The notes beneath the pieces were generated by a model. That model made no database searches. It worked only from the letters and a program-made list of their open reading frames with translations, and had not been told where the DNA came from. Made by a program: the position numbers and the translations under genes. From sequence record PP514360: DNA of 44,319 nt; one strand, written 5' to 3'. Source of the DNA: Escherichia phage HK1. Positions 1 through 44,319 of the stretch are shown here, one piece after another; positions within the stretch are counted from its first letter, which is position 1, and each line of letters begins with the position of its first letter.

Positions 1-1
1 T

Positions 2-577
2 TTAGTTTGAGTTTTCCCAGTCCATTTTGCGCCGAACCAGCGGGCTTTCGTAATATTCCTTTCCTTCCACTTCCACCAGGGGCCAATCGTTCACTATCAC
101 GTATGGCTCCGCAATATCCTCAATCACGCCGATGGCGCTATGCTGCCCGAACGACACCCCCACCAGAATAACACCGGCAACCCGACGAGTGAGATACTCG
201 CGAGCGCAACGTGCCTCTACCAGTCCGCGACGGATGCCGCTGGTGGCCTTAACCTCGTAGGTCCAGACGGCATCAATCATATGTTCGCGGAAGTCGGGAC
301 CGGATTTTACCTTGCGCTTGCCGACCATGATAATATCGCCGCGGTCGATAGTGTTAGCGCTAAACAGGCCGGTACGCATTAGCAAACCTTGCGGGATACA
401 GCTACGCCCACCCGCCTGCCCTTCGAGGTACATTCCTGCAAACATTTCGCCCAGCACACCGACGAGTCTGCTTTGCTTGCACGCGTCAGACTTGTATCGC
501 CACTGTTCAAACTCGATGCTTGCAATCATTGCCGCCAAGTGGAATTGTTTACCGGTTATTTCGTATTCGCCGTACAT
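2..577 (-). CDS. hypothetical protein (191 aa)
   Basis: Complete minus-strand ORF with GGAGGG Shine-Dalgarno ~8 nt upstream of the ATG at 577; same orientation as neighbouring replication-module genes. No motif recognised. Confidence 0.55.
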   Translation of the reverse strand: MYGEYEITGKQFHLAAMIASIEFEQWRYKSDACKQSRLVGVLGEMFAGMYLEGQAGGRSCIPQGLLMRTGLFSANTIDRGDIIMVGKRKVKSGPDFREHMIDAVWTYEVKATSGIRRGLVEARCAREYLTRRVAGVILVGVSFGQHSAIGVIEDIAEPYVIVNDWPLVEVEGKEYYESPLVRRKMDWENSN

Positions 578-619
578 CGTGTGGCCCTCCTTGATGCGGG
601 CCGAAGCCCGCGATTAGAA

Positions 620-1174
620 TTATTTAAGTGCGCTAGTCACCAGTGTTTTTTCCATGTTACGGAAATCTTCCGGCGTCATGAGGATTTTAGATCCGTCTTC
701 ACCAGTGAGCACGACCATAGGCCGGACGTCCTGGGCTTCAACTCCAAAATCGCGGGCCTTAACCGTCTTGCCGAACGAGGCTACCGTGTCCTCTGCAACG
801 CGAATTGCGCTGTTATACGCATTAATCTCGCCGTCCAGGAGCACGGACAGACCTTTGAGGCTGTCGAATTGTGCTGCCGTTGTATCGATCTGAATCTCGT
901 CATGCACGGTCATGTAAGACTCGCCCAGCAGGGCGGCATACGCCACCAGGTCCACGATGTTATCTTCCTGGTGCTTACGGTGCTGGCGCACCAGCTTCAG
1001 GCAGATCAGGAAGGTCCAGGCTTCTTGCTCGGTAAGGTCGCGCCCGGTAAGCGCGTTAAACACGGCGGCGACCTGTTTAGCGCTGCGTTCTTCTTTCGCG
1101 TTGTCATAGCCGTTTTCTTTCCCGCGCTGTTCCATAGTGGTAGCGGCGTTTTTGCAGTATTCGTATGCTTTCAC
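620..1174 (-). CDS. hypothetical protein (184 aa), probable GTG start
   Basis: ORF MKAYEYCKN...; first codon at 1174 is GTG with AAAGGG upstream; sigma70-like promoter (TTGCAA-18-TATAGT) at 1221-1250 on the same strand. Confidence 0.5.
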   Translation of the reverse strand: MKAYEYCKNAATTMEQRGKENGYDNAKEERSAKQVAAVFNALTGRDLTEQEAWTFLICLKLVRQHRKHQEDNIVDLVAYAALLGESYMTVHDEIQIDTTAAQFDSLKGLSVLLDGEINAYNSAIRVAEDTVASFGKTVKARDFGVEAQDVRPMVVLTGEDGSKILMTPEDFRNMEKTLVTSALK

Positions 1175-1220
1175 AGTATCACCCTTTTAGTGAGGGGGCG
1201 GTATTGCCCCCGACACGTGT

Positions 1221-1250
1221 ACTATAGTGAAACCAACCTATTGGTTGCAA
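1221..1250 (-). promoter_or_regulatory. sigma70-like promoter with TTGGTTGCA motif
   Basis: Minus strand TTGCAA-18 nt-TATAGT; the -35 is embedded in the AACCAAcctaTTGGTTGCAA inverted repeat; upstream of the gene starting at 1174. Confidence 0.4.
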
Positions 1251-1708
1251 GTGAATTTTGCGACGTTTATTGCGTAAATTTTCGGGACCAAATCACCACA
1301 CGCCCGACGAATTGCCGCGATGTTCTTCTCGCAATCTTCAATGATGACCAGTTCAGACACGTCCGCGTAGCAGACCATTTTGAACACGGCGCACGCCTTA
1401 AACTCTGGCGGCGGGGTGTCGTCCAGCATGTGGCGCATAAACAACCTGCCTACCGGGAAGACCTTCAATTGCTCGGCGGTGGTGTCCCAGCATTCGCGCT
1501 GCCGGTTGGTCAGATACGCGATCTCGAAGCCTTGCTCTTTATACATGCGCAGTAGCGGCAGCATATCCATGTTAAGGTCTTCGCGGACGTGCGCTTTGTG
1601 CCACTTCGCCCAAAAGGTGGATTTCGTTTTTATCCCCGGCACCAGGTCGGCACGCGCATCGCTTGAACCGTTAATAACGCCATCCAGATCACAAATCAGT
1701 AGTTTCAT
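1238..1708 (-). CDS. HAD-superfamily hydrolase-like protein (possible nucleotidase/phosphatase)
   Basis: N-terminal LLICDLDGVI matches HAD motif I (DxDG); GAGGAA SD upstream of ATG at 1708; 156 aa. Confidence 0.65.
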   Translation of the reverse strand: MKLLICDLDGVINGSSDARADLVPGIKTKSTFWAKWHKAHVREDLNMDMLPLLRMYKEQGFEIAYLTNRQRECWDTTAEQLKVFPVGRLFMRHMLDDTPPPEFKACAVFKMVCYADVSELVIIEDCEKNIAAIRRACGDLVPKIYAINVAKFTCNQ

Positions 1709-1929
1709 TTCAATTCCTCAATCAAATTTGCACGAACAATACGGGCGGAAAACGTGTCACACACAAGATGGCAGCGGGCAGTCATTACAAGCCAGCCGGT
1801 AAGGTCCATGCCGAGTATTTGCTCCGGGCGGCTGACCCGCCGCACTTTGTTCTCCCTCGGGTTAATTTGGTAGCGTTTAACAATTTCGTCCACGACGCGC
1901 AGACTGCGATCAACGATTAAGATATTCAT
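1705..1929 (-). CDS. small hypothetical protein (~74 aa)
   Basis: ORF MNILIVDRS...; ATG at 1929 overlaps the 3' end of the upstream methyltransferase gene; stop overlaps the start of the HAD gene (ATGA). Confidence 0.4.
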   Translation of the reverse strand: MNILIVDRSLRVVDEIVKRYQINPRENKVRRVSRPEQILGMDLTGWLVMTARCHLVCDTFSARIVRANLIEELK

Positions 1930-2395
1930 GTAGCTCACTCTCGCTCATTATTTCAATTTGTGCGCTGCCGGTGGGCGGCGCTTCGTCAAAGATTATTAAT
2001 TGCTGGCACTTGTTATTGCTCGGCCCGACTTCACCGGTGACGGCATGTATAAATCGGATCCGCCAGTCCAGAAGAATTATCAGGTTTGCAGTCTTCCGGG
2101 CCAGCTTCGCCCACTTCGTCGACGTGTCCTGATTCAGTAGCATGACGGTCCGGCGTCCGTGCGCTGCGCACTTAACCCACGGCAGCGGATCGGAATACGG
2201 CGGGTTGCACCACTTCCACCCTTTCAACTCTGACCAGTCCGCATCGAGCGCGCTGTGCTCCGCCGTGAAGTAACGCGGTAGCAGGTGGTTGGCATCGCTC
2301 GCCGCCATGTCATAACGGAATCGGTACTTCCGGCGCAGCGGTTTAAATAAAGCTGGCGGCGTGCGCCAGCTATCTTTTTGCTCACTCTTCTTCAT
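1910..2395 (-). CDS. DNA N6-adenine methyltransferase (phage Dam-like)
   Basis: Contains WCNPPYS (the NPPY catalytic motif of amino-methyltransferases) and an N-terminal SWRTPP stretch; 161 aa. Confidence 0.7.
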   Translation of the reverse strand: MKKSEQKDSWRTPPALFKPLRRKYRFRYDMAASDANHLLPRYFTAEHSALDADWSELKGWKWCNPPYSDPLPWVKCAAHGRRTVMLLNQDTSTKWAKLARKTANLIILLDWRIRFIHAVTGEVGPSNNKCQQLIIFDEAPPTGSAQIEIMSESELHEYLNR

Positions 2396-2846
2396 GGTCG
2401 GTGTCTATCGCATACAGGGCGATTTTATTGCCGGTTTTGAGAATGCGTTGCACGCGCTTTGATTCCTCGGCAATAAGCGGGCGCGCGTCCGGGTAGATGC
2501 TGCCGTTTGTAGGGTTGCGCCACGCCATGAGCACAAGGTCTTTCCGGGCGATCGAAGACTGGCGGCCCTTCGGACGCACGTACTCCTCCGCACGTTTACA
2601 GTGCTCACGCAAACTATCGGCAGTGATGCGGTTTAGTGCAACGCTGGTGGTGTATCCGGTGCGCTGCATAATCCCCATCAATTCGAATAGCAGTTCGAAG
2701 CGCTCCTCTAACTCCATGCGACGCTTTTCTTCCGTTTCATAACCTGACCGGAAGATTTCGGCCGATTGTTTCGCGTTGGCCGTTTGCTCGCGGGCTTCGA
2801 GGCATTGCGCGGCCCAGTAATTTTTCTCTTCTTGTAAAATTTTCAT
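2382..2846 (-). CDS. hypothetical protein (154 aa)
   Basis: ORF with GGAGA SD ~10 nt upstream of ATG at 2846; preceded by promoter TTGCAT-17-TATATT (2894-2922) carrying two ATTGGTTGCA motifs. Confidence 0.55.
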   Translation of the reverse strand: MKILQEEKNYWAAQCLEAREQTANAKQSAEIFRSGYETEEKRRMELEERFELLFELMGIMQRTGYTTSVALNRITADSLREHCKRAEEYVRPKGRQSSIARKDLVLMAWRNPTNGSIYPDARPLIAEESKRVQRILKTGNKIALYAIDTDHEEE

Positions 2847-2893
2847 CGTGTTGTCTCCAGGTATTAAAAAGGGCGTCCAAACCGGACACCCTC

Positions 2894-2927
2894 AATATAA
2901 TGCAACCAATATGATTATGCAACCAAT
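2894..2927 (-). promoter_or_regulatory. sigma70-like promoter with two ATTGGTTGCAT copies
   Basis: Minus strand TTGCAT-17 nt-TATATT; a second ATTGGTTGCAT fills the spacer; ~50 nt upstream of the ATG at 2846. Confidence 0.45.
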
Positions 2928-3251
2928 TTACGCATAAAAGTTTGGGTCGCGCGCTACGTCTACCAGATACAGATTGCTGATCCGGTTGCCGTAGTGCCCT
3001 GGCGTGCGCTGGCGGCACACAACGGCGAAGCCTGGGGGGATTGTATTGCCCGTCTCAATAATCCACGCCACGCGTGCGCCAGACAGCGTCTTACCGTTGT
3101 ATTCGATACGTGTTCCGCCATCGGCAGTGTTAAGGTTGCCAATCTTGCAGCCTGTGGACTTCAGGCGAATGACGCCGGTCTTGCTGTCGTAGGAAAAAAG
3201 CTGATTGGTCATTGCCACTGAAAAGTCGATGGCGTCGAATGTAGTATTCAT
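2928..3251 (-). CDS. HNH-family homing endonuclease-like protein (NUMOD4/HNH_3-like)
   Basis: LFSYDSKTGVIR resembles the NUMOD4 motif and GHYGNRISNLYLV resembles the NNRxSNL core of HNH_3 endonucleases; GAGGAAAA SD upstream of ATG at 3251. Canonical first His not obvious, so may be degenerate. Confidence 0.45.
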   Translation of the reverse strand: MNTTFDAIDFSVAMTNQLFSYDSKTGVIRLKSTGCKIGNLNTADGGTRIEYNGKTLSGARVAWIIETGNTIPPGFAVVCRQRTPGHYGNRISNLYLVDVARDPNFYA

Positions 3252-3943
3252 TTTAAATTTTCCTCGTTAACCGCTATCGCGAAGCCGCGCGGGGTGAGTG
3301 AGCGGATTAATTTTGTACGAGCGGATTTACCACCGAGGCGACTATACTGTTTCGAGTACCCTTTTTCAACGAAAACAGGTTTCTTCTCTGGCATACGGAA
3401 GCCGTTGCCGGTCCATAAGCAGGTCAGCTTCGGATATGAATCGCGGGCGTTGATGTATTCAGGGAATAACGGGTGTACGTCATCCTCTGGCAAATAGCCG
3501 CCATACTCCCACGGGTCAAACGAGTGGTCCGGCCTACGCCATTGAGTGGAGAGCACGCTGCGCGGATTCTCAATCATATACGGCACTTCAAAGAAATCAC
3601 CCAGGTAAGCGGCGATCTTCGCGGTGCGTACCGCCTTAAGCTGGAAGGCAGGGTCGCGGGCGCGTTTGCGCGGGAAAGCTGGCGCACCGCTAACCGCCAG
3701 ATCCGTACACGGCGGGAATGCATAAATGATATCCGGCGTGCCGAAATCACCATTCATCGCGCGGTCCACGAAGTCCAGGTCGATAAACTCATTGCGATAG
3801 CGAATGCCGCGACCATAGATCCGGTAGTCCAGGTATGACCCGTGATCGGCCTCGGAGTAGTTGAAGCAATAACACTTATGCCCCATCTCGGCAGCACGTT
3901 CAATCATCAAGCCGCTGCCGTCAAATAATGACCAGATAATCAT
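3248..3943 (-). CDS. short DNA (cytosine-5)-methyltransferase-like protein
   Basis: LFDGSG (motif I, FxGxG), PPCTDLAVSG (motif IV, PC) and MIENPRS (motif VI, ENV-like) appear in the canonical order; only 231 aa, shorter than typical C5-MTases. Confidence 0.5.
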   Translation of the reverse strand: MIIWSLFDGSGLMIERAAEMGHKCYCFNYSEADHGSYLDYRIYGRGIRYRNEFIDLDFVDRAMNGDFGTPDIIYAFPPCTDLAVSGAPAFPRKRARDPAFQLKAVRTAKIAAYLGDFFEVPYMIENPRSVLSTQWRRPDHSFDPWEYGGYLPEDDVHPLFPEYINARDSYPKLTCLWTGNGFRMPEKKPVFVEKGYSKQYSRLGGKSARTKLIRSLTPRGFAIAVNEENLK

Positions 3944-5364
3944 TTGCGCGCCTTTTTTGCTTTCATGTATTCCATTAAATCGTCCTGAATGTCTCGCTTA
4001 CTGTCGCGACGCTCCGCGACCAGTTCGTCCAGTGTGCCGCGCGCCTGGATAATGTAGACGAATACAGGACGAGGGTGTCCGGCTTGCATCTGACGAACTG
4101 GCCCGATACGCTCCACGATCTGCGAAAAATGCTCATAGTTCCAGGTGTCGGAGAAGATGGCAAGGTGGTGTCCTCCATCCTGCAAGTTAAGGCCGTGACC
4201 CGCCGATGCCGGGTGTGCGAACATGATGGGGATCTCGCCCCTGTTCCACGCTTCCATGTCCTTATTGCCTTGCTTACCCTTACCCATCGCTACGCCGTGC
4301 GGGAATTTCTTCTTGAGACGCGCCAGGTCATGCTTGTACTGGTACGCGACGAGCAACGGTGCGCCGTTCAACTCCTCCACGATACTTTCCAGCGCGTCCA
4401 GTTTAGCGTCGTGAATTTTCACCCATTCGTCGGTGCGCTCGCCGTCTTCGTCGACTTTATATACGGCCCCGGAAGCAAGCTGAAGGCACTTAATAGTCTT
4501 CGACGCGGCGTTAGCCGCCTCCACTGTTCCGCTTTCCAGTTCTGCAAATAGCTCCGCTTCGAACTGGTCATAAATCTTGCGGGCTTTCTTCGGCAGGTCC
4601 ACAACAACCGGCGTATAGATTGGCTTGTCGCATCCGAAGTATTCAGCCGCGTCAACGGTGAGCGATACGTCAGACAGGCGTTGTTGTATTTCTTTCTCGG
4701 AGTTCTTGAGCGGGGCGTGTTGCATAGTGAAGCTGCCAGGCTTAACAGGCTTGCTAATAAACCAGCGGTCTGTGAATGCCTTATAACTACTGCCGAGGCG
4801 TTCGCCACCGTCGACAAACCACGTCTGACCCCATAGGTCTTTCAGTCCGTTTGGTGCGGGTGTGCCGGTAAGGTTAATCCAGCGCTTGACGCGCTTATGT
4901 GCGATCGCCGCCAGGGCGCGGGCGCGCTTACTTCCCTGCTTGCTGCGGTAGCCTTTCAGCTTAGTGGATTCATCGGCAACAACGACCGTAAAGGGCCACT
5001 CGTCGCCGCAATAGTCAACCAGCCACTCAACCACATCATAGTTAACACAAACCACGTTAGCGTCGCTCTCAAGCGCAGCGATGCGGTCCTTCTCTGACCC
5101 GGTGCCGTCTACTACCAGCAGGGCGGGGAAGCGCCATTTTTCTTGTTCCGGGGGCCATGTGCCCGATGCAACGCGCAGCGGGGCAAGCACCAGTACGCGG
5201 TCCTCCTGGTTGGACAGGATGCCGGTCTGGAACATTTTATTCAGCGCCCACATGGTCGCGCCGGTTTTACCCGACCCCATTGTCGCCCAAATATTGCAGC
5301 GCTTATGCTTGAGGATGAACGCGGTTATCAACTTCTGATATTCGCGACGTCGGAAACGTGCCAT
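3940..5364 (-). CDS. SNF2/DEAD-like superfamily-2 DNA helicase
   Basis: Walker A ATMGSGKTG, DExx-like VVVADEST, motif III LTGTPAPN and a C-terminal helicase domain. Start placed at MARFRRREYQ (ATG 5364) just after the stop of the upstream gene; the track ORF extends to 5454 but overlaps that gene. Confidence 0.8.
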   Translation of the reverse strand: MARFRRREYQKLITAFILKHKRCNIWATMGSGKTGATMWALNKMFQTGILSNQEDRVLVLAPLRVASGTWPPEQEKWRFPALLVVDGTGSEKDRIAALESDANVVCVNYDVVEWLVDYCGDEWPFTVVVADESTKLKGYRSKQGSKRARALAAIAHKRVKRWINLTGTPAPNGLKDLWGQTWFVDGGERLGSSYKAFTDRWFISKPVKPGSFTMQHAPLKNSEKEIQQRLSDVSLTVDAAEYFGCDKPIYTPVVVDLPKKARKIYDQFEAELFAELESGTVEAANAASKTIKCLQLASGAVYKVDEDGERTDEWVKIHDAKLDALESIVEELNGAPLLVAYQYKHDLARLKKKFPHGVAMGKGKQGNKDMEAWNRGEIPIMFAHPASAGHGLNLQDGGHHLAIFSDTWNYEHFSQIVERIGPVRQMQAGHPRPVFVYIIQARGTLDELVAERRDSKRDIQDDLMEYMKAKKARK

Positions 5365-5368
5365 ATCT

Positions 5369-5587
5369 TTATTCCGCCTTTTTCCAGACTTCGGTTTCAC
5401 TGTTCCAATTCCTCTTTGTGGCGTAATAGTATGGGTCGTGCTCAAGGTGCACACCGGTAGCGCGGAAGCTCTGGAACTTTTGCCAGCACACGGTCAGCGG
5501 CAGCGGTTTAGCCATTCCTGAAGTAAACCATACGCGATCGCCCGGTTTGCATTCGCCCAGCTTGGTGAGTCGGTAATGTTCTTTCAT
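5369..5587 (-). CDS. small hypothetical protein (~72 aa)
   Basis: ORF MKEHYRLTKLGECKPGDR...; GGGAGA ~7 nt upstream of ATG at 5587; terminator-like hairpin immediately upstream (5601-5623). Confidence 0.45.
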   Translation of the reverse strand: MKEHYRLTKLGECKPGDRVWFTSGMAKPLPLTVCWQKFQSFRATGVHLEHDPYYYATKRNWNSETEVWKKAE

Positions 5588-5600
5588 CGTCATGTCTCCC

Positions 5601-5623
5601 AAAAATGGCGGGACAAGCCCGCC
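5601..5623 (-). terminator. intrinsic terminator/attenuator-like hairpin
   Basis: Minus-strand GGCGGG-cttgt-CCCGCC followed by AUUUUUG, between the zinc-ribbon gene and the next gene. Confidence 0.4.
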
Positions 5624-5630
5624 GTATTAA

Positions 5631-5804
5631 TTATTTTTGCTCTGCGCGGTAGCGGCGCTGCCGTTCGCGCTCTTTTTTATTGCGGCACGATTTGCACTCT
5701 GCCCGATACCCGTCCGGGCTTCGCGCAGTCTTACCGGTGTATTTATGGAACTGGGATAGCGGTTTAACGCAGCCGCAATTACTGCAACGTTTTTCTTCAA
5801 TCAT
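5631..5804 (-). CDS. small zinc-ribbon protein with basic C-terminal tail (candidate transcription factor)
   Basis: MIEEKRCSNCGC...AECKSCRNKKERERQRRYRAEQK: CxxC...CxxC arrangement plus Arg/Lys tail; GAGG SD upstream of ATG at 5804; promoter TTGCTG-17-TATAGT at 5836-5864. The longer track ORF start at 5876 lies within the promoter motif. Confidence 0.5.
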   Translation of the reverse strand: MIEEKRCSNCGCVKPLSQFHKYTGKTARSPDGYRAECKSCRNKKERERQRRYRAEQK

Positions 5805-5835
5805 CTCTAAAATCCTCGATATGGCTAACCGGCAC

Positions 5836-5870
5836 ACTATACCGCTACGCGACCAATTCAGCAACCAATA
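5836..5870 (-). promoter_or_regulatory. sigma70-like promoter with ATTGGTTGC motif
   Basis: Minus strand ATTTATTGGTTGCTG; TTGCTG-17 nt-TATAGT; upstream of the zinc-ribbon gene. Confidence 0.45.
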
Positions 5871-6123
5871 AATCACAGTCGGCTATGCTGTCGATAACGC
5901 GAACGTCCGCACCGCGGCGGGCCATTCGCTCATGTTCTCGTACCTGGTGCGGCTTAGGTTTACCGCCTGGGCGCTTCACTTCGACGAAAACTATCTTGCC
6001 GTTGATGATGATAATCAGATCGGGCGCACCTGCGCGCCCCTCCCAAGCCACTTTGCGGCAGAATCCGCCGACGGCTTTCACCCGTCTCATCAAGTGACTT
6101 TGGATCTTGCCTTCTGGTGTCAT
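5845..6123 (-). CDS. VRR-NUC domain nuclease
   Basis: GAPDLIIIINGKIVFVEVKRPGGKPKPHQ matches the VRR-NUC core; ATG at 6123 overlaps the DNA polymerase stop (TAATG). Confidence 0.65.
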   Translation of the reverse strand: MTPEGKIQSHLMRRVKAVGGFCRKVAWEGRAGAPDLIIIINGKIVFVEVKRPGGKPKPHQVREHERMARRGADVRVIDSIADCDLLVAELVA

Positions 6124-8414
6124 TATTTCCTGTACCTGTACATAATGTCGCCTTCCGCGGCAAGCGGGAAGCCTTTCGCCCAAACCGGCAGGTCGCACAT
6201 CAGCGCGCACAACTCCTCGGTTGTGTAGTCGTCGGTATCCGGCACTTCGGTTATCAGTTCATCGTGTACGGACAGTACGATCTCATACCCCGCAGCTTCA
6301 ACGCCCGGCATGGACCATGCGAGGATATCGCGGCACAGCGCCTGCACGATGTTTTCCGTCAGTTTACCGCCGTAGGTATACTGGAATCCCCACTGGCGCG
6401 TCGTCTGATTCTCGCCCTGATATTTAATGCGTGTGCTGGTGCGCTTCTTGCCGGTGTCTTCGTCGATCTCGGTCGTCACTGACAGCGCAATGCCTGGATA
6501 ACTCATAATACGCCCCGACGGCAACTCAATTTTCAACCACCACCCCGCGGCGTTCGGGTCGTCGCGTTCCTCGTCGAAGGTTGGGTCATGCTTCGCCTTC
6601 GTGCGGACTATCTTGAGCGCTTTCTTACCATCCGGGCGAACGTTCGCGCCAGCCCAGTACGCTTTGCCAGGATTGCGGATTGCACACAACACCGCGTCTT
6701 CAAGCTCGGCCCAAAAGGCTACCGTCTTCGGGTGAGCCTCGCGCCACATGCGTTTAATCGCATCACACGTAAGCCATACGTTTTTCGGCAGTATGTAAGT
6801 CGGGCGCTCGTCCTTCTTGCCCGGCTTCGGCGGTCGCTTCGCTTCGTTAATGCGGGCGTACTCATAACCACGTTTCGCCGCCGCCCAAATGTGATCGGGG
6901 AATGTGCCCTTCATCACGTCAGCCATCGCATAAAGGTCGAGGCCCAGGTTTTTAGCGAACTGCAAGAACGCAGCTACGCCGCCGCCATAGCCAAGTCCCA
7001 ACTCACACGCCTTACCAATCTGGCGTAGATCTTTGCGGTTGGCTTTAATGTATTCCGGGTCAAGGCCGAACATCTTACCGGCAGTTTCACAATAAATATC
7101 GCGACCGGCCCTAAACACCATTAGCGCGGTTTTCTCGCCCGCGGTCCAGGCAAGGCCGCGCCCTTCCACGTTGGAGTAGTCCGCGACGACAAACTTCTTG
7201 CCCTTCGCCGGAATAATGCACCCGCGAACGGTCGAGGCCGTTAGCTTCGATATGTCATACGCCCAGTGTGCGGTCCCGCGTAACAGGGAGTTTATGCCGT
7301 TGGTGAGCATGTGCGACCGCACCCAAAACGCGACGTCGCTCTCGCCTTCACGGCGTTTAATCTTCCCTTCGTGGTCATCGCTATACTCGCCGCGTGCCAG
7401 GTTTTGAGGCTGAAAGCCTTTACCGGCCCAGCGTAGCGTGCGCTTTGCGCCGCCATACTGGAGACAACCACGGCGGCGACCATCGGCGGATAGGCCATTA
7501 ACGAGCGGATTGTACTTAGTCGACGCCGTGGATGACGCACCGAGGCGCATCTCTATAAGCACTTTGCCCTCGTCCGGGAAGTCTGGATCTTCTAGCAGGT
7601 CGTTAAGCGTGGATTTCTGCGCGTTGTGGATTGTGAACGCAGGCGCGAGGTCGCGCAGCGCTGGCAGGAAGTCATTTCCGGTTAGCTTACCGCCGAAGCG
7701 CTCCCAGGCTTCTTCCTTTAATTCTTCCTTATGCGCCTGTACCGCTTTGATCGCAGCGCGTGCCAGGTCAACGTCCACATAGAAGCCGCGGTCGTTAATC
7801 AACTGGTCAATAAGCAGGATTTCGTCTTCCTTCGGCGTATTACCCCAGTCCGGTATGCGCCAATAGACTTCCCTCATCGCGATGATATCCAGCGCGGCAT
7901 AGCGCAGGAATTTAGCCCATTCTTCAGGGTGAGTCTCGCGGGTGTAGCGGCGGATTTTGTAGGTCTTAGGGGTTGGCTTACAGAATCGTTTGATCAGCGC
8001 CTTGCCAGCCTTATCCTTCGCGTGTTCTGCGTCAACGCCAAGCACCTGGCACTGCATGTCGAGACTACCCGGCAGCGCGTGTCGGAAGGCCATAATCATG
8101 GTGTCTTCGATCTGGCACACTGGCAGGTCAATGCCCCACTTCTCGCGAATAACCAGGCGGTCAAACAGGAGGCCGTTAGCCATCACGATTTTTGCTTTCT
8201 TGCGGGATACCTGGCGGAGCGCCTTGCGCAGTTCACGTGGCATTGTGGGGGACTCGGTGCAATCCCATGTCTGCACGCGGCCCTCGTCGATGGCGTAGGT
8301 GCAAATCATAATCTCGGTGGTTGGGTGCTCTGCGTAGGCGTATGCGCCAACTTTCTTCAGGTCTACCCCGCTAAATGTCTCGGTATCGAGAAACAGGCGT
8401 TCGAAGTCTTTCAT
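6123..8414 (-). CDS. family-A DNA polymerase with N-terminal 3'-5' exonuclease domain
   Basis: 763 aa; FLDTETFSG (exo I), DYSNVEGRGLA (pol motif A, DYSQIELR-like), KACELGLGYGGG (motif B), LSVHDELITE (motif C). Confidence 0.9.
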   Translation of the reverse strand: MKDFERLFLDTETFSGVDLKKVGAYAYAEHPTTEIMICTYAIDEGRVQTWDCTESPTMPRELRKALRQVSRKKAKIVMANGLLFDRLVIREKWGIDLPVCQIEDTMIMAFRHALPGSLDMQCQVLGVDAEHAKDKAGKALIKRFCKPTPKTYKIRRYTRETHPEEWAKFLRYAALDIIAMREVYWRIPDWGNTPKEDEILLIDQLINDRGFYVDVDLARAAIKAVQAHKEELKEEAWERFGGKLTGNDFLPALRDLAPAFTIHNAQKSTLNDLLEDPDFPDEGKVLIEMRLGASSTASTKYNPLVNGLSADGRRRGCLQYGGAKRTLRWAGKGFQPQNLARGEYSDDHEGKIKRREGESDVAFWVRSHMLTNGINSLLRGTAHWAYDISKLTASTVRGCIIPAKGKKFVVADYSNVEGRGLAWTAGEKTALMVFRAGRDIYCETAGKMFGLDPEYIKANRKDLRQIGKACELGLGYGGGVAAFLQFAKNLGLDLYAMADVMKGTFPDHIWAAAKRGYEYARINEAKRPPKPGKKDERPTYILPKNVWLTCDAIKRMWREAHPKTVAFWAELEDAVLCAIRNPGKAYWAGANVRPDGKKALKIVRTKAKHDPTFDEERDDPNAAGWWLKIELPSGRIMSYPGIALSVTTEIDEDTGKKRTSTRIKYQGENQTTRQWGFQYTYGGKLTENIVQALCRDILAWSMPGVEAAGYEIVLSVHDELITEVPDTDDYTTEELCALMCDLPVWAKGFPLAAEGDIMYRYRK

Positions 8415-8581
8415 TGCTTAATCCTCACTACGGCGTCAGCGCTGCCGATCATGGAGAAGATACCGTCGGAAAGTGTTATCTCCTCGCCGTTGTTGCGAAT
8501 CTCGGCAACGGTGAAATATTCCCCCAGTAGCTTGGACCATACTCGCATTCCGACTTTTACTTCGCTGGCTTTAATGCGCAT
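8411..8581 (-). CDS. small hypothetical protein (56 aa)
   Basis: ORF below the track cutoff, read by hand (MRIKASEVKVGMRVWSKLLGEYFTVAEIRNNGEEITLSDGIFSMIGSADAVVRIKQ); stop overlaps the DNA polymerase start (ATGA), suggesting translational coupling. Confidence 0.35.
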   Translation of the reverse strand: MRIKASEVKVGMRVWSKLLGEYFTVAEIRNNGEEITLSDGIFSMIGSADAVVRIKQ

Positions 8582-8594
8582 TTTTCATTGTCCT

Positions 8595-8621
8595 ATTAAA
8601 AAGCCCGCATTAAGCGGGCTT
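8595..8621 (-). terminator. intrinsic terminator downstream of the SSB-like gene
   Basis: Minus-strand AAGCCCGC-ttaat-GCGGGCTT followed by a U-rich run (UUUUAA). Confidence 0.55.
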
Positions 8622-8639
8622 GAATAGTGGGCTTTGCCC

Positions 8640-9419
8640 TTAACGACGGCGACGTTTACGTGGTGCTTCGTCTTCGTCGTCTTCGTCCTCATCTTCATCG
8701 TCGCGTGGCTTACGACGTTTACGAGGTTTTTCATCTTCGTCGTCGTCATCGTGGCGCTTGGACTTTTTGGACTTGCGCGGCTTGTCGTCTTCGTCGTCGT
8801 CATCACGACGTTTTGACTTTTTGGACTTGCGCGGGCTTTCATCTTCGTCATCGTTGTCCAGGTCTTCGTCGGAGCAAGAAGAACCGCCACCACCGAAGGA
8901 TTCACCATCATCGCGGAAGCGCAGACCCAGCAAGCCAGCCCCGAGTCCCTTGCCGTTGGTATTGTTCCACGCCCAAATATCAATGGACACGTTGCAATAA
9001 CAACCGGAGTAAATCTCCCGTCCTTCGATCTCGTCGCCTTCTACGGTCAGACCTTGTTCCGTCTGCTTCTCGCCGAGTGACGTTTGAATGTTTGGTTGTT
9101 TGAACGATTTGGTGTTGATATACAACATGCCTTCGAATTCTTCGGTTACTTCGTCGCGCTCATCACCGTCGCGAACAGCGCACTCCTTAGAATCCTGGGC
9201 GTAGTGGCGGTCCATCCACTTATCGGCGTTCTTCTCGGATTTCAGCTTGTCGGTGAGCACTGCGCGCGCTGCCGCTTCCACTTTGTCCACCTGCGGATCT
9301 TCTTTATCCAGAAGAATCACGGCACGGTATGCCGGTTTCTGACCATCTTTTTTAGGGGTATCGCGCTCCCAAATATTAAGGAAACATACGCGCACATTTT
9401 TCAGGTTGACTTTAGCCAT
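8640..9419 (-). CDS. putative ssDNA-binding protein (DUF2815/T7 gp2.5-like) with repetitive acidic/basic C-terminal tail
   Basis: N-terminus MAKVNLKNVRVCFLNIWE resembles the DUF2815 family that commonly sits between DUF2800 and PolA; C-terminus is a tandem repeat (DDDDEDxKPRKSKKSKR). ATG at 9419 (track start at 9440 is GTG). Confidence 0.55.
   Translation of the reverse strand: MAKVNLKNVRVCFLNIWERDTPKKDGQKPAYRAVILLDKEDPQVDKVEAAARAVLTDKLKSEKNADKWMDRHYAQDSKECAVRDGDERDEVTEEFEGMLYINTKSFKQPNIQTSLGEKQTEQGLTVEGDEIEGREIYSGCYCNVSIDIWAWNNTNGKGLGAGLLGLRFRDDGESFGGGGSSCSDEDLDNDDEDESPRKSKKSKRRDDDDEDDKPRKSKKSKRHDDDDEDEKPRKRRKPRDDEDEDEDDEDEAPRKRRRR
8695..8860. repeat. intragenic tandem repeat (~57-bp unit) encoding alternating acidic/basic tail of the SSB-like protein
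   Basis: TTTTTGGACTTGCGCGG...TCGTCGTCGTCATC appears in tandem; encodes DDDDEDxKPRKSKKSKR units. Confidence 0.7.
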
Positions 9420-9509
9420 TTTACAATTTCCCATTTTCACATGTATCGGGGTTATTGTGAGCCACCCCGTTCGGCTTGGTTGCTAATCTACTTGGTTGCG
9501 CCTAAGCGG

Positions 9510-9752
9510 TCAAGCATTTTCATTAAAAAGATTTCGGGTCACGTAGTTGGTGGCGTTCTCGACCCAGCTTAGCGGCGGGCGTTCGATGTTCTTTTCCACC
9601 CAATAGACGGCAGCTTCGCTATAACCGTCGTCCAGCCAGCGGGTCGGATGGCGAATCATCCAGGCTACCATTAACACGCCTTGCACACAATGCAGGATAA
9701 AGCCCAGTGCGCCGAGCAAAAACATCAATAAGATTGCGAATACTTTATTCAT
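9510..9752 (-). CDS. small membrane protein (80 aa)
   Basis: Hydrophobic N-terminus (FAILLMFLLGALGFIL); GAGGA SD upstream of ATG at 9752. Confidence 0.5.
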   Translation of the reverse strand: MNKVFAILLMFLLGALGFILHCVQGVLMVAWMIRHPTRWLDDGYSEAAVYWVEKNIERPPLSWVENATNYVTRNLFNENA

Positions 9753-11175
9753 TGCTTAAGTCCTCGTCAGTAGCTTCCGACCACGCAGGGCGCGGGTCGT
9801 CGATTGGTGCTAACACCGGTTTAGCGGGTGCGCGTGTGATTTTAGCACACAGCTTCGCCCACACTTTCGGCTTCTCGTCCTTCAGTACCTTCTCGGCATC
9901 GGTCGGGCTGAGCAATGTTTCTTTGTACATCACATCGCGCTTGATCCGGGCCTTCGTGAAGATTTCAATCACTTCGCTCTCGTCTGCCCACTTACGGATC
10001 CCTTCCTTACCGGCAACCATCTTAAGGCCCAACGATTCGCCATCGCCCGCCATGACCGCCTTGAATACCGCGTACTCGATAGCTTTGATGTGCTGGCGCA
10101 TTGCGTCAAGTCCTTCATAAGCCTTGCGCAGTTCCGCCGCGCTCATAGCGCCTGGGGTGGATTCCTTCTTGCCCCGTTTAGCACGTCGGGCAGCCTTCCG
10201 GGCTTCGCGGGTCATATTGCGGTCTTGGTTGGCGCACTCTTCCTCGGTTGCCACGCTCACGTCGTCGCCCAGGTCTTCGTCGGTTGCCGTTGGTGGCGTC
10301 ATCGTGTCGATTGCGGCCTTCGCCCGGACGCTGCACTGGTCCGCAAATCTGCACCACTGGCACGCATCAACGCTGGGCCGGAAGTCGGCGCGGGTGAGTC
10401 CTTTTTTACCGCGGGCGTACGCTTCCAGTGCGGCGATAGCACGCTTGGACGCAAACTTCGCGAATATCTCCAGCGCTTCCACTGAGATATCCCACTCTGA
10501 CGCCCCGCCGCAATACGGCTGGAAGATAACCAGGCGCACGGTCGTAATGTCGTACATGGTTTGCAGCTTGCGCAGCAAGCCGAGCGCGTACAACATAAGC
10601 TGTTTGTTTTCTTTTGCCTCGACCTTATGCCGCCCGGTCTTCAGGTCGCCAACAATCAGCATGTACGTTCCGTCGGTCTTTTTCATGACCATGACCATAT
10701 CGGCAGTACCGAACGTTTTAATCCTGTTGCCGTCGATCTCGAATCCTGAATGAAGGACGCGGGTCAGATCGGCGCGCATCTCAAGCTGGACAAACTCCGC
10801 CACTTCGAGGAGCGGTCGCCAGTGGTCGATGTACGCGTCGCACTGTTTCACCATATCGTCGTTGACCAGTACGCCGCCTTTCGGTGCTTTCGGGTGCGCC
10901 TTTACTGGCCCCTTGCCTTCATTCTCGACGTAACACCCTTTGTACGTCTTAGCGGTTATCAGCTTTTCCCCGGCAATGATGCGGTTTAGCACGACCTCTG
11001 ATACGGTGTGCATACTCGTACCATTAATCGCCGCTTGCCCGGATTCGTTCGGGATATCTTTTTCCACCACCAGGGCGGCGGGGCAGCCCATCCATTTTTT
11101 AGCACCGGATGGGCCGAGTAAAGAGTGTTCCGTGTTGCTACCGGATTGCGTTTTACGTTTTGGTTTAATCGCCAT
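9745..11175 (-). CDS. DUF2800-like PD-(D/E)XK nuclease (Cas4-like, Cys cluster)
   Basis: N-terminal HSLLGPSGAKKWMGCPAAL and C-terminal CQWCRFADQC cysteine cluster (Cas4-like arrangement); GGGTGG SD upstream of ATG at 11175. Confidence 0.65.
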   Translation of the reverse strand: MAIKPKRKTQSGSNTEHSLLGPSGAKKWMGCPAALVVEKDIPNESGQAAINGTSMHTVSEVVLNRIIAGEKLITAKTYKGCYVENEGKGPVKAHPKAPKGGVLVNDDMVKQCDAYIDHWRPLLEVAEFVQLEMRADLTRVLHSGFEIDGNRIKTFGTADMVMVMKKTDGTYMLIVGDLKTGRHKVEAKENKQLMLYALGLLRKLQTMYDITTVRLVIFQPYCGGASEWDISVEALEIFAKFASKRAIAALEAYARGKKGLTRADFRPSVDACQWCRFADQCSVRAKAAIDTMTPPTATDEDLGDDVSVATEEECANQDRNMTREARKAARRAKRGKKESTPGAMSAAELRKAYEGLDAMRQHIKAIEYAVFKAVMAGDGESLGLKMVAGKEGIRKWADESEVIEIFTKARIKRDVMYKETLLSPTDAEKVLKDEKPKVWAKLCAKITRAPAKPVLAPIDDPRPAWSEATDEDLSNE

Positions 11176-11360
11176 TATTCCACCCTTGAAAATTGAGCAA
11201 TGTAATAGTCGTGTTTAACATTGGCCCGCTTCGCGGCTTCGTTCATGGTCGATGCCAGTCCTCGGGCTTGCGTCCAGCAGCAATTCCAGTTTTGATTCAT
11301 AACAATTTCGGGCTGCTCGTCGCCGGTGATACGGCAGCGAAATAAAAAGAAGATAGCCAT
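11175..11360 (-). CDS. small hypothetical protein (61 aa)
   Basis: ORF with GGGAGA SD ~9 nt upstream of ATG at 11360. Confidence 0.4.
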   Translation of the reverse strand: MAIFFLFRCRITGDEQPEIVMNQNWNCCWTQARGLASTMNEAAKRANVKHDYYIAQFSRVE

Positions 11361-11612
11361 TTATTTTGTCTCCCAGCGGTCGATTGTTCTTGCTTCGGAT
11401 GCTACGGCGAAGCGAACATATTCCAGATTAGAATCAGCCCAAGTATAAAAGTCGGGATTAGTAAAGGTGGTGCGCTTAATTTGCGCGGGGGTGTTGCGGC
11501 GTTTATCTATTACGGCAACGCGTGACTGAAAATTGCCGATGCGTTCGAATAACCAATAGTAAGGGCGCTGGTCGCGGGAATCCACCGCCTCGATTAGCGT
11601 GAAGCGTGCCAT
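11361..11612 (-). CDS. hypothetical protein (83 aa)
   Basis: ORF with GAGGA SD upstream of ATG at 11612. Confidence 0.5.
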   Translation of the reverse strand: MARFTLIEAVDSRDQRPYYWLFERIGNFQSRVAVIDKRRNTPAQIKRTTFTNPDFYTWADSNLEYVRFAVASEARTIDRWETK

Positions 11613-11660
11613 TGTCTCGTCCTCTAAAAATAGGCCCGCTAATCTGCGGGCCGGATAATA

Positions 11661-12176
11661 TTAATCTTCCAGTTCGAAATAGGTTTCGACGATTTCTTTT
11701 AGCTCTTTGTGGAAGTCTTCGACGTCGTCATCTTCCAGCTTGGCGATTGATTTGATCTCGAACGATTCCAGCAGGTCGTCGAATTCGTCGTTCGCGTCGT
11801 CGTCATCACCACCCGCAATAATCGCGGCATACTGTTTGATTTCGTCGCGCATCTCCGCCAGCGGATCGGCATCTTTCTTACCTTTGCCTTTCGCCGGTGC
11901 TTTCTTAGACTTAGCCGGTTTTTCGTCTTCGGCATCGTCGTCGTCATCTTCTACGACTTCTTTTTTAGCCTTACCTTTCGCCGGTGCTTTTTTAGATTTA
12001 GCCGGTTTTTCGTCTTCAGCTTCATCGTCGTCATCTTCGACAACTTCTTTTTTGGCCTTAGACGGCTTCTTGTCTTCCTGCTTACCAACGGCAGCGCCAA
12101 CGGTTTCATAATGCTTTGCAATGGTTTCCAGTGCTACTACGCCGCGAGTGATCAGGTTTACGATTTGCTCAAACAT
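11661..12176 (-). CDS. acidic protein with tandem Lys-rich/Asp-Glu-rich repeats (histone-H1-like KAPAKGK units)
   Basis: Start at MFEQIVNL (ATG 12176) with GGAGA SD; internal 29-aa unit KKEVVEDDDDEAEDEKPAKSKKAPAKGKA repeated twice; strongly acidic C-terminus. The track ORF start at 12356 runs through the promoter region and is unlikely. Confidence 0.55.
   Translation of the reverse strand: MFEQIVNLITRGVVALETIAKHYETVGAAVGKQEDKKPSKAKKEVVEDDDDEAEDEKPAKSKKAPAKGKAKKEVVEDDDDDAEDEKPAKSKKAPAKGKGKKDADPLAEMRDEIKQYAAIIAGGDDDDANDEFDDLLESFEIKSIAKLEDDDVEDFHKELKEIVETYFELED
11881..12057. repeat. intragenic tandem repeat (~88-bp unit, two copies) in the acidic repeat protein gene
   Basis: CCTTTCGCCGGTGCTTT(C/T)TTAGA(C/T)TTAGCCGGTTTTTCGTCTTC...TCGTCGTCATCTTC twice in tandem; resembles the SSB-gene repeat unit at nucleotide level. 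Confidence 0.7.
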
Positions 12177-12413
12177 GGTATATCTCCGATTGGTTAAGTT
12201 TAGGTGTCGGCAGTTAACTTCGTCGGTGGCCTTAACATATTGCCAGGTTACGCGTTCTCCCGTTCGGGTAGTGGACCTGGTTATATAATCACGGTTGGGA
12301 ATCCTGACACTTCGATCCGGCCCCTGCGTTGCCCCTCTCCAGTTTGCGTCCTGCATCCTGTCGACGGGGTGAATAATAGATTGGTTGCAGGATGGGTGTC
12401 AACAACTAATTTC

Positions 12414-12446
12414 AAAAAAAAGCGCCGAGGCAAAATGCGACGGCGC
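12414..12446 (-). terminator. terminator-like hairpin plus U8 in the divergent control region
   Basis: Minus-strand GCGCCG-(13-nt loop)-CGGCGC followed by UUUUUUUU (A8 on the plus strand at 12414-12421); no coding gene upstream on that strand. Confidence 0.35.
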
Positions 12447-12517
12447 TAACCAATAAGAGACAATGAGACGGGAATTATTATTACACGCGTGCGCGCCCGT
12501 TTCAATATCCAAAGGAT

Positions 12518-12546
12518 TTGACACCGTGCAGTTTTGGGTGTAGTTT
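12518..12546 (+). promoter_or_regulatory. sigma70-like promoter for the plus-strand block
   Basis: TTGACA (12518-12523), 17-nt spacer, TAGTTT (12541-12546), ~30 nt upstream of the SD/ATG of the HTH regulator gene. Confidence 0.45.
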
Positions 12547-12577
12547 CGTTGGTCATTAACCAACTGAGGGCAGAGCA

Positions 12578-12907
12578 ATGAATGTAAACGACGCAATCGA
12601 AATGTTAACGAAGACTGTTTGCAGTGAGACAAGCCGGTCATGGGCATATACCGATGCCGTGGGGGCGGTGTTATTTGAAATCGAACGACTGCGGCTTACC
12701 GAAAAAGAATTGCGCGCCAGGCTGGAACTACTCAACGGTACGGCAGCAAGCAAGCTGCAAAAGCACAATGAGGAAATGGAAGAATACAAAAAACAGGTTA
12801 TCCGTTTACGCGATGAGGGGAAGTCATGGGCAATGATCGCGGAGTTGACAGGAATTAATCAGAGCACCGTGCGATCCTGGGTACGCAATAACAAAACTTC
12901 GAAGTAA
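12578..12907 (+). CDS. HTH DNA-binding protein (putative transcriptional regulator)
   Basis: C-terminal KSWAMIAELTGINQSTVRSWVRN is a classic helix-turn-helix; GAGGG SD upstream; first gene of the plus-strand block, downstream of TTGACA-17-TAGTTT. Confidence 0.6.
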   Translation: MNVNDAIEMLTKTVCSETSRSWAYTDAVGAVLFEIERLRLTEKELRARLELLNGTAASKLQKHNEEMEEYKKQVIRLRDEGKSWAMIAELTGINQSTVRSWVRNNKTSK

Positions 12908-12917
12908 GGCGACGGCA

Positions 12918-15182
12918 ATGAGCTTAATTAAATTCGCTGTAACAAAACCCGCTAAAAAAGGCGAAAAAGCCAGGGCGGAAAACTTCCAGATGACCACCGA
13001 TGAATTTTTCGAATTTATCAAAGATGCGAAAGAAATATCCTCGGTGCATATCAACAAAACGGAAGATAAAGCCGAGTATGCACGCCGCAAGCGTAAGGCC
13101 GACGGCATCGTGGCGTATACCAGTGACGGATTGCGTCGCAAGACCAGTGCGGTGGACCGCTCGATCCTGTTCTTTGATATTGACCGCACCGACACTCGCA
13201 CCTTGCGCCGCTGCCGTAAGGCTTTCATCGACGCGGGTCTGGAACACGTATTCCACACAACCACCGGCGACCGCCACCCACTGAAAGGTGGAACGCGTTG
13301 CGCTCGCTTCCTGGTGCTCACTGACAAGCCTGTACCGGCGGAAGACCTGGGCCGTGTCCAGTATGCGCTATTACACCAACTTGGTCTGTCAGATGTGGAC
13401 TTCGACGATTGCACGAAAGACACAAACCGCCTGATGTACCTACCACACCAGCAGTCTGTAATAAAGTGTCACTACGGCAAACGTGCCCGCGTCCGTCGTC
13501 TGCTTCGCCTGGCGGATACGCTTGGCGTGGAGAAGGAAGAAGTACGCCGCGAACTGACCCAGGGCGACGACGCAGTGGCAGACGGCATTCTTGACTGGTG
13601 CTTCCAGGCAGGATTCGAGGAGTTATCTTCCGGTCGCGGTTATGAAGTGCCGTGCCCGAACGAACATCTGCACAGCGGCGAAGGGTCGACGGCTATCATG
13701 GTTAAGGATGGCGAGATCCGTTTCAAGTGTATGCACACCGGCAACGAGTGTTGCTCCGAACTGAATAGACACCAGCACCTGGCGCTGCGTCTTATCGGGA
13801 TCCCGGACCACCTGAACGTCGAGCCACACAATATGTCCCGTAAGCAAATAGCCGCCATCCTTCCGGGGCTGGACGACGAGGAAGTCGAATCCTTATATGA
13901 ACATATTGTTGATGCGGTTGGCGACGGCGAAGAATATGGCGTGTGCACCGATGCGGATCTGGATAATGAGCCGGTTGCGCTGTTCAGTAAGCACGACCCG
14001 ATCATCGAGGGGTTGATTAACTTTAAATCAACCTGGTATATGGCTGGTGAGTCGAATATCGGTAAGTCTTTCTATGTGCTGGGCCAAATGGGCGCGGTTG
14101 CCGCGGGTATCCCGTTTGGCGGTGCGAAGGTCGTCCAGTCTCATTGCTTCTATTTCGACGCGGAAGGCGGCGAAGCCTCCAACCAGCGCAAAGAAGCATT
14201 GCAGATTAAATACGAGCACGACCTGGACAAGCTGCACATTATCGACCTGCAGTCTCGCGGCTGGGATATCACCAGCAAGTCCGGTTTGCGCGAAGTTATC
14301 AGCTTTATCAACCGCACCGCTAACGGCGAACCTGTTGGCCTGGTGGCGTTCGACTCACTCAACCAGACTGTTGCTCTGCGGTCCGCCGATGCTAAACCGT
14401 TTGACGAGAACAACGCCAGCGATATGGGTGAAGTGGTCAAAGCGCTGAAGGCCATTGCGGAAAACACAGGTGGCAGTGCGGGCGTCATCCACCACCCGGC
14501 GAAGGGTGCAAACGGCAGCAGAACCCCACGCGGATCCGGCGCACTGCATGGCGCTGTCGATTCAGCTTTCTTCCTGGAACAGCCGGACGACAACCAGCCG
14601 GGACAACTTAACCTGTATCACGAAAAGTCACGTAACGGCATCAAGCAAGCGCCGCGTGGCTTCGTCCTGCTCAAGTGCAAGGTGGCGGTAGATCTCCGCA
14701 AGTCAGAAGCGTTCGCGTCGCACCAGTCCACCAGCACCGGGCCAGACTTCGGTGACGTAGTTGCTGGTTGGGACGTCAAACCAATTGCGTCCACCCCGCG
14801 CGACGAGACTTTATACCTCGTACCGGTCGCCCTGGCACCGTTCGCTATAGAACAGGCGAAGGCCGCAGGAAAAGCCGCAGTTAAGGAAGAGAACACCGCC
14901 GGACCGCGCACCGAAAAAGAAAAGGTACTTTACGCGGCCCTGGAAAAACTGATGGAAGATAACCCGGACCATACTGGTTTCAGTAAATCGGCAATCGTCC
15001 GCCAGGCAGGACTCGCGAAGGGGGGCACTTCGACGAAGGCAATCGACGATATGGTTGAGCGCGGCGTGATCGGTTTCTATACAGATCCGCACACCGGGGC
15101 CATATATGGGTCGTCGAATTTAGTCATCAAATCGGATATCCCCATCACGCTTTCGGCGACCGATGACGACCTGAACGATTAA
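12918..15182 (+). CDS. DNA primase-helicase (N-terminal primase-like domain, C-terminal RecA-like ATPase)
   Basis: 754 aa; LFFDIDRTD (DxD, primase-polymerase-like), Cys/His cluster CPNEHLH...CMHTGNEC, Walker A GESNIGKS and AFDSLNQ in a RecA-like C-terminal half. Confidence 0.75.
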   Translation: MSLIKFAVTKPAKKGEKARAENFQMTTDEFFEFIKDAKEISSVHINKTEDKAEYARRKRKADGIVAYTSDGLRRKTSAVDRSILFFDIDRTDTRTLRRCRKAFIDAGLEHVFHTTTGDRHPLKGGTRCARFLVLTDKPVPAEDLGRVQYALLHQLGLSDVDFDDCTKDTNRLMYLPHQQSVIKCHYGKRARVRRLLRLADTLGVEKEEVRRELTQGDDAVADGILDWCFQAGFEELSSGRGYEVPCPNEHLHSGEGSTAIMVKDGEIRFKCMHTGNECCSELNRHQHLALRLIGIPDHLNVEPHNMSRKQIAAILPGLDDEEVESLYEHIVDAVGDGEEYGVCTDADLDNEPVALFSKHDPIIEGLINFKSTWYMAGESNIGKSFYVLGQMGAVAAGIPFGGAKVVQSHCFYFDAEGGEASNQRKEALQIKYEHDLDKLHIIDLQSRGWDITSKSGLREVISFINRTANGEPVGLVAFDSLNQTVALRSADAKPFDENNASDMGEVVKALKAIAENTGGSAGVIHHPAKGANGSRTPRGSGALHGAVDSAFFLEQPDDNQPGQLNLYHEKSRNGIKQAPRGFVLLKCKVAVDLRKSEAFASHQSTSTGPDFGDVVAGWDVKPIASTPRDETLYLVPVALAPFAIEQAKAAGKAAVKEENTAGPRTEKEKVLYAALEKLMEDNPDHTGFSKSAIVRQAGLAKGGTSTKAIDDMVERGVIGFYTDPHTGAIYGSSNLVIKSDIPITLSATDDDLND

Positions 15183-15275
15183 ATTTTGCGCGCATTGGTT
15201 GCCATTTTGAGCGTTTTTATCTGGGCGCATTGGTTGCCGTGTAGTGTGAATATAATGCATAGTTATGCAATAAAA

Positions 15276-15450
15276 CTGCATAAAACAAACGGGACAAAAA
15301 GCGGGACAAACAGGAGGCGGGACAAAGCGGGACAGCACCCCGTCCCACCCACGGATGACGCGGCCTGGCGAGGAGCGGGACAGCGGGACAGCACCCCAGT
15401 CTTTCAGACTAGACGGGGGGTCTGTCACCCCCCTCGTCTGAGACTGCATA
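15276..15450. repeat. copy A of duplicated non-coding module (GCGGGACA array plus GC-rich hairpin)
   Basis: CTGCATAAAACAAAC followed by four direct GGGACA repeats, GGGAC-agcacccc-GTCCC, two more GCGGGACA, then hairpin CAGTCTTTCAGACTAGACGGGGGG-tctgtca-CCCCCCTCGTCTGAGACTG. Near-identical to 32076-32250. Confidence 0.8.
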
Positions 15451-15605
15451 AAATCCGGGATTGCATATTGCACGGCAGCAGGGTGCGTATTGCGGTCGTC
15501 GACGAACTAGGCAACCAATGCGAGTTGCGGAATGGTGGGCGAAAAATGCAGTTTGCAGTAACAGCAGATAGCGATCGACTTTTTCATGCGCATGATTAAT
15601 ATTGG

Positions 15606-15634
15606 TTGCATTCGTGCCCGCACCCTGCTAGATT
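15606..15634 (+). promoter_or_regulatory. sigma70-like promoter with ATTGGTTGCA motifs
   Basis: TTGCAT-17 nt-TAGATT followed by GGTTGCACACCAACA and the AAGAGGA SD of the gene at 15663. Confidence 0.45.
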
Positions 15635-15662
15635 GGTTGCACACCAACAAGAGGACTGAACA

Positions 15663-15989
15663 ATGAAAAAATTAATCTGGAATTACGCAATGGCTATGGC
15701 GAAGGCACAAGAAGCGGCGGAGTTCGCCGGTGAGGGGGTGGAAGCAGTAGAAAGACTATCGGCAGCGTGGGCCGTTGTGCGGGTGATGCAGCGGGCCATC
15801 GCCGTTATGCTTGAGCGCCGCTTCGACACGATGGAAGAGATCCAGCCACTGGCGAACGCCATCCAGGACTACGCGCTTGCATTCTCCCGTGAGCGCCTGG
15901 CGTATCGCTTCGGGATCGGTGAGACGGCAGTGACAAACGTCGCCCGGATTAAAGCACAGCGCGAACTATTTGCCCAGCTTGCGAAATAA
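15663..15989 (+). CDS. hypothetical protein (108 aa)
   Basis: ORF with AAGAGGA SD; preceded by promoter TTGCAT-17-TAGATT (15606-15634). Confidence 0.55.
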   Translation: MKKLIWNYAMAMAKAQEAAEFAGEGVEAVERLSAAWAVVRVMQRAIAVMLERRFDTMEEIQPLANAIQDYALAFSRERLAYRFGIGETAVTNVARIKAQRELFAQLAK

Positions 15990-15998
15990 GGGGCCAAA

Positions 15999-16268
15999 AT
16001 GGTCCGCAGACGAGCTAAACAGCTTTCGTGGCATATTCCGCTGCATTGCATACGCATATGGGCTAAGAATGCGACTGAGGGCGATTCTGTGTTCTGGAGC
16101 TATCGCGACGATGTGAAGCCGTTGACGCAGACACGCTACTTGCACAAGTTCGCAGCAAAACACGATTTCAGGGTGCGGACTTCCTTGCAACCAATGGGAA
16201 TCCGTATTACATTACGCCGGAAGCCCGCCGTTGAGCGGGTAGGCAAACACTGGAGACTAAGCAAATGA
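15999..16268 (+). CDS. hypothetical protein (89 aa)
   Basis: ORF with AAGGGG SD upstream of ATG at 15999. Confidence 0.45.
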   Translation: MVRRRAKQLSWHIPLHCIRIWAKNATEGDSVFWSYRDDVKPLTQTRYLHKFAAKHDFRVRTSLQPMGIRITLRRKPAVERVGKHWRLSK

Positions 16269-16417
16269 CCAAAGTCGAGAGTAAGGCCACCGGTCTGATC
16301 TATCTTGTGGTGTGGGAGGGGAACGGGTGTGTTACGCTCATGTACCCAAAAACAAAAGAGCGCCACACTATCAGCCAATTTACCCTGAACAAAAATTACA
16401 GGAGACTGAGCAAATGA
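16265..16417 (+). CDS. small hypothetical protein (50 aa)
   Basis: Hand-read ORF; start overlaps the previous stop (ATGA) and its stop overlaps the next start; carries the AGGAGA SD of the next gene. Confidence 0.3.
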   Translation: MTKVESKATGLIYLVVWEGNGCVTLMYPKTKERHTISQFTLNKNYRRLSK

Positions 16418-17031
16418 AATTACTATTCCGCCGCAAATCGGACGGCAAAATACTTAGACCAATACAGACCCTTTCCGCATACGTGCGCCTACACCACGCC
16501 GCAAGCGATCGTGTCTGGTGGGCAACAAAAGCTAAACTTCCGGAGAAATACGATATTGTCACGCATGATATTGAGCGCGGCGATGTGCTGCGTGATATTC
16601 GCGACGGCAGTATGTGGATCGTCGAGTATGTCGGGCTTCATGGCCTGCGTATGCAATCACGCAAGGATGGCGTCGCCGGTATGACTTACTTCGGCCTCGT
16701 AAATTACGAGCGAGTGGGTCGCAAATACTGCATTCGTGACCGCCAGCCGCATGAGCGCGCGAACGCCATAGCGGACGCAGTTAACCGCGTAACGCGTGAC
16801 GTGGCGCAGAAGACGTGTGTGGAGTTCCGCAAGTCGCAGCCAGCCTATGCAACCTACGACTCCCACCAGGTGCAAGCGAAGATGGGCAACGCAGTACGCC
16901 AAATCGTCAATCGCTTTGATGCCGTGACGAACGCACAGCGCCATGCGAAGGAATATGGCGTTGGATTCATCCAGGTAGAACGGGACGGCAGCATGAAAGC
17001 CATCGACCCGCGCTCGGTGATTCTGAAATGA
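16414..17031 (+). CDS. hypothetical protein (205 aa)
   Basis: ORF MKLLFRRKSDGK... with AGGAGA SD; the track ORF start at 16312 lacks an SD and overlaps the upstream small ORF. Confidence 0.55.
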   Translation: MKLLFRRKSDGKILRPIQTLSAYVRLHHAASDRVWWATKAKLPEKYDIVTHDIERGDVLRDIRDGSMWIVEYVGLHGLRMQSRKDGVAGMTYFGLVNYERVGRKYCIRDRQPHERANAIADAVNRVTRDVAQKTCVEFRKSQPAYATYDSHQVQAKMGNAVRQIVNRFDAVTNAQRHAKEYGVGFIQVERDGSMKAIDPRSVILK

Positions 17032-17168
17032 GTGCGACGATCCGTGATATGCTTCAGCATAACCGCTTCGAGATAGGCGGTCGGGTATTTCGCAATTACT
17101 TCGTGGCGCGTGCATGGGCGCGCCATATTGGCAAACCGGAAGGGGCAATTCGATGTTACACGATGTGA
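17028..17168 (+). CDS. small hypothetical protein (46 aa)
   Basis: Hand-read ORF MSATIRDMLQHNRFEIGGRVF...; start overlaps the upstream stop (ATGA). Confidence 0.3.
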   Translation: MSATIRDMLQHNRFEIGGRVFRNYFVARAWARHIGKPEGAIRCYTM

Positions 17169-17440
17169 TTTATTGGTTTGGTATGGCCAGCATATTATGC
17201 CTGGTTACGGGAGTGCTGGGCGCGATATGGGTATTCCTGGTGTGGCCCGCCGTGGAAGCAGCCAGCATTACCCGCATGACGTTCGAGATCTACAAGCGCC
17301 GTGGAATCACGGAGCACCCGACCAAGTTGCGCATGTGGTGGCTGTGGTATCGGGATATGATAGGCGGTCGAACATTCGAAGCCGTCCGCTCATCCGGGTG
17401 GGAGTGGAAAGGCGTCGGCAAGTGGTCCGTTTTCGATTAA
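17153..17440 (+). CDS. small membrane protein (95 aa)
   Basis: MLHDVIYWFGMASILCLVTGVLGAIWVFLVWPAV: two hydrophobic segments; GAAGGGG SD. Confidence 0.5.
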   Translation: MLHDVIYWFGMASILCLVTGVLGAIWVFLVWPAVEAASITRMTFEIYKRRGITEHPTKLRMWWLWYRDMIGGRTFEAVRSSGWEWKGVGKWSVFD

Positions 17441-17492
17441 TTATGCAAGCGTGATATAGTCCCAGTGAGATAAAACTTACTGGGACTTTTTT

Positions 17493-17783
17493 ATGGATAA
17501 GCTAAACGAGTGGCTATTCGCCCTGGCATGTCTGGCGGGTGGCTTCGTAGGCGCACGCATTCATGGTGAGGCTACGAAGGGGCCGCTAAACTTCGTTTTG
17601 TATGTTGTAGTTGGCTTCCTGTGTGCCATATTTGGCGCACCGGCTATCGCTGAGTGGGCTGGTTTGTCGGGGGAGCGCACTGTCGCCGGTTTGGGCTTCG
17701 TGACAGCAATTTTCTGGATGCCAATCGCCGACCGGATCAGGGAGACTATTGCGTCGTTCCGACTTCCGGGGGGTGCAAAATGA
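17493..17783 (+). CDS. holin-like membrane protein (96 aa, ~3 hydrophobic segments)
   Basis: Three hydrophobic stretches; sits two genes upstream of the endolysin. Confidence 0.5.
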   Translation: MDKLNEWLFALACLAGGFVGARIHGEATKGPLNFVLYVVVGFLCAIFGAPAIAEWAGLSGERTVAGLGFVTAIFWMPIADRIRETIASFRLPGGAK

Positions 17784-18025
17784 TTATCTCCGTCCTGTTG
17801 TTTGTTATCATCGGGGCTTCGTCCCTGTTTAACGTGTATGCGCCGTCCGTCCGGGATGGCATTTTCGGCCGGGTGCTGTATCTGTTAACGGCAATGGTCT
17901 GTATTATCGGATTGTTGCAAACAGGAGACGTATCTGATACCACCTGGACCGCGTTAATATGGCTGTTTGCATTGCGCACCCTGCGTAATGCTGTTTTGAA
18001 TGGGGTAAAACATGCGATTCAGTGA
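17780..18025 (+). CDS. holin/antiholin-like membrane protein (81 aa)
   Basis: MIISVLLFVIIGASSLF... hydrophobic; start overlaps the upstream stop (ATGA); immediately precedes and overlaps the endolysin gene. Confidence 0.5.
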   Translation: MIISVLLFVIIGASSLFNVYAPSVRDGIFGRVLYLLTAMVCIIGLLQTGDVSDTTWTALIWLFALRTLRNAVLNGVKHAIQ

Positions 18026-18503
18026 CAACGGTCTACGATTTACGGCAGCATGGGAGACGTTTAGCCCGGTGCCGTATTTCGCGACTAAGAAAGAGCAGGC
18101 CCGTGGCCTGTACACCTGGGGATATGGGCACACCGGCACTAACCCGCCTCGAAGTATTACCCGATCGGAAGCGCTGGAGCTACTTAAGCGCGATGTGGCG
18201 TATGCTGAGGACTGGGTGAACAAATACGCGCATAAGAGCATTAACCAGGCGCAATTCGACGCGCTGGTGGACCTGGTTATCAATGCAGGTCAAGGTCCGA
18301 TCGTACCGGACCATATTGCCAATGACTTCGATGATGCGGTGCGACTGGGAGACTGGGCGAAGGTCCGTGCTACTCTGCCGCAGTTCCGCAAGCAAGGTGG
18401 GGAAGTGCTTAAGGGTCTGGTACGCCGTGCAATCGGCAGACAGGCGTTGTTTGATGGTAAGCAGTGGGACGTTGCCGAGAAAATCGGGCGTAACGCTGCA
18501 TAA
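18012..18503 (+). CDS. endolysin (glycoside hydrolase family 24 lysozyme-like)
   Basis: GLYTWGYGHTG and overall length (163 aa) match the phage lysozyme/muramidase fold. Confidence 0.8.
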   Translation: MRFSDNGLRFTAAWETFSPVPYFATKKEQARGLYTWGYGHTGTNPPRSITRSEALELLKRDVAYAEDWVNKYAHKSINQAQFDALVDLVINAGQGPIVPDHIANDFDDAVRLGDWAKVRATLPQFRKQGGEVLKGLVRRAIGRQALFDGKQWDVAEKIGRNAA

Positions 18504-18519
18504 TACGAGGTAACACAGT

Positions 18520-18687
18520 ATGTTAAAAAGCATTCTTGATCATAACGCCGACGCGCTCGCCGCGCTGGCTAAAACCGAAGACCCCGGCGCCCGCGCTATC
18601 ATCGCGGACACTATCAACCACGCTGGGGTCTTCGATGCGAAGCTGCCAAGCCCACCACCGCAGGATGAATCCGGCCCCGCAGCGTAA
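18520..18687 (+). CDS. small hypothetical protein (55 aa)
   Basis: Hand-read ORF MLKSILDHNADALAAL... with GAGG SD; followed directly by an intrinsic terminator. Confidence 0.35.
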   Translation: MLKSILDHNADALAALAKTEDPGARAIIADTINHAGVFDAKLPSPPPQDESGPAA

Positions 18688-18693
18688 ACAATT

Positions 18694-18720
18694 AAGCCCG
18701 GTTAATTCCGGGCTTTTTAT
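18694..18720 (+). terminator. intrinsic terminator after the lysis cassette
   Basis: AAGCCCGG-ttaatt-CCGGGCTT followed by TTTTTATT. Confidence 0.65.
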
Positions 18721-18924
18721 TGCTTGACTCGCAACCAACATAGACGCCATACTGCGACCAATCAACGAGAGGAGTAATCAAGATGGCACGTAAAGATATT
18801 TGGGTATTAGCGATCTGGACCACCGCGGCTTTTATCGGCATGGTTATTTGCGAATTGATATAGCCCGCAGCCATACGGACCGTGGTATATTGTCCACGGT
18901 CCACTAATCAGGAATTAATTAAAT

Positions 18925-20067
18925 ATGCACCCGCAAACTAAAATTACCGATGAGCAATTGATCGCAGAAATTCAGGCAGGGACTACGGTTAAAGAGATTG
19001 CGAAGAAATACGGGATTGCCCTGCGCAATGTCTATATGCGGAAGGCCCGCCTGTCGAAAAAGGGAATTGGTCACGGCAATGATGCCGTGATCCGTAAGCG
19101 CGTTGCCGATGGTTTTGGGGTTAAGCGCGTATCGGCCCTGGTGCGCGGAAATGGCGAAGAGGTCATGTCGTGGGTCATCACTGAGCAGGACAAGGAGCGC
19201 CAACTCGAAGCTATGCGCGCTGTTGTCGAGGGTATGAACAGCGAAATAACACCGGCAGCGCCAGTAAACGCTCCGCCAGTACCGATCCAGGCGCTCGACT
19301 TGCTTAACCTGTACACGGTGTCCGACTTCCACCTGGGCATGTTGGCATGGGGAGAGGAGACTGGCGAAGACTGGGATATGGCGATCGCCGAAGACCTGTT
19401 CTACCGCTGGTTTGTCGAAGCCTTCGCACGCGCACCAGACGCAGGCACTGCCGTGATCAATATCCTCGGCGATATGGCGCACTTTGATAGCCTCGACGCC
19501 GTCACTCCCGCCAGCGGTCACGTATTGGACGCCGACACCAGATACCAGAAGTTGGTCCGCTACATGATTCGTATGGTGCGCAACGTCGTCGAACTTGCCC
19601 TGCAAAAACACCACAAAGTCAAACTGCTAATCGTCCAGGGGAATCATGATGAGTCGGGTATGATCTGGCTGGCTGAGATGTTCAATACTCTGTACGAGAA
19701 CGAGCCGCGCGTCGATGTGGATACGTCCCCGGACGTTTACAAAATGGTGCAGCACGGAAAGACCACGCTATTCTTCCACCACGGGCACAAAGCGCGATTC
19801 GATGTTATCGAGCAGGTTATGATCGCTAAATTCAGACAGGCGTTCGGGGCGAGCGAATACAGCTACGCGCACGTAGGCCATTTGCACCACCAGAAGATTG
19901 TTGAATCCCGCAACATGATTGTTGAACAGCACAGGACGCTCGCAGCGAAAGACGCCTACGCCAGTCGTGGCGGTTGGATGTCAGGTCGCAGCGCCAACGT
20001 CATTACCTACAGCGCCAACTACGGCGAAGTAGCGCGCTTAACCATTAGCCCGGAAATGTTGAAGTAA
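18925..20067 (+). CDS. HTH domain fused to calcineurin-like metallophosphoesterase (phosphatase or Mre11/SbcD-like nuclease)
   Basis: N-terminal TVKEIAKKYGIALRNVY (HTH); C-terminal SDFHLG, ILGDMAHFD, QGNHDE, HHGHK, GHLHH matching the metallophosphoesterase motif series in order. Confidence 0.7.
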   Translation: MHPQTKITDEQLIAEIQAGTTVKEIAKKYGIALRNVYMRKARLSKKGIGHGNDAVIRKRVADGFGVKRVSALVRGNGEEVMSWVITEQDKERQLEAMRAVVEGMNSEITPAAPVNAPPVPIQALDLLNLYTVSDFHLGMLAWGEETGEDWDMAIAEDLFYRWFVEAFARAPDAGTAVINILGDMAHFDSLDAVTPASGHVLDADTRYQKLVRYMIRMVRNVVELALQKHHKVKLLIVQGNHDESGMIWLAEMFNTLYENEPRVDVDTSPDVYKMVQHGKTTLFFHHGHKARFDVIEQVMIAKFRQAFGASEYSYAHVGHLHHQKIVESRNMIVEQHRTLAAKDAYASRGGWMSGRSANVITYSANYGEVARLTISPEMLK

Positions 20068-20197
20068 CGGCAACCAGTACCCCTCCCAGCCTGCCGATTT
20101 GGTGGGCTTTTTTGTGCCTGTTATAATCCGCCTTAGATGGCAGGGCCGTCTCCTATGTCGCCGATGGTCGGCGCATATGAACAAAAGGGCTTATATC

Positions 20198-20749
20198 ATG
20201 GCAGAAATCAAAGTTAAGGGCCGACGCGCCAAACTGGACGGACGAGTAGCAGTAACCCCGCGCCGTAAACCAGGCGAGCAAACCGAGCACACCAATCTTG
20301 GACCTGAAATCGAGTACGGAAAACGCCGTAAAGGCGGCAAATGTGGACGCCCTACTGACTACAGATCCGTTTACTGCGATCAGCTTCGCCGCTATTTTGC
20401 CGACGCCGACGCCTGGCAGGTCAACTACTCCGATAAAGGCGCTGCGCAAGTAATCCCCCGCAACAAAATGCCAACCTTCGGCCGATTTGCCGCTGAAATC
20501 GGCGTGGGCGTAGCTTGCCTGTATCGCTGGGCGCGTGCGCATGAGGAGTTTGCCGAGGCGATGGCTGACGCTATGGAATTGCAGAAAACCTTCCTGATGG
20601 AAGCTGGCGGCGTGACCATCGCGGCGGGCTTCGCTACATTCCTGCTTAAAGCAAACCACGGCGTCCGCGACGATATACCGCTGGATGACGACGAAGATGA
20701 TAACGGCGACGTCGTTGTGGAGCCTACCGGCAAAGGCCAGGGTGAATAA
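20198..20749 (+). CDS. terminase small subunit
   Basis: Position directly upstream of and overlapping the large terminase; basic N-terminus, central helix-rich region (FGRFAAEIGVGVACLYRWARAHEEF), acidic C-terminus. Start at MAEIK (AAGGG SD); alternative ATG at 20177. Confidence 0.6.
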   Translation: MAEIKVKGRRAKLDGRVAVTPRRKPGEQTEHTNLGPEIEYGKRRKGGKCGRPTDYRSVYCDQLRRYFADADAWQVNYSDKGAAQVIPRNKMPTFGRFAAEIGVGVACLYRWARAHEEFAEAMADAMELQKTFLMEAGGVTIAAGFATFLLKANHGVRDDIPLDDDEDDNGDVVVEPTGKGQGE

Positions 20750-22134
20750 TGCGTAACTATGCGGCGGAACACCGCGCCCTTGAACGAGCGATCGCAAAGC
20801 GTAACCGACCGCCACGCCCGACACGCGTTGCGCAGGCTGTGCGTCTTTACCAGCCAGATTGCTTGCCGCACCAGGTTGAACTACTGCGTGACACGAAGAC
20901 TAAAATCCTCGGCCTGTGTTCCGGCTTCGGCGGTGGCAAGTCATGGGTTGCCGCACGTAAGGTCATCCAGCTTCTGACACTTAACCCTGGTTATGACGGC
21001 ATCGTGACCGAACCGACTATCCCACTCCTGGTTAAAATCATGTATCCGGAACTGGAGAAGGCATTCGACGAGGCTGGCTTCCGGTGGAAGTTCAATAAGC
21101 AGGACAAGATTTACAACGTGCTGGTGAAAGGCAAATGGACTCGCGTTATCTGTGAGTCAATGGAGAACTATACCCGCCTGATCGGTATCAACGCCGCGTG
21201 GATTGTTGCCGACGAGTTCGACACCACGAAACAAGACGTCGCGCTGGCGGCATATCACAAATTGCTCGGTCGTCTGCGTGCTGGCTTCGTCCGCCAGTTC
21301 GTCATCGTGTCAACGCCGGAAGGCTTCCGGGCGATGTATCAAATTTTCGAGGTGGAGAAGGATAGCCAGAAACGCTTGATCCGGGCGAAGACCACGGACA
21401 ACCACCATTTACCGGCGGACTTTATCGACACGCTGCGTAGTCAATACCCAGCTAACCTGATCGACGCGTACCTGAACGGCCTGTTTGTTAACCTTACGTC
21501 GGGCGCGGTGTACAAGATGTTCAACCGCGAGGAGAACGCCAGCACCGAAGAAGTGCAGCCGGACGACACGCTGATTATCGGTATGGACTTTAACGTCACG
21601 AAAATGGCGGCGGTCGTATACGTCAGACGGCAGCGAGTAACCGAGAACAAGGAGTTCCGCGACGAGATTCACGCGGTGGATGAATTTGTGGACCTGTTTG
21701 ACACCCCGGCTATGATTGAGGCGATCGAGGAGCGCTACCCCGATCATTGCGCTGCCGGTCGTGTCGTCGTTTACCCGGATAGCAGCGGCAAGTCTCGCAA
21801 GACTGTCAACGCGTCGTCGTCCGATATCGCACAACTGGAAGATGCTGGCTTCGAGGTGGAGTATGACAGCGTTAACCCACCGGTGAAAGACCGATTGATC
21901 GCGATGAATACGATGATGTGCAACTCGAATGGTGTGCGCCAGTATTTTGTCAACCTGGATAAATGCCCTACACTAGCGAAATGTCTGGAACAGCAGGTTT
22001 ACGACCTGAAGAAAGGCGAGCCGGATAAAACTGCCGGTGTGGACCACATGAATGACGCGGCGGGATACCCTATTGCGCACTTGTTCCCTGTGATTCGTCC
22101 GATCGCCGTTGTTCCAACTGTAGACTTCTACTAA
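20749..22134 (+). CDS. terminase large subunit
   Basis: 461 aa; Walker A-like GFGGGKS, Walker B IVADEFD, C-terminal nuclease-like GMDFNVTK; start overlaps the small-subunit stop (TAATG). Confidence 0.85.
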   Translation: MRNYAAEHRALERAIAKRNRPPRPTRVAQAVRLYQPDCLPHQVELLRDTKTKILGLCSGFGGGKSWVAARKVIQLLTLNPGYDGIVTEPTIPLLVKIMYPELEKAFDEAGFRWKFNKQDKIYNVLVKGKWTRVICESMENYTRLIGINAAWIVADEFDTTKQDVALAAYHKLLGRLRAGFVRQFVIVSTPEGFRAMYQIFEVEKDSQKRLIRAKTTDNHHLPADFIDTLRSQYPANLIDAYLNGLFVNLTSGAVYKMFNREENASTEEVQPDDTLIIGMDFNVTKMAAVVYVRRQRVTENKEFRDEIHAVDEFVDLFDTPAMIEAIEERYPDHCAAGRVVVYPDSSGKSRKTVNASSSDIAQLEDAGFEVEYDSVNPPVKDRLIAMNTMMCNSNGVRQYFVNLDKCPTLAKCLEQQVYDLKKGEPDKTAGVDHMNDAAGYPIAHLFPVIRPIAVVPTVDFY

Positions 22135-22144
22135 GGAAACGACC

Positions 22145-23665
22145 ATGACCGTTAACGTTGACAACCAGCACCCGCTTTATGCGCGCATCGCGCCAGAGTG
22201 GAAAATGATCCGTGACTGCGTAGCGGGGGAGCGCGCCGTGAAGGCGTGCGGCCCCTTGTACCTGCCGCACCCCGCAAGCGGCGACACCACCGACCCGAAA
22301 TCACGGGCACGGTATAAGGCGTATAAGCAACGTGCGGTATTCCTGAACGCCACCGCCCGTACACTGAATGCACTGTTAGGCGTGGCCTTCGCCAAACCGG
22401 TGAGTATGGACCTTTCCGGGGCAATGGCTGACCTGATTGATGACGTAGACGGCAGCGGGATGCCACTGGCGCAACTCCTGCGCGGCGCTATGTCGGAAGT
22501 GCTGCAATCGGGCCGCGCAGGCTTTATGGTGGACTACGACCGCCAGGCGCATTTTGACGAACTGGGTAACGTAGTGCCGCAGACAGCCGCTGAAATGGCG
22601 GCACACCGCCCACTTATCCGCCTGTATACGGCTGAACAGATCATTAACTGGCGGCAGACCCACGGGGTCGACACGCTAATTGTGCTGAAGGAGACGGACG
22701 AAATCAGCACCCAAGACCCGGACGACTTCGCAAACCACGAAGTAACGATCTGGACCGAGCTTCGCATGATTGCAGGTAAGGCTCACGCCCGCCGCTGGTT
22801 TTACAACGCTGACACGTCCGAGGTGCAGATGGACTTGCCGCGGGGCTTCACCCGCACCGACCTTGTACCATTGGTGGATGCCTCCGGTAATGCGCTTACG
22901 CAACTGCCATTTTGCTGGTGTGGTGCAGTGGACAACAACGCGACACCGGACGCCGCACCGCTGGCGGATATTGCGTCCATCAACATTAAGCACTACAACG
23001 CCGAAGCAGACGTCGCCGAGATTGCGCACATCGTGGGTCAACCTACACTCATTGCTACCGGTCTGACCCAATCATGGGCGGACAAGAACCTGAAAGGCGG
23101 AATCGCGCTCGGGGCAACTAAGGGCGTTATCCTGGGCCAGAACATGGACGCCAAACTGCTTCAGGCCGAAGAACGAAACCTATCGGTCGCACTGTGTGAA
23201 CGCCGAGAGTTGCAAATGGCTAAACTGGGCGCGGCCCTTGTCGAGAAAGGGACCGCACCTAAGACGGCAACCGAGGCGGCTTATGATGCGCAGACTGATA
23301 ACAGTATCCTGTCGCTTATTGCCGGTAATGTTGAGAAGGCTTTCAACCGTGCGCTGCAAATCGTTAAGCTGTTCACTGGTGACACCGCCGACCAGCGCGT
23401 AACGCTGAACAAGTTCTACACTGAAATCACGGTTGATGCGCAGCTTATGACCGCGATGATGGCAGGTGTGCAGACCGGTACTGTCCGACTGGCTGACTTT
23501 ATCAAGTGGATGATGGCCCAGGGCGTAATTGATGACTCGCAAACCGTCGAGCAGGTGGAAGACGAACTGCGAAATCAGAATCCATTGCCTCAAATGTCCC
23601 CGGATGCGGTAGAATCTACCGAAGAAGACCCGGACAAGGTAGCGGACAATGGCGAAGACAATTAA
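22145..23665 (+). CDS. portal protein
   Basis: 506 aa ORF directly after the large terminase, acidic C-terminus; conserved gene order terminase-portal-head morphogenesis. Confidence 0.75.
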   Translation: MTVNVDNQHPLYARIAPEWKMIRDCVAGERAVKACGPLYLPHPASGDTTDPKSRARYKAYKQRAVFLNATARTLNALLGVAFAKPVSMDLSGAMADLIDDVDGSGMPLAQLLRGAMSEVLQSGRAGFMVDYDRQAHFDELGNVVPQTAAEMAAHRPLIRLYTAEQIINWRQTHGVDTLIVLKETDEISTQDPDDFANHEVTIWTELRMIAGKAHARRWFYNADTSEVQMDLPRGFTRTDLVPLVDASGNALTQLPFCWCGAVDNNATPDAAPLADIASINIKHYNAEADVAEIAHIVGQPTLIATGLTQSWADKNLKGGIALGATKGVILGQNMDAKLLQAEERNLSVALCERRELQMAKLGAALVEKGTAPKTATEAAYDAQTDNSILSLIAGNVEKAFNRALQIVKLFTGDTADQRVTLNKFYTEITVDAQLMTAMMAGVQTGTVRLADFIKWMMAQGVIDDSQTVEQVEDELRNQNPLPQMSPDAVESTEEDPDKVADNGEDN

Positions 23666-24752
23666 TCAATATATGGCGGATCGAATGATCCGCCGACACA
23701 TCTTCACCCAGCGCCTGAGCAATGACCAGGCGCGACGGGTGCTGGCTATGTGGGAGAAGTTCCGGCCTACGTTACTGGGAAAGCTGACTGAGTTGCTTGA
23801 TGGCAAATCGTCAATGAACAACAAGGCACTTTCAACCCTGCTAACGCAAATCGACAAGACCGTAAAAACGGAACTGCGCACCGAGTTTAAGGTGTTGGCT
23901 GAAAGCCTTCAGGAGTTTGCCGACACGGAGGCTGATTATCTCGCCGACACATTAACGGCAGCGATCCAGCCGGTGGTCGCCGTACCTGCGGTCGAGGTGG
24001 TTGGCGTAGTGACCGGTGCGCAGATCGCAGCGACGGCTATGAAAAACCCGTTCCAGGGAAATACCATGATGCAATGGCCTGATTCATTGTCTGAGTGGAC
24101 CAGGACGCAGATCGGGAATCAGGTGCGCGCTGGATTCATCCAGGGCAAGCCAACTATGGAAATTATAGCGGACGTGAGGCGCGCGCTCGGCGGTCGTAGC
24201 GCGCAAGCCATCTCGAGCGTTGTTAAGTCCGCAGTCAACCACTATGCGGCGACAGCCCGCGAACTAATGGTGAAAGCAAATGACGATATTCTCGAAGGTC
24301 GCCAATGGTTATCTACATTGGACACGCATACTTCTCCCATGTGCCAGCTACGCGATCGCCTGTTTTATCCGGTTGATGTTACTCCCGACACCAAAGGAAA
24401 GCGCGGCGGGAAAATGGTGGCTGGGTCACAATATGGCGCTGGGCCGGGTAAGTTGCATTATTGTTGCCGGTCGACGGAGACGTGGAAGGTTAAAGGCATG
24501 GAAGATTGGCCCAGTGGTAAGCGTCCGGCACTGAAGGCTGACGCGGGGCGATTGCTGAGTGAGCAGGCCGACGCGCAGACTGATTTCTTCTCATGGGTGC
24601 AGCGCCAGCCGCGCCATATCCTGGAGGAATTATACGGGGTGCAACGCGCCGACCAGATTATGCGCGGCGTGAAAGTCCCGAAGATGTTCACCGATTCCGG
24701 CGAACTAATGACTATCGCACAGCTTAAAAACCGGGGGTTATGGCGTGATTAA
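23649..24752 (+). CDS. head morphogenesis protein (Mu F / SPP1 gp7-like minor capsid protein)
   Basis: 367 aa ORF after the portal and overlapping its end; call rests on position and size. Confidence 0.6.
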   Translation: MAKTINQYMADRMIRRHIFTQRLSNDQARRVLAMWEKFRPTLLGKLTELLDGKSSMNNKALSTLLTQIDKTVKTELRTEFKVLAESLQEFADTEADYLADTLTAAIQPVVAVPAVEVVGVVTGAQIAATAMKNPFQGNTMMQWPDSLSEWTRTQIGNQVRAGFIQGKPTMEIIADVRRALGGRSAQAISSVVKSAVNHYAATARELMVKANDDILEGRQWLSTLDTHTSPMCQLRDRLFYPVDVTPDTKGKRGGKMVAGSQYGAGPGKLHYCCRSTETWKVKGMEDWPSGKRPALKADAGRLLSEQADAQTDFFSWVQRQPRHILEELYGVQRADQIMRGVKVPKMFTDSGELMTIAQLKNRGLWRD

Positions 24753-25074
24753 ATATGCGGCTATTGGACTGGTTATGGGTCTGGCGGTAGGATTCTGGCT
24801 AGGTGACTCCTACCGCGCTGGCGTAGTGGCGAAGGCGGCGCAAGAAGCGCAATCCCAAGCCCAACGGCAGCAAACTAAAGTAATTGAGCGCTCCGTGCAG
24901 GCAGAACAAGCCCGCGACGTGGAATACCGGACTATCACAAAAGAGGTTGTTAAATATGTTACGCGCCCTAACCGCCCTGATTGTAGTTTTGACGCTGAGC
25001 GCGTGCGGATCAAGCAGCGTGCCGTTGATGCCGCTAACGGAATCGGCACTGCGACCGCCGTGCAAGTTCGATAA
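24745..25074 (+). CDS. putative i-spanin (Rz-like: N-terminal TM helix plus coiled coil)
   Basis: MIKYAAIGLVMGLAVGFWLG transmembrane segment followed by a Gln/Ala/Glu-rich helical region; partly overlaps a lipoprotein ORF in another frame. Confidence 0.45.
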   Translation: MIKYAAIGLVMGLAVGFWLGDSYRAGVVAKAAQEAQSQAQRQQTKVIERSVQAEQARDVEYRTITKEVVKYVTRPNRPDCSFDAERVRIKQRAVDAANGIGTATAVQVR

Positions 25075-25186
25075 CCCGTCTGCGGACCCCGACGAAGATT
25101 TGATGATTGACGTGAAAAATATGGAATGCGGGGCGAAGCTAAGGGCGCAGGTGCTGGAGTTGCAGCAAATAATTAAGGGGCCATAA
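24956..25186 (+). CDS. putative o-spanin (Rz1-like outer-membrane lipoprotein)
   Basis: MLRALTALIVVLTLSACGSS: signal peptide with LSAC lipobox; Pro-rich mature part; overlaps the 3' end of the i-spanin candidate out of frame; AAGAGG SD. Confidence 0.45.
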   Translation: MLRALTALIVVLTLSACGSSSVPLMPLTESALRPPCKFDNPSADPDEDLMIDVKNMECGAKLRAQVLELQQIIKGP

Positions 25187-25198
25187 TGGCCCCTTTTT
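25176..25198. terminator. terminator between convergent genes (GGGGCC-N-GGCCCC family)
   Basis: GGGGCC-ataat-GGCCCC followed by TTTTT on the plus strand; sits between the plus-strand spanin pair and the minus-strand gene ending at 25201. Confidence 0.6.
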
Positions 25199-25200
25199 CG

Positions 25201-25965
25201 TTAGCGCGGAATACCGCAAATCTCGTTGAGAGTTTTCACGTCCAGCGCCACCGCCGAGGATTTTGGCTTGTCCGGGTACGGGATGAATTGCTCAACTTCA
25301 GGCCATGCCTTAATCAGCTTCTTATCGGTATTGTGCATATCCAGCACGCCGGTAACAGTTAGTTTGAACGCGTCATACTTAGCCCGCAACTCACGGCGGG
25401 CCTTGTCGTTACGGTCTAGGCGCTTGCAGAAATCATGGTCCGCCGGGTAGTCTACGCGACCGCGTGGGAGATATATCGGCAGCGCTTTCCCGTCCTCGTC
25501 CACTTCGCACACTGAAGCCAGCATAACTGTCTCGAACCCCGGAACGATATCGCCGAGATCGGGCGCGAGCTTATTCATATATTTCTCTTCCCAGTACCCG
25601 CGATGCACGCGGTATTGGCGACCGTCTCCACTCAATGACAAGGTGCGAACATTTCCGCCTGCGTTGATTTCGAAAGTGGCGTCGTAAACGCTGCCGATAC
25701 CTTTCGGGCGGTCGGAGTTATAACTATACGTCGCCTTGTTGGTGTATACGCTGACGCCGTACATCTGCGACTGGTCGTCGCGAATTGCCTTGATATGCTC
25801 GCGGAGCGCTGCGAACGTGCGAATGCCTTCTGGCATACAGTCCAGCGTAATGGCATAAGCCAGATCGCGCGAGTCCATCATGATTTGTTTGGCTTCGGTC
25901 GCTATTTCGTGGTCGCGCAGGATGTTAGCCAGGATCTGATTTTTAATGTCTTTCGTCAGTCTCAT
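25201..25965 (-). CDS. hypothetical protein (254 aa), antisense to the structural module
   Basis: Minus-strand ORF with GAGGA SD upstream of ATG at 25965; ends at a shared convergent terminator (25176-25198). Confidence 0.6.
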   Translation of the reverse strand: MRLTKDIKNQILANILRDHEIATEAKQIMMDSRDLAYAITLDCMPEGIRTFAALREHIKAIRDDQSQMYGVSVYTNKATYSYNSDRPKGIGSVYDATFEINAGGNVRTLSLSGDGRQYRVHRGYWEEKYMNKLAPDLGDIVPGFETVMLASVCEVDEDGKALPIYLPRGRVDYPADHDFCKRLDRNDKARRELRAKYDAFKLTVTGVLDMHNTDKKLIKAWPEVEQFIPYPDKPKSSAVALDVKTLNEICGIPR

Positions 25966-26004
25966 TTTTATGTCCTCATTATTGGGGCTTTCGCCCCGGT
26001 TGGT

Positions 26005-26319
26005 TTAGTTGAATTTGATGTTGCCACCGGTGGAAGTTAAGCGGGCACATACAGCTTCAACGGCATCGACGCACATGAAATCGTTAAAGGCTTCGACCAG
26101 GGCGTTTATGAAAGATGCCGGAACCAGGCCGCAAGCCGGATTATCAAATGTTGCGGAGTTGATCGCCGCTTTTGCCGCTTCGGAAGCATTCATGCTCTGG
26201 CACAGATTCAGCGCTTCCGCGTTACGCATTGCGTGAAAGGTAAAGGTATTCGCTACGGTAGCTTTATTGAAACGGGCCATTGCGGCGTCTACTGGAGTTG
26301 CTACGGTCATGTTAGTCAT
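26005..26319 (-). CDS. hypothetical protein (~104 aa), antisense to the structural module
   Basis: Minus-strand ORF; start chosen at MTNMTV (AAGGAAA SD); alternatives at 26334 (ATG) and 26370 (TTG). Promoter TTGCAC-18-TATATT at 26355-26384. Confidence 0.5.
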   Translation of the reverse strand: MTNMTVATPVDAAMARFNKATVANTFTFHAMRNAEALNLCQSMNASEAAKAAINSATFDNPACGLVPASFINALVEAFNDFMCVDAVEAVCARLTSTGGNIKFN

Positions 26320-26354
26320 CTTGTTTTCCTTCATATCTCTGTTGGTGTGCAACC

Positions 26355-26384
26355 AATATAGCGCAACCAATTCCCGCAGTGCAA
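26355..26384 (-). promoter_or_regulatory. sigma70-like promoter of the antisense cassette with ATTGGTTGC motifs
   Basis: Minus strand TTGCAC-18 nt-TATATT followed by GGTTGCACACCAACA, the same post-box sequence as at 15635-15649. Confidence 0.45.
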
Positions 26385-26474
26385 GCGAATTTTGCGATTA
26401 TTTTTATCACTGATAATATTAGAGGCGTGAAGTCGAGCGGGTGGCCCGCTCTGCCACAATCCCAGGGGGATAGC

Positions 26475-27176
26475 ATGAAACTTACTAAAGCAGAATATGA
26501 CGCGTTGCCGGAAGGTATGAAGGCGCTTTTTGTTGCCGATGGCGATGGGTATAAATCAACGTTCATGACCGCCGAAGAAGTACAGGCGGAGATCAAGGGT
26601 CTGAAAGACAACAATGCGAAGCTGGTGAGCGAGAAGAAAGCAGAAGCCGAACGCCGCGCCGAAGCTGAGCGCCTTGCGAAAGAGAAAGAGGAAGCCGCCG
26701 CGCGCAAAAATGGCGACCTCGAAGCGATCGACAAGTCCTGGAAGGATAAGTTTGCGAAATACGAAGCAGACACATCGGGAAAAATCGAAGCCTACCGCAA
26801 GCAGATCCACGATCTAACCATCGGCAGCGCTGCCAAAGATTTGGCCTCGAAGCTGTTCGGTAAGAATGCTGGAATCATGCAACGCCACGTAATGGACCGC
26901 CTGACGCTGGAAGACGGCGAAGACGGCAGCTTGAAGGTGCGTGTCTTGCAGGATGGTAAACCGTCCGCGCTGACTATGGAAGAGCTTGAAAAAGAGTTCC
27001 GTAATAACGCCGATTTTGCATCCGTCCTGGCTGGCACGCCAGCCGGTGGTGCGCCGAGCAAACCGACGCATGTTGTCGAAGATGTGAAGTCGAAAATCTC
27101 TATGGGCCACAGCTTCGGCATCACCGATCTGACGAAACAGGCTGGTGAAATCATCGCTAAAATGGGCGACGAGTAA
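26475..27176 (+). CDS. putative scaffolding protein
   Basis: MKLTKAEYDALPEGMKALF...; Glu/Lys/Ala-rich helical region; directly precedes the major capsid gene; AGGGGGA SD; followed by a terminator. Confidence 0.55.
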   Translation: MKLTKAEYDALPEGMKALFVADGDGYKSTFMTAEEVQAEIKGLKDNNAKLVSEKKAEAERRAEAERLAKEKEEAAARKNGDLEAIDKSWKDKFAKYEADTSGKIEAYRKQIHDLTIGSAAKDLASKLFGKNAGIMQRHVMDRLTLEDGEDGSLKVRVLQDGKPSALTMEELEKEFRNNADFASVLAGTPAGGAPSKPTHVVEDVKSKISMGHSFGITDLTKQAGEIIAKMGDE

Positions 27177-27182
27177 GCAAAT

Positions 27183-27207
27183 TGCCCGCTTTCGCGGGCA
27201 ATTTTGC
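27183..27207 (+). terminator. intrinsic terminator after the scaffold gene
   Basis: TTGCCCGC-tttc-GCGGGCAA followed by TTTTG. Confidence 0.6.
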
Positions 27208-27273
27208 GAGCGCGTAAATCTAAGGTAACATTAACGGTACTGGGCGAATGCTCACAACTCAAAGGATTTCGAT

Positions 27274-28368
27274 ATGTCTTTAACAGTGTTCCAGCGTAAA
27301 CTCGTCACCGCGGTTACGCAAATGATCCCCGATAACCTGAACGTGTTCAACGCCGCCGCAAATGGCGCTGTTGTTCTCGGTACGGGTGAAGTGCTGAAGG
27401 ATGTTGTAGAAAAAATGTCCGTAGGCTTGATCGCCAACCTCGTTACCGACCGTAATGCCTACGCCCCTGTCGGTACTCCGGCGACTGCAAAAGTGCTGGC
27501 GCGTATGCTGACCAACTCGGTTAACCTTTCCGCGAAAGTGGGTCCGGTAGCAATCACTAAGTCCATGATGGCTAAGATCGAAACCAACGTTAACAGCGTT
27601 GCGGCTGAGATTGCGGCGCAGGCTACTCAAGCGATTATGCTGCATTACCTGAAAGCGGGCATCGGCGCAAGTAAAGCGGCGATCGAGAGCAACGAAGCGG
27701 CAAAATACACCCAACCGGCGCGCGTTGACGGCGTTGGCGGTCGTACATTCCCGACCCTGGCAGACTTCCCGCTGGCGGCTTCTAAGTTCGGCGATCAGGC
27801 GTCTTTGATTAAATCCTGGTTTATGGACGGCGTTACCTGGGCAAACTTCATTGCTTACCAGGCGCTCCCTTCCGCTGAGCAGGTATTCGCGATCGGCGAT
27901 CTGCAAGTGATGGGCGACGGCCTGGGCCGCCGTTTCATTATCTCCGATGCCGCTGCCGATGCTATGGGTGCTGGCAAAATGCTGGGCCTGGTCCCTGGCG
28001 CGGTTGCAGTTACCACCAACGGCCTCGATATGCTGGCGCAGGAAAAAGGCGGTAACGAGAACATTGAGCGCTGGTGGCAGGGCGAGTTCGACTTCAACGT
28101 GGCTGTTAAGGGCTATCGTCTGAAGGCGTCCGCTCGTACTCCGATCGAAGGCGTTCGCTCGTTCAAACTGGACGACATCACCACTTCCGCTAACTGGGAA
28201 CTGGACCAGGGCCAGGTAGACAACGCACCGGCAACCGTTCAGGATGTTGGTGGTGATAGCGATACTAAAGGCCGTCGTAAGACCCAGGCCGCGCAGGCAG
28301 TGCCTACCCGTAACATCAAGGAAACGGCTGGCGTACTGGTTACGCTGACTGCGACCACCGCGTCTTAA
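27274..28368 (+). CDS. major capsid protein
   Basis: 364 aa ORF after the scaffold candidate with AAAGGA SD and its own downstream terminator; call rests on position and size. Confidence 0.7.
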   Translation: MSLTVFQRKLVTAVTQMIPDNLNVFNAAANGAVVLGTGEVLKDVVEKMSVGLIANLVTDRNAYAPVGTPATAKVLARMLTNSVNLSAKVGPVAITKSMMAKIETNVNSVAAEIAAQATQAIMLHYLKAGIGASKAAIESNEAAKYTQPARVDGVGGRTFPTLADFPLAASKFGDQASLIKSWFMDGVTWANFIAYQALPSAEQVFAIGDLQVMGDGLGRRFIISDAAADAMGAGKMLGLVPGAVAVTTNGLDMLAQEKGGNENIERWWQGEFDFNVAVKGYRLKASARTPIEGVRSFKLDDITTSANWELDQGQVDNAPATVQDVGGDSDTKGRRKTQAAQAVPTRNIKETAGVLVTLTATTAS

Positions 28369-28386
28369 CGGGCGCACATCCCAAAT

Positions 28387-28412
28387 GGGCGGGCTTATGC
28401 CCGCCTTTTTTA
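28387..28412 (+). terminator. intrinsic terminator after the major capsid gene
   Basis: GGGCGGGC-ttat-GCCCGCC followed by TTTTTT. Confidence 0.65.
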
Positions 28413-28426
28413 TAGGAGAGAATACA

Positions 28427-28927
28427 ATGTATGGCGACCAGCAGACCTTTGTTGTTTATGCCGCTGCGCGAGGCGTTGAAATTACGCAGAGCGACGCAAC
28501 GCGACACCTTACCATCGTTAATGATTTCCTTAACGGCATAGCCTGGATCGGCGAACAAGCGGACCCGACCGGAATTGACGCATGGCCCCGCGTCAACTAC
28601 CCGTCAGACGGTAAGCCGGTGCGAAACACGCTTACTGAAGATTTGGCAGTAGTTCCCGCTGGGCAGATTGTAGACTTCGCATCAATCCCTGTAGCCGTGG
28701 AGCAAGCCGTTTACAGGTTGGCGATGTTGGTGGCGGACGAGGTTGATATTTCTCCTGTTGGCAGCGGGAAGGAGACTATCCGCGAAACTGTTGGCCCGAT
28801 CACGATGGAATATGACCCTGCGACGATTGGCAGCGGTGTCTCGTTCCCGTGGTGGGATGGCTTGCTGGGCCACTGGATTGACTCCGACGGCAACGCAGCG
28901 GGTAATTTTGACGTATTCCGGGGGTGA
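28427..28927 (+). CDS. structural protein (putative head-tail connector/adaptor)
   Basis: ORF MYGDQQTFVVYAAARGVEI... with AGGAGA SD; position between capsid and tail genes. Confidence 0.45.
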   Translation: MYGDQQTFVVYAAARGVEITQSDATRHLTIVNDFLNGIAWIGEQADPTGIDAWPRVNYPSDGKPVRNTLTEDLAVVPAGQIVDFASIPVAVEQAVYRLAMLVADEVDISPVGSGKETIRETVGPITMEYDPATIGSGVSFPWWDGLLGHWIDSDGNAAGNFDVFRG

Positions 28928-29025
28928 TATGAATCCTGCATTTCTGGCGGCTATTATCGCCGCAAATACTAAACGCCAACCAGAACCCGCGCCAGAACCA
29001 GAACCACCGGTACAGGAGGATGATA

Positions 29026-29379
29026 ATGGCGGGCTTTAATTACACGGGTTTAAAGCGGAAAGTTAATCCGCTGATTAAAAAATTCGGCATGACGGCTACG
29101 GTGACGCGCCCTGGCACCGTCGACCGCGTAGACGGAGACGAAGTGGTCATCCCTGCGACCTCGTTTGACGTTATAGGGCTTCGCGAGGAGTACAAGCCTA
29201 GCGAGATCGACGGGACGCGTATCGTTGCCGGGGATGTGAAGTTTTTGTGCCAGGCGGTAAAGCAGGTGACGGTAGGGGATTTGGTCCGCCTGAACGGCAC
29301 TGACTACAGGGTCATCAACCCTAACCCACTGCAACCGGCGGGCACTACCATGCTGTTTCAACTACAGCTAAGGGGCTAA
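29026..29379 (+). CDS. structural protein (putative head closure / head-tail joining)
   Basis: ORF MAGFNYTGLKRK... with AGGAGGA SD; position in the neck module. Confidence 0.45.
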   Translation: MAGFNYTGLKRKVNPLIKKFGMTATVTRPGTVDRVDGDEVVIPATSFDVIGLREEYKPSEIDGTRIVAGDVKFLCQAVKQVTVGDLVRLNGTDYRVINPNPLQPAGTTMLFQLQLRG

Positions 29380-29380
29380 T

Positions 29381-29974
29381 GTGGCTGAAGTCTACTCATT
29401 CGCCGCCACTATCGCTACATGGGTGGATAAGACGAAGGAGAACAACGACAAGGCGGTGCGGGCTTACGGTATGCAAATACTCGGACGCCTGATCGAGATA
29501 TCCCCGGTGGGCGACCCTCGCCGGTGGAAGATTAACAGGGCTTACGCGCTGGCCAGCCAGCACGCGAACAAGGTGAACGTCGCACAGCGCCGCAAGAATG
29601 GCGGCAAACTGAAGCGCGGGCAGAAGAAGCACGCCAGTGTGCTGGTATCATTCAAGACTAAAAACGGCAATGTGACATTCCGCCAGCGTGGCTGGGCTGC
29701 GAAGAATTACACCGGCGGACGCTTCCGGGGAAACTGGCAGGTGACATTTGACCGCCCTGCTGTCGGCGCTATTGACCGTGTTGACAAGGCCGGAACGGCA
29801 ACATTAGCCGCAGGTCGTGAAGTGCTGGCGCACTATGATTCGAGTGAATACGGGTCGATCTGGTTTACTAACAACGTGCCATACGCGCAGCGCCTGGAGT
29901 ATGGCTGGAGTAAACAAGCGCCCGCGGGAATTGTTCGCGTTGTAGCGGCAGAAATTAATTCGAAGGTGAAATAA
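29381..29974 (+). CDS. structural protein (putative neck/tail completion), GTG start
   Basis: ORF MAEVYSFAATIATW... begins with GTG at 29381 (AAGGGG SD); the adjacent ATG at 29379 is in a frame that terminates quickly. Confidence 0.45.
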   Translation: MAEVYSFAATIATWVDKTKENNDKAVRAYGMQILGRLIEISPVGDPRRWKINRAYALASQHANKVNVAQRRKNGGKLKRGQKKHASVLVSFKTKNGNVTFRQRGWAAKNYTGGRFRGNWQVTFDRPAVGAIDRVDKAGTATLAAGREVLAHYDSSEYGSIWFTNNVPYAQRLEYGWSKQAPAGIVRVVAAEINSKVK

Positions 29975-30396
29975 TGAGCAATACCGCAATCCGCAAAGCG
30001 CTTAACAGCGTGGTAGAAGAGTTATCGGTAAGCCTGAGCACTAGCCAGCGTCCGATTAGGGTTAACTGGGAGAACGTGAGCGGCGACCACGCAAACGGCA
30101 GCGGTGTCTACCTGGAGCCGTACCTGCTACCGGCCCCAACCCAGTTTGTGGGCATCCAGCAGAAGGGCCGGATCTATGCTGGCGTATATCAGGTTGCCGT
30201 GGTGTTCCCCGCGGGCACTGGTACACAGTATGCGAGCGAACTTGCGGACGCCATCGCGACGTCGGATAAATGGCAGGCCGTAAGGATTTCCGGAGCGGCC
30301 TTCCAGCTTCAGGACTCGCCGTATACCAGTTCGGTGGTCGAGGACGTTGATCGCGCCCGCATCGTGGTTACAGTCCCCTACACCTGTTGCGCCTGA
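29974..30396 (+). CDS. structural protein (putative tail terminator/completion)
   Basis: 140 aa ORF; start overlaps the upstream stop (TAATG); precedes the major tail protein. Confidence 0.45.
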   Translation: MSNTAIRKALNSVVEELSVSLSTSQRPIRVNWENVSGDHANGSGVYLEPYLLPAPTQFVGIQQKGRIYAGVYQVAVVFPAGTGTQYASELADAIATSDKWQAVRISGAAFQLQDSPYTSSVVEDVDRARIVVTVPYTCCA

Positions 30397-30457
30397 TTTG
30401 GCGCAATTATGCGCGTGCTGTATCATTAAACCGTATATCTAAACAGGAGCGTTCATT

Positions 30458-31183
30458 ATGGGTTATCAACTTCCTAACGGGTCCAGCGTGCAGATTGGGT
30501 CCGTATTAGGTGCAGGCATCGCAGTTACGGCAGCGACCAACGCCGCGGCGTCGATCTCCGACCTTACGCAAGGTTGCGTAATTACCTGCGCTGCTTCGCA
30601 TGGCCTGGTTGTAGGCGACGTTGTTATGTTCACTAAAACCCCGTGGGTCCGTGCGCTGAACCGCGCGTTCATCGTGGGTAAAGTGGATACTAACGACGTG
30701 ACGCTGGCGCGCTTCGACACCTCGGACGTCACCAAATACCCGACCGGTGCTTTCGGCGCAGGCACACCTGGTGAGGTGGTGAAGGTGTCGAGCTTTATCG
30801 ACTTCCCGTTTATCACTAACGTTGCCGTGTCTGGCGGCGACCAGCAGACCACCACCTTCCAGCCGTTGCAGGTGAATACCGCGATCAGTCTGAACACCAC
30901 GAAAAACCCGTTGGTCCAGACCTACACTTTCACCCACGACGAAGAAGACCCGATCCGCCCGATTCTGGAAGACCTGGACGACACACAGAAAACCACTGTG
31001 ATTAAGTTCACCAACCCGGCAGCGGCAAGCGGCAAAGGTGAGATCCGTATTTACCCGGCGAAGGTGTCTTTCCGGAAGATTCCATCGGCTGAAGTAAACA
31101 ACGTGGAGACGGTGGAGTCCACCCTCACTATGCAGTCCGATATGGTTATTTACCGTAAAGATCTGGTCGAGGCATTGTCTTGA
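30458..31183 (+). CDS. major tail protein
   Basis: 241 aa ORF with AGGAG SD, followed by a terminator and then the G/GT chaperone pair and tape measure (conserved siphovirus order). Confidence 0.65.
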   Translation: MGYQLPNGSSVQIGSVLGAGIAVTAATNAAASISDLTQGCVITCAASHGLVVGDVVMFTKTPWVRALNRAFIVGKVDTNDVTLARFDTSDVTKYPTGAFGAGTPGEVVKVSSFIDFPFITNVAVSGGDQQTTTFQPLQVNTAISLNTTKNPLVQTYTFTHDEEDPIRPILEDLDDTQKTTVIKFTNPAAASGKGEIRIYPAKVSFRKIPSAEVNNVETVESTLTMQSDMVIYRKDLVEALS

Positions 31184-31213
31184 TTTGGTCGCTTAAATAG
31201 CGGGTGTTAATAT

Positions 31214-31237
31214 GGGGCCAGCACGGCCCCTTTTTTA
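31214..31237 (+). terminator. intrinsic terminator after the major tail gene (GGGGCC-N-GGCCCC family)
   Basis: GGGGCC-agcac-GGCCCC followed by TTTTTT. Confidence 0.6.
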
Positions 31238-31252
31238 TTGGAGAATACTACA

Positions 31253-31615
31253 ATGGCTAAAGCACCACTCTTTACACTTGACCCTAAGCCTACTTTTAAG
31301 CTGCCGATTGAGATCCCGCGCCCAGGCGAAAACGAACCGGGCAAAATGACGTTTACCGTGCGCCACCGTCCGATCGACGAATTTTCGCAGACCATGCAGG
31401 ACACGGAGCGCAAGCTGTCGGAATACGACGACAACGACCAGGAAGGCTTTAACGTTATGGTCGAGGCCATCATGCACGTCGCTGAAGGCTGGAATCTGCC
31501 AGATGAATTTAACGCGGAGAACGTCCGCCGCCTGGTGGTTAACTACCCTCGCGCGTTCGGTGTGTTCCACACGTCGTACTATCTCGAACTAATGGGACTG
31601 CGTGAAAAAAACTAA
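31253..31615 (+). CDS. tail assembly chaperone (lambda G-like)
   Basis: 120 aa ORF directly upstream of the tape measure; GGAGAA SD; ends with slippery A_AAA_AAC immediately before its stop. Confidence 0.65.
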   Translation: MAKAPLFTLDPKPTFKLPIEIPRPGENEPGKMTFTVRHRPIDEFSQTMQDTERKLSEYDDNDQEGFNVMVEAIMHVAEGWNLPDEFNAENVRRLVVNYPRAFGVFHTSYYLELMGLREKN

Positions 31616-31929
31616 TTGAGGCGGCGCGACGCTTTTATGGCCCGCCGCCACCCTCCGAAGATTTAGCAGCAAGTTTATGGGGTGCGTCCCCCGAAGATGT
31701 TTGTCCGCCTGTTGCACTATGGCCCGACAACGCGAAGATAGTCGCAGTCTTCACCGATTGCGCCACTCAATGGCGCACAGGATTCGGTGGCGCATACGGC
31801 ATCGACTATGGCGTGCTGGAGTGGCTATTCAAGATGCACGGCATCGAAAACGCGCAACGTGCGTTTAAAGATATCAAGCTAATGGAACGCGTTGCGCTGG
31901 ACGAAATGGCGCGACAGAACCCCGCATAA
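31253..31929 (+). CDS. tail assembly chaperone frameshift product (lambda GT-like, -1 frameshift at 31606-31612)
   Basis: The -1 frame is open from the slippery heptamer to the TAA at 31927-31929 (about 105 extra codons, checked codon by codon). Confidence 0.55.
31606..31612 (+). other. programmed -1 ribosomal frameshift slippery heptamer (A_AAA_AAC)
   Basis: In the G frame the codons are GAA AAA AAC TAA; the heptamer A AAA AAC fits the X_XXY_YYZ pattern and the -1 frame is open to 31929. Confidence 0.55.
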
Positions 31930-31933
31930 CGAA

Positions 31934-31967
31934 GCGGGACAAAACGGGACGTCCCGTTTTGTCCCGC
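31934..31967. promoter_or_regulatory. perfect 34-bp palindrome built from GCGGGACA units
   Basis: GCGGGACAAAACGGGAC|GTCCCGTTTTGTCCCGC, five nt after the GT stop codon; candidate operator or hairpin. Confidence 0.55.
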
Positions 31968-32075
31968 CGCCATTAAACCGCATATATACTCACTTTCATT
32001 GCATAAACTAAAAGCGGGACGGGGTGCTGTCCCGATCTGTCCCACCCCTTAAAAGTGAATAGCTATGCGGTTTTT

Positions 32076-32250
32076 CTGCATAAAACAAACGGGACAGAAA
32101 GCGGGACAGAATGAGGCGGGACAAAGCGGGACAGCACCCCGTCCCCGTCAGTGCTGCCGCGGGTTTTAGCCGATCGGGACAGGCGGGACAAAGCCCAGTC
32201 TTTCAGACTAGACGGGGGTCATCGGCCCCCCTCGTCTGAGACTGAATAAG
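32076..32250. repeat. copy B of duplicated non-coding module (GCGGGACA array plus GC-rich hairpin)
   Basis: Same order of elements as copy A with a few substitutions; hairpin arms conserved while the loop differs (tcatcgg versus tctgtca). Confidence 0.8.
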
Positions 32251-32312
32251 GTTTGTTTTAAATTCGCTGATACAATGACCGACGGCAACTGCATAAAAAG
32301 GGGGACTGCATA

Positions 32313-34955
32313 ATGGCAGATCAGGCAGCGGGCATCACGCTCAAGGCGGACGTCGCGCAAATTAAAACGGCTAATACTGTGCTGGACACATTTGCGCAGA
32401 AATCCGAGAACACAGAACAGAAAGTAAAGAAATTAAACGACACACTCGGCAAGTCGAAAAAGGTCACTGGTGACGCCGCGGGCGGAATGGAAAAGTTAGC
32501 GACTGAATCGCAGCGCGCAGCCGACGGCATGACGAAACAGGAGCGACTCGCCAGCCGATTAGGCATGTCGACCAAAAACCTGGGATTCGCATCGCGGAAT
32601 GCCGCATTCCAGTTACAGGATATCGCGGTGACGCTTGAAATGGGTATGCCGGTGCATCGAGTCATGCTTCAGCAGTTACCACAGCTTACTGGGGCGTTTG
32701 GCGGGTTGGGGAATACGCTGCGTTATGTCGTCGGCACACTCGGCCCGTTAGGGATCGGCATCGCTGCATTAACGGCAACGATGGGCGTTGGCGTGTCGAT
32801 TATGTCCCGCGCGGAAAACCAAGTGGCGGCGCTTAACAAGACGCTGGCGCTGTCCGGTAATATTTCTGGCCTCACCGCTAACCAGATCCTGGTGCTATCT
32901 GAGAACGCCGAGCGTATGGGCGGGTCATTCCGCAAGACGCGTGACACCATTCAGTCACTGGCGGCGGCTGGTGTGAAAGCGGGTGCGGACTTCGGCGCAC
33001 TGGCGAAAGTGGTGAATGACTTCTCTAAGGTGTCCAGCCAGCCGATCGAAGAAGTTGTCGCGGCGGTAGCGAAGCTGTCAACCGACCCGGTAGGCGGCTT
33101 GCGCGCACTGGCGGATAAGTATCACGTCGTAAACGAAGCGCAGATCCAGCAAGTGCAGTCGCTTGTGGATATGGGTCGTGAGACAGACGCAGTTGCGCTG
33201 GCGAACAAAACCGCCGCGGCATCGTTCACCACTATGACCAACGATATCAAGGCGAACATGGGTACGCTTGAGCGTTCCATGAACGTCGTCACATCGGCAG
33301 CCAAATCAATGTGGGACGCCATTCTGGATGTTGGACGCGCGCAGTCCTCCAATGAGTCCGAGATGAAAGCGCGTGAATCCTTGCAGCGCATGACTACGGC
33401 TTACTATGCCGAGATGAAAGCGGTTAACGCTGCCGGTGGGGTAATGACTGAAGCGCAGAAAGCACGTATTAACATGCTTTACAGCGAACTGGTCGCCCAG
33501 GAAAAAGTAGTGGCGTCGCTCACCCTGCGTAACCGTGCGGAGCGAGACAACGCCCGCGCCGCGGACGAATCAGCAAAGGCGAACGAGGAGGCCAACCGCA
33601 CCGCCCGCGACCGCGCCGCGTTCGAGAAGGAGTACGCAACTAACGCGAAGAAGCGCGCCGACGAGATCGCCCGCCTCAATTTGCTGAATAAGCGCGGCGT
33701 TATTGATGAGAAAGAGCTTGCTGAGGCAGTTAAGCAGGTAAACGAGCGTTACAAAGACCCGGCCCCGAAGAAGGCCGCGGCTGTTCGCGTGGATGCCGGT
33801 ATGAAAATGCTGGAAGTCGCACGGAGCGAACTGGCCCAGCTTCGAGAATCAGGCAAGCAGATCGAAGCCAACGCATCTACGCAGACCCGCACGCAACGCG
33901 CTCAAGCGGCCTTAAACAAGCTGATCGCCGACAACGAGCAGTTAGTCGCCGCGAGTAAAGAAAGGGCGCTAACGGCAGCGGAAAAGCAGCAGATGGTGGA
34001 ATTTGGACGCGTGAAGGAAGTCCGCGAGCAGATCGTCGAAGAAGCCAAATTGCTGGATGCGAAAGAGAAGCAGATCAAAGCCCACGCGCAGGTCGACGCT
34101 TTCCTCAAGAATCAGAACGCCGAGATAAAGGCCACCGCTGCGGGCTACGCACTGTCTACGCGCGAAGCGGCTAACCTGCGTGAAGAATTGCAGCTAATCG
34201 ACCGCCTGAAGCGTGTAGGCGCTAACGATACCGATATTGACAAGGCGGTGTCTAAGCTGCGGGAAGTGCAGGAGGCGCAGACCGGCGCTAACGCCTCGCT
34301 ATGGGATGGATTCAGTCGCGGGCTTAAGGATAGCGTGGATGAAATGGGTAACGGATATACGCAGATGGCGTCGCTCACTAAATTCACGTTCAGCGCTATG
34401 CAAGACACGATGAACGAGTTTTTCGAGACGGGCAAGATTAACGCGAAGGATATGGTCAAATCCATCCTGAGCGAATTAATCAAGCTGGCTACATCGCAGG
34501 CATTCAAGTCCATCGTTAGCGCATTCGGTGGTGACGGCGGCAAAAACGGATTGTTCGGCGCTATCTTCTCTGGCCTGACTAAGAATGCGGACGGCGGAGC
34601 GTACGCAGGAGGCAATCTAGCAGCCTATTCGGGGAAAGTGGTAAGCCAGCCTACCTTTTTCAGTTATGGCGTCCAGGCGTTCGCTAAGGGCGCAGGGTTG
34701 ATGGGTGAGGCTGGACCCGAGGCCATCATGCCACTGAAGCGCGGGCCGGACGGTAAACTGGGCGTTGCCGCGTCTGGCGCAGGCGGTGGTATGGTCGTGA
34801 CGACTAACGTTTACACTGTGACCGGTAAAACGGATGCCAGTGTCAGCGGGCCGGACCCCCGTACCGCGCAGGCGTTCGGCAAGCAAATCACCGAGGCGGT
34901 GAAGGCTGAGATCGTGAAAGCGACGAAACCGGGTGGTGTACTTTACAAACGATGA
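32313..34955 (+). CDS. tail tape measure protein
   Basis: 880 aa, Ala/Gln/Glu-rich helical protein with a Gly-rich C-terminal region, between the chaperone pair and the M-L-K-I-J genes. Confidence 0.85.
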   Translation: MADQAAGITLKADVAQIKTANTVLDTFAQKSENTEQKVKKLNDTLGKSKKVTGDAAGGMEKLATESQRAADGMTKQERLASRLGMSTKNLGFASRNAAFQLQDIAVTLEMGMPVHRVMLQQLPQLTGAFGGLGNTLRYVVGTLGPLGIGIAALTATMGVGVSIMSRAENQVAALNKTLALSGNISGLTANQILVLSENAERMGGSFRKTRDTIQSLAAAGVKAGADFGALAKVVNDFSKVSSQPIEEVVAAVAKLSTDPVGGLRALADKYHVVNEAQIQQVQSLVDMGRETDAVALANKTAAASFTTMTNDIKANMGTLERSMNVVTSAAKSMWDAILDVGRAQSSNESEMKARESLQRMTTAYYAEMKAVNAAGGVMTEAQKARINMLYSELVAQEKVVASLTLRNRAERDNARAADESAKANEEANRTARDRAAFEKEYATNAKKRADEIARLNLLNKRGVIDEKELAEAVKQVNERYKDPAPKKAAAVRVDAGMKMLEVARSELAQLRESGKQIEANASTQTRTQRAQAALNKLIADNEQLVAASKERALTAAEKQQMVEFGRVKEVREQIVEEAKLLDAKEKQIKAHAQVDAFLKNQNAEIKATAAGYALSTREAANLREELQLIDRLKRVGANDTDIDKAVSKLREVQEAQTGANASLWDGFSRGLKDSVDEMGNGYTQMASLTKFTFSAMQDTMNEFFETGKINAKDMVKSILSELIKLATSQAFKSIVSAFGGDGGKNGLFGAIFSGLTKNADGGAYAGGNLAAYSGKVVSQPTFFSYGVQAFAKGAGLMGEAGPEAIMPLKRGPDGKLGVAASGAGGGMVVTTNVYTVTGKTDASVSGPDPRTAQAFGKQITEAVKAEIVKATKPGGVLYKR

Positions 34956-34962
34956 TAAAATG

Positions 34963-34994
34963 GCCCTCACATCCATCGTGGGGGCTTTTTTTTT
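34963..34994 (+). terminator. terminator/attenuator between tape measure and distal tail genes
   Basis: GCCCTCAC-atccatc-GTGGGGGC (one G-U pair) followed by T9. Confidence 0.5.
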
Positions 34995-35594
34995 ATGTCA
35001 CAAGGTACGATCACATTAACTAAGGATAGTAAGACCGTTACAGGCGCGGGGACGGCGTTCCTTAGCGAGATCGGGAAGGTACTCGTATTCGCCCGCATCG
35101 ACGGCAACGACTACACCGGCAAAATTGCGGCGTTCAACTCGAACACGGTCATTACACTGAAAGATAACTGGGCCGGTCCAACGAAATCCGGTGCGGTATA
35201 TGAGCTAATCGAAGCGCACGACCCTCGATCAAACGAATGGCCATACTACTGGCACATGCAATTGCAAGGCGGCGGAGACGTGCAGTTGGCTTTCCGGTCG
35301 GAGGAATTGCAATTCGGTAACGGTTACGGTCAGAACATCGCGGACGGCCCGAACGCCGAAACGAAACAATTTCCCGTGCAATTCGTCGGACTGACTACCG
35401 ACAAGTGGTGTAACCCTAAGCTGGTTTACAACTTCCTTCGCGGGCACTTTGTAAAACCGTTCATCGTCACCGCGCCGGATGGCGAGACAGGTTTATTCGT
35501 GGTCGAGCGTTCGAGCTTGTCGTACACTGACAACGGGCACTACACGGCAACCGTATCCGCCACCCTGAAAACAGCCATTGGATTCGTAAGATGA
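34995..35594 (+). CDS. minor tail protein (lambda M-like)
   Basis: 199 aa; first of the conserved M-L-K-I-J series after the tape measure. Confidence 0.7.
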   Translation: MSQGTITLTKDSKTVTGAGTAFLSEIGKVLVFARIDGNDYTGKIAAFNSNTVITLKDNWAGPTKSGAVYELIEAHDPRSNEWPYYWHMQLQGGGDVQLAFRSEELQFGNGYGQNIADGPNAETKQFPVQFVGLTTDKWCNPKLVYNFLRGHFVKPFIVTAPDGETGLFVVERSSLSYTDNGHYTATVSATLKTAIGFVR

Positions 35595-36379
35595 ATAAAC
35601 TATATCGTGAGGCGACGCGCTTTGACCCATCGGGCCGCGTTCGCCTGATTCATATTGACGCGCAGGACGTGGAACCAGGCGACGGCGCGATCGGAGCGGG
35701 CCATCACTATTTTCACTACTGCTTTATTCCGCACACTGCCGAGGATATTGCTGCCGCGGGGGGTGACGAGGATAAGCTAAAACCTAAATCAATCTTCTTC
35801 GGCGGGCAGGAGTTCGAATTTTGGCCCTTTGATTTGTCCGGCCTCAACTTCTCCACGACAACGGCAGCGGAACCGCAGCTGACCATTGTCGATATCGGCG
35901 GCATAATCACCCGGCTGTCGCTGAATCACGACCAGCTACTGGGCGCGAAGGTTGAGATCATTGATACGTTCGCGAAGTTCCTGGACAACGGGACAGATCC
36001 AGACCCGACGCAGAAACGAGTTCAGGAGTATTACATCGACTCGCAGGTCGGGCGCAATCCGGGCAAGCAAATCACATTTGCGCTATCCTCCCCCGCGGAT
36101 ATGGAAGGGCAGGTCGTCCCCCGTCGCCAAATCATGAATATGTGCGAATGGGCGCTAAACGGGAAGTACGCCAGCGGGGACGGGTGTACGTGGAACCTTG
36201 CGAAGCCTGGGATCAAGTATTACGACGAGCGTGGTAATGAAGTCATTGCGATGGATATGGACCGATGCGGCGGCTGTTTGTCCGACTGCTATCTTCGTTT
36301 TGGTCAGGGGCTTGCGGATCCTAAAGCTGCGGTGCTGGACTTCGGTGGTTTTCCTGGGTCCAAATTAATCAAGGGGTAG
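35591..36379 (+). CDS. minor tail protein (lambda L-like)
   Basis: 262 aa; C-terminal Cys cluster (CGGCLSDC); overlaps the upstream stop. Confidence 0.7.
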   Translation: MNKLYREATRFDPSGRVRLIHIDAQDVEPGDGAIGAGHHYFHYCFIPHTAEDIAAAGGDEDKLKPKSIFFGGQEFEFWPFDLSGLNFSTTTAAEPQLTIVDIGGIITRLSLNHDQLLGAKVEIIDTFAKFLDNGTDPDPTQKRVQEYYIDSQVGRNPGKQITFALSSPADMEGQVVPRRQIMNMCEWALNGKYASGDGCTWNLAKPGIKYYDERGNEVIAMDMDRCGGCLSDCYLRFGQGLADPKAAVLDFGGFPGSKLIKG

Positions 36380-36381
36380 CC

Positions 36382-37122
36382 ATGTTAACGAAAAAGGTTA
36401 AAAGCGATATCGCCGCGCACGTTGCGGCATGTCTGCCTGAAGAAGCCTGTGGCCTTGTTGTCATGGTGGGCCGCAAACAAGTATTTGTCCCGTGCATGAA
36501 CGTATTCGAAGACCCGACCGGCGTGCGTTCACGTAAAGACGCATTCACGATTAGTGATATGGCCTGGATGGATGCCGAGGATATGGGCGACGTCGTGCGC
36601 GTAGTCCACTCGCATCCGGGCCAGAGAGAGCTTACCCCCTCACTGGGCGACGTTAACGGATGCAACGGCAGCGGCGTAGTCTGGACCATCACTAACGAAT
36701 ATGGCGACTTTATCGAGATCGACCCTGAAGACCCGCCGCTGGTAGGCCGCCGATTTGTTCTCGGAATTACAGATTGTTATGGCCTCGTCATGGACTGGCA
36801 CAAAAAGCAGGGTGTAAACCTGCCAGACTTCCGCGTGCCGTATAACTGGTGGGAGACAGGCGAAAATCTGTATATGGATAATTGGTACGGTGCGGGCTTC
36901 AGGGAATGCGAGGAGAATACGCCGGGGGCAATGGTCATCATGCAGATTAGCGCGCCTGTGCCTAACCACGCTGGGATATTCCTTCCGGGCAACCAACTAC
37001 TACACCATATCTACGGCAGCCTGTCGAGCGTGATTCCCTTCCGGGCAGGATTTTTCCGCGACAATGTGGTTAAATGGGTACGTCATAAAGACCTACCAGG
37101 GAATATCACAGAATGGCAATGA
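36382..37122 (+). CDS. tail assembly protein (lambda K-like, JAB/MPN plus NlpC/P60-like)
   Basis: N-terminal ...EEACGLVVMVG...VHSHPG (JAMM-like HxH) and a C-terminal Cys/His region; position between L and I. Confidence 0.7.
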   Translation: MLTKKVKSDIAAHVAACLPEEACGLVVMVGRKQVFVPCMNVFEDPTGVRSRKDAFTISDMAWMDAEDMGDVVRVVHSHPGQRELTPSLGDVNGCNGSGVVWTITNEYGDFIEIDPEDPPLVGRRFVLGITDCYGLVMDWHKKQGVNLPDFRVPYNWWETGENLYMDNWYGAGFRECEENTPGAMVIMQISAPVPNHAGIFLPGNQLLHHIYGSLSSVIPFRAGFFRDNVVKWVRHKDLPGNITEWQ

Positions 37123-37730
37123 CCACGTTTAAATTGTACGGCGTCTTAGGGCGTCGTTTTGGTAAAGTGCATAAGCTGGACTGCTTCACACCGGGAGAAG
37201 GCATCACCGGCCTGTGTGTGAAGTTGCCAGGGCTACAAGACTTTTTAATGTCGGCCCACCTGGACAATATGATGTTCAAGGTGCGCAAAGGCAACCACAC
37301 GATGACCGGTTATGATGAGCTTGGCGAGTTCCACGGTAACCGCGTCGTCACCATCGCGCCGGTTATGACGGGGGCAAAAAGCGGACTGGGCCAGTTGCTG
37401 GCGGGTGTCGCGATTGTAGTGGCGTCGTTCTATACTGGCGGACTTGCTACTGCCGCTTTCGGGGCTTCGGCTGCAACCGCTGCCGCTATCGGTACGGCTA
37501 CATTTTCGTTTGGCATGTCGCTTGCGCTGGGCGGTGCTATGCAATTGCTGTCGCCGCAGCCGAAAGGATTGCAGACCCGGCAGGACGTGGATAACAAAGC
37601 GTCGTACGCGTTCGGCGGCCCTGTAAACACGACCGCGCAAGGCACGGCACTTGGTGTATTATGGGGCGAGCGTGAGATCGGCGGCGCTATTATTTCCGCA
37701 GGAATCGTAACCGAGGACTTGAACGAATGA
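37113..37730 (+). CDS. tail assembly protein (lambda I-like)
   Basis: 205 aa with a Gly/Ala-rich hydrophobic C-terminal half; overlaps the K-like stop; immediately upstream of the J-like gene. Confidence 0.65.
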   Translation: MAMTTFKLYGVLGRRFGKVHKLDCFTPGEGITGLCVKLPGLQDFLMSAHLDNMMFKVRKGNHTMTGYDELGEFHGNRVVTIAPVMTGAKSGLGQLLAGVAIVVASFYTGGLATAAFGASAATAAAIGTATFSFGMSLALGGAMQLLSPQPKGLQTRQDVDNKASYAFGGPVNTTAQGTALGVLWGEREIGGAIISAGIVTEDLNE

Positions 37731-40700
37731 CGATTGTCTATGACGTCACAGGCCATAAAGGCGGCGGTGGCAAACAGCACACCCCACAGGAGACACCAGA
37801 TAGCCTGCATTCTCTGGCTAAAATCCGCATCTTGCTTGCGCTGGGAGAAGGTGAGTTCGAAGGTATTCCAGACCCTAACGAATTACGGCGGCGCGTATAT
37901 CTGGACGGAACACCGATCCAGAATGCAGACCTGTCTGAAAACTTCCCCGGCGCGCGTGTGGAGTTCCGCCCCGGAACACAGCACCAGGATGTGATCCACG
38001 GATTTTCAGCGGTGGAAAGTGAGCAATCTGTCGGCGTAAAACTGGAAAACGGCACGCCGTGGGTGCGCCAGATTAACGACACCAGTTTGGACGCCGTGCG
38101 CATTCGCATAGGCATTCCGGCCCTATACACAAACGAAGATAATGGCGACCTGGTGGGCGGGCGCATCGACTATAAGATCGTTGTGTATACGGATAACGCG
38201 GACCCGCGTGAGTTCAGATTCGCCGCCGTTGGTAAAACAATGTCGCTATATGAGCGCGACCACCGCATCGAATTACCGCCGAACGTTAACACCGGCTGGC
38301 GCGTGGAGATGCACCGCATAACGGCAGACTCCACATCGGCGAAAGTGGTTAATGATATCCAGGTGCAATCCATCACTGAGATTATTGACGCCCGCCTGCG
38401 TTATCCGCTAACCGCGCTGTTGTTCGTGGAGTTCGACGCTAAAGCGTTCCAGAACATCCCGCGCGTGTCCATTAAGTGCAAAGGTCGCAAAGTTCTAATA
38501 CCGAACAACTACGACCCGATCAATCATACCTATTCCGGGGACTGGGACGGCACGTTTAAACGCGCATGGACAGATAACCCTGCGTGGCACTGGTACGATA
38601 TTTGTATTACTGAGCGCTTCGGCCTCGGTCGGCGTATCAAACCGCAAATGCTGAACCGGTACGCGCTCTACCAGATCGCGCAGCGCTGCGATCAGTTGGT
38701 CAGCGACGGCAACGGCGGACGGGAAATCAGATTTAAGAATGATATGTACATCCAGTCGCAGACAGACGCCTGGACCGTGCTTAAGGATTTAGCTGCCATC
38801 TTCGCCGGGATGACCTGGTGGGGAAACCAAATGTTGAATATCGTCAGTGACCAACCGGTCGCAGCAGTGTCGCACACTATCACCAACGCCTCGGTTATTG
38901 ATGGTCGATTCGACTACGCATCTGGCAGCCAGAAAACGCGGTACTCCACTTTCGCGGTAGCATACGGCAACCCGAAAAACCACTATGATGACGCTATCGC
39001 AACGGGCCAGCGCGTCGAACTGGTGCGCCGCCATAAGATTAACCGTCTTGATATAACGGCGATCGGCTGTACGCGCGAATCTGAAGCGCAACGCCGCGGA
39101 CACTGGGCGCTAATCTCCAACCAGTTGGACCAGCAGGTCAGCTTTAAGGTTGGCATGGAGGGGCTATTCTTTATTCCTGGTAGCGTAGTCGCGATCGCGG
39201 ATACTAATATTTCTGGCGGATTCGAGACTCGCGGCGGTCGCCTGTTGTCAGACCCTGGCACGCGTACCGTGCTTAACACAGACAGCGAAATCACATTCCG
39301 CCCTGGTGATAAGTTCCTGGTGCGCACCGATAGCGGAAATGTGGAGACTCGCGAGATCGCCAGTGTCAACGGCAACAAGGTAACGCTAAAAACCGCACTG
39401 GATGCCGACCCGATTCCAGGCCAACCGTTTTGCGTTGATGGCGATGATATCCAGTTGCAAAAATTCCGCATCACCGATCTGGAGTATGACGACTCTACGA
39501 GCACTTTCTCGGTGCGCGGGATTGAATACAACGATAGCAAATATGATGCCGTTGATAATGGCGCACGACTAGACCCAGGCATCTTTACGCAAGTGCCAGA
39601 CGGTGTATTGAAGGGGCCAGAATCCGTTACCATCACCCCGTCGCAGATCTCATCGCAAGGCCAGCTAATCACCAACGTGGATATTGTTTTCCCGCCGGTG
39701 AAGGATGCCGTGGTGTATGAAATCCAGTGGCGGCGTACAAGCCTGCAGAATATGGCGGTCCAGTGGGGTAACGACTGGGTGAATATCCCGCGCACGGCAT
39801 CGAACGGCGCGCACATTCCTAACGTGTTCTCCGGAAACTATCAGGCGCGCGTCCGTGCGATCGGTATGGGCGAGATTTCATCCCCGTGGGTGTCGTCCGC
39901 CATCACGCCGGTGGAAGGTCGCCTCGGTGGGCTTAACGCACCAATCATCACCAGCGCGATTTCGGGTCTGCATCAAATTCTATGGAAGTGGAACCACAAC
40001 AACGCCGCGACGGATATTTCTTACACCGAGCTTGAAGTCCGCAAGACGGGCGAAACGGAATGGAAGTTCTTAACAAACGTCCCGTATCCTGGCGCGGAGT
40101 ACGCGCAAACGTCGCTGGAGTTCGGAATTTACCAGCAGTTGCGCGCCCGTGTAGCGGATAAAATCGGCAACCTGTCGGACTGGTCGGCCCCGTTTGAAGG
40201 GCAGGTGAGTGACAAAGTTGACGAGTACATGAAGGGGCTTGATGACGAGTTCTTGACTTCCGAGGATGGTAAACGCTTCCAGGAAGCAATCGACACGATC
40301 CCGCAGGGTATTTACGAGGCGATGCTCACCGACGCGCAGCAATTGTTCAACGCCCGCGCCGAGTACAAGGGTATTTATGCGGAAATCAAGGTGGCGTATA
40401 ACGTTGCCACGGACGCCCACAAGGCAGTAGCGCAACTGGAAACGTTGATCGGCACACGACTTGATGATGCGGAGGCGTCAATCCACACGTTGCAGACAGC
40501 GCAAAGCACGCACGAACAAGCGTTCGCCCAGTACCAACAAACTGTCGCCGCTAAGTTTGGGGAGCAGGAAGCCGCCATCCAGCAGGTACAAACGGCAACG
40601 GCAGACGTAGCTGGCGCACTGGCGGAGTACAAGACCCAGGTCGCGGCACAGTTCGGTCAGCAGTCTGCCGCTATCGAGCAGAAGATGACGTCTTCGTTTA

Positions 40701-41173
40701 ACCATGCTGGTGGCAGCGCCACATATAGCCTTAAGGCTGGCGTGACGTATAACGGGGCTTACTACGATGCCGGTATGCAGCTTTCAGTTGTTGCGGAAGG
40801 TGGCTCGGTTAAATCCCGCATCGCGTTCAAGGCGGACCAGTTCTACATCATGCACCCATCTAATGGGTCGCTTTCGTCCGCGTTTATCGTTGACGGCGGT
40901 CAGGTGTACATTGACACCGCACGCATCAAGAACGCGTCTATCAACTTCGCGCAGATCACGGACACGCTGCAGTCGAATAACTGGAATCCGGGTCACAGCG
41001 GCTGGCGCATCCAGAAGGACGGCGGGGCGGAGTTCAACAACGTAACGGTACGAGGCAACTTGTTCGCTACTACTGGTAACTTCGGATTCTCTGGAGGGTC
41101 GGTACAGATCGACGCCACCGGCATTAACGTGCCATTACCGGGCGGGGGTAGGGTGAAAGTGGGGACGTGGTAA
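37727..41173 (+). CDS. tail tip / host specificity protein (lambda J-like)
   Basis: 1148 aa, largest ORF of the tail block, directly after the I-like gene. Confidence 0.85.
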   Translation: MTIVYDVTGHKGGGGKQHTPQETPDSLHSLAKIRILLALGEGEFEGIPDPNELRRRVYLDGTPIQNADLSENFPGARVEFRPGTQHQDVIHGFSAVESEQSVGVKLENGTPWVRQINDTSLDAVRIRIGIPALYTNEDNGDLVGGRIDYKIVVYTDNADPREFRFAAVGKTMSLYERDHRIELPPNVNTGWRVEMHRITADSTSAKVVNDIQVQSITEIIDARLRYPLTALLFVEFDAKAFQNIPRVSIKCKGRKVLIPNNYDPINHTYSGDWDGTFKRAWTDNPAWHWYDICITERFGLGRRIKPQMLNRYALYQIAQRCDQLVSDGNGGREIRFKNDMYIQSQTDAWTVLKDLAAIFAGMTWWGNQMLNIVSDQPVAAVSHTITNASVIDGRFDYASGSQKTRYSTFAVAYGNPKNHYDDAIATGQRVELVRRHKINRLDITAIGCTRESEAQRRGHWALISNQLDQQVSFKVGMEGLFFIPGSVVAIADTNISGGFETRGGRLLSDPGTRTVLNTDSEITFRPGDKFLVRTDSGNVETREIASVNGNKVTLKTALDADPIPGQPFCVDGDDIQLQKFRITDLEYDDSTSTFSVRGIEYNDSKYDAVDNGARLDPGIFTQVPDGVLKGPESVTITPSQISSQGQLITNVDIVFPPVKDAVVYEIQWRRTSLQNMAVQWGNDWVNIPRTASNGAHIPNVFSGNYQARVRAIGMGEISSPWVSSAITPVEGRLGGLNAPIITSAISGLHQILWKWNHNNAATDISYTELEVRKTGETEWKFLTNVPYPGAEYAQTSLEFGIYQQLRARVADKIGNLSDWSAPFEGQVSDKVDEYMKGLDDEFLTSEDGKRFQEAIDTIPQGIYEAMLTDAQQLFNARAEYKGIYAEIKVAYNVATDAHKAVAQLETLIGTRLDDAEASIHTLQTAQSTHEQAFAQYQQTVAAKFGEQEAAIQQVQTATADVAGALAEYKTQVAAQFGQQSAAIEQKMTSSFNHAGGSATYSLKAGVTYNGAYYDAGMQLSVVAEGGSVKSRIAFKADQFYIMHPSNGSLSSAFIVDGGQVYIDTARIKNASINFAQITDTLQSNNWNPGHSGWRIQKDGGAEFNNVTVRGNLFATTGNFGFSGGSVQIDATGINVPLPGGGRVKVGTW

Positions 41174-41180
41174 AGGAGAA

Positions 41181-41201
41181 GGGGCCATCCGGCCCCTTTT
41201 T
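41181..41201. terminator. bidirectional terminator between J-like gene and antisense cassette (GGGGCC-N-GGCCCC family)
   Basis: GGGGCC-atcc-GGCCCC followed by TTTTT on the plus strand; on the minus strand the hairpin follows the stop of the 321-aa gene. Confidence 0.6.
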
Positions 41202-42165
41202 AATAGATGTTAGGAATTACGAGTAACGGGGTGGGTACTGCAATATTTTTACCCGGCATTTGGAATTGCTGCCGTGAATAGTTGCCGATTACCCGGTTTT
41301 TGGCGATGCGCACATTACCGCCTGCCATTCGAATCCCGTTCATTCGAACGTGATTGTAGCCGCCGTTGTTCTCAATGAGCGCGCCGGTATACGAAAGCTG
41401 GACCAGGCTATTGCCTATGTACTGATCGCCGCCGCCGATATAGATAAGGCGGTCATAAACAAATGGCTTATTCACTGTTGAGAACGTGACCTGACCCTGG
41501 TTGTTTGTCATGGTGATGCCGTTTCCAGGGGTGGGTGGCGTATTGTTGAATATAACCAGGTCCATTTCAACGGCAGCGCCTACGTCGTCAATCCCGCCAT
41601 AGGACGCATTACGGACGATAATACTTCCGCCATCGAAGCCGACCGACACGTTTCCGTCGTCCCAGCGCGCGAATGGGACACCGCCTACAGGTAACGGCAT
41701 ACTTCCGTTCACCCACACGCGCTGCGCATATTGGCAGGTCATTAGCCTGGATACATTTGATATGGCGGTGAAGTCCGTCGAGTTCGCCACCAGTAACCCC
41801 GCGTTGCGCGAACCAACCGGCAACACTTCCATGATCACCCCGCCCCATGTTGGAAGCCCGCTATATGCGCCATATGCGTCTTCACCTCGCAAGGTGATTC
41901 CGCCATCCCCGTTACGTTGTACTGAGGTGACGTAGAAAGGGTCGGGCAAGACCAGTGTCTGGTCGAATACTTCTATAACTTCAACGGGGCTTGTGAGCGC
42001 GACGACCAGATCTGACCCTGGCGTTAGCTGAGTGTTAATAGTAAGCGTCTTATCAGACTGGCAGCGCTGATAGAATGAGGTACAGAATGACGGCGCGCGA
42101 AGTCCTGCGGTTATCTCCATGCGCGGCCTTCCGTCGTTGTAGTCGATAAGTATCCCAGCGCCCAT
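41200..42165 (-). CDS. hypothetical beta-rich protein (321 aa), co-transcribed with the lipoprotein; possible receptor-binding/host-range protein
   Basis: Minus-strand ORF rich in Gly/Asn/Val/Thr; ATG at 42165 overlaps the lipoprotein stop (TAATG); ends at a bidirectional terminator. Confidence 0.5.
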   Translation of the reverse strand: MGAGILIDYNDGRPRMEITAGLRAPSFCTSFYQRCQSDKTLTINTQLTPGSDLVVALTSPVEVIEVFDQTLVLPDPFYVTSVQRNGDGGITLRGEDAYGAYSGLPTWGGVIMEVLPVGSRNAGLLVANSTDFTAISNVSRLMTCQYAQRVWVNGSMPLPVGGVPFARWDDGNVSVGFDGGSIIVRNASYGGIDDVGAAVEMDLVIFNNTPPTPGNGITMTNNQGQVTFSTVNKPFVYDRLIYIGGGDQYIGNSLVQLSYTGALIENNGGYNHVRMNGIRMAGGNVRIAKNRVIGNYSRQQFQMPGKNIAVPTPLLVIPNIY

Positions 42166-42389
42166 TACTTCCACTCCCGTGATTTAACTGAAACAGTGCC
42201 GGAAAAATTGCCGTCACTATCGGCAGACAGCCCAGTGAATCGCAAGTCCACATCCCCGGAGGGCACTTTTTGCCCGTCAACGTAGCGCAACATGCAGCTA
42301 CCGTAAGCCATAGTAATGCAATCGCCGTTGTTGCGTTCTACAGCACAGCCGGACAACATAACCGCACAAATCATAATTAAAGTTTTCAT
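42165..42389 (-). CDS. small outer-membrane lipoprotein (Cor/Llp-like superinfection-exclusion candidate)
   Basis: MKTLIMICAVMLSGC: signal peptide with LSGC lipobox; 74 aa; AGGAAA SD; promoter with ATTGGTTGCAT motif at 42421-42448; antisense between the J-like and tail fibre genes. Confidence 0.5.
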   Translation of the reverse strand: MKTLIMICAVMLSGCAVERNNGDCITMAYGSCMLRYVDGQKVPSGDVDLRFTGLSADSDGNFSGTVSVKSREWK

Positions 42390-42420
42390 GGTATCATTTC
42401 CTATATTTGGTTGAGTTTTA

Positions 42421-42448
42421 GTATTACACCGCTCGACCATTAATGCAA
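42421..42448 (-). promoter_or_regulatory. sigma70-like promoter of the lipoprotein cassette with ATTGGTTGCAT motif
   Basis: Minus strand ATTGGTTGCAT; TTGCAT-16 nt-TAATAC; downstream sequence AATGGTCGAGCGG resembles AATTGGTCGCG at the 5836-5864 promoter. Confidence 0.4.
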
Positions 42449-42469
42449 CCAATTTATGAGGATTCAGCT

Positions 42470-44293
42470 ATGGCAGCGGGTACACTATCCGTAACGAATA
42501 ACAGCAAGGCGGTTGTCGGGGTAGGCACGACGTTTACCTCGTTTACAGCTGGCGACTTCTTATCGCTGGTAGTGGGGCAAGTCCCATACACTGTTGCTAT
42601 CGCGTCAGTCGAAAGCGACACCGCGCTTACGCTGGTGCTGCCGTTCGACGGCCCAACGGCAGCAGGCCTTGCGTGGGATGGCGTTAAGCGCGACACCATG
42701 TCGCTGGCAACGATGGGCGTAACAGTACAGGCACAGAAAGCGTTGCGCTTGATGCTCGCGGACGAAAACAACTGGCGTGCGATCTTCGGAGACGAAGAAG
42801 AAATCACGGTAACGCTGCCGAACGGGCAAGTTATGCAGGGTATGTCTTGGGGCTACCTGTCGCAATTGATGAAGCAAGTTGACCCCGTTGAAATGCGCAA
42901 CCTGCAACAACAAGCCGCGGCATCTGAAGCAGCAGCGCAAGGATTTCGCAATGAGGCCGAAGGCTTCAAGACTGAGACGGCTGGCATTCGCGACGCCACC
43001 AATCAGATTAAGGCAGAGACGGCAGGCATTCGCGACGCAACTAATACCATAAAAACGCAGACTGATCAGATTAAGGCTGATACGCAGGCGATCAAAAACC
43101 AGACTAACCAGATCAAGACTGACACCGGCGCTATTCGCGACGAGGCCAACGCCGCGAAGGCTGAAGCGCAAGCCGCCAGCACTGCCGCGCAGGGATTTCG
43201 CGATCAGGCCGAAGAATGGGCGCAAAGCGTAAACCCCGACAATCTGCTAACAAAATCCGGCAACCTCGCGGGGCTTGCGGACAAAGGCGCGTCGTGGGCT
43301 AACCTTATGCCGCCCGGACCGCTTCGCGTAGGTGCGGACCCCGTAAACCCCCTGGACGCTGCGACTAAAGGGTGGGTGTGGCGCGGTCTTGACGACGTGG
43401 GGCTTTGGGGCTTACGCAATAATTACGCGTCAGACCCGGCGAATGGCGCAGAAGTATACGGCGGTCGATTTGACTCCTCTGTGAACGTCGCAGGGGTCGA
43501 AAAATACAGAATGTCGATTCAGCTTCAGGGCCGTAATAACGTAGACGCCTGGACCCGTTTGGCAACCGTTAACGCCCTCGATCCAAGTACCTCGCCGTCG
43601 TGGGACTTTAAATATGATGGCAAGATTATTTTCAACAAAGGACTGAATCCAGCGTCCACCTCGGCGTCGCCAGGTAATACCTACGTAACCCTTGCGAATA
43701 CATGGATGGACAGCCAATACTCGGGACACGTCGGCTTTGTTGGAGGCGGGGCGGGGACGAGTGGTGGCGGGTGGCGTAACTTTATTTCGTTCGGCGCGCT
43801 GATCCACCCGCCCGCCGGTAACTCGCACCCCCATGCTATGATTGCGCAGGTCTTTGATTATGATTTGGCGTCCGGTACACAGCCTAACGGCGATAGCGTT
43901 CGAAACACTACATTCAACCCCGAAGCATACGATATCACCTTCGGCAACAACTTAGGGACTGTTAACTATATTTTCGCAAAGTCCCCGGTATCCGATAGGG
44001 CGCTGAAGCATGATATCGCCCGGATCGATACTCAAGTTGCGTACGATAACGTTATGACTATGGAGTACTCGTCCTTTGTTTATAACTACGACAAAAAAGA
44101 GACGGTTAGACGTGGTTTTATCGCGCAGCAGTTGGAAGAGATCGACCCGCAGTATGTCCGCAAGTACACCAACGCAACCGGTAAAGAGTTTCTGGCATTA
44201 GATGAAAACGTCCTACTACTTGATCTAATCGCGACTGTTCAGCATTTGGCGGCGAAGGTTGAGGCGTTAGAAAGTAAGTTAGCGGAGAAATGA
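42470..44293 (+). CDS. tail fibre protein with C-terminal intramolecular chaperone (peptidase S74-like) domain
   Basis: Start at MAAGTLSVTNNSK (GAGGA SD); central heptad-like repeats (xTxxIKx/xTxxIRD, about 8 units); C-terminus SDRALKHDIARID...GFIAQQLEEIDPQYV resembles self-cleaving fibre chaperone domains. Confidence 0.75.
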   Translation: MAAGTLSVTNNSKAVVGVGTTFTSFTAGDFLSLVVGQVPYTVAIASVESDTALTLVLPFDGPTAAGLAWDGVKRDTMSLATMGVTVQAQKALRLMLADENNWRAIFGDEEEITVTLPNGQVMQGMSWGYLSQLMKQVDPVEMRNLQQQAAASEAAAQGFRNEAEGFKTETAGIRDATNQIKAETAGIRDATNTIKTQTDQIKADTQAIKNQTNQIKTDTGAIRDEANAAKAEAQAASTAAQGFRDQAEEWAQSVNPDNLLTKSGNLAGLADKGASWANLMPPGPLRVGADPVNPLDAATKGWVWRGLDDVGLWGLRNNYASDPANGAEVYGGRFDSSVNVAGVEKYRMSIQLQGRNNVDAWTRLATVNALDPSTSPSWDFKYDGKIIFNKGLNPASTSASPGNTYVTLANTWMDSQYSGHVGFVGGGAGTSGGGWRNFISFGALIHPPAGNSHPHAMIAQVFDYDLASGTQPNGDSVRNTTFNPEAYDITFGNNLGTVNYIFAKSPVSDRALKHDIARIDTQVAYDNVMTMEYSSFVYNYDKKETVRRGFIAQQLEEIDPQYVRKYTNATGKEFLALDENVLLLDLIATVQHLAAKVEALESKLAEK

Positions 44294-44299
44294 GAAAAA

Positions 44300-44319
44300 G
44301 GGGCCATACGGCCCCTTTT
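44300..44319 (+). terminator. intrinsic terminator after the tail fibre gene (GGGGCC-N-GGCCCC family)
   Basis: GGGGCC-atac-GGCCCC followed by TTTT at the window edge. Confidence 0.55.

Follow-up and report, generated by a model that had tools for sequence, protein, structure and literature searches.

A putative antisense transcription unit in the Dhillonvirus head block joins a near-core nmad5 gene to an exchangeable gene slot

Background

Two genes on the minus strand, at 25201–25965 and 26005–26319, interrupt the run of plus-strand head genes in a Dhillonvirus genome, with the spanin pair on one side and the scaffold gene on the other, raising the question of what they encode, how they are transcribed and whether they arrived together. 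The DNA analysed here, referred to as the window, is the whole 44,319-nucleotide stretch of Escherichia phage HK1 (PP514360), which is 99.8% identical to a Dhillonvirus. An earlier note, made from the letters of the sequence, had described two minus-strand genes breaking the plus-strand block between the spanins and the scaffold gene, and their coordinates and flanks were confirmed. The position of the unit in the head block is conserved throughout the genus and in a relative of 65% identity. The features of the locus are as follows.

25175 to 25195, both strands: bidirectional terminator hairpin, called by the scan on each strand
25201 to 25965, minus strand: nmad5 (Pfam PF18757, phrog_1965), 254 aa, with wild-type K216, the Tmn-sensitive allele
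25966 to 26004, minus strand: intercistronic spacer, a GNRA-loop hairpin followed by the nmad5 Shine-Dalgarno sequence GAGGA
26005 to 26319, minus strand: passenger gene (phrog_24635), encoding a 104-aa near-orphan
26320 to 26348, minus strand: 5′ leader from the predicted transcription start to the passenger ATG, made up of ACACCAACA and the shared leader GAGATATGAAGGAAAACAAG with its Shine-Dalgarno sequence
26349 to 26371, minus strand: two exact copies of ATTGGTTGC, members of a genome-wide promoter/operator motif family
26355 to 26384, minus strand: putative nmad5 promoter, read from the sequence and conserved in 20 Dhillonvirus loci

Published work already covers this locus, which reveals no new kind of biology. 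The nmad5 gene was studied in the Dhillonvirus phages SM_A8 and SMS22 by Yamashita et al. (2025, Commun Biol 8:290; PMC11846954), and SM_A8, a member of the same genus, carries a 765-nt nmad5, a 315-nt small gene and the scaffold gene at the same position as in the window. In that work, the nmad5 substitution K216E resulted in escape from the Tmn system, an engineered nmad5 deletion was viable and gave no escape, and cloning of nmad5 was toxic; phage SM_S24 was still inhibited by Tmn, one escape mutant additionally had a scaffold mutation, and the anti-Tmn gene that was reported, ORF35 of SMS22, lies at another locus (PMC11846954). The SMS22 Nmad5 is annotated as 80 aa longer at its N-terminus. 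Two other published triggers of defence systems were considered for the genes described here and rejected, since the Avs2 trigger Ksap1 is a 74-aa protein encoded elsewhere in the genome and the RAZR trigger is the portal protein.

Results and discussion

Identity of the two genes

The 254-aa product of the open-reading frame at 25201–25965 matched the Pfam family PF18757, Nmad5, with an E value of 7.9e-61 and 206.1 bits (gathering cut-off 27), residues 1–253 aligning with model positions 1–206 of 206, that is, over the full length, and it matched phrog_1965 with an E value of 9.6e-64. This match, together with the published phenotype, overturns the earlier statement that the larger protein shows no assignable motif. 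The product of the small gene matched phrog_24635 (E 1.2e-71), and an exhaustive search of 1.84 billion proteins returned only six representatives, three of which are long repetitive proteins that we take to be compositional matches. All cluster names for the small protein read "hypothetical protein", and it had no match in PADLOC, Pfam, NCBIfam or the PDB. It is mildly acidic (pI 5.1) and predicted to be all-helical, with invariant H29, C63, C83 and C91, and its AF2 model, with a pLDDT of 48, was too unreliable for a fold search.

The longest frame of the small gene spans 26005–26370 of the minus strand. The start at 26319, giving a 104-aa protein beginning MTNMTV, is the best choice because homologues are 102–104 aa long, the SM_A8 annotation is 315 nt, and the upstream "MKENK" codons are leader, GAGATATGAAGGAAAACAAGATG, which bears a Shine-Dalgarno sequence and in other phages precedes an unrelated gene. 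Given the Pfam and phrog profile matches and the low dN/dS values (0.12 for nmad5 and 0.08 for the small gene, indicating purifying selection on both), the two reading frames can be regarded as real genes. Their divergence among relatives is of unequal depth, with dS at 0.49 for nmad5 and 0.29 for the small gene. The GC content is 53.7% in nmad5 and 49.7% in the small gene, a modest deviation over 315 nt from the 54.6% of the window.

Promoter and terminator of the antisense unit

The putative minus-strand promoter consists of a −35 element TTGCAC at 26384–26379, an 18-nt spacer and a −10 element TATATT at 26360–26355, as the earlier note had proposed together with two motif copies, and its sequence was found as described and conserved in relatives. 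It agrees with the sigma-70 consensus at 8 of 12 positions (a weak three of six in the −35 and five of six in the −10 element), which is below the threshold of the generic scan, and it was not called there. It is kept in 20 related genomes regardless of what lies downstream, the −35 element reading TTGCA followed by C, T, A or G and TATATTGGTTGCA being invariant. One exact minus-strand copy of ATTGGTTGC (26349–26357) overlaps the −10/+1 region and the other (26363–26371) lies in the spacer, while the −35 element is supplied by a degenerate third copy, ATTCGCTTGCAC.

This motif recurs in the window in 14 exact copies, compared to about 0.3 expected; with one mismatch there are 25 matches compared to 12.5 expected, a count reached in none of 100 shuffles. 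At four cleaner promoter-like sites, 2927(−), 5869(−), 12380(+) and 15601(+), ATTGGTTGC supplies a TTGCNN −35 element, a TAnnnT −10 element follows 16–17 nt later and an open-reading frame begins 28–165 nt downstream, an architecture that the nmad5 promoter has in common with them. The site at 15632 (TAGATTGGTTGCACACCAACAagaggac) is a near-duplicate of the nmad5 −10 element and leader. The nmad5 promoter thus appears to be one of a family of ATTGGTTGC promoters whose other members lie at early and replication genes. Judged by where the −10 element lies, transcription would start at about 26348. Independent transcription of the antisense unit, and the activity and timing of its promoter, are suggested by sequence conservation and motif sharing; a search of the literature on promoters or transcription in Dhillonvirus yielded nothing of use.

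At the other end of the unit, the 14-nt gap between the convergent stops of the o-spanin gene (25186) and nmad5 (25201) is the site of a hairpin at 25175–25195 with a 9-bp stem containing six GC pairs, AAGGGGCC-ATA-ATGGCCCCTT. Its folding energy is −21.8 kcal/mol on the plus strand and −19.6 kcal/mol on the minus strand (z about −3.4), and this GC-rich hairpin is followed by a U-tract that is clean on the plus strand (TTTTTCG) and interrupted on the minus strand (TTAATTATTTG), as expected of an intrinsic terminator. The convergent terminator previously placed at 25176–25198 is therefore supported, with the hairpin called on both strands. It is predicted to end both the plus-strand transcription from terminase to spanin and the minus-strand transcription of nmad5, and would thus be shared with the upstream late operon; the hairpin is kept in phage Teewinot although nmad5 is deleted there. 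Rfam searches of the region and of the whole window gave no matches.

An exchangeable slot in the nmad5 leader

A survey of relatives separates the two genes. Of 156 Dhillonvirus records, about 145 (~93%) contain nmad5 and about 59 (~38%) the small gene. Among 20 related loci, the place of the small gene is empty in seven, holds this gene in seven, a gene of the MPTLIK family in three, a 53-aa gene in two and a beta-clamp-like gene with a DnaN domain in one, which leaves nmad5 unaccompanied by this small gene in 13. Unrelated genes, with five states in 20 loci, hence alternate between conserved flanks. Homologues of the small gene are also present in unrelated phages (Dibbivirus, Ackermannviridae), where they occur without Nmad5 and are each followed by a GC hairpin.

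The boundaries of the slot can be read from its alleles. In empty slots, ACACCAACA abuts the nmad5 ribosome-binding site, and in phage Oekolampad, one such case, the nmad5 promoter is followed by the nmad5 ribosome-binding site after 35 nt. Filled slots are flanked by CCAACA direct repeats, and the Shine-Dalgarno leader is identical before unrelated passenger genes (L022). In the window, the spacer behind the small gene contains a hairpin, GGGGC-GAAA-GCCCC, at about 25979–25992 (−11.5 kcal/mol, without a U-tract); the same hairpin is present 3′ of unrelated slot genes in three relatives (L017, L018 and L022) and absent from empty slots. In phage EP23, the last eight codons of the small gene remain behind its replacement. 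Sequence comparison thus shows a slot in the nmad5 5′ leader, between the promoter with ACACCAACA and the nmad5 ribosome-binding site, where unrelated small genes replace one another inside a fixed frame of promoter, leader, hairpin and ribosome-binding site. The promoter is that of nmad5 and not of the small gene, because it is identical in genomes with an empty slot.

These observations bear on whether the two genes are a single moron cassette acquired together, possibly a toxic Nmad5 with a small antidote or partner. The genes are adjacent, co-oriented and served by a common promoter and terminator, and nmad5 is toxic when cloned alone, but nmad5 stands beside an empty slot in seven of the 20 loci and beside one or other of three unrelated genes in six, Dibbivirus and Ackermannviridae phages carry the small gene without Nmad5, and the depths of divergence differ, the GC contents being only modestly different. 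Joint acquisition is therefore very improbable, and a toxin-antitoxin or other obligate pair is refuted by the survey of 20 loci together with the occurrence of the small gene without Nmad5 elsewhere. Of the moron or accessory cassette put forward earlier, the antisense unit, the conserved promoter, the convergent terminator and non-essentiality stand, and acquisition as one two-gene unit does not, given the frequencies of ~145 and ~59 in 156 records. The nmad5 gene, present in nearly all records, is not scattered among relatives as a moron would be. Only the small gene is moron-like, being present in some collinear relatives and absent from others, and it has neither a promoter nor a terminator of its own. 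As far as comparative sequence can show, the locus forms one antisense transcription unit, built of two layers of different history.

Conservation and distribution of Nmad5

Within Dhillonvirus, nmad5 is near-core yet dispensable, and its family is confined to phages. Natural lesions occur in Teewinot and in SM_S24, which naturally lacks the C-terminal third of the protein. The family spans phages of Escherichia, Pseudomonas, Vibrio and Bordetella, and a scan of 185,579 representative bacterial genomes with two conserved motif patterns found no relatives.

The window protein has all the signature positions of the family, namely the N-terminal MRLT, the motif (N/T)T-x-x-K-L-x-x-x-WPE and the C-terminal tail, in which A, V or I, A and L are followed by TLN-x, I or L, CG, I or L, and P. 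Across 32 Nmad5 sequences, L208, L217 and W221 are invariant hydrophobic positions, and M1, R2, L3, T4, T213, P222, K233, L246, N247, C250, G251 and P253 are at least 90% conserved; there is no conserved His/Cys cluster, and the single conserved acidic position is E/D223. Position 216, at which the window has the wild-type lysine, is K in 23 of these sequences, Q in seven, R in one and A in one, and is never acidic. Variation within the genus is concentrated in residues 41–180, and the ends are extremely conserved (N-terminus MRLTKDIK, tail AVALDVKTLNEICGIPR). An AF2 model of moderate quality (pLDDT 69, pTM 0.69), built on an alignment dominated by two subgroups, has confident N- and C-terminal helices and a tail, residues 232–254, with a pLDDT below 50. 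A Foldseek search of this model against BFVD matched only other phage Nmad5 proteins. Profile searches of the PDB with both proteins yielded nothing meaningful, and PADLOC and NCBIfam gave no matches, a sigma-factor match at E 0.15 being discarded as noise.

In sister phages of 40–49 kb (L026, L027 and L040, and a 232-aa form like that of Hungariovirus C130_2), full-length homologues with 23–28% identity have the same termini. The replication module of L026, L027 and L040 is collinear with that of the window (identities of 48% for the primase-helicase, 47–55% for the DUF2800 nuclease, 46% for DUF2815/Enc34 and 65% for PolA), and Nmad5 lies inside it, between homologues of the window genes 11661–12356 and 11361–11612. 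The 231-aa gene at 11661–12356 was considered as a possible Nmad5 paralogue at the replication-operon position of the window and rejected, as its product is an unrelated acidic repeat protein. In HeidiAbel, the gene lies between a helicase and a resolvase/primase, and in C130_2 and Susuwatari it ends the replication/early operon, before the lysis genes. In the sister phages nmad5 is co-oriented within a replication/early operon; the Dhillonvirus gene, by contrast, is isolated in the head block, antisense to its surroundings and under a promoter of its own.

A proposed role for Nmad5 and its leader

From the identity of nmad5 and the architecture of the locus, both of which are solid, we infer a mechanism in which Nmad5 would be a protein-binding accessory to the DNA-replication module, expressed at an early or middle stage and lacking catalytic activity, and the slot would carry interchangeable host-interaction genes; we put the probability of this reading at roughly 0.55. 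Because its promoter is in the ATTGGTTGC family that otherwise precedes early and replication genes, the antisense unit would probably be switched on alongside the early/middle genes for DNA metabolism, running counter to transcription of the late head operon. Base modification is most probably not the function of Nmad5, which may be an adaptor of the replication/DNA-metabolism module, with a conserved helical core, a fast-evolving, beta-rich middle and highly conserved ends. The conserved tail, modelled with low confidence, would fit a disordered docking peptide, a reading of the termini suggested by conservation combined with low pLDDT. In this adaptor reading, K216E would be a charge reversal of a conserved basic residue in the signature motif NT-x-KL-xx-WPE, and probably a separation-of-function or "poisoned-complex" allele that alters Nmad5 binding rather than a loss of function, since deletion of nmad5 gives no escape. 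The passenger genes would ride on the nmad5 promoter for early expression and are probably host-interaction or counter-defence genes.

A second explanation, which we regard as unlikely yet deserving of attention, is that Nmad5 is a dedicated counter-defence protein whose variable middle tracks host targets and whose K216E substitution widens its range to Tmn. This would be consistent with a non-essential gene adjoining a slot of exchangeable accessory genes, with a middle that varies between constrained ends, with a single substitution that behaves as a gain-of-function Tmn escape where deletion gives none, and with a family confined to phages as far as the two motifs scanned in 185,579 representative bacterial genomes can tell. 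However, wild-type Nmad5 gives no protection against Tmn, K216E falls outside the variable region, in the family's best-conserved motif, and neither PADLOC nor any anti-defence annotation identifies the protein, while the spread of the family over Escherichia, Pseudomonas, Vibrio and Bordetella phages argues for a partner that is either a conserved phage component or universal, as opposed to a defence target specific to certain strains.

It is rather doubtful that Nmad5 is a DNA- or nucleotide-modifying enzyme, with Tmn sensing the modification and K216E changing its specificity. The family name, the position in the Yuavirus hypermodification cluster (PMC9476957), the annotation of the Susuwatari homologue as a "nucleotide modification protein" and the toxicity on cloning, which would suit action on host DNA or nucleotides, all point in this direction. 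In the Yuavirus or M6-like Pseudomonas phages, Nmad5 belongs to the same Pfam family; it is 186 aa long and lacks most of the beta-rich insert, with 36–41% identity over residues 169–253 and the WPE motif and C-terminal tail in common. There (PAC6), nmad5 lies between genes for aGPT-Pplase1 and a thymidylate-synthase-like protein in the thymidine hypermodification (5-NedU) cluster, genes that are absent from Dhillonvirus. The label is nevertheless guilt by association only, and the M6 5-NedU pathway has been reconstituted in vitro with gp51–54, Nmad5 being left out (PMC8989533). Genes for a hydroxymethylase, kinase or aGPT-Pplase are lacking in Dhillonvirus, a close relative being annotated with Dam- and Dcm-type methyltransferases only; in the window the unit is flanked by the spanin pair and the scaffold gene, and in most of the phages examined the neighbours of nmad5 are replication, lysis or unknown genes. 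Neither an enzyme-like fold, a conserved catalytic-type residue constellation nor structural or sequence similarity to any enzyme was found in Nmad5, although the AF2 model, being of moderate quality, may conceal an active site. Finally, that deletion of nmad5 leaves Tmn sensitivity unchanged is hard to reconcile with the sensing of a modification made by Nmad5.

Just as tentatively, the adaptor idea may be extended to a misnamed hub protein whose invariant terminal peptides dock a universal replisome or repair component of the bacterium or the phage, with defence systems, Tmn among them, reading the complex and the leader, with its fixed promoter, Shine-Dalgarno sequence and hairpin, serving as a plug-in site. 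The slot would then swap early host-takeover genes, including a beta-clamp mimic and, in the 104-aa protein, a possible Cys3His metal-binding protein, and K216E would escape where deletion does not because Tmn would read the state of the Nmad5 complex.

That the unit serves virion structure or assembly, whether by encoding a decoration protein, an internal capsid protein or a chaperone of assembly, is scarcely credible: the conserved head-block position across the genus and in the 65%-identical relative and the scaffold mutation in one Tmn escape mutant would fit it, but the unit lies on the opposite strand behind a promoter of the early/replication-gene type, deletion mutants and natural truncations are viable, the sister phages carry the gene in a replication operon and not in the head module, and Pfam, PHROG and structure searches found no structural-protein homology; such homology, together with conserved presence, was what the earlier note had said would refute its reading.

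Implications

Nmad5 is a widespread phage-only family whose sole functional label comes from gene neighbourhood and was taken at face value in the study of Tmn escape (PMC11846954). If Nmad5 is a non-catalytic adaptor of the replication module, then escape from Tmn would point to altered protein complexes and not to DNA chemistry, and K216E would offer a handle on the triggering of this poorly understood KAP NTPase system. The slot provides a compact, naturally validated payload insertion site for therapeutic Dhillonvirus phages, and its genes form a short candidate list of host-interaction genes.

Comparison with known systems

In the published study, nmad5 is regarded as coding for an enzyme of DNA modification and as a "sensing" gene for Tmn (PMC11846954), whereas no enzymatic features were found here; the variable slot, the promoter family and the replication-operon position in sister phages are absent from that study.

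Morons, as described by Hendrix and colleagues in lambdoid and other tailed phages, are additional genes, each equipped with a promoter and a terminator, that have been inserted between conserved ones. The 104-aa gene resembles them in its presence and absence among relatives, its trailing hairpin, its homologues in unrelated phages and, perhaps, its somewhat lower GC content. Unlike morons, it is inserted behind a resident promoter, in the leader of another gene, as one allele of a multi-allelic slot, and nmad5 itself is not a moron.

Genomes of virulent phages also have hypervariable hot spots of accessory or anti-defence genes. Like these, the Dhillonvirus slot alternates unrelated small genes between conserved flanks, here behind a putative promoter of non-late type. 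None of the slot genes, however, is known to act against a host defence, and one allele, the beta-clamp-like protein with a DnaN domain, points to replication as much as to defence.

Genomic setting of the antisense genes

The window is an essentially complete, circularly permuted genome of a Dhillonvirus, a virulent E. coli siphovirus of the HK578/SSL-2009a group. Over 24700-26900 it shares 99.8% identity with Dhillonvirus sp. EcoIv6a_Kente and 94-96% with over 100 other members. According to alignment with the annotated phage JLBYU60, the late block from terminase to tail occupies 20122-40982 (plus strand), and 1-20121 contains a minus-strand replication operon together with early and lysis genes on the plus strand. 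The earlier note had described an antisense two-gene moron or accessory cassette with its own promoter and terminator, and its reading frames, flanks, small-gene start and signals were all recovered:

24745-25186, embedded i-/o-spanin pair, one flank
25175-25195, 9-bp GC-rich terminator hairpin in the 14-nt gap separating the convergent stops
25201-25965 (-), nmad5, 254 aa
26005-26370 (-), longest frame of the small gene; start ATG at 26319, 104 aa
26360-26355 (-), -10 element TATATT
26384-26379 (-), -35 element TTGCAC, 18-nt spacer
about 26475, start of the scaffold gene, other flank

Both frames are genuine genes, since they match phage protein families (E ~1e-61 to 1e-72) and have dN/dS values across Dhillonvirus loci of 0.12 (nmad5) and 0.08 (small gene). 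The start at 26319 agrees with homologues of 102-104 aa and with the 315-nt annotation in phage SM_A8; MKENK, an apparent N-terminal extension, is the leader GAGATATGAAGGAAAACAAGATG with its Shine-Dalgarno sequence, which also stands before an unrelated gene in other phages.

The lysis cassette is split: the spanin pair lies in the head block immediately upstream of the terminator, and the holin and endolysin genes lie about 7 kb before it (~17490-18500, by synteny with JLBYU60). Elsewhere, a 176-bp direct repeat with 84% identity (15276-15451 and 32076-32249; no Rfam match) is intergenic at both sites, downstream of the primase-helicase gene and upstream of the tape-measure gene. A perfect 34-bp palindrome (self-inverted repeat, 31934-31967) stands just upstream of the second copy, in the gap ahead of the tape-measure gene. 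Short internal tandem duplications of 83 and 102 nt (83-88% identity) were found at 8719-8854, in the DUF2815-type gene region, and at 11872-12060, the repeat unit of an acidic protein gene.

nmad5 is a near-core, dispensable gene

The 254-aa protein had been thought to carry no assignable motif, which did not hold: Pfam PF18757, "nucleotide modification associated domain 5" (Nmad5), matches it over its full length at 206 bits (cut-off 27), and HMM and motif alike place it in the family. PDB sequence profiles, PADLOC and NCBIfam contributed nothing further. Among 156 phage records with the neighbouring portal and head-morphogenesis genes, nmad5 was detected at the DNA level in 145; the number encoding 80% or more of the protein is likewise 145. 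It is thus close to a core gene of Dhillonvirus, and it is nevertheless dispensable, because an engineered deletion is viable (PMC11846954) and two isolated, viable phages carry natural lesions. Teewinot (L004 ~3001-3140) has a ~640-bp internal deletion with a frameshift, after which only the promoter, the 33 initial codons and a few terminal ones remain; in SM_S24 (L052:720-1274) a C-terminal truncation near residue 170 removes the conserved K216/WPE/tail region.

Within the genus, Nmad5 varies mostly at residues 41-180, with almost no change at 1-40 and 181-254. In an alignment of 32 family members, which reaches down to 20% identity and is dominated by two subgroups, L208, L217 and W221 are invariant and the N-terminus (MRLT) and C-terminal tail (A-V/I-A-L..TLN..CG-I/L-P) are at least 90% conserved. 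An AlphaFold2 model of moderate quality (pLDDT 69, pTM 0.69) has a confident helical core (helices 5-62 and 178-227); its beta-rich insert is poorly defined. The last 23 residues are highly conserved, yet have pLDDT below 50, a pattern typical of a peptide that may fold only on a partner.

The nmad5 leader is a slot for interchangeable genes

The slot between promoter and nmad5 ribosome-binding site was surveyed in 20 distinct Dhillonvirus loci, out of roughly 150 genomes; the promoter and TATATTGGTTGCACACCAACA are constant over all 20.

Contents of the nmad5 leader slot in 20 loci
Empty: 7/20; nmad5 start codon 35 nt after promoter/TATATTGGTTGCACACCAACA
104-aa gene: 7/20; between promoter/TATATTGGTTGCACACCAACA and nmad5
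Unrelated 135-172-aa gene (MPTLIK...): 3/20
Unrelated 53-aa gene: 2/20
172-aa DNA polymerase III beta clamp-like protein: 1 locus, Shigella phage EP23 (L017:1872-2501)

The EP23 protein matches phrog_3007 (E 3e-55) and, weakly, Pfam DNA_pol3_beta_2, and carries the motif DVRYYLNGVFF. The leader and a 3' hairpin, GGGGC-GAAA-GCCCC, are common to different inserts, and the final 8 codons of the 104-aa gene persist behind the replacement gene in EP23, showing gene replacement within a fixed frame. Filled slots are flanked by short CCAACA direct repeats, recombination between which would produce an empty slot.

The small gene occurs in ~59-62 Dhillonvirus records and, with no Nmad5 nearby, in Pantoea Dibbivirus AAM37, Ackermannviridae and Shigella phage Gloob (158.7 kb); it is a slot passenger rather than an nmad5 partner. 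Its divergence is lower than that of nmad5 (dS 0.29 vs 0.49; DNA matches at least 95% identical, 48/59 vs 1/145), which fits recent lateral spread. Its product is a near-orphan, with 6 representatives in 1.84 billion proteins, of which three are long and repetitive; it is predicted, with low confidence, to be helical (pI 5.1), and invariant H29, C63, C83 and C91 suggest metal binding. Of the moron interpretation, the presence/absence behavior of the small gene stands, while its own promoter does not, and near-core nmad5 does not fit; an accessory hot spot, with the small gene as one of its alleles, is the better description.

A motif family, probably of non-late genes, that includes the nmad5 promoter

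The nmad5 promoter, which contains two copies of ATTGGTTGC, was not called by a generic sigma-70 scan, because its -35 agrees at only 3/6 positions. The terminator hairpin was called on both strands (-21.8 and -19.6 kcal/mol, z ~-3.4), with a clean U-tract on the plus strand and an interrupted one on the minus strand. ATTGGTTGC has 14 exact copies in the window against ~0.3 by chance (2 x 44,319 / 4^9); at up to one mismatch the count rises to 25 (12.5 expected), and 0/100 shuffles had as many.

Sites of ATTGGTTGC in the window
1240
2902-2927; promoter-like site 2927(-)
5849-5869; promoter-like site 5869(-)
9475-9499
12380; promoter-like site 12380(+)
15194-15237
15511
15601-15640; promoter-like site 15601(+)
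16187
18731-18762
26349-26371; nmad5 promoter
42445 (-)

The copies are intergenic and clustered pairwise, often with 12-35 nt between pair members, in the early/replication half; the nmad5 promoter and 42445(-) are the only late-half copies. Each of the four sites marked as promoter-like takes its TTGCNN -35 from the motif; a TAnnnT -10 comes 16-17 nt later, and an ORF lies 28-165 nt downstream. Site 15632 (TAGATTGGTTGCACACCAACAagaggac) is nearly a copy of the nmad5 promoter from its -10 through the start region to the leader. ATTGGTTGC has the appearance of an extended promoter or operator motif that is specific to the phage and belongs to its non-late genes, and from this distribution we infer that the nmad5 unit is transcribed with them.

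The product of a second antisense gene within the late block (42165-42389, -) is a small lipoprotein (MKTLIMICAVMLSGC...), to which annotations in relatives assign superinfection exclusion; the gene is preceded by the promoter-like ATTGGTTGCAT-N16-TAATAC, of the same family as the nmad5 promoter, with the motif at 42445-42453. The 109-aa product of the first gene downstream of the promoter at 12380 (12578-12907, +) has an HTH at its C-terminus (Pfam HTH_23, E 4e-7; Sigma70_r4_2, E 4e-6) and is a candidate regulator acting on ATTGGTTGC; a relative's annotation calls it a Gam-like nuclease inhibitor.

Nmad5 neighborhoods and the Tmn escape residue

Three uncultured phages of 40-49 kb (L026, L027, L040) have a replication module collinear with that of the window (primase-helicase 48% identity, DUF2800 nuclease 47-55%, DUF2815/Enc34 ssDNA-binding protein 46%, PolA 65%). 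Their Nmad5 homologue (23-28% identity, same termini) lies within the replication operon, exactly between homologues of window genes 11661-12356 and 11361-11612. Nmad5 lies between helicase and resolvase/primase in HeidiAbel, is last in the early operon ahead of the lysis genes in C130_2 and Susuwatari, and sits amid small early-type genes in Pondi and Vibrio D283b; in L028, a 65%-identical relative, it is already at the Dhillonvirus head-block position. Judged by gene order, this comparative context ties Nmad5 to replication genes.

The gene at 11661-12356 (-) heads the replication operon of the window and encodes a 231-aa protein of tandem highly acidic and lysine-rich repeats (VVEDDDD(E/D)AEDEKPAKSKKAPAKGK) that has no Pfam family and could be a DNA mimic or histone-like protein; only its C-terminal ~31 residues match the gene preceding Nmad5 in the three uncultured phages.

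Selection of the Dhillonviruses SM_A8 and SMS22 on E. coli expressing the defence system Tmn yielded nmad5 K216E (K296E in the SMS22 annotation, longer by an 80-aa N-terminal extension); reverting it restored sensitivity, introducing it conferred escape, deletion of nmad5 did not, and the gene could not be cloned, apparently through toxicity (PMC11846954). The window protein has K216, placed among L208/L217 and W221. In the family alignment this position is K in 23/32, Q in 7/32, R in 1/32 and A in 1/32, and acidic in 0/32; at a signature-motif position that is never acidic, the escape mutation is therefore a charge reversal of a conserved residue.

Proposed mechanism and comparison with known systems

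The architecture is shown: near-core nmad5 has a conserved promoter of its own, a multi-allelic passenger slot in its leader and a shared bidirectional terminator. We propose that the unit would be expressed early or in the middle period, with Nmad5 probably a non-catalytic, partner-binding protein in or around the replication/DNA-metabolism module, its conserved termini possible docking elements and its variable insert a modulatory surface. K216E may be a separation-of-function allele that could, for example, hold the true Tmn trigger in an inactive complex, which would account for escape by missense and not by deletion. The passengers may be host-interaction genes using the nmad5 promoter.

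A role as a dedicated counter-defence inhibitor, which overlaps in part with this partner-binding reading, appears unlikely. That Nmad5 is a true modifying enzyme, as its family name would have it, is a degree more doubtful: even for the Yuavirus-type context behind that name, gp51-gp54 alone sufficed to rebuild the M6 5-NedU pathway (PMC8989533). A structural role, for all the head-block position, and a co-acquired cassette or toxin-antidote pair, for all the adjacency of the genes, are both very improbable beside the viable deletion and the passenger found apart from Nmad5.

The locus is already many times in GenBank and the nmad5 phenotype is published; the biology is therefore not new. Three points are new to the extent that the searchable literature shows: the description of the slot, the ATTGGTTGC promoter family and the synteny argument, by which the reading of Nmad5 shifts away from "DNA modification enzyme" and towards "replication-module accessory protein". 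The SM_A8 locus has the same arrangement as the window. Yuavirus alone places Nmad5 in a thymidine-hypermodification cluster, between aGPT-Pplase1 and a thymidylate-synthase-like gene, the context that gave the family its name; the window, in contrast, has no such "nucleotide-modification associated" neighborhood.

What the first reader, a model, noticed from the sequence alone, without database searches (positions are those of the whole stretch)
31606..31612. Programmed -1 frameshift (A_AAA_AAC) at the very end of the tail chaperone gene
The G-like ORF ends ...GAA AAA AAC TAA. Slipping -1 on A_AAA_AAC opens a frame that runs ~105 codons without a stop to 31927-31929 (verified codon by codon), giving the G/GT pair conserved in tailed phages. 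Here the slippery site is the last two sense codons before the stop.
Basis: partly seen in the sequence, partly recalled or inferred. Interest (0 to 1): 0.5.

Follow-up and report, generated by a model that had tools for sequence, protein, structure and literature searches.

The report
Tail chaperone G/GT -1 frameshift site
This is an ordinary but real example of the programmed -1 ribosomal frameshift that tailed phages use to make a short and a long tail-assembly chaperone from one gene, here in a Dhillonvirus-type E. coli phage whose public relatives mostly leave it unannotated.

Summary
The 120-codon ORF 31253-31615 ends CGT GAA AAA AAC TAA. A_AAA_AAC is 31606-31612. The -1 frame is open only from 31606 (TGA at 31603-05) and runs 105 sense codons to TAA at 31927-29, so the two frames overlap by exactly the heptamer.

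The upstream ORF is a full-length Pfam Phage_TAC_4 tail assembly chaperone and the -1 ORF a full-length DUF1799 domain. They lie between the tail tube and tape measure genes. The -1 ORF has no usable start codon.

In about 125 related loci (95 distinct sequences; T parts down to 37% identical), retrieved with peptide patterns that lie away from the junction, all but two distinct sequences keep AAAAAAC flush against the stop with T in the -1 frame.

A G+C-rich hairpin (31620-31649) starts 7 nt after the heptamer. Among Dhillonviruses, synonymous sites from heptamer to hairpin end are almost frozen (1 of 15 variable against 123 of 198 elsewhere). No compensatory changes were seen.

This is a new member of a well-known kind (lambda G/GT). 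The same motif next to the stop was already noted for Acinetobacter phage Loki. Interest is low; the main value is correcting annotation.

The parts
30458..31183 (+). Major tail (tube) protein gene, upstream neighbour of the chaperone pair
   Evidence: Pfam PF08813 Phage_tail_3, E 5e-33; phrog_584 major tail protein
31214..31236 (+). Terminator-like hairpin GGGGCC..GGCCCC followed by TTTTTT, between the tube gene and G
   Evidence: Consensus scan. Inferred to lower transcription into G/GT/tape measure; not tested.
31253..31615 (+). G: tail assembly chaperone ORF, 120 aa, ends GAA AAA AAC TAA
   Evidence: Pfam PF08748 Phage_TAC_4, 1-124 of 124, E 2.6e-24. GGAG lies 9 nt before the ATG. Annotated with the same length in relatives.
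31603..31605 (+). TGA stop in the -1 frame immediately 5' of the heptamer; closes the T frame upstream
   Evidence: Specific to the CGT codon of Dhillonviruses; relatives with CGC/CGG lack it.
31606..31612 (+). Slippery heptamer A_AAA_AAC (P-site codon AAA Lys, A-site codon AAC Asn)
   Evidence: Positions -7 to -1 are 98-100% conserved in 95 distinct homologous sequences, while nearby third codon positions are 35-55% conserved.
31613..31615 (+). TAA stop of G, flush against the heptamer; possible 'shifty stop' contributor
   Evidence: A stop at this exact position (TAA, TGA or TAG) in nearly all relatives.
31620..31649 (+). Candidate stimulatory hairpin, 7-bp G+C outer stem GGCGGCG/CGCCGCC plus inner pairs, 7 nt after the heptamer
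   Evidence: -15.6 kcal/mol alone, -17.1 in context; lowest 2-3% of genome windows. Stems invariant and synonymous sites suppressed among Dhillonviruses, Fisher p 2.5e-5. Kept in relatives that are 58-60% identical. No compensatory double changes.
31612..31929 (+). T: -1 frame extension, 105 codons plus TAA; reached only by the frameshift
   Evidence: Pfam PF08809 DUF1799, 1-80 of 80, E 1.4e-20. Third-position substitution bias. First ATG/GTG/TTG in this frame is GTG 31813, inside the domain.
31253..31929 (+). GT fusion coding region (31253-31612 joined to 31612-31929), 225 aa, junction ...LREKN-LIEAARR...
   Evidence: phrog_17368, a 213-position profile, matches the G part at positions 1-107 and the T part at 150-212.
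32313..34955 (+). Tape measure protein gene, downstream neighbour and presumed client of G/GT
   Evidence: Pfam PF06791 TMP_2, E 1.6e-42, and PF09718; phrog_24

Best explanation
Most ribosomes translating the chaperone gene (31253-31615) stop at TAA 31613 and release the 120-aa G protein. A small fraction slip back one base on A_AAA_AAC (31606-31612). The slip could be tandem, with tRNA-Lys moving AAA to AAA and tRNA-Asn moving AAC to AAA. It could also be peptidyl-tRNA-Asn slipping alone while the slowly decoded stop sits in the A site. Either way the ribosome reads CUA next and continues for 105 codons, giving a 225-aa GT protein (...REKN-LIEAARR...) that carries a DUF1799 'T' domain.

A G+C-rich hairpin starting 7 nt downstream probably pauses the ribosome over the heptamer and raises the slip rate.

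By analogy with lambda, G and the G part of GT would coat the tape measure protein, and the T part would recruit the tube protein. The fixed low GT:G ratio would be set by the frameshift efficiency.

Shown here: the sequence anatomy, the domain identities, the gene order and the conservation. Inferred: that the slip occurs, its efficiency, the role of the hairpin and the stop, and the assembly function.
For: **Anatomy**
- Heptamer in phase, with a frame overlap of exactly 7 nt.

**Identity and gene order**
- PF08748 and PF08809, both full length, lie between PF08813 (tube) and PF06791 (tape measure).
- A PHROG profile spans both parts.

**T is a real coding frame without its own start**
- Substitution bias is 66:19:8 by codon position.
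- There is no start codon before codon 68.
- The codon after the junction is ATT, ATA, AGG or AGC in relatives, never a conserved start.

**Conservation**
- AAAAAAC plus stop is found in 93 of 95 distinct sequences and 35 of 36 dissimilar representatives. These come from IMG/VR, GTDB genomes and T1-like phages, and include a Synechococcus MAG and a Peptococcaceae MAG.
- Loci were retrieved with peptide patterns that do not cover the junction.
- In this phage's structural genes GAA, AAA and AAC are used for 49%, 48% and 75% of Glu, Lys and Asn codons. Codon preference therefore does not explain the invariance.
- Distant DUF1799 ORFs that extend upstream read KKL (12) or GKL (5) just before the T homology, out of 28 that reach that far. 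These are the -1-frame readings of A_AAA_AAC-T and, probably, G_GGA_AAC-T.
- None of the 150 best of 1075 DUF1799 representatives is a G-T in-frame fusion; all are 38-150 aa.

**Hairpin**
- The spacer is 7 nt. The literature gives 5-8 nt as typical and a peak at 7 nt for stem-loops (PMC3458567).
- Synonymous sites are suppressed from 31604 to 31649: 1 of 15 variable against 123 of 198 elsewhere, p 2.5e-5. Variation resumes at 31650.
- The family-wide folding-energy profile has its deepest dip in windows starting 3-6 nt from the first base of the stop, z -1.3.

**Literature**
- AAAAAAC adjacent to the stop was proposed as the chaperone frameshift site in phage Loki (PMC5313236).
- A_AAA_AAC is a recognised -1 site (PMC5009743).
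Against: - No protein or RNA data exist for this phage.
- In E. coli, A_AAA_AAC is much less shift-prone than A_AAA_AAG (PMC5009743), so efficiency may be low. A low efficiency is what a G/GT pair needs.
- Hairpin support is only moderate. 17% of synonymous recodings of the T frame fold as well. There are no compensatory double changes. A second energy dip of similar depth lies about 140 nt downstream.
- There is no detectable sequence similarity to lambda gpG or gpT.
- The fold search on a mediocre model (pLDDT 70) found no chaperone structure.
- Deposited annotations, including lambda's RefSeq record, list two separate genes rather than a joined one, so they neither support nor contradict the frameshift.
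Confidence: 0.85

Rival explanations
1. Transcriptional slippage. RNA polymerase stutters on the run of seven A (31605-31611) and adds one A to a fraction of transcripts. Standard translation of those mRNAs then gives GT with junction ...REKK-LIEAARR...
For: The run is 7 A, the second longest A run in the window. An extra A gives the same 225-aa frame. Transcriptional slippage is an established alternative to ribosomal frameshifting in bacteria and IS elements (PMC5009743).
Against: - What is conserved is the phased heptamer, not run length. T1-like phages and two MAGs have GTA/GCA AAA AAC with only 6 A, and no relative has a longer run.
- From my own knowledge, efficient slippage by E. coli RNA polymerase needs about 9 or more A/T.
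- A conserved hairpin at frameshift spacing, with suppressed synonymous sites, has no role in this model.
- Lineages that appear to read G_GGA_AAC (inferred from GKL) or that have A_AAG have no homopolymer run.
Confidence: 0.07
2. T is made on its own, by internal initiation or by termination-reinitiation at the G stop (for example at ATT 31615, where the HK578 record starts gp16), and is never fused to G.
For: Public records annotate a separate downstream ORF (HK578 gp16 10795-11109; SRT8 gp17). Gene callers find 60-150-aa stand-alone DUF1799 ORFs in many genomes.
Against: - In this window the -1 frame has no ATG, GTG or TTG until 31813, which would delete the N-terminal two-thirds of T, including more than half of the DUF1799 domain.
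- There is no Shine-Dalgarno sequence before 31615.
- The codon at the ATT position is not conserved as any start-like codon.
- T homology begins exactly at the junction Leu in all clades.
- Independent initiation would not need an invariant in-phase slippery heptamer.
Confidence: 0.05
3. Chance open frame: the -1 ORF is not expressed and the heptamer is coincidental.
For: AAAAAAC is not over-represented in the window: 3 observed against 7.65 expected.
Against: Full-length Pfam domain. Purifying selection on the frame. Longer than any -1 frame segment in ten neighbouring genes. Arrangement conserved in more than 100 loci across phyla.
Confidence: 0.01

Closest known systems
Phage lambda G/GT tail assembly chaperones (Levin, Hendrix & Casjens 1993; Xu, Hendrix & Duda 2004, 2013, 2014)
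   Same: - Two ORFs between the tube and tape measure genes.
- The second ORF is in the -1 frame, lacks its own start, and is reached from a heptameric slippery site near the end of the first.
- Expected result: a short abundant product and a rare long one.
   Different: - No detectable sequence similarity (hhalign probability 0.2-1.5%).
- The heptamer is A_AAA_AAC, not G_GGA_AAG.
- It abuts the stop, whereas lambda has 5 sense codons in between.
- A candidate downstream hairpin is present. From my own knowledge, lambda's site is reported to need none.
Acinetobacter phage vB_AbaS_Loki gp12/gp13 (PMC5313236)
   Same: [quoted passage not shown] This is the same motif in the same position.
   Different: Different phage group and host. 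I did not test whether Loki gp12/gp13 belong to PF08748/PF08809. That site is also a prediction only.
T1-like phages (Drexlerviridae) 'tape measure chaperone' gene pairs, e.g. SRT8 gp18/gp17, IsaakIselin, DTL
   Same: Homologous T domain, 30-38% identical. G ends GTA AAA AAC TAA with T in the -1 frame. SRT8 and IsaakIselin have a strong hairpin 4-6 nt downstream (-19 to -20 kcal/mol); DTL does not (-7.7 kcal/mol).
   Different: 6 A instead of 7. The hairpin sequence is unrelated. Rogunavirus e4/1c has GCA AAG GTC TAA (an A_AAG site) instead.
E. coli dnaX -1 frameshift cassette (A_AAA_AAG, upstream Shine-Dalgarno-like element, downstream stem-loop)
   Same: A-rich heptamer decoded by tRNA-Lys in the P site; a downstream G+C-rich stem-loop at similar spacing.
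   Different: - The A-site codon is AAC (Asn), which is far less shifty in E. coli.
- No clear upstream SD-like stimulator. The conserved GGG about 10 nt upstream is a conserved Gly codon.
- The purpose is a rare extended product, not a 1:1 truncated one.

Membership tests
G/GT-type tail assembly chaperone pair with programmed -1 frameshift | Two consecutive ORFs located between the major tail (tube) gene and the tape measure gene | tested here: met
   PF08813 at 30458-31183; G at 31253-31615; T at 31612-31929; PF06791 at 32313-34955
G/GT-type tail assembly chaperone pair with programmed -1 frameshift | Downstream ORF in the -1 frame, overlapping the end of the upstream ORF, without its own start signal | tested here: met
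   7-nt overlap. First start codon in the T frame is at codon 68. No SD.
G/GT-type tail assembly chaperone pair with programmed -1 frameshift | Slippery sequence (X_XXY_YYZ) in phase within the overlap | tested here: met
   A_AAA_AAC at 31606-31612 fills the whole overlap
G/GT-type tail assembly chaperone pair with programmed -1 frameshift | Slippery site and frame relation conserved in homologues | tested here: met
   93 of 95 distinct sequences; 35 of 36 dissimilar representatives
G/GT-type tail assembly chaperone pair with programmed -1 frameshift | Both G and a minor GT product are made; both are needed for tail assembly and absent from virions | not testable with these tools
   Needs proteomics and genetics
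G/GT-type tail assembly chaperone pair with programmed -1 frameshift | Sequence homology to lambda gpG/gpT (not strictly defining: these chaperones are known to be highly diverged) | tested here: not met
   hhalign probability 0.2% (G) and 1.5% (T)
Pfam PF08748 Phage_TAC_4 | Score above the gathering threshold over the full model | tested here: met
   86.2 bits against a 21.1 cut-off; model positions 1-124 of 124
Pfam PF08809 DUF1799 | Score above the gathering threshold over the full model | tested here: met
   73.7 bits against a 26 cut-off; model positions 1-80 of 80, residues 23-99 of the T part
Tail assembly chaperone spiral fold (Pell et al. 2013) | Structural similarity of G to solved chaperone structures | tested here: inconclusive
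-1 PRF cassette with 3' stimulatory structure | Stable stem-loop or pseudoknot 5-8 nt downstream of the heptamer, supported by conservation or covariation | tested here: inconclusive
   Hairpin at 7 nt, -17 kcal/mol, with synonymous sites suppressed. But no compensatory changes, and 17% of synonymous recodings fold as well.

The most novel reading that the evidence does not exclude
The zero-frame stop flush against the heptamer is an obligatory part of the signal in this whole chaperone family. Under this reading the shift is mainly a termination-coupled ('shifty stop') -1 slip of peptidyl-tRNA-Asn from AAC to AAA while the stop waits in the A site. The G:GT ratio would then depend on release-factor activity and on which stop codon a phage carries (TAA, TGA or TAG).

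The data are compatible with this. The stop position is invariant. The -1-frame Leu codon is only CTA or CTG in 95 of 95 distinct sequences, although CTC and CTT make up a third of CTN codons in this phage.
Probability: 0.3. Interest if true: 0.4.

Novelty: new member of a known kind. Interest (0 to 1): 0.2.

Why it matters
Mostly for annotation.

- In the Dhillonvirus records I inspected (YD-2008.s, Kenya-K19, TheodorHerzl, HK578, EE09, Teewinot, Bas85), the 225-aa GT product is not annotated.
- T appears there as a truncated 'hypothetical protein', as an ORF with an ATT start, or not at all. G and T are often mislabelled 'tail length tape measure protein' through PHROG names.
- The same applies to more than 1000 DUF1799 ORF clusters in metagenomes, which are called as stand-alone small proteins.

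Biologically it adds one more well-conserved case to the G/GT rule. It also offers a compact natural cassette for studying low-level -1 frameshifting in E. coli on an AAC A-site codon: heptamer, then stop, then a 7-nt spacer, then a hairpin.

Tried and rejected
- **Fused GT query, the search for homologous proteins:** only 2 hits, both G-only. This says nothing about natural fusions.
- **Fused GT query, representative library:** The T part alone was used instead.
- **PDB by sequence:** no hit.
- **NCBIfam:** no family for either part.
- **Rfam on 31400-32400:** only sub-threshold noise and no frameshift-element family.
- **Covariation test of the hairpin:** no double changes, so nothing for or against from covariation.
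- **Whole-segment fold z-score for 31606-31700:** unremarkable at -0.34. Only the local hairpin stands out.
- **Homology to lambda G/T:** none.
- **Joined-CDS annotation as evidence:** dropped, because even lambda's RefSeq record lists G and T separately.
- **An upstream Shine-Dalgarno-like stimulator (GGG about 10 nt 5'):** considered and set aside, because the GGG is a conserved Gly codon and pairs poorly with the anti-SD.
- **Literature searches for Dhillonvirus/HK578 plus frameshift, and for DUF1799:** nothing specific found. Xu et al. 2004 is not held.

Full report
**What the window is.** The region around the finding is 92-94% identical to Escherichia phages of the genus Dhillonvirus (YD-2008.s, JL1, SSL-2009a, EP23, HK578). 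A 141-nt stretch across the site is 100% identical to Dhillonvirus sp. EcoIv6a_Kente. The local gene order on the + strand is:
- tail terminator-like ORFs;
- major tail tube protein 30458-31183 (PF08813);
- a terminator-like hairpin 31214-31236;
- a 120-codon ORF 31253-31615;
- a 383-nt gap;
- the tape measure gene 32313-34955 (PF06791 and PF09718).

**Checking the observation.**
- The ORF ends CTG CGT GAA AAA AAC TAA, so A_AAA_AAC occupies 31606-31612 in the correct phase and the stop is 31613-31615.
- Two details were missed. The -1 frame is closed by TGA at 31603-31605, so the stretch in which a -1 shift can link the frames is exactly the heptamer. The likely start of G is ATG 31253, 9 nt after GGAG, not the mechanical TTG at 31238.
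- The heptamer alone is not statistically unusual: 3 copies in 44 kb against 7.65 expected.
- A 105-codon open -1 frame exceeds all 167 stop-to-stop segments in the -1 frames of ten neighbouring genes, where the maximum is 90.

**What the two frames encode.**
- G matches Pfam Phage_TAC_4 (PF08748) over the whole model (E 2.6e-24).
- The -1 product matches DUF1799 (PF08809) over the whole model (E 1.4e-20, residues 23-99).
- PHROGs files both under 'tail length tape measure protein'. That label is misleading, and it has spread into RefSeq annotations of G in relatives.
- One PHROG profile of 213 positions matches the G part at 1-107 and the T part at 150-212, so fused forms are present in that family's membership.
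- Among 19 Dhillonvirus sequences, variable columns in the T region fall 66:19:8 on codon positions 3:1:2 of the -1 frame. This is the signature of a translated frame.
- The -1 frame has no ATG, GTG or TTG before GTG 31813, which lies inside the domain. Nothing resembling a ribosome binding site precedes 31615.

**Comparative test.**
- I collected about 125 loci, using peptide patterns that lie away from the junction for the T-based scans: 19 from IMG/VR with G, 79 from IMG/VR and 24 from GTDB genomes with a T alignment, plus annotated phage records.
- In 95 distinct 150-nt stretches, positions -7 to -1 before the stop are 98-100% AAAAAAC. Third codon positions just upstream are only 35-55% conserved.
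- 35 of 36 mutually dissimilar representatives have the heptamer flush against a stop (TAA, TGA or TAG), with T in the -1 frame.
- This holds for enterobacterial prophages whose T part is 37-49% identical, for T1-like phages (SRT8, IsaakIselin and DTL: GTA AAA AAC TAA), for a Synechococcus MAG and for a Peptococcaceae MAG.
- In this phage's own genes GAA, AAA and AAC account for 49%, 48% and 75% of their synonymous sets, so codon preference does not explain the invariance.
- A full HMMER scan of 1.84 billion representatives with the T part found 1075 relatives. The best 150 are all 38-150 aa, and none is an in-frame G-T fusion.
- Of the 28 representatives whose called ORF extends far enough upstream, 12 read KKL and 5 read GKL just before the T homology. 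These are the -1 readings of A_AAA_AAC-T and, probably, G_GGA_AAC-T.
- Exceptions are informative rather than contradictory. Rogunavirus e4/1c has GCA AAG GTC TAA, containing the E. coli-shifty A_AAG. A Nitrotoga prophage has AAG GGG AAA ATC TAG followed by a very strong hairpin.

**Downstream element.**
- A hairpin at 31620-31649 has a GGCGGCG/CGCCGCC outer stem plus inner pairs. It folds at -15.6 kcal/mol alone and -17.1 in context, and starts 7 nt after the heptamer. The literature gives 5-8 nt as typical spacing, with stem-loop stimulation peaking at 7 nt (PMC3458567).
- Its stability is in the lowest 2-3% of windows of this genome. However, 17% of synonymous recodings of the same peptide fold as well, so energy alone is weak evidence.
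- Stronger evidence comes from variation among 19 Dhillonviruses. Only 1 of 15 third codon positions between 31604 and 31649 varies, against 123 of 198 elsewhere in G and T (Fisher p 2.5e-5). The three variable bases inside the element lie in the spacer, a bulge and an internal loop. Variation resumes at 31650, one base past the stem.
- Relatives that are 58-60% identical keep the outer stem, with one C-to-U change giving G-U. They rebuild different inner stems through synonymous changes.
- There are no compensatory double changes, so covariation neither supports nor opposes the structure.
- Across 36 representatives, the mean folding-energy profile has its deepest dip in windows starting 3-6 nt from the first base of the stop (z -1.3). 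A similar dip lies about 140 nt downstream.
- I therefore treat the hairpin as a probable, not proven, stimulator.

**Mechanism.**
- The best-supported reading is a programmed -1 ribosomal frameshift giving G (120 aa) and GT (225 aa, junction ...REKN-LIEAARR...).
- Tandem slippage (Lys AAA to AAA, Asn AAC to AAA) and single P-site slippage of tRNA-Asn with the stop in the A site give the same protein. A slip of tRNA-Lys one codon earlier, or transcriptional insertion of an A, would give ...REKK-LIE....
- A_AAA_AAC is a recognised -1 site, but in E. coli it is much weaker than A_AAA_AAG (PMC5009743). That suits a pair in which the long form must be rare: lambda's G:GT ratio is about 30:1, and a phage chaperone cluster measured 6-7% (PMC3711429).
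- The stop is always flush against the heptamer. The -1-frame Leu codon is CTA or CTG in 95 of 95 sequences, although CTC and CTT make up a third of CTN codons here. This suggests the stop itself is under selection and may contribute to the shift. That is inference.

**Rivals.**
- *Transcriptional slippage* on the A7 run is possible in principle. However, the conserved unit is the phased A6C. Several lineages have only 6 A or no run at all, and the conserved hairpin has no role in that model.
- *Independent translation of T* lacks a start codon and a conserved start-like codon, and it would not need the heptamer.
- *A chance ORF* is excluded by domain content and conservation.

**Comparison with what is known.**
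- This works like lambda G/GT and meets every sequence-level criterion of that class. It shows no detectable sequence similarity to gpG or gpT. In lambda the slip site sits 5 codons before the stop.
- The same motif adjacent to the stop has already been pointed out for Acinetobacter phage Loki and IME_AB3 (PMC5313236).
- I found no paper describing it for Dhillonviruses.
- None of the seven Dhillonvirus records I opened annotates a fusion. HK578 lists the full T frame as a separate gp16 beginning at the last base of the G stop. Lambda's own RefSeq record also lists G and T separately, so this is weak evidence of neglect.

**Verdict.** It is a new member of a known kind and of low interest. The useful additions are a family-wide invariant 'heptamer plus stop' signal, a likely hairpin stimulator, and a clear annotation correction.

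Noticed in passing
window 15262-15450 and 32062-32252: A non-coding module of about 190 bp occurs twice in the same orientation, 82% identical. Each copy has CTGCATAAAAC, tandem (G)CGGGACA units, a GGGACAGCACCCCGTCCC hairpin, more CGGGACA units, then a long hairpin CAGTCTTTCAGACTAGACGGGGG..CCCCCCTCGTCTGAGACTG. One copy follows the 754-aa ORF 12918-15182; the other lies between the T stop and the tape measure start. 18 of the 32 CGGGAC sites in the window fall in these two clusters. Most Dhillonvirus hits matched the query at two places, so the duplication looks conserved. Function unknown; possibly a regulator-binding array plus terminator.
   Followed up: partly
window 31934-31967: A perfect 34-bp palindrome GCGGGACAAAACGGGAC|GTCCCGTTTTGTCCCGC lies 5 nt after the T stop. 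The HK578 record calls its inner part a rho-independent terminator. A terminator between GT and the tape measure gene, followed by a 350-nt untranslated gap, is unusual for a tail operon.
   Followed up: no
window 31930-32312; L129 970-1281; L131 968-1291: The gap between T and the tape measure gene has no + strand ORF of 50 aa or more here. In EE09 and RuthEpting_Bas85 the same position carries an annotated hypothetical ORF of about 100 aa. The site is variable and may accept inserted genes.
   Followed up: no
L024 (MN840485.1, Escherichia phage 2725-N35) about 880-925: The chaperone gene reads CGA GTA AAA ACT AAA with 5 A, where the relative DTL has CGA GTA AAA AAC TAA with 6 A. This puts T in the +1 frame and extends G by 13 codons. 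It is probably a homopolymer miscall or a recent indel at the slippery site.
   Followed up: partly
L136 (phage e4/1c) about 660-690; L123 (Candidatus Nitrotoga sp. M5 contig) about 875-935: Two lineages have replaced the heptamer. e4/1c has GCA AAG GTC TAA (an A_AAG site). The Nitrotoga prophage has AAG GGG AAA ATC TAG followed 2 nt later by a -32 kcal/mol hairpin. The frame relation and junction position are kept.
   Followed up: partly
PHROGs phrog_569, phrog_680, phrog_17368; RefSeq NC_027383.1, NC_019724.1, NC_047893.1: The chaperone G and T families are labelled 'tail length tape measure protein' in PHROGs. That name has been copied onto the 120-aa G gene, and sometimes T, in RefSeq phage records that already carry the real 880-aa tape measure gene.
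   Followed up: partly
window 34986-34994 and 12414-12421: The longest homopolymer runs in the window are T9, immediately before the ATG of the minor tail gene at 34995, and A8 at 12414-12421, where several short ORFs overlap on both strands. Neither was examined.
   Followed up: no

Follow-up and report, generated by a model that had tools for sequence, protein, structure and literature searches.

A perfect 34-bp palindrome of GGGAC units in Escherichia phage HK1 as a probable element of a second iteron module of the phage primase-helicase

The window analyzed here is the whole stretch of 44,319 nucleotides from Escherichia phage HK1 (PP514360), which represents a near-complete Dhillonvirus genome (an HK578/JL1-like E. 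coli siphophage). The minus-strand genes up to about 12.4 kb constitute a replication module encoding an SNF2 helicase, a family A DNA polymerase, an Enc34-type ssDNA-binding protein, and a DUF2800 nuclease, and the plus strand from 12.6 kb encodes a 109-aa helix-turn-helix (HTH) protein and a primase-helicase, followed by the lysis, terminase, head, and tail genes. The sole Pfam match of the 754-aa primase-helicase was AAA_25 (RepA/RecA-type, 2.3e-19), and a phmmer search of this protein against PDB sequences returned only a marginal match, RSF1010 RepA (1g8y). A search for tRNA and tmRNA genes returned none. The genes and the first repeat module referred to below are as follows.

12578-12907, plus strand: small HTH protein of 109 aa, encoded upstream of the helicase
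12918-15182, plus strand: replicative primase-helicase of 754 aa, AAA_25/RepA-type (phrog_3228)
14913-15128, plus strand: winged-helix domain at the C terminus of the primase-helicase, proposed to read the iterons
15256-15451, plus strand: module A, with 7 GGGAC units and 78-83% identity to 32056-32249
20099-22134, plus strand: terminase genes
31238-31615, plus strand: tail assembly chaperone G (Phage_TAC_4)
31615-31929, plus strand: -1 frameshift extension T of the chaperone (tail PHROG match; DUF1799 in the annotation of relatives)
32313-34955, plus strand: tape measure protein gene

The non-coding gap of about 380 bp (383) between the GT stop codon and the start of the tape-measure gene (32313) holds a 34-bp sequence, GCGGGACAAAACGGGACGTCCCGTTTTGTCCCGC, that is identical to its own reverse complement (31934-31967). 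It starts 5 nt past the TAA (31927-31929) that terminates the -1 frame chaperone extension and contains four GGGAC units, located at 31936 and 31946 on the plus strand and at 31951 and 31961 on the minus strand. The two opposed pairs abut, with no spacer and no AT-rich center. An earlier note, prepared from the sequence of this DNA, had described a perfect 34-bp inverted repeat beginning five nucleotides after the GT stop with two GGGAC units per half-site, and each part of this description was reproduced. Its statement that palindromes of this length are rare by chance was likewise borne out, as 200 first-order Markov simulations gave longest palindromes of 15.8 bp on average and 22 bp at most. 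The 34-mer is the sole perfect palindrome of at least 14 bp in the 44.3-kb window; in simulated sequences of equal composition the longest one averages about 16 bp, and palindromes otherwise appear to be avoided in the window.

The palindrome is the first element of a longer repeat region, here termed region B (31934-32244). A module of approximately 195 bp occurs twice in the genome in direct orientation, as copy A (15256-15451) and copy B (32056-32249), and module A adjoins the primase-helicase gene downstream, starting 74 nt past its stop codon (15182). Each module opens with an AT-rich box (TGAATAGYTATGC...CTGCATAAAACAAA) and continues with four CGGGACA units in direct orientation and one inverted unit; a GC-rich spacer separates these from two further units, after which come a hairpin and a tail (TGCATAA / ACGGCARC). 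Upstream of its module, region B carries three extra elements: the palindrome, a degenerate version of the box, and the dyad core in inverted orientation (32012-32046). AT-rich boxes (0.63-0.73 AT versus 0.45 for the genome) flank the palindrome and precede each array. The features from the palindrome to the tape-measure gene are listed below.

31934-31967, no strand: perfect 34-bp palindrome with four GGGAC units, 2+2 inverted
31968-32011, plus strand: AT-rich box GCATA-N17-TGCATAAA, a degenerate copy of the leading box of the module (AT 0.63-0.67 versus 0.45 for the genome)
32012-32046, minus strand: inverted dyad-core copy, GGGAC-N8-GTCCC plus one unit, 90% complementary to 32115-32145
32047-32089, plus strand: Box 1, GTGAATAGCTATGCGG...CTGCATAAAACAAA, which contains the cross-genus box TGAATAGTTATGCA
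32090-32145, plus strand: four direct CGGGACA units, putative iterons (spacing 12, 15, 10), then one inverted unit
32146-32174, plus strand: GC-rich spacer
32175-32190, plus strand: two more direct CGGGACA units
32195-32244, plus strand: three-tier long hairpin closing the module (-28 kcal/mol, z about -5.5; conservation 0.955)
32245-32312, plus strand: leader of the tape-measure gene, with a conserved ACGGCAAC box and two TGCATAA boxes

The second dyad reported in the earlier note, CGGGAC-GGGGTGCT-GTCCCG, does exist and is the exact reverse complement of GGGACAGCACCCCGTCCC, which is found inside both modules (32128-45 and 15329-46); its orientation had thus been read correctly, but its coordinates were about 10 nt off (32015-34, not 32024-44). 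Equivalents of the 50-nt hairpin were identified in 9 other modules, in which the structure is kept and the sequence differs. In several lineages the long hairpin contains that lineage's own repeat unit, inverted, within its apex or 3' arm (TGTCCG in L067, TGTCGG in L023, TGTCCC in L016, and TTGTCC in Pantoea phage AH01; L numbers designate relatives compared in this work), and of the two hairpin copies in the window (15396-15446 and 32195-32244), copy A carries TGTCAC, with one mismatch. A search of the window against Rfam at the gathering score yielded no match, with hairpin- or miRNA-like hits found below threshold only (E>=0.012), and scans of both regions for sigma-70 promoters and terminators gave nothing above shuffle expectation.

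The frequency of GGGAC across the genome was compared with expectation, a comparison which the earlier note had named as one that could refute its observation. The genome-wide total is not enriched (67 observed versus 76 expected), yet the units are strongly clustered at two loci, with 14 within 31936-32189 (Poisson P ~1e-17) and 7 within 15291-15389 (Poisson P ~3e-10). These are arrays of short repeats within approximately 100-300 bp, as in iteron origins. The extended 7-mer CGGGACA was observed 22 times versus 6.3 expected. The search of the genome for convergent GGGAC...GTCCC dyads that the earlier note had proposed found 7, all in these two regions, compared with 0.64 in simulation; the spacings of these dyads are 0 and 8.

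The region surrounding the palindrome is 92-97% identical to that of Escherichia phages YD-2008.s, EC115, JL1, and SSL-2009a. A total of 158 phage records in GenBank matched, all of which contain region B, and nearly every record among the matches listed has 2-4 matching places. The palindrome core was absent from 185,579 species-representative bacterial genomes, and no match to region B was found in plasmids. Among 16 Dhillonvirus region-B sequences, the perfect 34-mer is present in 2, those of the window and of SO-1, and the other 14 carry an imperfect version of 33-44 nt in which the spacers are non-complementary. The commonest form is a 33-mer, GCGGGACAGGCGGGAC|GTCCCGTTTTGTCCCGC, the spacers of which are also unequal in length. 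Three of these genomes have one extra unit, and in several relatives a second copy of the palindrome replaces the inverted dyad core (dyad 2). The GGGAC columns are invariant or nearly so across the 16 sequences and the spacers vary; in 15 genomes, conservation was 0.968 for the units versus 0.873 for the remaining intergenic positions and 0.80 for third codon positions in the flanking genes (Mann-Whitney P = 1e-4), and GGGAC is conserved at the level of codon positions 1-2. Nearly invariant pentamers and drifting spacers show that selection acts on the pentamers and on their 2+2 inverted layout, not on perfect self-complementarity.

Region B could in principle have arisen by duplication of module A and persist as a functionless, neutral relic, since it is assembled from incomplete copies of module A elements, some in tandem and some inverted, and is missing in Guernseyvirinae. 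This explanation is considered highly improbable, as the units show the conservation of codon positions 1-2 amid drifting spacers, all 158 GenBank records that matched contain region B, and three other lineages (see below) have such a region too, each with its own unit. Copies A and B also bear no mark of concerted evolution, being 78-83% identical within a genome, with similar values between genomes.

An explanation at the level of RNA was also weighed, in which the late mRNA folds at the palindrome, just after GT, into a 15-bp hairpin that serves as a partial terminator or attenuator, or as a barrier to 3'-exonucleases; such an element would set the ratio of major-tail/chaperone to tape-measure expression. 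The stem resembles a rho-independent terminator in being a GC-rich inverted repeat placed directly after a stop codon, and it is annotated as such in the HK578 and WFI records. The predicted stability is -28.9 kcal/mol (-19 to -24 kcal/mol for the imperfect variants), G-U pairs favor the plus over the minus strand in 11 of the 14 imperfect variants, and pairing is kept by one A-T to G-C double change in L036. The modules are co-oriented with transcription, and in the imperfect variants of the palindrome the hairpin is slightly more stable as plus-strand RNA owing to G-U pairs; a role in RNA is possible on these grounds. The full stem, which is built from the putative iteron unit, is nevertheless followed by CGCCATTAAACC instead of the U-run of an intrinsic terminator, the only TTTT lying inside the stem, and the terminator scan gave no plus-strand match, its count equaling the shuffle expectation. 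In most relatives the spacers are non-complementary and of unequal length, and the G-U pattern derives from few mutational events. An RNA element would also leave unexplained both the use of the 5-mer of the stem as a direct repeat and the change of this 5-mer along with the winged-helix domain of the helicase, described next, and it is therefore regarded as decidedly unlikely.

Relatives with a helicase-primase 37-46% identical to that of HK1 have kept the module directly 3' of the gene with a different repeat unit. The unit is CCGACA in L023, GGGATA in L025, GGGGAT in L028, CGGACAA in L067 and Pantoea phage AH01, GGGGAGA in Salmonella phage FSL SP-031, and TGGACA in L104, whose helicase is without the primase part. 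L104 has a 2+2 palindrome built from its own unit, TGGACA, and the 2+2 opposed layout is also present in L016, L286, and L287. In the other genera the module comprises a box, 3-4 direct repeats, an inverted repeat, a spacer, 2 repeats, a hairpin, and CACGGCARCA. Boxes were compared between the window (15256-15289 and 32056-32089) and L015, L016, L023, L025, L028, L067, L104, L284, and L285. The 14-mer TGAATAGTTATGCA, which is often doubled, and the downstream CACGGCARCA were constant across genera and the intervening units changed, a pattern which suggests that the constant boxes may contact a conserved partner, such as the body of the helicase/primase or a host factor. The TTATGCA within the module boxes is similar to a weak DnaA box. 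Scanning the collection with the 14-mer box gave mostly chance matches but recovered L067, L104, and L148; scanning with GGGATA-N-GGGATA-N-GGGATA gave chance matches among the matches listed.

The C-terminal domain of the primase-helicase folds as a winged helix, as expected of an initiator domain. The C-terminal ~95 aa are 31-64% identical between lineages versus 62-95% for the body of the protein, so that the tail diverges much faster. Phage AH01 and L023 are 95.5% identical in the helicase body and 98.6% identical in the XRE regulator encoded upstream; at the DNA level they are 90.6% identical until ~300 nt before the helicase stop codon and 98.9% identical directly past the hairpin. Between these two points the C-terminal domain is 48.9% identical, and both the repeat unit and the hairpin differ. 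The positions of these breaks indicate that a single specificity cassette, comprising the domain, the putative iterons, and the hairpin, was inherited as a whole. The small HTH protein encoded before the helicase gene was considered as the reader of the repeats and rejected, because the AH01 and L023 versions are 98.6% identical while the repeats differ. In L286, whose helicase is 68% identical to that of HK1, the putative recognition helix retains GGTxT-AI and the repeat unit is again CGGGACA. A similar C-terminal winged-helix domain is found in the IMG/VR relatives L019-L022, L024, and L026 (helicase ~43% identical), in which there is no module 3' of the helicase gene; two terminator-like hairpins and then opposite-strand genes are found there, and iterons, if any, would therefore be located elsewhere in these relatives.

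Three further lineages, each with its own unit, were found to have a module in the interval from the DUF1799 extension to the tape-measure gene. L287, of the 68% lineage, has GGGAC in its second module, including GGGAC|GTCCC cores. L288, of a 46% lineage, has GGGAT, and the corresponding module A, with GGGAT dyads, is that of L290. Edwardsiella phage eiAU-183 (L289) has CGCCCCG, the same unit that follows its own helicase gene (in L027). The units at both loci consequently match in four lineages, and one lineage-specific unit at two distant loci points to one lineage-specific reader. Repeat sequence and DNA-binding domain thus change together, as a correlation that is based on the exchange between AH01 and L023 and on the matching units of the four lineages. 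The Guernseyvirinae (FSL SP-031, AH01) have module A only. In L287, two opposite-strand genes of unknown function lie between the chaperone extension and region B (1853-2601), which indicates that the gap between GT and the tape-measure gene tolerates cargo.

The earlier note had stated that long perfect palindromes usually mark operators of dimeric proteins or strong hairpins. The conserved GGGAC units do have the character of a protein site, and to that extent the suggestion stands. A classical operator does not fit, as perfect dyad symmetry is lost in 14 of 16 sequences, the unit recurs as direct repeats, the units lie at two places in the genome that are not promoters, and changes in the unit track those in the winged-helix tail of the primase-helicase. 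Units at two loci, direct repeats, and co-variation with the winged-helix tail are together characteristic of replication-initiator iterons rather than of a classical repressor operator.

Because a same-strand gene starts 70-220 nt past each module, the CGGGACA arrays could also be operators or upstream activating sites that time the operons after each module (lysis and terminase genes after module A; the tape measure and tail tip after region B) with no role in replication; the binder could be the winged helix of the helicase or another factor. Strong sigma-70-like promoters are found just past module A in relatives, and the position between the chaperone and the tape measure is kept in four lineages. 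A sigma-70-type promoter was, on the other hand, not found in either region, the sites occur at two loci only while many intergenic or promoter regions are marked by a different motif (TTGGTTGC), the reader that is exchanged along with the repeats forms the tail of a replicative helicase, and Guernseyvirinae without region B have comparable tail operons. A purely transcriptional function is for these reasons unlikely.

The motif TTGGTTGC was observed 18 times versus 2.1 expected, often as two copies separated by 14-35 nt in intergenic or promoter-like sequence. Its sites are at 1241, 2902/2919, 5861, 9476/9492, 12381, 15195/15230, 15511, 15602/15633, 16187, 18731, 26349/26363, 36989, and 42445, and it overlaps a promoter-like TTGCAT-N17-TAGATT site before the gene at 15663. 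Analogous motifs are present elsewhere (GTTGGCTG/CAGCCAAC in L067, L028, and SP-031; arrays of GCAACCAAC in L027). The small HTH protein (12578-12907) possibly uses TTGGTTGC as its operator.

The ends of several database records fall in or near the second module. MW862804.1, NC_073059.1, and OX460974.1 start or end inside region B, at different hairpin or dyad positions, and the eiAU-183 record (KF772233.1, L289) starts 221 nt before the tape-measure gene. The ends in region B are probably assembly breaks or arbitrary linearization at a 200-bp repeat. Ends of this kind could instead reflect a pac, recombination, or partition site used by a terminase, a recombinase, or a ParB/SopB-like protein, and GGGAC...GTCCC is similar to the half-sites of F sopC, which was counted in favor of such a site. 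It is nonetheless very unlikely here, given that the record ends differ in position and fit assembly breaks at the repeat, a long distance separates both modules from the terminase genes (20099-22134), the scanned proteins included no ParB, integrase, or recombinase, and the unit follows the helicase domain, not the terminase. The F sopC element is a 16-bp inverted repeat with a 4-bp spacing from GGGAC to GTCCC; the F sopC/ParB centromere was rejected as a model, the dyad spacings of HK1 being 0 and 8, not 4, and no ParB-like family being present among the scanned proteins.

What was observed directly is how the sequence is built, that the units are selectively conserved, that the domain folds as a winged helix, that domain and repeats are inherited together, and that units at two loci match in four lineages; the best reading of these observations is that the repeats are the iteron origin of a self-loading helicase, with binding and origin function both inferred. 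The GGGAC repeats are most likely bound by the phage's own primase-helicase. On the evidence of sequence and of analogy with known replicons, the palindrome is probably a set of four head-to-head iterons, the first element of a second iteron module that duplicates module A and serves a self-loading initiator helicase. Under this model the iteron, with core GGGAC and extended form CGGGACA, would be read on double-stranded DNA by the C-terminal winged helix of the primase-helicase, itself the putative self-loading initiator. Inverted pairs of units may seed two helicase assemblies that face opposite ways, and the palindrome, the cleanest example of such pairs, would be a head-to-head core for loading or binding. 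The adjacent AT-rich TGCATAA boxes would melt, and the conserved long hairpin may act as a priming or assembly structure. Region B would then be a second origin, or an origin-enhancing or titrating site like P4 crr.

The palindrome has, with two units on each strand, the at least two repeats per side in opposite directions of an iteron origin, and repeats adjoin the putative initiator gene in module A and in 8 other lineages. Several observations count against an iteron origin at the palindrome: it lies, with region B, 16.8 kb from the helicase gene; it has no AT-rich spacer inside; Guernseyvirinae manage with a single module; relatives such as L019 combine a similar C-terminal domain with a helicase gene that no module follows; and the HK578 and WFI records in GenBank label the site a terminator. 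GC skew, which reaches its minimum at the 12.4-kb point of divergence, also marks neither module; it tracks gene orientation and is for that reason uninformative about the origin.

The closest functional analogue is the Rep/PriRep of staphylococcal pathogenicity islands (SaPI), in which a C-terminal winged helix binds penta- or hexanucleotide iterons immediately downstream of rep (PMC9371898). SaPI origins have 6-12 iterons with at least two per side in opposite directions, their specificity is lineage-specific, and fusion of primase and helicase is possible (PMC9371898). Module A and the 2+2 palindrome fit this layout. The HK1 helicase differs in its RecA-fold RepA/AAA_25 core, there being no SF3 (AAA+) helicase core and no sequence homology, and is accordingly an analogue, not a homologue, of Rep and of the alpha protein of phage P4. 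The HK1 system further differs in that the palindrome units abut, the second module is far away in the tail operon, and the modules add a conserved long hairpin and cross-genus boxes.

The ori and crr of P4, both needed in cis, are two separated clusters of the same short repeat (octamer repeats), and the HK1 genome also has two separated clusters of one repeat, although those of P4 are ~4.5 kb apart and flank the alpha gene. The alpha protein combines primase, helicase, and a C-terminal winged helix in one polypeptide (PMC2777425), but consists of a DnaG-type primase and an SF3 helicase with no sequence similarity to HK1. The second module of HK1 might recruit the replication initiator inside the late operon, either as a late, transcription-activated origin or by coupling initiator occupancy to distal tail-gene expression, with the two cis sites looping as P4 ori and crr do; this extension of the iteron model is tentative and held with little confidence.

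The ORF904 protein of plasmid pRN1 (prim/pol-helicase-winged helix) needs a downstream stem-loop, the structure of which is conserved, with variable sequence and conserved flanks (PMC4234260). The 50-nt hairpin of the HK1 modules has the same pattern of conserved structure and variable sequence. pRN1 differs in being an archaeal plasmid with an SF3 helicase and no recognizable iterons, and the HK1 palindrome, unlike that stem-loop, would consist of iterons and is distinct from the long hairpin. The IncQ plasmid RSF1010 shares the AAA_25 helicase family with HK1, as reflected in the weak phmmer match to its RepA (1g8y). The IncQ oriV combines iterons and hairpin priming signals (ssi) in one origin; its iterons are longer (~20-22 bp) and read by a separate RepC, its primase is separate, and it occupies one locus. 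In the SV40 core origin (site II) and the papillomavirus E1 sites, four pentanucleotides form two inverted pairs in a perfect palindrome and nucleate a head-to-head double hexamer. These are eukaryotic virus systems with an SF3 helicase and another origin-binding fold, and the analogy is one of layout alone.

The repeats had been noticed before. The depositors of the SO-1 record annotated 'region A/B' as repeat_region and noted the similarity between the regions, and other records label the site a terminator (HK578, WFI) or a hypothetical protein. A search of the literature on Dhillonvirus and Guernseyvirinae origins and iterons and on the SO-1 repeats found no description of them, and no paper was found that calls the repeats iterons or ties them to the helicase domain. 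Dhillonviruses, Guernseyvirinae, and their relatives are common groups of coliphages and Salmonella phages in therapy and model collections, and the present analysis offers a testable prediction of the origin or origins, of the initiator domain that reads them, and of a 5-7 nt specificity code in about ten lineages. The natural exchange of a cassette comprising reader domain, repeats, and hairpin would be useful for engineering orthogonal phage replicons and for correcting the labels terminator and hypothetical protein now given to the site.

Two further kinds of repeat were observed in the window. Two GC hairpins, nearly the same in sequence and bordered on either side by A/T runs (AAGGGGCCATAATGGCCCCTTTTTC), are located at 25175-25199 and 44294-44318 and look like bidirectional terminators where gene orientation switches. 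Tandem coding repeats of 54 nt and 87 nt, rich in GAC and GAA codons, are located in minus-strand genes at 8656-8854 and 11867-12040, where they encode acidic tails in the Enc34-type ssDNA-binding protein and in a 231-aa protein of unknown function.

Follow-up and report, generated by a model that had tools for sequence, protein, structure and literature searches.

The GC-rich hairpin found twice in the genome of Escherichia phage HK1 is most likely a part of a replication origin rather than an RNA antitermination signal. Our tentative reading, to which we give a little less than an even chance, is that it represents the stem-loop of an iteron-type origin. A DNA-level origin element is favoured because iteron arrays adjoin the hairpin, because a gene for a protein with prim-pol, helicase and winged-helix domains lies directly 5', and because the genome carries a second copy of the module. 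The window, i.e. the whole stretch of 44,319 nucleotides analysed (sequence record PP514360), belongs to a Dhillonvirus, an HK578/SO-1-like coliphage. The two hairpins are:

32196..32244, no strand assigned: hairpin copy B, CAGTCTTTCAGACTAGACGGGGG-tcatcgg-CCCCCCTCGTCTGAGACTG, arms invariant in Dhillonvirus
15397..15446, no strand assigned: hairpin copy A, CAGTCTTTCAGACTAGACGGGGGG-tctgtca-CCCCCCTCGTCTGAGACTG

The sequences bear out the earlier note, which had described two copies with the same arms and different loops, except that one arm carries an extra G. The stem (approximately 18-22 bp with internal loops) is imperfect and consists of three helices, CAGTC:GACTG, TCAGAC:GTCTGA and a G-run paired with a C-run, which are separated by a TT bulge and an internal loop. 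In copy B the apical helix is of the G5/C6 type and carries the variable loop. An alternative fold into two hairpins also exists, composed of HP1 (AGTCT:AGACT) and a GC hairpin. The minimum free energies (MFE) as RNA were -26.9 kcal/mol for copy B and -27.7 kcal/mol for copy A. Folding against shuffled controls, which had been proposed as a check, gave z-scores of -4.56 (B) and -4.21 (A), and none of 200 dinucleotide shuffles was as stable as the hairpin. The reverse strand reached comparable values (-26.0 kcal/mol for B, -29.3 kcal/mol for A), and with DNA parameters each strand folded at -13 to -16 kcal/mol. Folding does not tell the two strands apart, and the RNA readings (put/nut-like signal, processing site) are possible; equal folding of both strands is what would be expected of an origin palindrome. 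The hairpin matched no Rfam family, either at gathering thresholds or in permissive scans.

It had also been claimed that the hairpins are not canonical intrinsic terminators, and this was confirmed. There is a GC-rich stem-loop but no U-run 0-2 nt past the stem: copy A is followed immediately by CATAAAATCC and copy B by AATAAGG and then TTTGTTTT (following sequence AATAAGGTTTG). Terminators of the canonical T-run type are found elsewhere in the same genome, so the hairpin is not the phage's normal terminator type.

More than 40 copies were available from Dhillonvirus. Their arms, including the unpaired bulges, are essentially invariant and the apical loop alone varies. This pattern is sequence conservation, not covariation, and since the arms do not change within the genus covariation is uninformative there. 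The claim of a structure under selection is supported, not by the preserved arms and the free loop but by more distant lineages, described below, in which a long imperfect hairpin persists at the same place with other sequences and some compensatory changes.

The hairpin forms the 3' end of a duplicated module of approximately 190 nt, which begins with an ARG-box-like palindrome, continues with two clusters that together hold six CGGGACA iterons, and closes with the hairpin; a conserved ACGGCARC sequence comes thereafter. The earlier note did not place the hairpin at the 3' end of this unit; it named a DNA cruciform or protein-bound stem-loop in passing. The elements of the two modules are:

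15256..15451, + strand: module A, made up of the palindrome TGCATAGTTATGCA, a site TGCATAA, iteron clusters I and II and the hairpin; repeat families D2, D8 and D12
15290..15346, + strand: module A, iteron cluster I, with four CGGGACA in direct and one GTCCC in inverted orientation
15376..15390, + strand: module A, iteron cluster II, with two CGGGACA in direct orientation abutting the hairpin
32056..32249, + strand: module B, the duplicated unit; repeat families D2, D8 and D12
32090..32145, + strand: module B, iteron cluster I, with four CGGGACA in direct and one GTCCC in inverted orientation
32175..32190, + strand: module B, iteron cluster II, with two CGGGACA in direct orientation
31933..32045, no strand assigned: extra iterons upstream of module B, a palindrome group and a second group at 32015-32045

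The modules are 78-83% identical to each other, and alignments comprised 25 unique A copies and 18 unique B copies. In both, the last of the six iterons directly adjoins the hairpin. CGGGACA occurs 22 times in the window against 6.3 expected occurrences, a number reached in none of 100 shuffles. The palindrome group upstream of module B contains a perfect 34-bp palindrome at 31933-31966 (GCGGGACAAAACGGGAC|GTCCCGTTTTGTCCCGC; MFE -29.9 kcal/mol). In several lineages TGATTTATAAGGAG sits between the iteron clusters. The 20 nt after hairpin B are approximately 80% A+T; around hairpin A there is no clear equivalent of this stretch and no obvious long AT-rich unwinding element. Three further assignments were considered and rejected. 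A possible DnaA box at the module's left edge has a TGTG part that is not kept in L161 and L175, a XerCD/cer-like core 3' of the hairpin has the wrong spacing and is missing from copy A, and readings of the GGGACA repeats as a CsrA sponge or an R-loop element do not fit the iterons of other lineages, which lack GGA or are C-rich.

Module A lies directly 3' of the gene for a 754-aa replication protein and starts approximately 70 nt past its stop codon, and module B, 16.8 kb away, lies among the tail genes upstream of the tape-measure gene. Both are intercistronic, on the coding strand and in the orientation of the flanking genes. They would consequently be transcribed, which makes a role as RNA possible. 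In the GenBank record of SO-1 both regions are annotated as repeat regions similar to each other. Among 158 related phage records nearly all possessed two copies (329 matching places in total), while Jerseyvirus and Kagunavirus relatives showed no such module 3' of the primase gene. In the literature on these phages we found no paper on replication initiation, the origin or the logic of the intergenic repeats.

Two genes and one domain upstream of module A bear on the origin reading:

12578..12907, + strand: gene for a small HTH protein, 5' of the replication gene; HTH_23 / Sigma70_r4_2
12918..15182, + strand: replication gene (754 aa), encoding AEP prim-pol, RepA-like helicase (AAA_25) and C-terminal winged-helix domains
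14910..15152, + strand: predicted winged-helix domain, approximately residues 665-745, helix-helix-helix-beta hairpin, pLDDT 78-89

A homologue search yielded approximately 330 homologues. The N-terminal AEP prim-pol domain was modelled with a pLDDT of 85.5. Its best match in the PDB was the AEP domain of the cyanophage S-2L PrimPol (E 1.7e-5), followed by LigD-Pol and Prim-PolC, and the DxD and H motifs are invariant. The middle domain belongs to Pfam AAA_25 and is of the RepA/RecA-fold type, not an SF3 helicase; the only helicase match in the PDB was RSF1010 RepA, and it was weak (E 0.12). All top Foldseek matches of the C-terminal domain were winged-helix DNA binders (MarR, DNA-bound MepR, LexA and the ORC winged helix), an assignment valid at the level of the fold only (best E 6e-3).

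This winged helix is the sole candidate for an iteron-binding domain. In alignments only a few of its residues track the iteron type, and lineages with shared iterons are not clearly more alike in the region as a whole. A RepC-like gene was not identified. It is improbable that the small HTH protein reads the iterons: lineages whose iterons differ have an identical recognition helix in this protein, and Dhillonvirus and phiEap-2 have similar iterons and non-homologous small HTH proteins.

Outside the genus, approximately ten more distant lineages have changed the iteron sequence and kept a long imperfect hairpin after the iterons, so that the order of replication gene, lineage-specific iterons and long imperfect hairpin recurs. 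In phiEap-2 the iteron is CGGACAA, and the architecture of the hairpin is unchanged, as is the 3' ...GACTGCATAA. The iterons are GGGGGAGA in VSiA, CGCCCCG in eiAU, TGTGGCA in L179 and GTGTGCCAA in L180. The hairpins of Tsm2, L177 and L178 fold at -25 to -29 kcal/mol, and all hairpins tested across the lineages were more stable than their shuffles (z -2.8 to -5.3). Two module copies are present in three lineages, with differing second sites: before the tape-measure gene in Dhillonvirus and eiAU, and in the head region in Tsm2.

Several of the distant hairpins show compensatory changes. In L029 a C-G pair of helix 2 is replaced by G-C and helix 3 reads GGCGG:CCGCC; eiAU, phiEap-2 and L179 have T-A in place of G-C; and in phiEap-2 and L179 the same 5' arm is re-paired in a different register. 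For 13 alignable sequences 94.7% of the cells are paired, and the value falls to 39-60% when the partners are slid by 1-3 columns. Both sides have changed at three pairs, which none of 500 shuffles reached. Formal covariation is nevertheless modest, since 9 of 16 pairs are invariant and the covariation term of RNAalifold is approximately zero. The spacing from arm to arm varies (49, 50 or 55 nt) and the bulges are asymmetric; a rigid double-stranded operator would fit these features less well than an intrastrand hairpin.

A conserved octamer and, after copy B, a promoter-like sequence were found downstream of the hairpins:

15472..15479, + strand: conserved octamer ACGGCAGC, 25 nt past hairpin A
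32268..32276, + strand: extended -10-like TGaTACAAT, 24 nt past hairpin B, read from the sequence
32282..32289, + strand: conserved octamer ACGGCAAC, 37 nt past hairpin B

ACGGCARC is located 20-65 nt 3' of the hairpin in 13 of 15 modules. Genome-wide it is 7- to 14-fold over-represented in all phages possessing this replication protein. It occurs approximately once per 900 bp and shows a strong bias for the + strand to the right of module A.

Taken as an origin, the module might work as follows. The winged helix of the replication protein would bind the CGGGACA iterons in their two clusters, possibly assisted by a host architectural factor at the ARG-box-like palindrome. The helicase would then assemble beside the iterons, and the adjacent imperfect palindrome, extruded or melted, would form hairpins on one strand or on both. 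In the manner of an ssi signal the hairpin might mark the site of helicase loading, the site of the first primer or both, and synthesis would probably start at the conserved ACGGCARC approximately 30 nt downstream. A second origin or a cis-acting enhancer would be the role of copy B, in front of the tape-measure gene. The analysis demonstrates the hairpin, the duplicated module, the enrichment of iterons, the retention of a hairpin in lineages with other iterons and the domains of the neighbouring protein; we infer iteron binding by that protein, melting, priming and indeed any replication activity. The most specific version of the scheme is a bipartite origin used by a hitherto uncharacterised class of phage replication proteins that combine AEP prim-pol, RepA-type helicase and winged helix, with the hairpin as single-strand initiation (ssi) signal and ACGGCARC as the sequence-specific start signal of the primase; we consider it quite unlikely that this holds in full. 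If it did, both the replication origin of the Dhillonvirus and Guernseyvirinae phages and their code for lagging-strand priming would be known. The Dhillonviruses and their Guernseyvirinae relatives are among the most often isolated coliphages and Salmonella phages and are included in the BASEL collection and in phage-therapy panels. Should the module be an origin at all, it would offer a defined cis element for phage engineering and origin-based interference, a testable specificity pair of winged helix and iteron that has been switched many times between close relatives, and a bacterial-virus counterpart of the archaeal pRN1 stem-loop origin.

A close parallel is the Sulfolobus plasmid pRN1 with orf56/orf904 (prim-pol, helicase, winged helix), in which a stem-loop origin that is essential and can be moved lies just 3' of the gene; an equivalent organisation has been predicted for Bordetella phage BIP-1 (PMC4234260). 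Here, too, a gene for a small DNA-binding protein is followed by one for a protein that joins an AEP prim-pol to a hexameric helicase and, at its C-terminus, a winged helix, and a long stem-loop whose structure is kept among relatives lies just 3' of the replication gene. There are also differences. The helicase of pRN1 is of the SF3 type and that of HK1 of the RepA/AAA_25 type (RecA fold); the iterons of HK1 are absent from pRN1; the hairpin has approximately 50 nt compared with 100 nt; and the HK1 module, known from its sequence, is present in two copies per genome.

The IncQ plasmid RSF1010 offers a second comparison. Its oriV contains iterons and the hairpins ssiA and ssiB, on which the RepA helicase and the RepB' primase act (PMC8567376). 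Clustered iterons beside a hairpin (also in the other lineages studied here), a helicase of the RepA family and an AEP-like primase are common to both systems. The priming site of RSF1010 is located a few nucleotides 3' to a hairpin, which as an inverted repeat is present on both strands. However, RSF1010 employs three separate proteins, among them the dedicated initiator RepC which reads 20-bp iterons, and its ssi hairpins of approximately 21 nt within 40-nt signals have no sequence similarity to the HK1 hairpin. The HK1 module, in contrast, possesses a single long palindrome, and no counterpart of RepC was recognised.

In phage P4 the winged helix of the alpha protein binds the origin repeats (as cited in PMC4234260). 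As in HK1, primase, helicase and winged helix reside on one protein, and short iterons occur in two separate regions of the genome (P4 ori and crr). The P4 protein differs in having a Toprim-type primase, where HK1 has an AEP fold, and an SF3 helicase; the iterons are TGTTCACC in P4 and CGGGACA in HK1, where the two iteron regions are 16.8 kb apart. To our knowledge, no long GC-rich hairpin has been described as a part of P4 ori.

Roles in RNA processing and upstream of a promoter are both possible. In the first case the hairpin would set the relative expression of upstream and downstream genes, either as a processing site of the RNase III type, as a protective 3' stem-loop or as an attenuator that depends on a factor. 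It would do so in the early message after the replication gene and in the late message between the genes for the tail chaperone and the tape measure. We regard this as rather unlikely, although several observations are in keeping with it. Both copies are intercistronic and on the coding strand, and the stem of ~18-22 bp with internal loops falls into the size class of the RNase III sites of phage T7. An imperfect stem of approximately 20 bp with an internal loop between cistrons is, however, a necessary and not a specific feature of such sites. The lack of a T-run means that the hairpin is not a simple terminator; canonical terminators split the late region into units, implying that expression is tuned along the operon; and some variants (L074, phiEap-2) have G.U pairs on the + strand. 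Against this stands a variant in L179 that gives C.A on the + strand and G.U on the - strand, so that neither strand is favoured by wobble pairs. Plus and minus strands fold equally well, unpaired bulges and paired bases are equally invariant within the genus, and Rfam provides no match. An RNA element would leave unexplained both the constant association of hairpin and iterons and the duplication of the whole unit. The T7 RNase III sites and the put RNAs of HK022 are likewise intercistronic, imperfect stem-loops of approximately 50-60 nt without a U-run and with more than one copy per genome. Unlike the HK1 hairpin they lack iteron arrays, and the put sites consist of two defined stem-loops just downstream of promoters; we found neither an Rfam match nor sequence similarity between these elements and the HK1 hairpin. 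If the hairpin were an RNA processing site, the finding would be an ordinary one.

In the second case the iterons would be sites for a phage activator or repressor of promoters just downstream of each module, and the hairpin a composite operator (AGTCT/AGACT half-sites with a GC core) or a cruciform at approximately -30 to -80. This we think unlikely. The extended -10 sequence CTGATACAAT after hairpin B is invariant in all 18 unique B copies, in most lineages a -10-like hexamer precedes ACGGCARC by 2-5 nt, and both modules stand before blocks of genes on the + strand. Moreover, T1-type relatives carry unexplained promoter-proximal repeats (PMC11447400). A consensus scan, on the other hand, detected no promoter in either module region and none directly upstream of the hairpins; the extended -10 was missed because it has no -35. 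Hairpin A has no comparably conserved -10 at the same distance, and in eiAU the hairpin ends only 35 nt before the start codon of the tape-measure gene, leaving no room for a promoter. The variable spacing of the arms and the shifts of register are hard to square with a fixed double-stranded operator, and the better conservation of the 5' arm than of the 3' arm across the lineages likewise speaks against this explanation.

It is very improbable that the module is a pac site, with the small terminase binding the iterons and the first headful cut being made in the hairpin region: the two clusters of short repeats do resemble the layout of P1 pac, which has two such clusters around a bendable spacer, but the module is linked to the replication gene with the terminase gene 4.6 kb away, two pac sites approximately 17 kb apart would be odd, and the small terminase subunit resembles those of P22 and Sf6, for which type the pac site is internal to terS. 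Headful packaging has been reported for these phages (PMC9022532), and several assemblies or records break within the module or the hairpin. Such breaks are expected at a palindromic repeat present in two copies, and we rejected genome termini at the hairpin, the breaks in records and contigs being best explained as an assembly artefact.

Repeat analysis revealed that a unit of about 190 nt is present twice in the window, at 15256-15451 (module A) and 32056-32249 (module B), with 78-83% identity between the copies. Each module ends in a long hairpin (hairpin A, 15397-15446; hairpin B, 32196-32244), and when the sequence was re-read both hairpins had the coordinates and sequences given in the earlier note. 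From left to right the module is composed of:

Near-palindrome, leftmost: TGCATAGTTATGCA in A, TGAATAGCTATGCG in B
TGCATAA site: exactly 21 nt beyond the near-palindrome
Four direct CGGGACA repeats (iterons) and an inverted GTCCC
Spacer of about 30 nt
Two further CGGGACA iterons
Hairpin: directly after these two iterons
C/A-ATAA: after the hairpin

CGGGACA occurs 22 times in the window (6.3 expected), 12 of the 22 in the two modules on the plus strand. Module B has extra iterons upstream, including a perfect 34-bp palindrome of four iterons (31933-31966). The genes and signals around the modules are:

1-12.4 kb, leftward: replication gene block
Near 12.4-12.5 kb: divergent sigma-70 promoters
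12578-12907, rightward: small HTH gene, first of the rightward block
12918-15182, rightward: 'primase/helicase' gene (754 aa), after the small HTH gene
Beyond the 754-aa gene, rightward: small genes, lysis, terminase, head and tail genes
17458, 18694, 20088, 25175, 28387, 31214, 34962, plus strand: canonical terminators with T-runs

Module A starts about 70 nt past the stop codon of the 754-aa gene, and module B occupies the 380 nt that separate the tail-chaperone ORFs from the tape-measure gene, a gap that would otherwise be unusual. The canonical terminators split the late region; one immediately follows the major tail gene and another the tape-measure gene; the 'transcriptons' of T1 are a comparable terminator-divided late region (PMC11447400).

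A BLAST search against phage records found 158 that match the region at 80-97% identity, almost all from phages of Escherichia or Shigella in the genus Dhillonvirus (types HK578, SSL-2009a and SO-1), to which the window belongs. Phages of this type are related to T1-like phages (PMC8594841) and package their DNA by a headful mechanism (PMC9022532). Both module copies were present in nearly all 158 records (329 places). The repeat regions themselves were already noticed by the depositors of SO-1, whose GenBank record annotates a 'region A' and a 'region B' with mutual similarity; no description of the hairpin, its conservation across genera or the domain structure of the neighbouring protein was found in the literature.

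The stem is imperfect: CAGTC:GACTG is followed by a TT bulge, TCAGAC:GTCTGA, an internal loop and a G-run paired with a C-run. As RNA, both copies folded better than shuffled controls (hairpin B -26.9 kcal/mol, z -4.56; hairpin A -27.7 kcal/mol, z -4.21), none of which folded as well. With DNA parameters each strand gave -13 to -16 kcal/mol. A second possible fold, found in all lineages, consists of a small 5' hairpin (AGTCT-loop-AGACT; CTCCT-tag-AGGAG in phage VSiA) and a GC-rich hairpin. That neither copy is a canonical terminator, as the earlier note held, was borne out: no U-run adjoins either hairpin, and textbook T-run terminators are used elsewhere in the genome.

Within the genus, over 40 copies drawn from phage records, IMG/VR and metagenomes had essentially invariant arms, unpaired bulges included, and a freely varying apical loop (tcaatgg, tcagtgg, tcagcgg, tcatcgg, tctggca, tctgtca, ttaatgg). 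Both copies of the divergent LM40P1 contain CCCCC(C)TCCGTCT, and in the related record L074 a C-to-T change gives a G.U pair on the plus strand. Preserved arms with a free loop had been put forward as a sign of selection for structure. The pattern itself stands; within the genus it is sequence conservation rather than covariation, and by itself it indicates only strong constraint on the arms. Hairpin length was 49, 50 or 55 nt, so the spacing of the arms is not fixed.

More distant regions following the primase gene were collected by tblastn with the 754-aa protein and from contigs encoding its homologues. Every lineage with an intergenic gap after the gene showed the same order: replication gene, lineage-specific short repeats, long imperfect hairpin.

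Iterons of the lineages compared (L-numbers denote related phage records or contigs)
CGGGACA: Dhillonvirus, L161, L175, L181
TGTGGCA: L176, L179
GTGTGCCAA: L180
GGTGCCA: L182
CGGACAA: phiEap-2
GGGGGAGA: VSiA
CGCCCCG: eiAU
TTCCGCACA: Tsm2
TGCGAGT: L177
GCTGCCAAC: L178

All lineage hairpins were better than shuffled controls (z -2.8 to -5.3), and in Tsm2, L177 and L178 the hairpin was the most stable local structure of the gap (-25 to -29 kcal/mol). Pairing is kept in L029, where C-G is changed to G-C in the second helix and the apical helix is GGCGG:CCGCC, and in eiAU, phiEap-2 and L179, where G-C in the apical helix is replaced by T-A. phiEap-2 and L179 retain the 5' arm (AGTCTT..CAGACT), which now pairs in a different register because the 3' arm has changed its sequence. 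Among 13 alignable sequences 94.7% of cells were paired, compared with just 39-60% when the partners were slid by 1-3 columns, and three pairs changed on both sides, a number reached in none of 500 shuffles. The covariation across homologous phages by which the earlier note proposed to judge the hairpin was found in part: pairing is kept and double-sided changes occur, but nine of the 16 pairs are invariant and RNAalifold gives a covariation term close to zero. Since pairing is kept through change in the alignable lineages, the structure of the hairpin is conserved; the formal covariation signal is modest.

A second module copy was found in three lineages at differing sites, before the tape-measure gene in Dhillonvirus and eiAU and in the head region in Serratia phage Tsm2. 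The Tsm2 copy (20357-20574, among the head genes), which makes two copies per genome a recurrent feature of three lineages, has TTCCGCACA iterons, the shared spacer and a GC-rich hairpin. At the left edges of the HK1 modules (15256-15283 and 32056-32083) lies an ARG-box-like TG(A/C)AT-N4-AT(G/T)CA with a second TG(A/C)ATAA exactly 21 nt on; the pair also occurs in two related records (L025, 37038-37072; L172, 2925-2960). With at most two mismatches the ARG-box pattern has only two matching sequences in the window, one of them at 15256. The pair is kept across genera though the iterons differ, and this conservation suggests a host-factor site. An element TGATTTATAAGGA(G/A), which may be a bend or a host-factor site, lies between the two iteron clusters in several lineages (L179, L180, L182, L178 and the eiAU gaps); Dhillonvirus module B, phiEap-2 and VSiA have GCCGC-GGGTTT-GCCGA in its place. 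In L179 its AAGGAG could also serve a short ORF that passes through the hairpin, but L180 does not conserve this ORF.

In the 754-aa protein Pfam recognised only AAA_25, the RepA-type helicase family (residues 357-531), and with a profile of 23 homologues the only helicase match in the PDB was RSF1010 RepA, a weak one (E 0.12). The N-terminal 350 residues were modelled confidently (pLDDT 85.5) and best matched AEP primase-polymerases, namely cyanophage S-2L PrimPol (E 1.7e-5), the LigD polymerase domain and Prim-PolC. The assignment is in keeping with a Cys/His cluster and with a DxD...H...D pattern that is invariant. The C-terminal 90 or so residues were modelled as helix-helix-helix-beta hairpin (pLDDT 78-89), and all top PDB matches were winged-helix DNA binders (MarR family, MepR on DNA, LexA, ORC winged helix, histone H1), so weak (best E 6e-3) that winged helix is a fold assignment only. 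From these three sets of matches the protein is predicted to be a single chain that unites AEP prim-pol, RepA-like helicase and winged helix.

The 754-aa protein diverges most in its winged-helix region. There a few residues (FSKSAI, GGT) follow the iteron type, but no clear extra similarity of this region was seen between lineages with common iterons, and binding of the iterons by the winged helix is therefore a reasoned guess. The small HTH protein was rejected as iteron reader: L175, with CGGGACA iterons, and L176, with TGTGGCA, have the same recognition helix in this protein, and Dhillonvirus and phiEap-2 have GGACA-type iterons in common but unrelated small HTH proteins.

By analogy, we tentatively regard the hairpin as the stem-loop of an iteron-type replication origin. 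There are precedents for a primase/helicase/winged-helix replication protein whose target lies directly 3' of its own gene. The orf56/orf904 operon of the archaeal plasmid pRN1 is followed by a stem-loop that must be intact for replication and that works when moved; the same arrangement was predicted for Bordetella phage BIP-1 (PMC4234260). RSF1010 has iterons followed by the ssiA/ssiB hairpins; once the helicase RepA has unwound the DNA, synthesis is begun by RepB', an AEP-like primase, a few bases 3' of the hairpin (PMC8567376). Origin repeats are bound by the winged helix of P4 alpha, according to work cited in PMC4234260. In HK1, the iterons would be bound by the winged helix, the helicase would assemble, the palindrome would be melted or extruded, and the hairpin would mark where loading, priming or both take place. 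Module B might then be a second origin or an enhancer. P4 requires two separated iteron regions, ori and crr. The second module copies in three lineages fit this proposal, as does the octamer ACGGCARC 20-65 nt past the hairpin in 13 of 15 modules. Elements of this kind are already known, and the combination of features is a variant: a RepA-type helicase takes the place of SF3, iterons occur along with a stem-loop, and each genome has two copies. For a widely used phage group it is a well-founded, readily testable origin candidate, though not one to surprise a specialist.

It is unlikely that the hairpin acts instead as RNA, as an RNase III-type processing site, a protective 3' stem or an attenuator. 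Its intercistronic position and stem size would fit, but the constant association with iterons and the duplication of the whole unit would be left unexplained. Folding does not distinguish the strands, the reverse strand being as good as the plus strand (-26.0 kcal/mol for B, -29.3 for A); wobble pairs fall on the plus strand in L074 and phiEap-2 and on the minus strand in L179 (G-to-A change). No Rfam family matched the hairpin. Less probable still is a role of the module upstream of a promoter: an invariant extended -10-like CTGATACAAT lies 24 nt past hairpin B, but hairpin A is followed by no equivalent, and eiAU has no room for a promoter. Asymmetric bulges, variable arm spacing and a 5' arm better conserved than the 3' arm speak against a plain double-stranded operator. 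A pac site is very improbable, since the module is linked to the replication gene and not to terS, and contig breaks inside the hairpin are a usual assembler effect of a two-copy palindrome. Several assemblies and records break inside the module (start of L014, the L173/L174 record junction of NC_073074.1, ends of L176 and L182): one contig begins in the hairpin loop, two end among the iterons, and a circular record has been opened within the 5' arm, its C-run one base shorter. These breaks are probably an assembly effect of the two-copy palindromic repeat and less probably physical ends.

ACGGCARC occurs 49 times in the window (about 4.5 expected; maximum in 100 shuffles 10); copies lie in each of the three reading frames, on antisense strands and between genes, for example at 15472-15479, 32282-32289 and 15233-15240 (minus strand). 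Between hairpin A and 41.2 kb the plus strand carries 26 copies and the minus strand two, which both lie a little to the left of module B; in the left arm the numbers are six and seven, respectively. Similar enrichment (27-53 copies) was seen in SO-1, LM40P1, VSiA, eiAU, Tsm2 and Sciku, compared with 10 in the T1 control. The octamer may tell a primase where to start, or may be a polar DNA signal of another kind.

Two early genes contain tandem coding repeats of 54 and 87 nt (8656-8854 and 11787-12040, minus strand), which are GTC/GTCGTC-rich and give acidic runs on that strand. A further motif, ATTGGTTGC (complement GCAACCAAT), has 25 matches in the window at no more than one mismatch (12.5 expected), mostly as intergenic pairs near gene starts:

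1240, 2902/2919, 5849/5861, 9475/9491, 12380, 15194/15229, 15511, 15601/15632, 16187, 18731/18754, 26349/26363, 42445: ATTGGTTGC sites

Both eiAU gaps and all related contigs are rich in this motif. A candidate for reading it is the small HTH protein, which has an invariant recognition helix, and the unexplained 21-nt repeats between genes of T1-like phages may be its analogue (PMC11447400).

What the first reader, a model, noticed from the sequence alone, without database searches (positions are those of the whole stretch)
41200..42448. Antisense lipoprotein cassette (Cor/Llp-like) between the J-like tail tip gene and the tail fibre
A 74-aa lipoprotein (signal peptide with LSGC lipobox) is followed, with an overlapping TAATG junction, by a 321-aa beta-rich protein, both on the minus strand and bracketed by a promoter (42421-42448) and a bidirectional terminator (41181-41201). 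Small lipoproteins encoded next to receptor-binding genes (Cor of T1/phi80-like phages, Llp of T5) block the phage's own outer-membrane receptor to exclude superinfection. The partner protein could be a receptor-binding or host-range factor.
Basis: partly seen in the sequence, partly recalled or inferred. Interest (0 to 1): 0.6.

Follow-up and report, generated by a model that had tools for sequence, protein, structure and literature searches.

The report
Known LptD receptor-binding and exclusion gene pair
The two antisense genes after the phage's tail-tip gene are the already described pair used by Dhillonvirus-type coliphages: a tail-tip protein that binds the outer-membrane protein LptD, and a small lipoprotein thought to block LptD from inside so infected cells cannot be re-infected.

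Summary
On the minus strand, a 74-aa lipoprotein gene (42165-42389, lipobox LSGC) overlaps by TAATG a 321-aa gene (41200-42165). They lie between the J-like tail-tip gene and the lateral tail fibre gene of a Dhillonvirus-like E. coli siphophage.

The 321-aa protein is Pfam DUF6453. It is 88% identical over its full length to the receptor-binding protein (RBP) of phage Oekolampad (Bas18), whose cryo-EM structure bound to the LptDE lipopolysaccharide translocon is solved (PDB 9RPT, 9RPW, 9RQI; Dunbar et al., PNAS 2025).

The lipoprotein is Pfam PF24052. It is 93% identical to Oekolampad's predicted exclusion lipoprotein and 36% identical to Rtp45, which is solved on the periplasmic face of LptDE (9RPS). 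The lipid-anchor cysteine and the disulfide cysteine pair are conserved.

The cassette is therefore an LptD-specific RBP plus superinfection-exclusion module, a locus type recognised since Maffei et al. 2021.

It works like T5 Llp and T1 Cor but is not a sequence member of that family, and the RBP is unrelated to T5 pb5. The terminator hairpin is real and conserved. The promoter is a weak consensus match, though its conservation pattern fits an extended -10 promoter. Novelty: already known. Interest is low.

The parts
37727..41173 (+). J-like central tail-tip protein (1148 aa). Its C-terminal Phage_Tail_Tip domain (aa 982-1118) is the presumed docking site for the separately encoded RBP. This is context, not part of the cassette.
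   Evidence: Pfam FNIII-A_GpJ 6e-39, Phage_Tail_Tip 1.5e-37, Phage-tail_3 1e-16. Maffei 2021 and the 2026 preprint place the RBP locus directly downstream of gpJ.
41181..41201 (.). Shared intrinsic terminator hairpin between the convergent J gene and RBP gene: GGGGCC ATCC GGCCCC, with a T5 run on the + strand and UUCUCCUUU on the - strand.
   Evidence: Folds at -19.3 and -15.7 kcal/mol, z = -3.2 and -2.6. Stem invariant in 7 phages. Annotated as a terminator in phage WFI.
41200..42165 (-). Receptor-binding protein of the central tail fibre (321 aa, DUF6453), predicted to bind the extracellular face of LptD.
   Evidence: Pfam DUF6453 1.2e-120. PDB 9RPT/9RPW/9RQI chain C E = 2e-188 over the full length. 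88% identical to bas18_0025 and 33% identical to Rtp44.
42165..42389 (-). Superinfection-exclusion lipoprotein (74 aa precursor; mature protein from Cys15, about 60 aa). Predicted to sit in the inner leaflet of the outer membrane and bind the periplasmic face of LptDE.
   Evidence: Pfam PF24052 1.2e-21 and phrog_4281 1.2e-32. PDB 9RPS_D (Rtp45) 8.5e-9. 93% identical to bas18_0026. Cys24/Cys32 align with the Rtp45 Cys30-Cys38 disulfide.
42345..42389 (-). Lipoprotein signal peptide with lipobox LSGC. Cys15 is the acylated residue. Ala at +2 means no inner-membrane retention signal.
   Evidence: Read directly from the translation. G14 and C15 are invariant in the family alignment.
42420..42448 (-). 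Putative sigma-70 promoter of the lipoprotein-RBP operon: -35 TTGCAT (42448-42443), 17-nt spacer, extended -10 TG-n-AATACT (42428-42420).
   Evidence: Not called by the consensus scan. The hexamers and TG are invariant in 7 phages, and substitutions cluster in the spacer. Inferred only.
42470..44293 (+). Lateral tail fibre gene, divergent from the cassette. The likely true start is the second ATG (MAAGTLSV...). It has a C-terminal intramolecular chaperone domain. This is context.
   Evidence: phrog_1980 5e-123 and Peptidase_S74 2.4e-11. Most relatives annotate the start 80 nt from the lipoprotein start, and the first ATG is not conserved.

Best explanation
The cassette is the LptD-specific allele of the 'RBP locus' that small siphophages (Drexlerviridae, Dhillonvirus, Queuovirinae) carry directly downstream of their gpJ homologue.

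The 321-aa DUF6453 protein is the terminal receptor-binding protein. It is assembled non-covalently on the C-terminal tip of the J-like protein. [quoted passage not shown] This commits the phage to irreversible adsorption and DNA ejection.

The 74-aa protein is exported, lipidated at Cys15 and sorted to the inner leaflet of the outer membrane. There it binds the periplasmic side of LptDE and pushes a hairpin up the barrel lumen. This displaces loop EL4 outward, so the RBP can no longer bind.

The effect is to exclude superinfecting LptD-dependent phages and to protect progeny from being wasted on cell debris, as Llp does for T5.

Both genes are read from one minus-strand unit, lipoprotein first. 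The unit runs from a promoter in the 80-bp gap shared with the divergent lateral tail fibre gene to the hairpin shared with gene J.

**Shown here:** gene structure, family membership, near-identity to the structurally characterised proteins, and synteny.

**Inferred:** LptD dependence of this particular phage, the exclusion phenotype, the promoter, and the timing of expression.
For: - **RBP identity:** it matches PDB 9RPT/9RPW/9RQI chain C at E = 2e-188 over residues 1-321. It is 88% identical with no gaps to Oekolampad bas18_0025. Those entries are the SfLptDE-RBP-Oeko complexes.
- **Family-wide LptD specificity:** Bas18, Bas14 and Bas25 were among the phages whose receptor was sought by isolating resistant mutants. 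Dunbar et al. state that Maffei identified LptD for Oekolampad (Bas18) and for AugustePiccard (Bas01). Homologues range from 32% identity (TheodorHerzl/Bas14) and 33% (Rtp44, 96% identical to the Bas01 RBP) through 61% (VogelGryff/Bas25) to 88% (Bas18). Bas84 is 96% identical in the RBP and is predicted to target LptD.
- **Unrelated alleles for other receptors:** FhuA-, BtuB- and YncD-specific loci encode unrelated protein families.
- **Lipoprotein identity:** PF24052 at 76.9 bits against a cut-off of 27. It is 93% identical to bas18_0026, which is SE-Oeko, and 36% identical to Rtp45. It matches 9RPS_D at 8.5e-9.
- **Conserved residues:** G14, C15, R19, G22, C24, G30, C32, G39, V42, P43, G45, G53, E72 and W73 are invariant. 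They include the pair equivalent to the Rtp45 Cys30-Cys38 disulfide. The published mechanism is summarised.
- **Conserved gene order:** the same order (J forward, RBP and lipoprotein antisense, lipoprotein upstream) is found in Rtp, Bas18, Bas84, WFI, JL1, EK99P-1, Psq-1 and the temperate phage mEp515.
Against: - No experiment exists on this phage. Thirty-eight substitutions separate its RBP from RBP-Oeko, and the published contact tables are images, so only Gln299 could be checked; it is conserved.
- Exclusion has not been demonstrated for the Oekolampad-type lipoprotein, because SE-Oeko failed to express. The structural mechanism rests on Rtp45 at 36% identity.
- The Rtp45 exclusion phenotype itself could not be verified, because Wietzorrek 2006 is not held in the library.
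- Co-transcription of a presumably early-acting exclusion factor with a late virion protein is unexplained.
- The promoter is a weak consensus match.
Confidence: 0.9

Rival explanations
1. The lipoprotein is a true Cor/Llp-family protein that blocks FhuA, and the phage uses FhuA (or another TonB-dependent transporter) as its receptor.
For: It is a small outer-membrane-type lipoprotein next to the tail-tip gene, as in T1 and T5. There are weak hits to phrog_1119 (8.9e-4) and to T1 Cor by BLASTP (E = 0.004). T1 Cor gives a sub-threshold hit to PF24052 (17.7 bits against a cut-off of 27).
Against: The phrog_1119 hit covers only residues 1-30, the signal peptide and lipobox. T1 Cor and T5 Llp match that profile over their full length at 3e-30 and 1e-19. 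BLASTP against Llp gives E = 2. The partner RBP is 88% identical to an LptD binder and unrelated to pb5. FhuA-specific RBP loci encode a different protein family.
Confidence: 0.03
2. The lipoprotein is a lysis spanin (o-spanin or u-spanin), as one database record annotates a homologue, and the 321-aa protein is a 'membrane protein' moron, as PHROG labels it.
For: The homologue in phage Chapo is annotated u-spanin. phrog_1265 is labelled 'membrane protein, moron'.
Against: The lipoprotein has no C-terminal transmembrane segment. The window has its own overlapping spanin pair: the i-spanin at 24745-25074 and the o-spanin at 24956-25186, matching Rz-like phrogs at 5e-36 and 2.5e-26. The holin and endolysin lie at 17.5-18.5 kb. 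The homologues are solved as an LptDE ligand and as a soluble RBP.
Confidence: 0.02
3. The module is as described, but this diverged allele (12% different from RBP-Oeko) recognises a different LptD variant or host range. Alternatively, the lipoprotein's main role is to protect newly made RBP and virions from LptD in the producing cell rather than to exclude other phages.
For: There are 65 variable positions among 7 close RBPs, spread along the whole protein. RBP loci are hot spots of exchange. The RBP locus is 99.9% identical to Lzu_P1, while the first 25 kb of the genome is at best 95% identical to other phages. The lipoprotein is translated just ahead of the RBP from the same unit.
Against: RBPs as distant as 32-33% identity still use E. 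coli LptD. Nothing in the sequence distinguishes the two roles.
Confidence: 0.05

Closest known systems
Oekolampad (Bas18) RBP-Oeko (bas18_0025; PDB 9RPT/9RPW/9RQI) and SE-Oeko (bas18_0026), Dunbar et al. PNAS 2025 (PMC12685063)
   Same: Same genus, same locus and same gene order. The RBP is 88% identical over 321/321 aa and the lipoprotein is 93% identical. Both belong to the same Pfam families, DUF6453 and PF24052.
   Different: There are 38 substitutions in the RBP. The lipoprotein is one residue longer (Lys74), because the usual stop is mutated so that the two genes overlap by TAATG instead of being 2 nt apart.
Rtp44/Rtp45 of phage Rtp (Drexlerviridae; PDB 9RPS for Rtp45-LptDEM)
   Same: Same two families and the same antisense arrangement after gpJ, with the lipoprotein upstream and overlapping the RBP start. 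The lipid-anchor cysteine and the disulfide cysteine pair are conserved.
   Different: Identity is only 33% (RBP) and 36% (lipoprotein). The phage belongs to a different family, and in Rtp the lateral tail fibre gene is not adjacent.
T5 pb5 (oad) and Llp; T1/phi80/N15 Cor
   Same: Same logic: a terminal RBP plus a small outer-membrane lipoprotein that binds the periplasmic face of the phage's own receptor and prevents RBP binding.
   Different: There is no detectable homology (Llp BLASTP E = 2; pb5 E = 3; Cor similarity confined to the signal peptide). The receptor is FhuA, not LptD. Llp acts by long-range allostery through a TonB-dependent transporter, whereas Rtp45 acts by steric displacement of EL4. 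In T5, llp is divergent from oad with its own promoter; here the two genes are co-directional and overlapping.

Membership tests
DUF6453 / LptD-binding RBP of small siphophages (RBP-Oeko, Rtp44) | Sequence match to Pfam PF20051 above the gathering score, over the full length | tested here: met
   402.7 bits against a cut-off of 25, profile positions 1-290 of 291.
DUF6453 / LptD-binding RBP of small siphophages (RBP-Oeko, Rtp44) | Full-length homology to the structurally characterised LptDE-bound RBP | tested here: met
   9RPT_C E = 2e-188. 283/321 identical with no gaps.
DUF6453 / LptD-binding RBP of small siphophages (RBP-Oeko, Rtp44) | [quoted passage not shown] | tested here: met
   J ends at 41173 and the RBP gene occupies 41200-42165 on the opposite strand. 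Same layout in 8 other phages.
DUF6453 / LptD-binding RBP of small siphophages (RBP-Oeko, Rtp44) | Binds LptD; infection depends on LptD loops EL4, EL5 and EL11 | not testable with these tools
   Needs plating on LptD mutants or a pull-down. Of the published contact residues, only Gln299 is given in text, and it is conserved.
PF24052 / phrog_4281 Rtp45-type exclusion lipoprotein | Profile match above the curated threshold | tested here: met
   PF24052 76.9 bits against 27; phrog_4281 1.2e-32. Rtp45 itself gives 1.3e-37 and 9.8e-33.
PF24052 / phrog_4281 Rtp45-type exclusion lipoprotein | Signal peptide with lipobox, and no Asp at +2 (outer-membrane sorting) | tested here: met
   MKTLIMICAVMLSG-C15-A16. 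G and C are invariant in the family.
PF24052 / phrog_4281 Rtp45-type exclusion lipoprotein | Cysteine pair equivalent to the Rtp45 Cys30-Cys38 disulfide | tested here: met
   Cys24 and Cys32 align with Rtp45 Cys30 and Cys38 and are invariant in 5 diverse members (paper).
PF24052 / phrog_4281 Rtp45-type exclusion lipoprotein | Binds the periplasmic face of LptDE and prevents RBP binding or infection | not testable with these tools
   Structure exists only for Rtp45 (36% identity). The Oekolampad orthologue could not be expressed.
Cor/Llp family (phrog_1119) | Full-length match to the Cor/Llp profile | tested here: not met
   E = 8.9e-4 over residues 1-30 only, against T1 Cor 3e-30 and T5 Llp 1e-19 over their full length. 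BLASTP against Llp E = 2. BLASTP against Cor E = 0.004, mostly signal peptide. T5 Llp is absent from the PDB hits at E <= 10.
Cor/Llp family (phrog_1119) | Inactivates FhuA | not testable with these tools
   Unlikely, given the LptD-type RBP partner.
T5 pb5-type RBP | Sequence similarity to pb5 | tested here: not met
   Best BLASTP E = 3.
Spanins (o- or u-spanin) | A C-terminal transmembrane segment (u-spanin) or a partnered i-spanin gene, within the lysis cassette | tested here: not met
   No C-terminal hydrophobic segment. A separate Rz/Rz1-like pair lies at 24745-25186.

The most novel reading that the evidence does not exclude
DUF6453 plus the PF24052 lipoprotein may be a portable LptD-targeting kit that reaches beyond small siphophages. 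Kuravirus-type podophages (76-79 kb) encode a short protein with the J-type Phage_Tail_Tip domain, immediately followed by a DUF6453 protein. Members of the group also encode, about 45 kb away among early genes, a PF24052 lipoprotein. This would predict LptD as the terminal receptor of that podophage group, with an early-expressed exclusion factor. [quoted passage not shown] For the window itself, the corresponding novel reading is only that the overlapping lipoprotein-then-RBP operon couples exclusion to RBP synthesis.
Probability: 0.3. Interest if true: 0.45.

Novelty: already known. Interest (0 to 1): 0.12.

Why it matters
It lets the terminal receptor of this phage be predicted from sequence as LptD, an essential and conserved outer-membrane protein. 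It also predicts which host mutations (LptD loops EL4, EL5, EL11) will give resistance, and predicts cross-exclusion with other LptD-dependent phages. This is useful for designing phage cocktails. It adds nothing conceptually beyond Maffei 2021 and Dunbar 2025. The one open point this allele could help with is a direct demonstration of exclusion by an Oekolampad-type lipoprotein, which the published study could not obtain.

Tried and rejected
- **PADLOC and NCBIfam:** no meaningful hits for either protein.
- **Single-sequence AlphaFold2 of the 321-aa protein:** mean pLDDT 29 and pTM 0.17, unusable, so no fold search was run. An 88%-identical experimental structure made a deeper alignment search unnecessary, so the large protein-database searches were not spent.
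- **Consensus promoter and terminator scan:** It called a promoter-like site overlapping the lipoprotein start codon, and a terminator-like hairpin inside the lipoprotein gene at 42209-42225. Synonymous changes in relatives break that hairpin and its T-run, so I treat it as chance.
- **Wietzorrek et al. 2006 (Rtp45 phenotype):** not held in the library.
- **RBP-LptD and Rtp45-LptD contact tables:** they exist only as images in the supplement, so contact-residue conservation could not be mapped.
- **Spanin reading:** rejected after finding a separate spanin pair.
- **Cor/Llp membership:** rejected.

Full report
**What is in the sequence**

The window is a Dhillonvirus-like E. coli siphophage genome. 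The first 25 kb is up to 95% identical to Dhillonvirus records. The region of the finding is 99.9% identical to Escherichia phage vB_Eco_Lzu_P1 and 92-96% identical to several other Dhillonvirus phages.

A 1148-aa J-like tail-tip gene lies on the plus strand at 37727-41173 (Pfam FNIII-A_GpJ, Phage-tail_3, Phage_Tail_Tip). After it, two minus-strand genes follow.

- **The 74-aa gene (42389 down to 42165).** Its product begins MKTLIMICAVMLSGC, a textbook lipoprotein signal peptide with lipobox LSGC. Ala at +2 means no inner-membrane retention signal.
- **The 321-aa gene (42165 down to 41200)**.
- **The junction.** The genes overlap in TAATG. Six relatives instead read TGG-TAA-TA-ATG. In this lineage the normal stop has become AAG (Lys74) and the next TAA is used.

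Downstream on the plus strand is the lateral tail fibre gene (phrog_1980, with a C-terminal Peptidase_S74 chaperone domain). Its real start is probably the second ATG at 42470. Most relatives annotate that start, and the first ATG is not conserved.

**The flanking signals**

- **Terminator.** The hairpin GGGGCC-ATCC-GGCCCC at 41181-41196 folds at -19.3 kcal/mol on the + strand, where it is followed by U5. It folds at -15.7 on the - strand, followed by UUCUCCUUU. Only 2 of 200 shuffles fold as well. Its stem is invariant in seven phages, and phage WFI's authors annotated it as a terminator. The simple scan missed it, probably because the T-run can pair with the upstream A-tract, as is typical of two-way terminators.
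- **Promoter.** Read as -35 TTGCAT (42448-42443), a 17-nt spacer, then TG-n-AATACT (42428-42420), it is an extended -10 type. In the seven-phage alignment both hexamers and the TG are invariant, while the substitutions fall in the spacer and the 'n'. I regard it as plausible but unproven.
- **Internal hairpin.** A terminator-like hairpin inside the lipoprotein gene is destroyed by synonymous changes in relatives and is chance.

**What the proteins are**

- **The 321-aa protein.** It is Pfam DUF6453 (1.2e-120) and phrog_1265. Against the PDB it matches one sequence, chain C of 9RPT/9RPW/9RQI, at E = 2e-188 over residues 1-321. [quoted passage not shown] Direct comparison with bas18_0025 gives 283/321 identities and no gaps.
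- **The lipoprotein.** It is Pfam PF24052 'Phage lipoprotein family' (1.2e-21) and phrog_4281 (1.2e-32). It matches PDB 9RPS chain D, the exclusion lipoprotein Rtp45 of phage Rtp bound to LptDE-LptM (8.5e-9). It is 93% identical to bas18_0026, which the paper calls SE-Oeko, and 36% identical to Rtp45.
- **Conserved residues.** Five diverse family members were aligned: the window, Bas18, Rtp45, temperate mEp515 and Kuravirus Paul. The lipobox Gly-Cys, Cys24 and Cys32 (equivalent to the Rtp45 Cys30-Cys38 disulfide) and the C-terminal Glu-Trp are invariant. This agrees with the paper's own alignment.

**How it most likely works**

The mechanism is taken from the homologues. Maffei et al. 2021 showed that small siphophages encode RBP loci with cognate exclusion proteins directly downstream of gpJ. 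They also showed that alleles of this locus match the terminal receptor without exception. LptD was identified as the receptor for Bas01 and Bas18. Bas14 and Bas25 were in the group handled by resistant-mutant isolation. Their RBPs are 33%, 88%, 32% and 61% identical to the window's protein (with Bas01 counted through its 96%-identical relative Rtp44).

A 2026 preprint confirmed that four unrelated protein families at this locus track FhuA, BtuB, LptD or YncD. It also predicts LptD for Bas83 and Bas84. The Bas84 RBP is 96% identical to the one here.

Dunbar et al. showed that RBP-Oeko inserts deeply into the LptD lumen, with a 1,700 square-angstrom interface contacting EL3-5 and EL11. It binds an open state of the translocon. 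The point mutations D352Y and Y671N abolish both binding and infection.

[quoted passage not shown] It sends a hairpin up the lumen and displaces EL4 by up to 20 angstroms, which is incompatible with RBP binding.

By homology, the window's 321-aa protein is the LptD-binding tip of the central fibre, and the lipoprotein is its exclusion factor.

- **Shown here:** the gene structures, the family memberships, near-identity to the characterised proteins, and synteny in Rtp, Bas18, Bas84, WFI, JL1, EK99P-1, Psq-1 and mEp515.
- **Inferred:** LptD dependence of this phage, the exclusion phenotype, and the transcription unit.
- **Caveat:** SE-Oeko itself could not be expressed in the published work. 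Exclusion by this subfamily therefore rests on a homologue at 36% identity.

T1 Cor and T5 Llp both belong to phrog_1119 over their full length (3e-30 and 1e-19). The window's lipoprotein and Rtp45 belong to phrog_4281/PF24052. They touch phrog_1119 only over residues 1-30, the signal peptide.

- BLASTP against T5 Llp gives E = 2.
- BLASTP against T1 Cor gives E = 0.004, largely signal peptide.
- T1 Cor scores 17.7 bits on PF24052, below the cut-off of 27.
- The RBP shows no similarity to T5 pb5.

So the cassette works like Llp/pb5 but is not a member of those families. The mechanism also differs: steric displacement in LptD rather than allostery through FhuA. The layout differs as well. In T5, llp and oad are divergent, each with its own promoter. 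Here the lipoprotein gene sits upstream of, and overlaps, the RBP gene.

**Rivals**

- **Spanin.** One database record annotates a homologue as u-spanin. I reject this reading. The protein has no C-terminal membrane segment. The window also has its own overlapping spanin pair at 24745-25186, and the holin and endolysin lie at 17.5-18.5 kb.
- **'Membrane protein, moron'.** This PHROG label for the RBP family is contradicted by the solved structures.

**Verdict**

The system is already described in the literature, down to atomic structures of proteins 88-93% identical (RBP) or homologous (lipoprotein). Novelty: already known. Interest is low.

The only mildly new item came up in passing. Kuravirus podophages carry a J-tip-domain protein followed by a DUF6453 protein, and members of the group carry an unlinked PF24052 lipoprotein. 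This suggests they too may use LptD. No paper in the library makes that link.

Noticed in passing
L011 4647-6693 (Kuravirus vB_EcoP_WFI101126) and L009 4968-5249 (Kuravirus Paul): In Kuravirus WFI101126, a 336-aa protein with the J-type Phage_Tail_Tip domain (2.7e-25) is immediately followed by a 344-aa DUF6453 protein (1.7e-25). In Kuravirus Paul, a PF24052 lipoprotein (5.5e-36) lies among early small genes. KBNP1711, HC-25922 and EC.W8-1 appear in the hit lists for both proteins, at positions about 45 kb apart. This suggests that these podophages may use LptD and have an exclusion lipoprotein. No paper in the library links Kuravirus with LptD.
   Followed up: partly
L010 1681-2915 (temperate phage mEp515); one search hit list: The same lipoprotein-then-RBP cassette, antisense to J, occurs in the temperate lambdoid phage mEp515 (PF24052 2.6e-31, DUF6453 1.6e-104). 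DUF6453 homologues at 30-54% identity occur in Klebsiella, Salmonella (SPN3UB), Vibrio (Vc1) and Aeromonas (AsXd-1) phages. LptD targeting may therefore be widespread outside E. coli.
   Followed up: partly
window 42443-42470: The mechanical ORF of the lateral tail fibre starts at ATG 42443, but that ATG is not conserved (TTGCAA in Bas18, JL1 and EK99P-1). Most relatives annotate the second ATG (42470, MAAGTLSV...), which has a GAGGA ribosome-binding site. The first ATG overlaps the -35 element of the opposite-strand promoter.
   Followed up: partly
window 42165-42170: The usual stop codon of the lipoprotein gene (TAA in six relatives) is AAG here.
   Followed up: yes
window 24745-25186 (+) and 17493-18503 (+): An overlapping two-component spanin pair (i-spanin 24745-25074, o-spanin lipoprotein 24956-25186) lies about 6 kb from the holin-like and endolysin genes (17493-18503). 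The lysis genes are therefore split between two places.
   Followed up: partly
window 41100-42500 compared with window 1-25000: The RBP locus is 99.9% identical to phage vB_Eco_Lzu_P1. The first 25 kb of the window is at best 95% identical to any record (Dhillonvirus sp. EcoIv6a_Kente), and Lzu_P1 is not among the top eight. This is consistent with modular exchange of the RBP locus.
   Followed up: no
searches hit lists: Near-identical copies of this coliphage cassette sit in records named 'Acinetobacter phage NJ01' and 'Campylobacter phage A127'. These are probably host misattributions in the databases.
   Followed up: no
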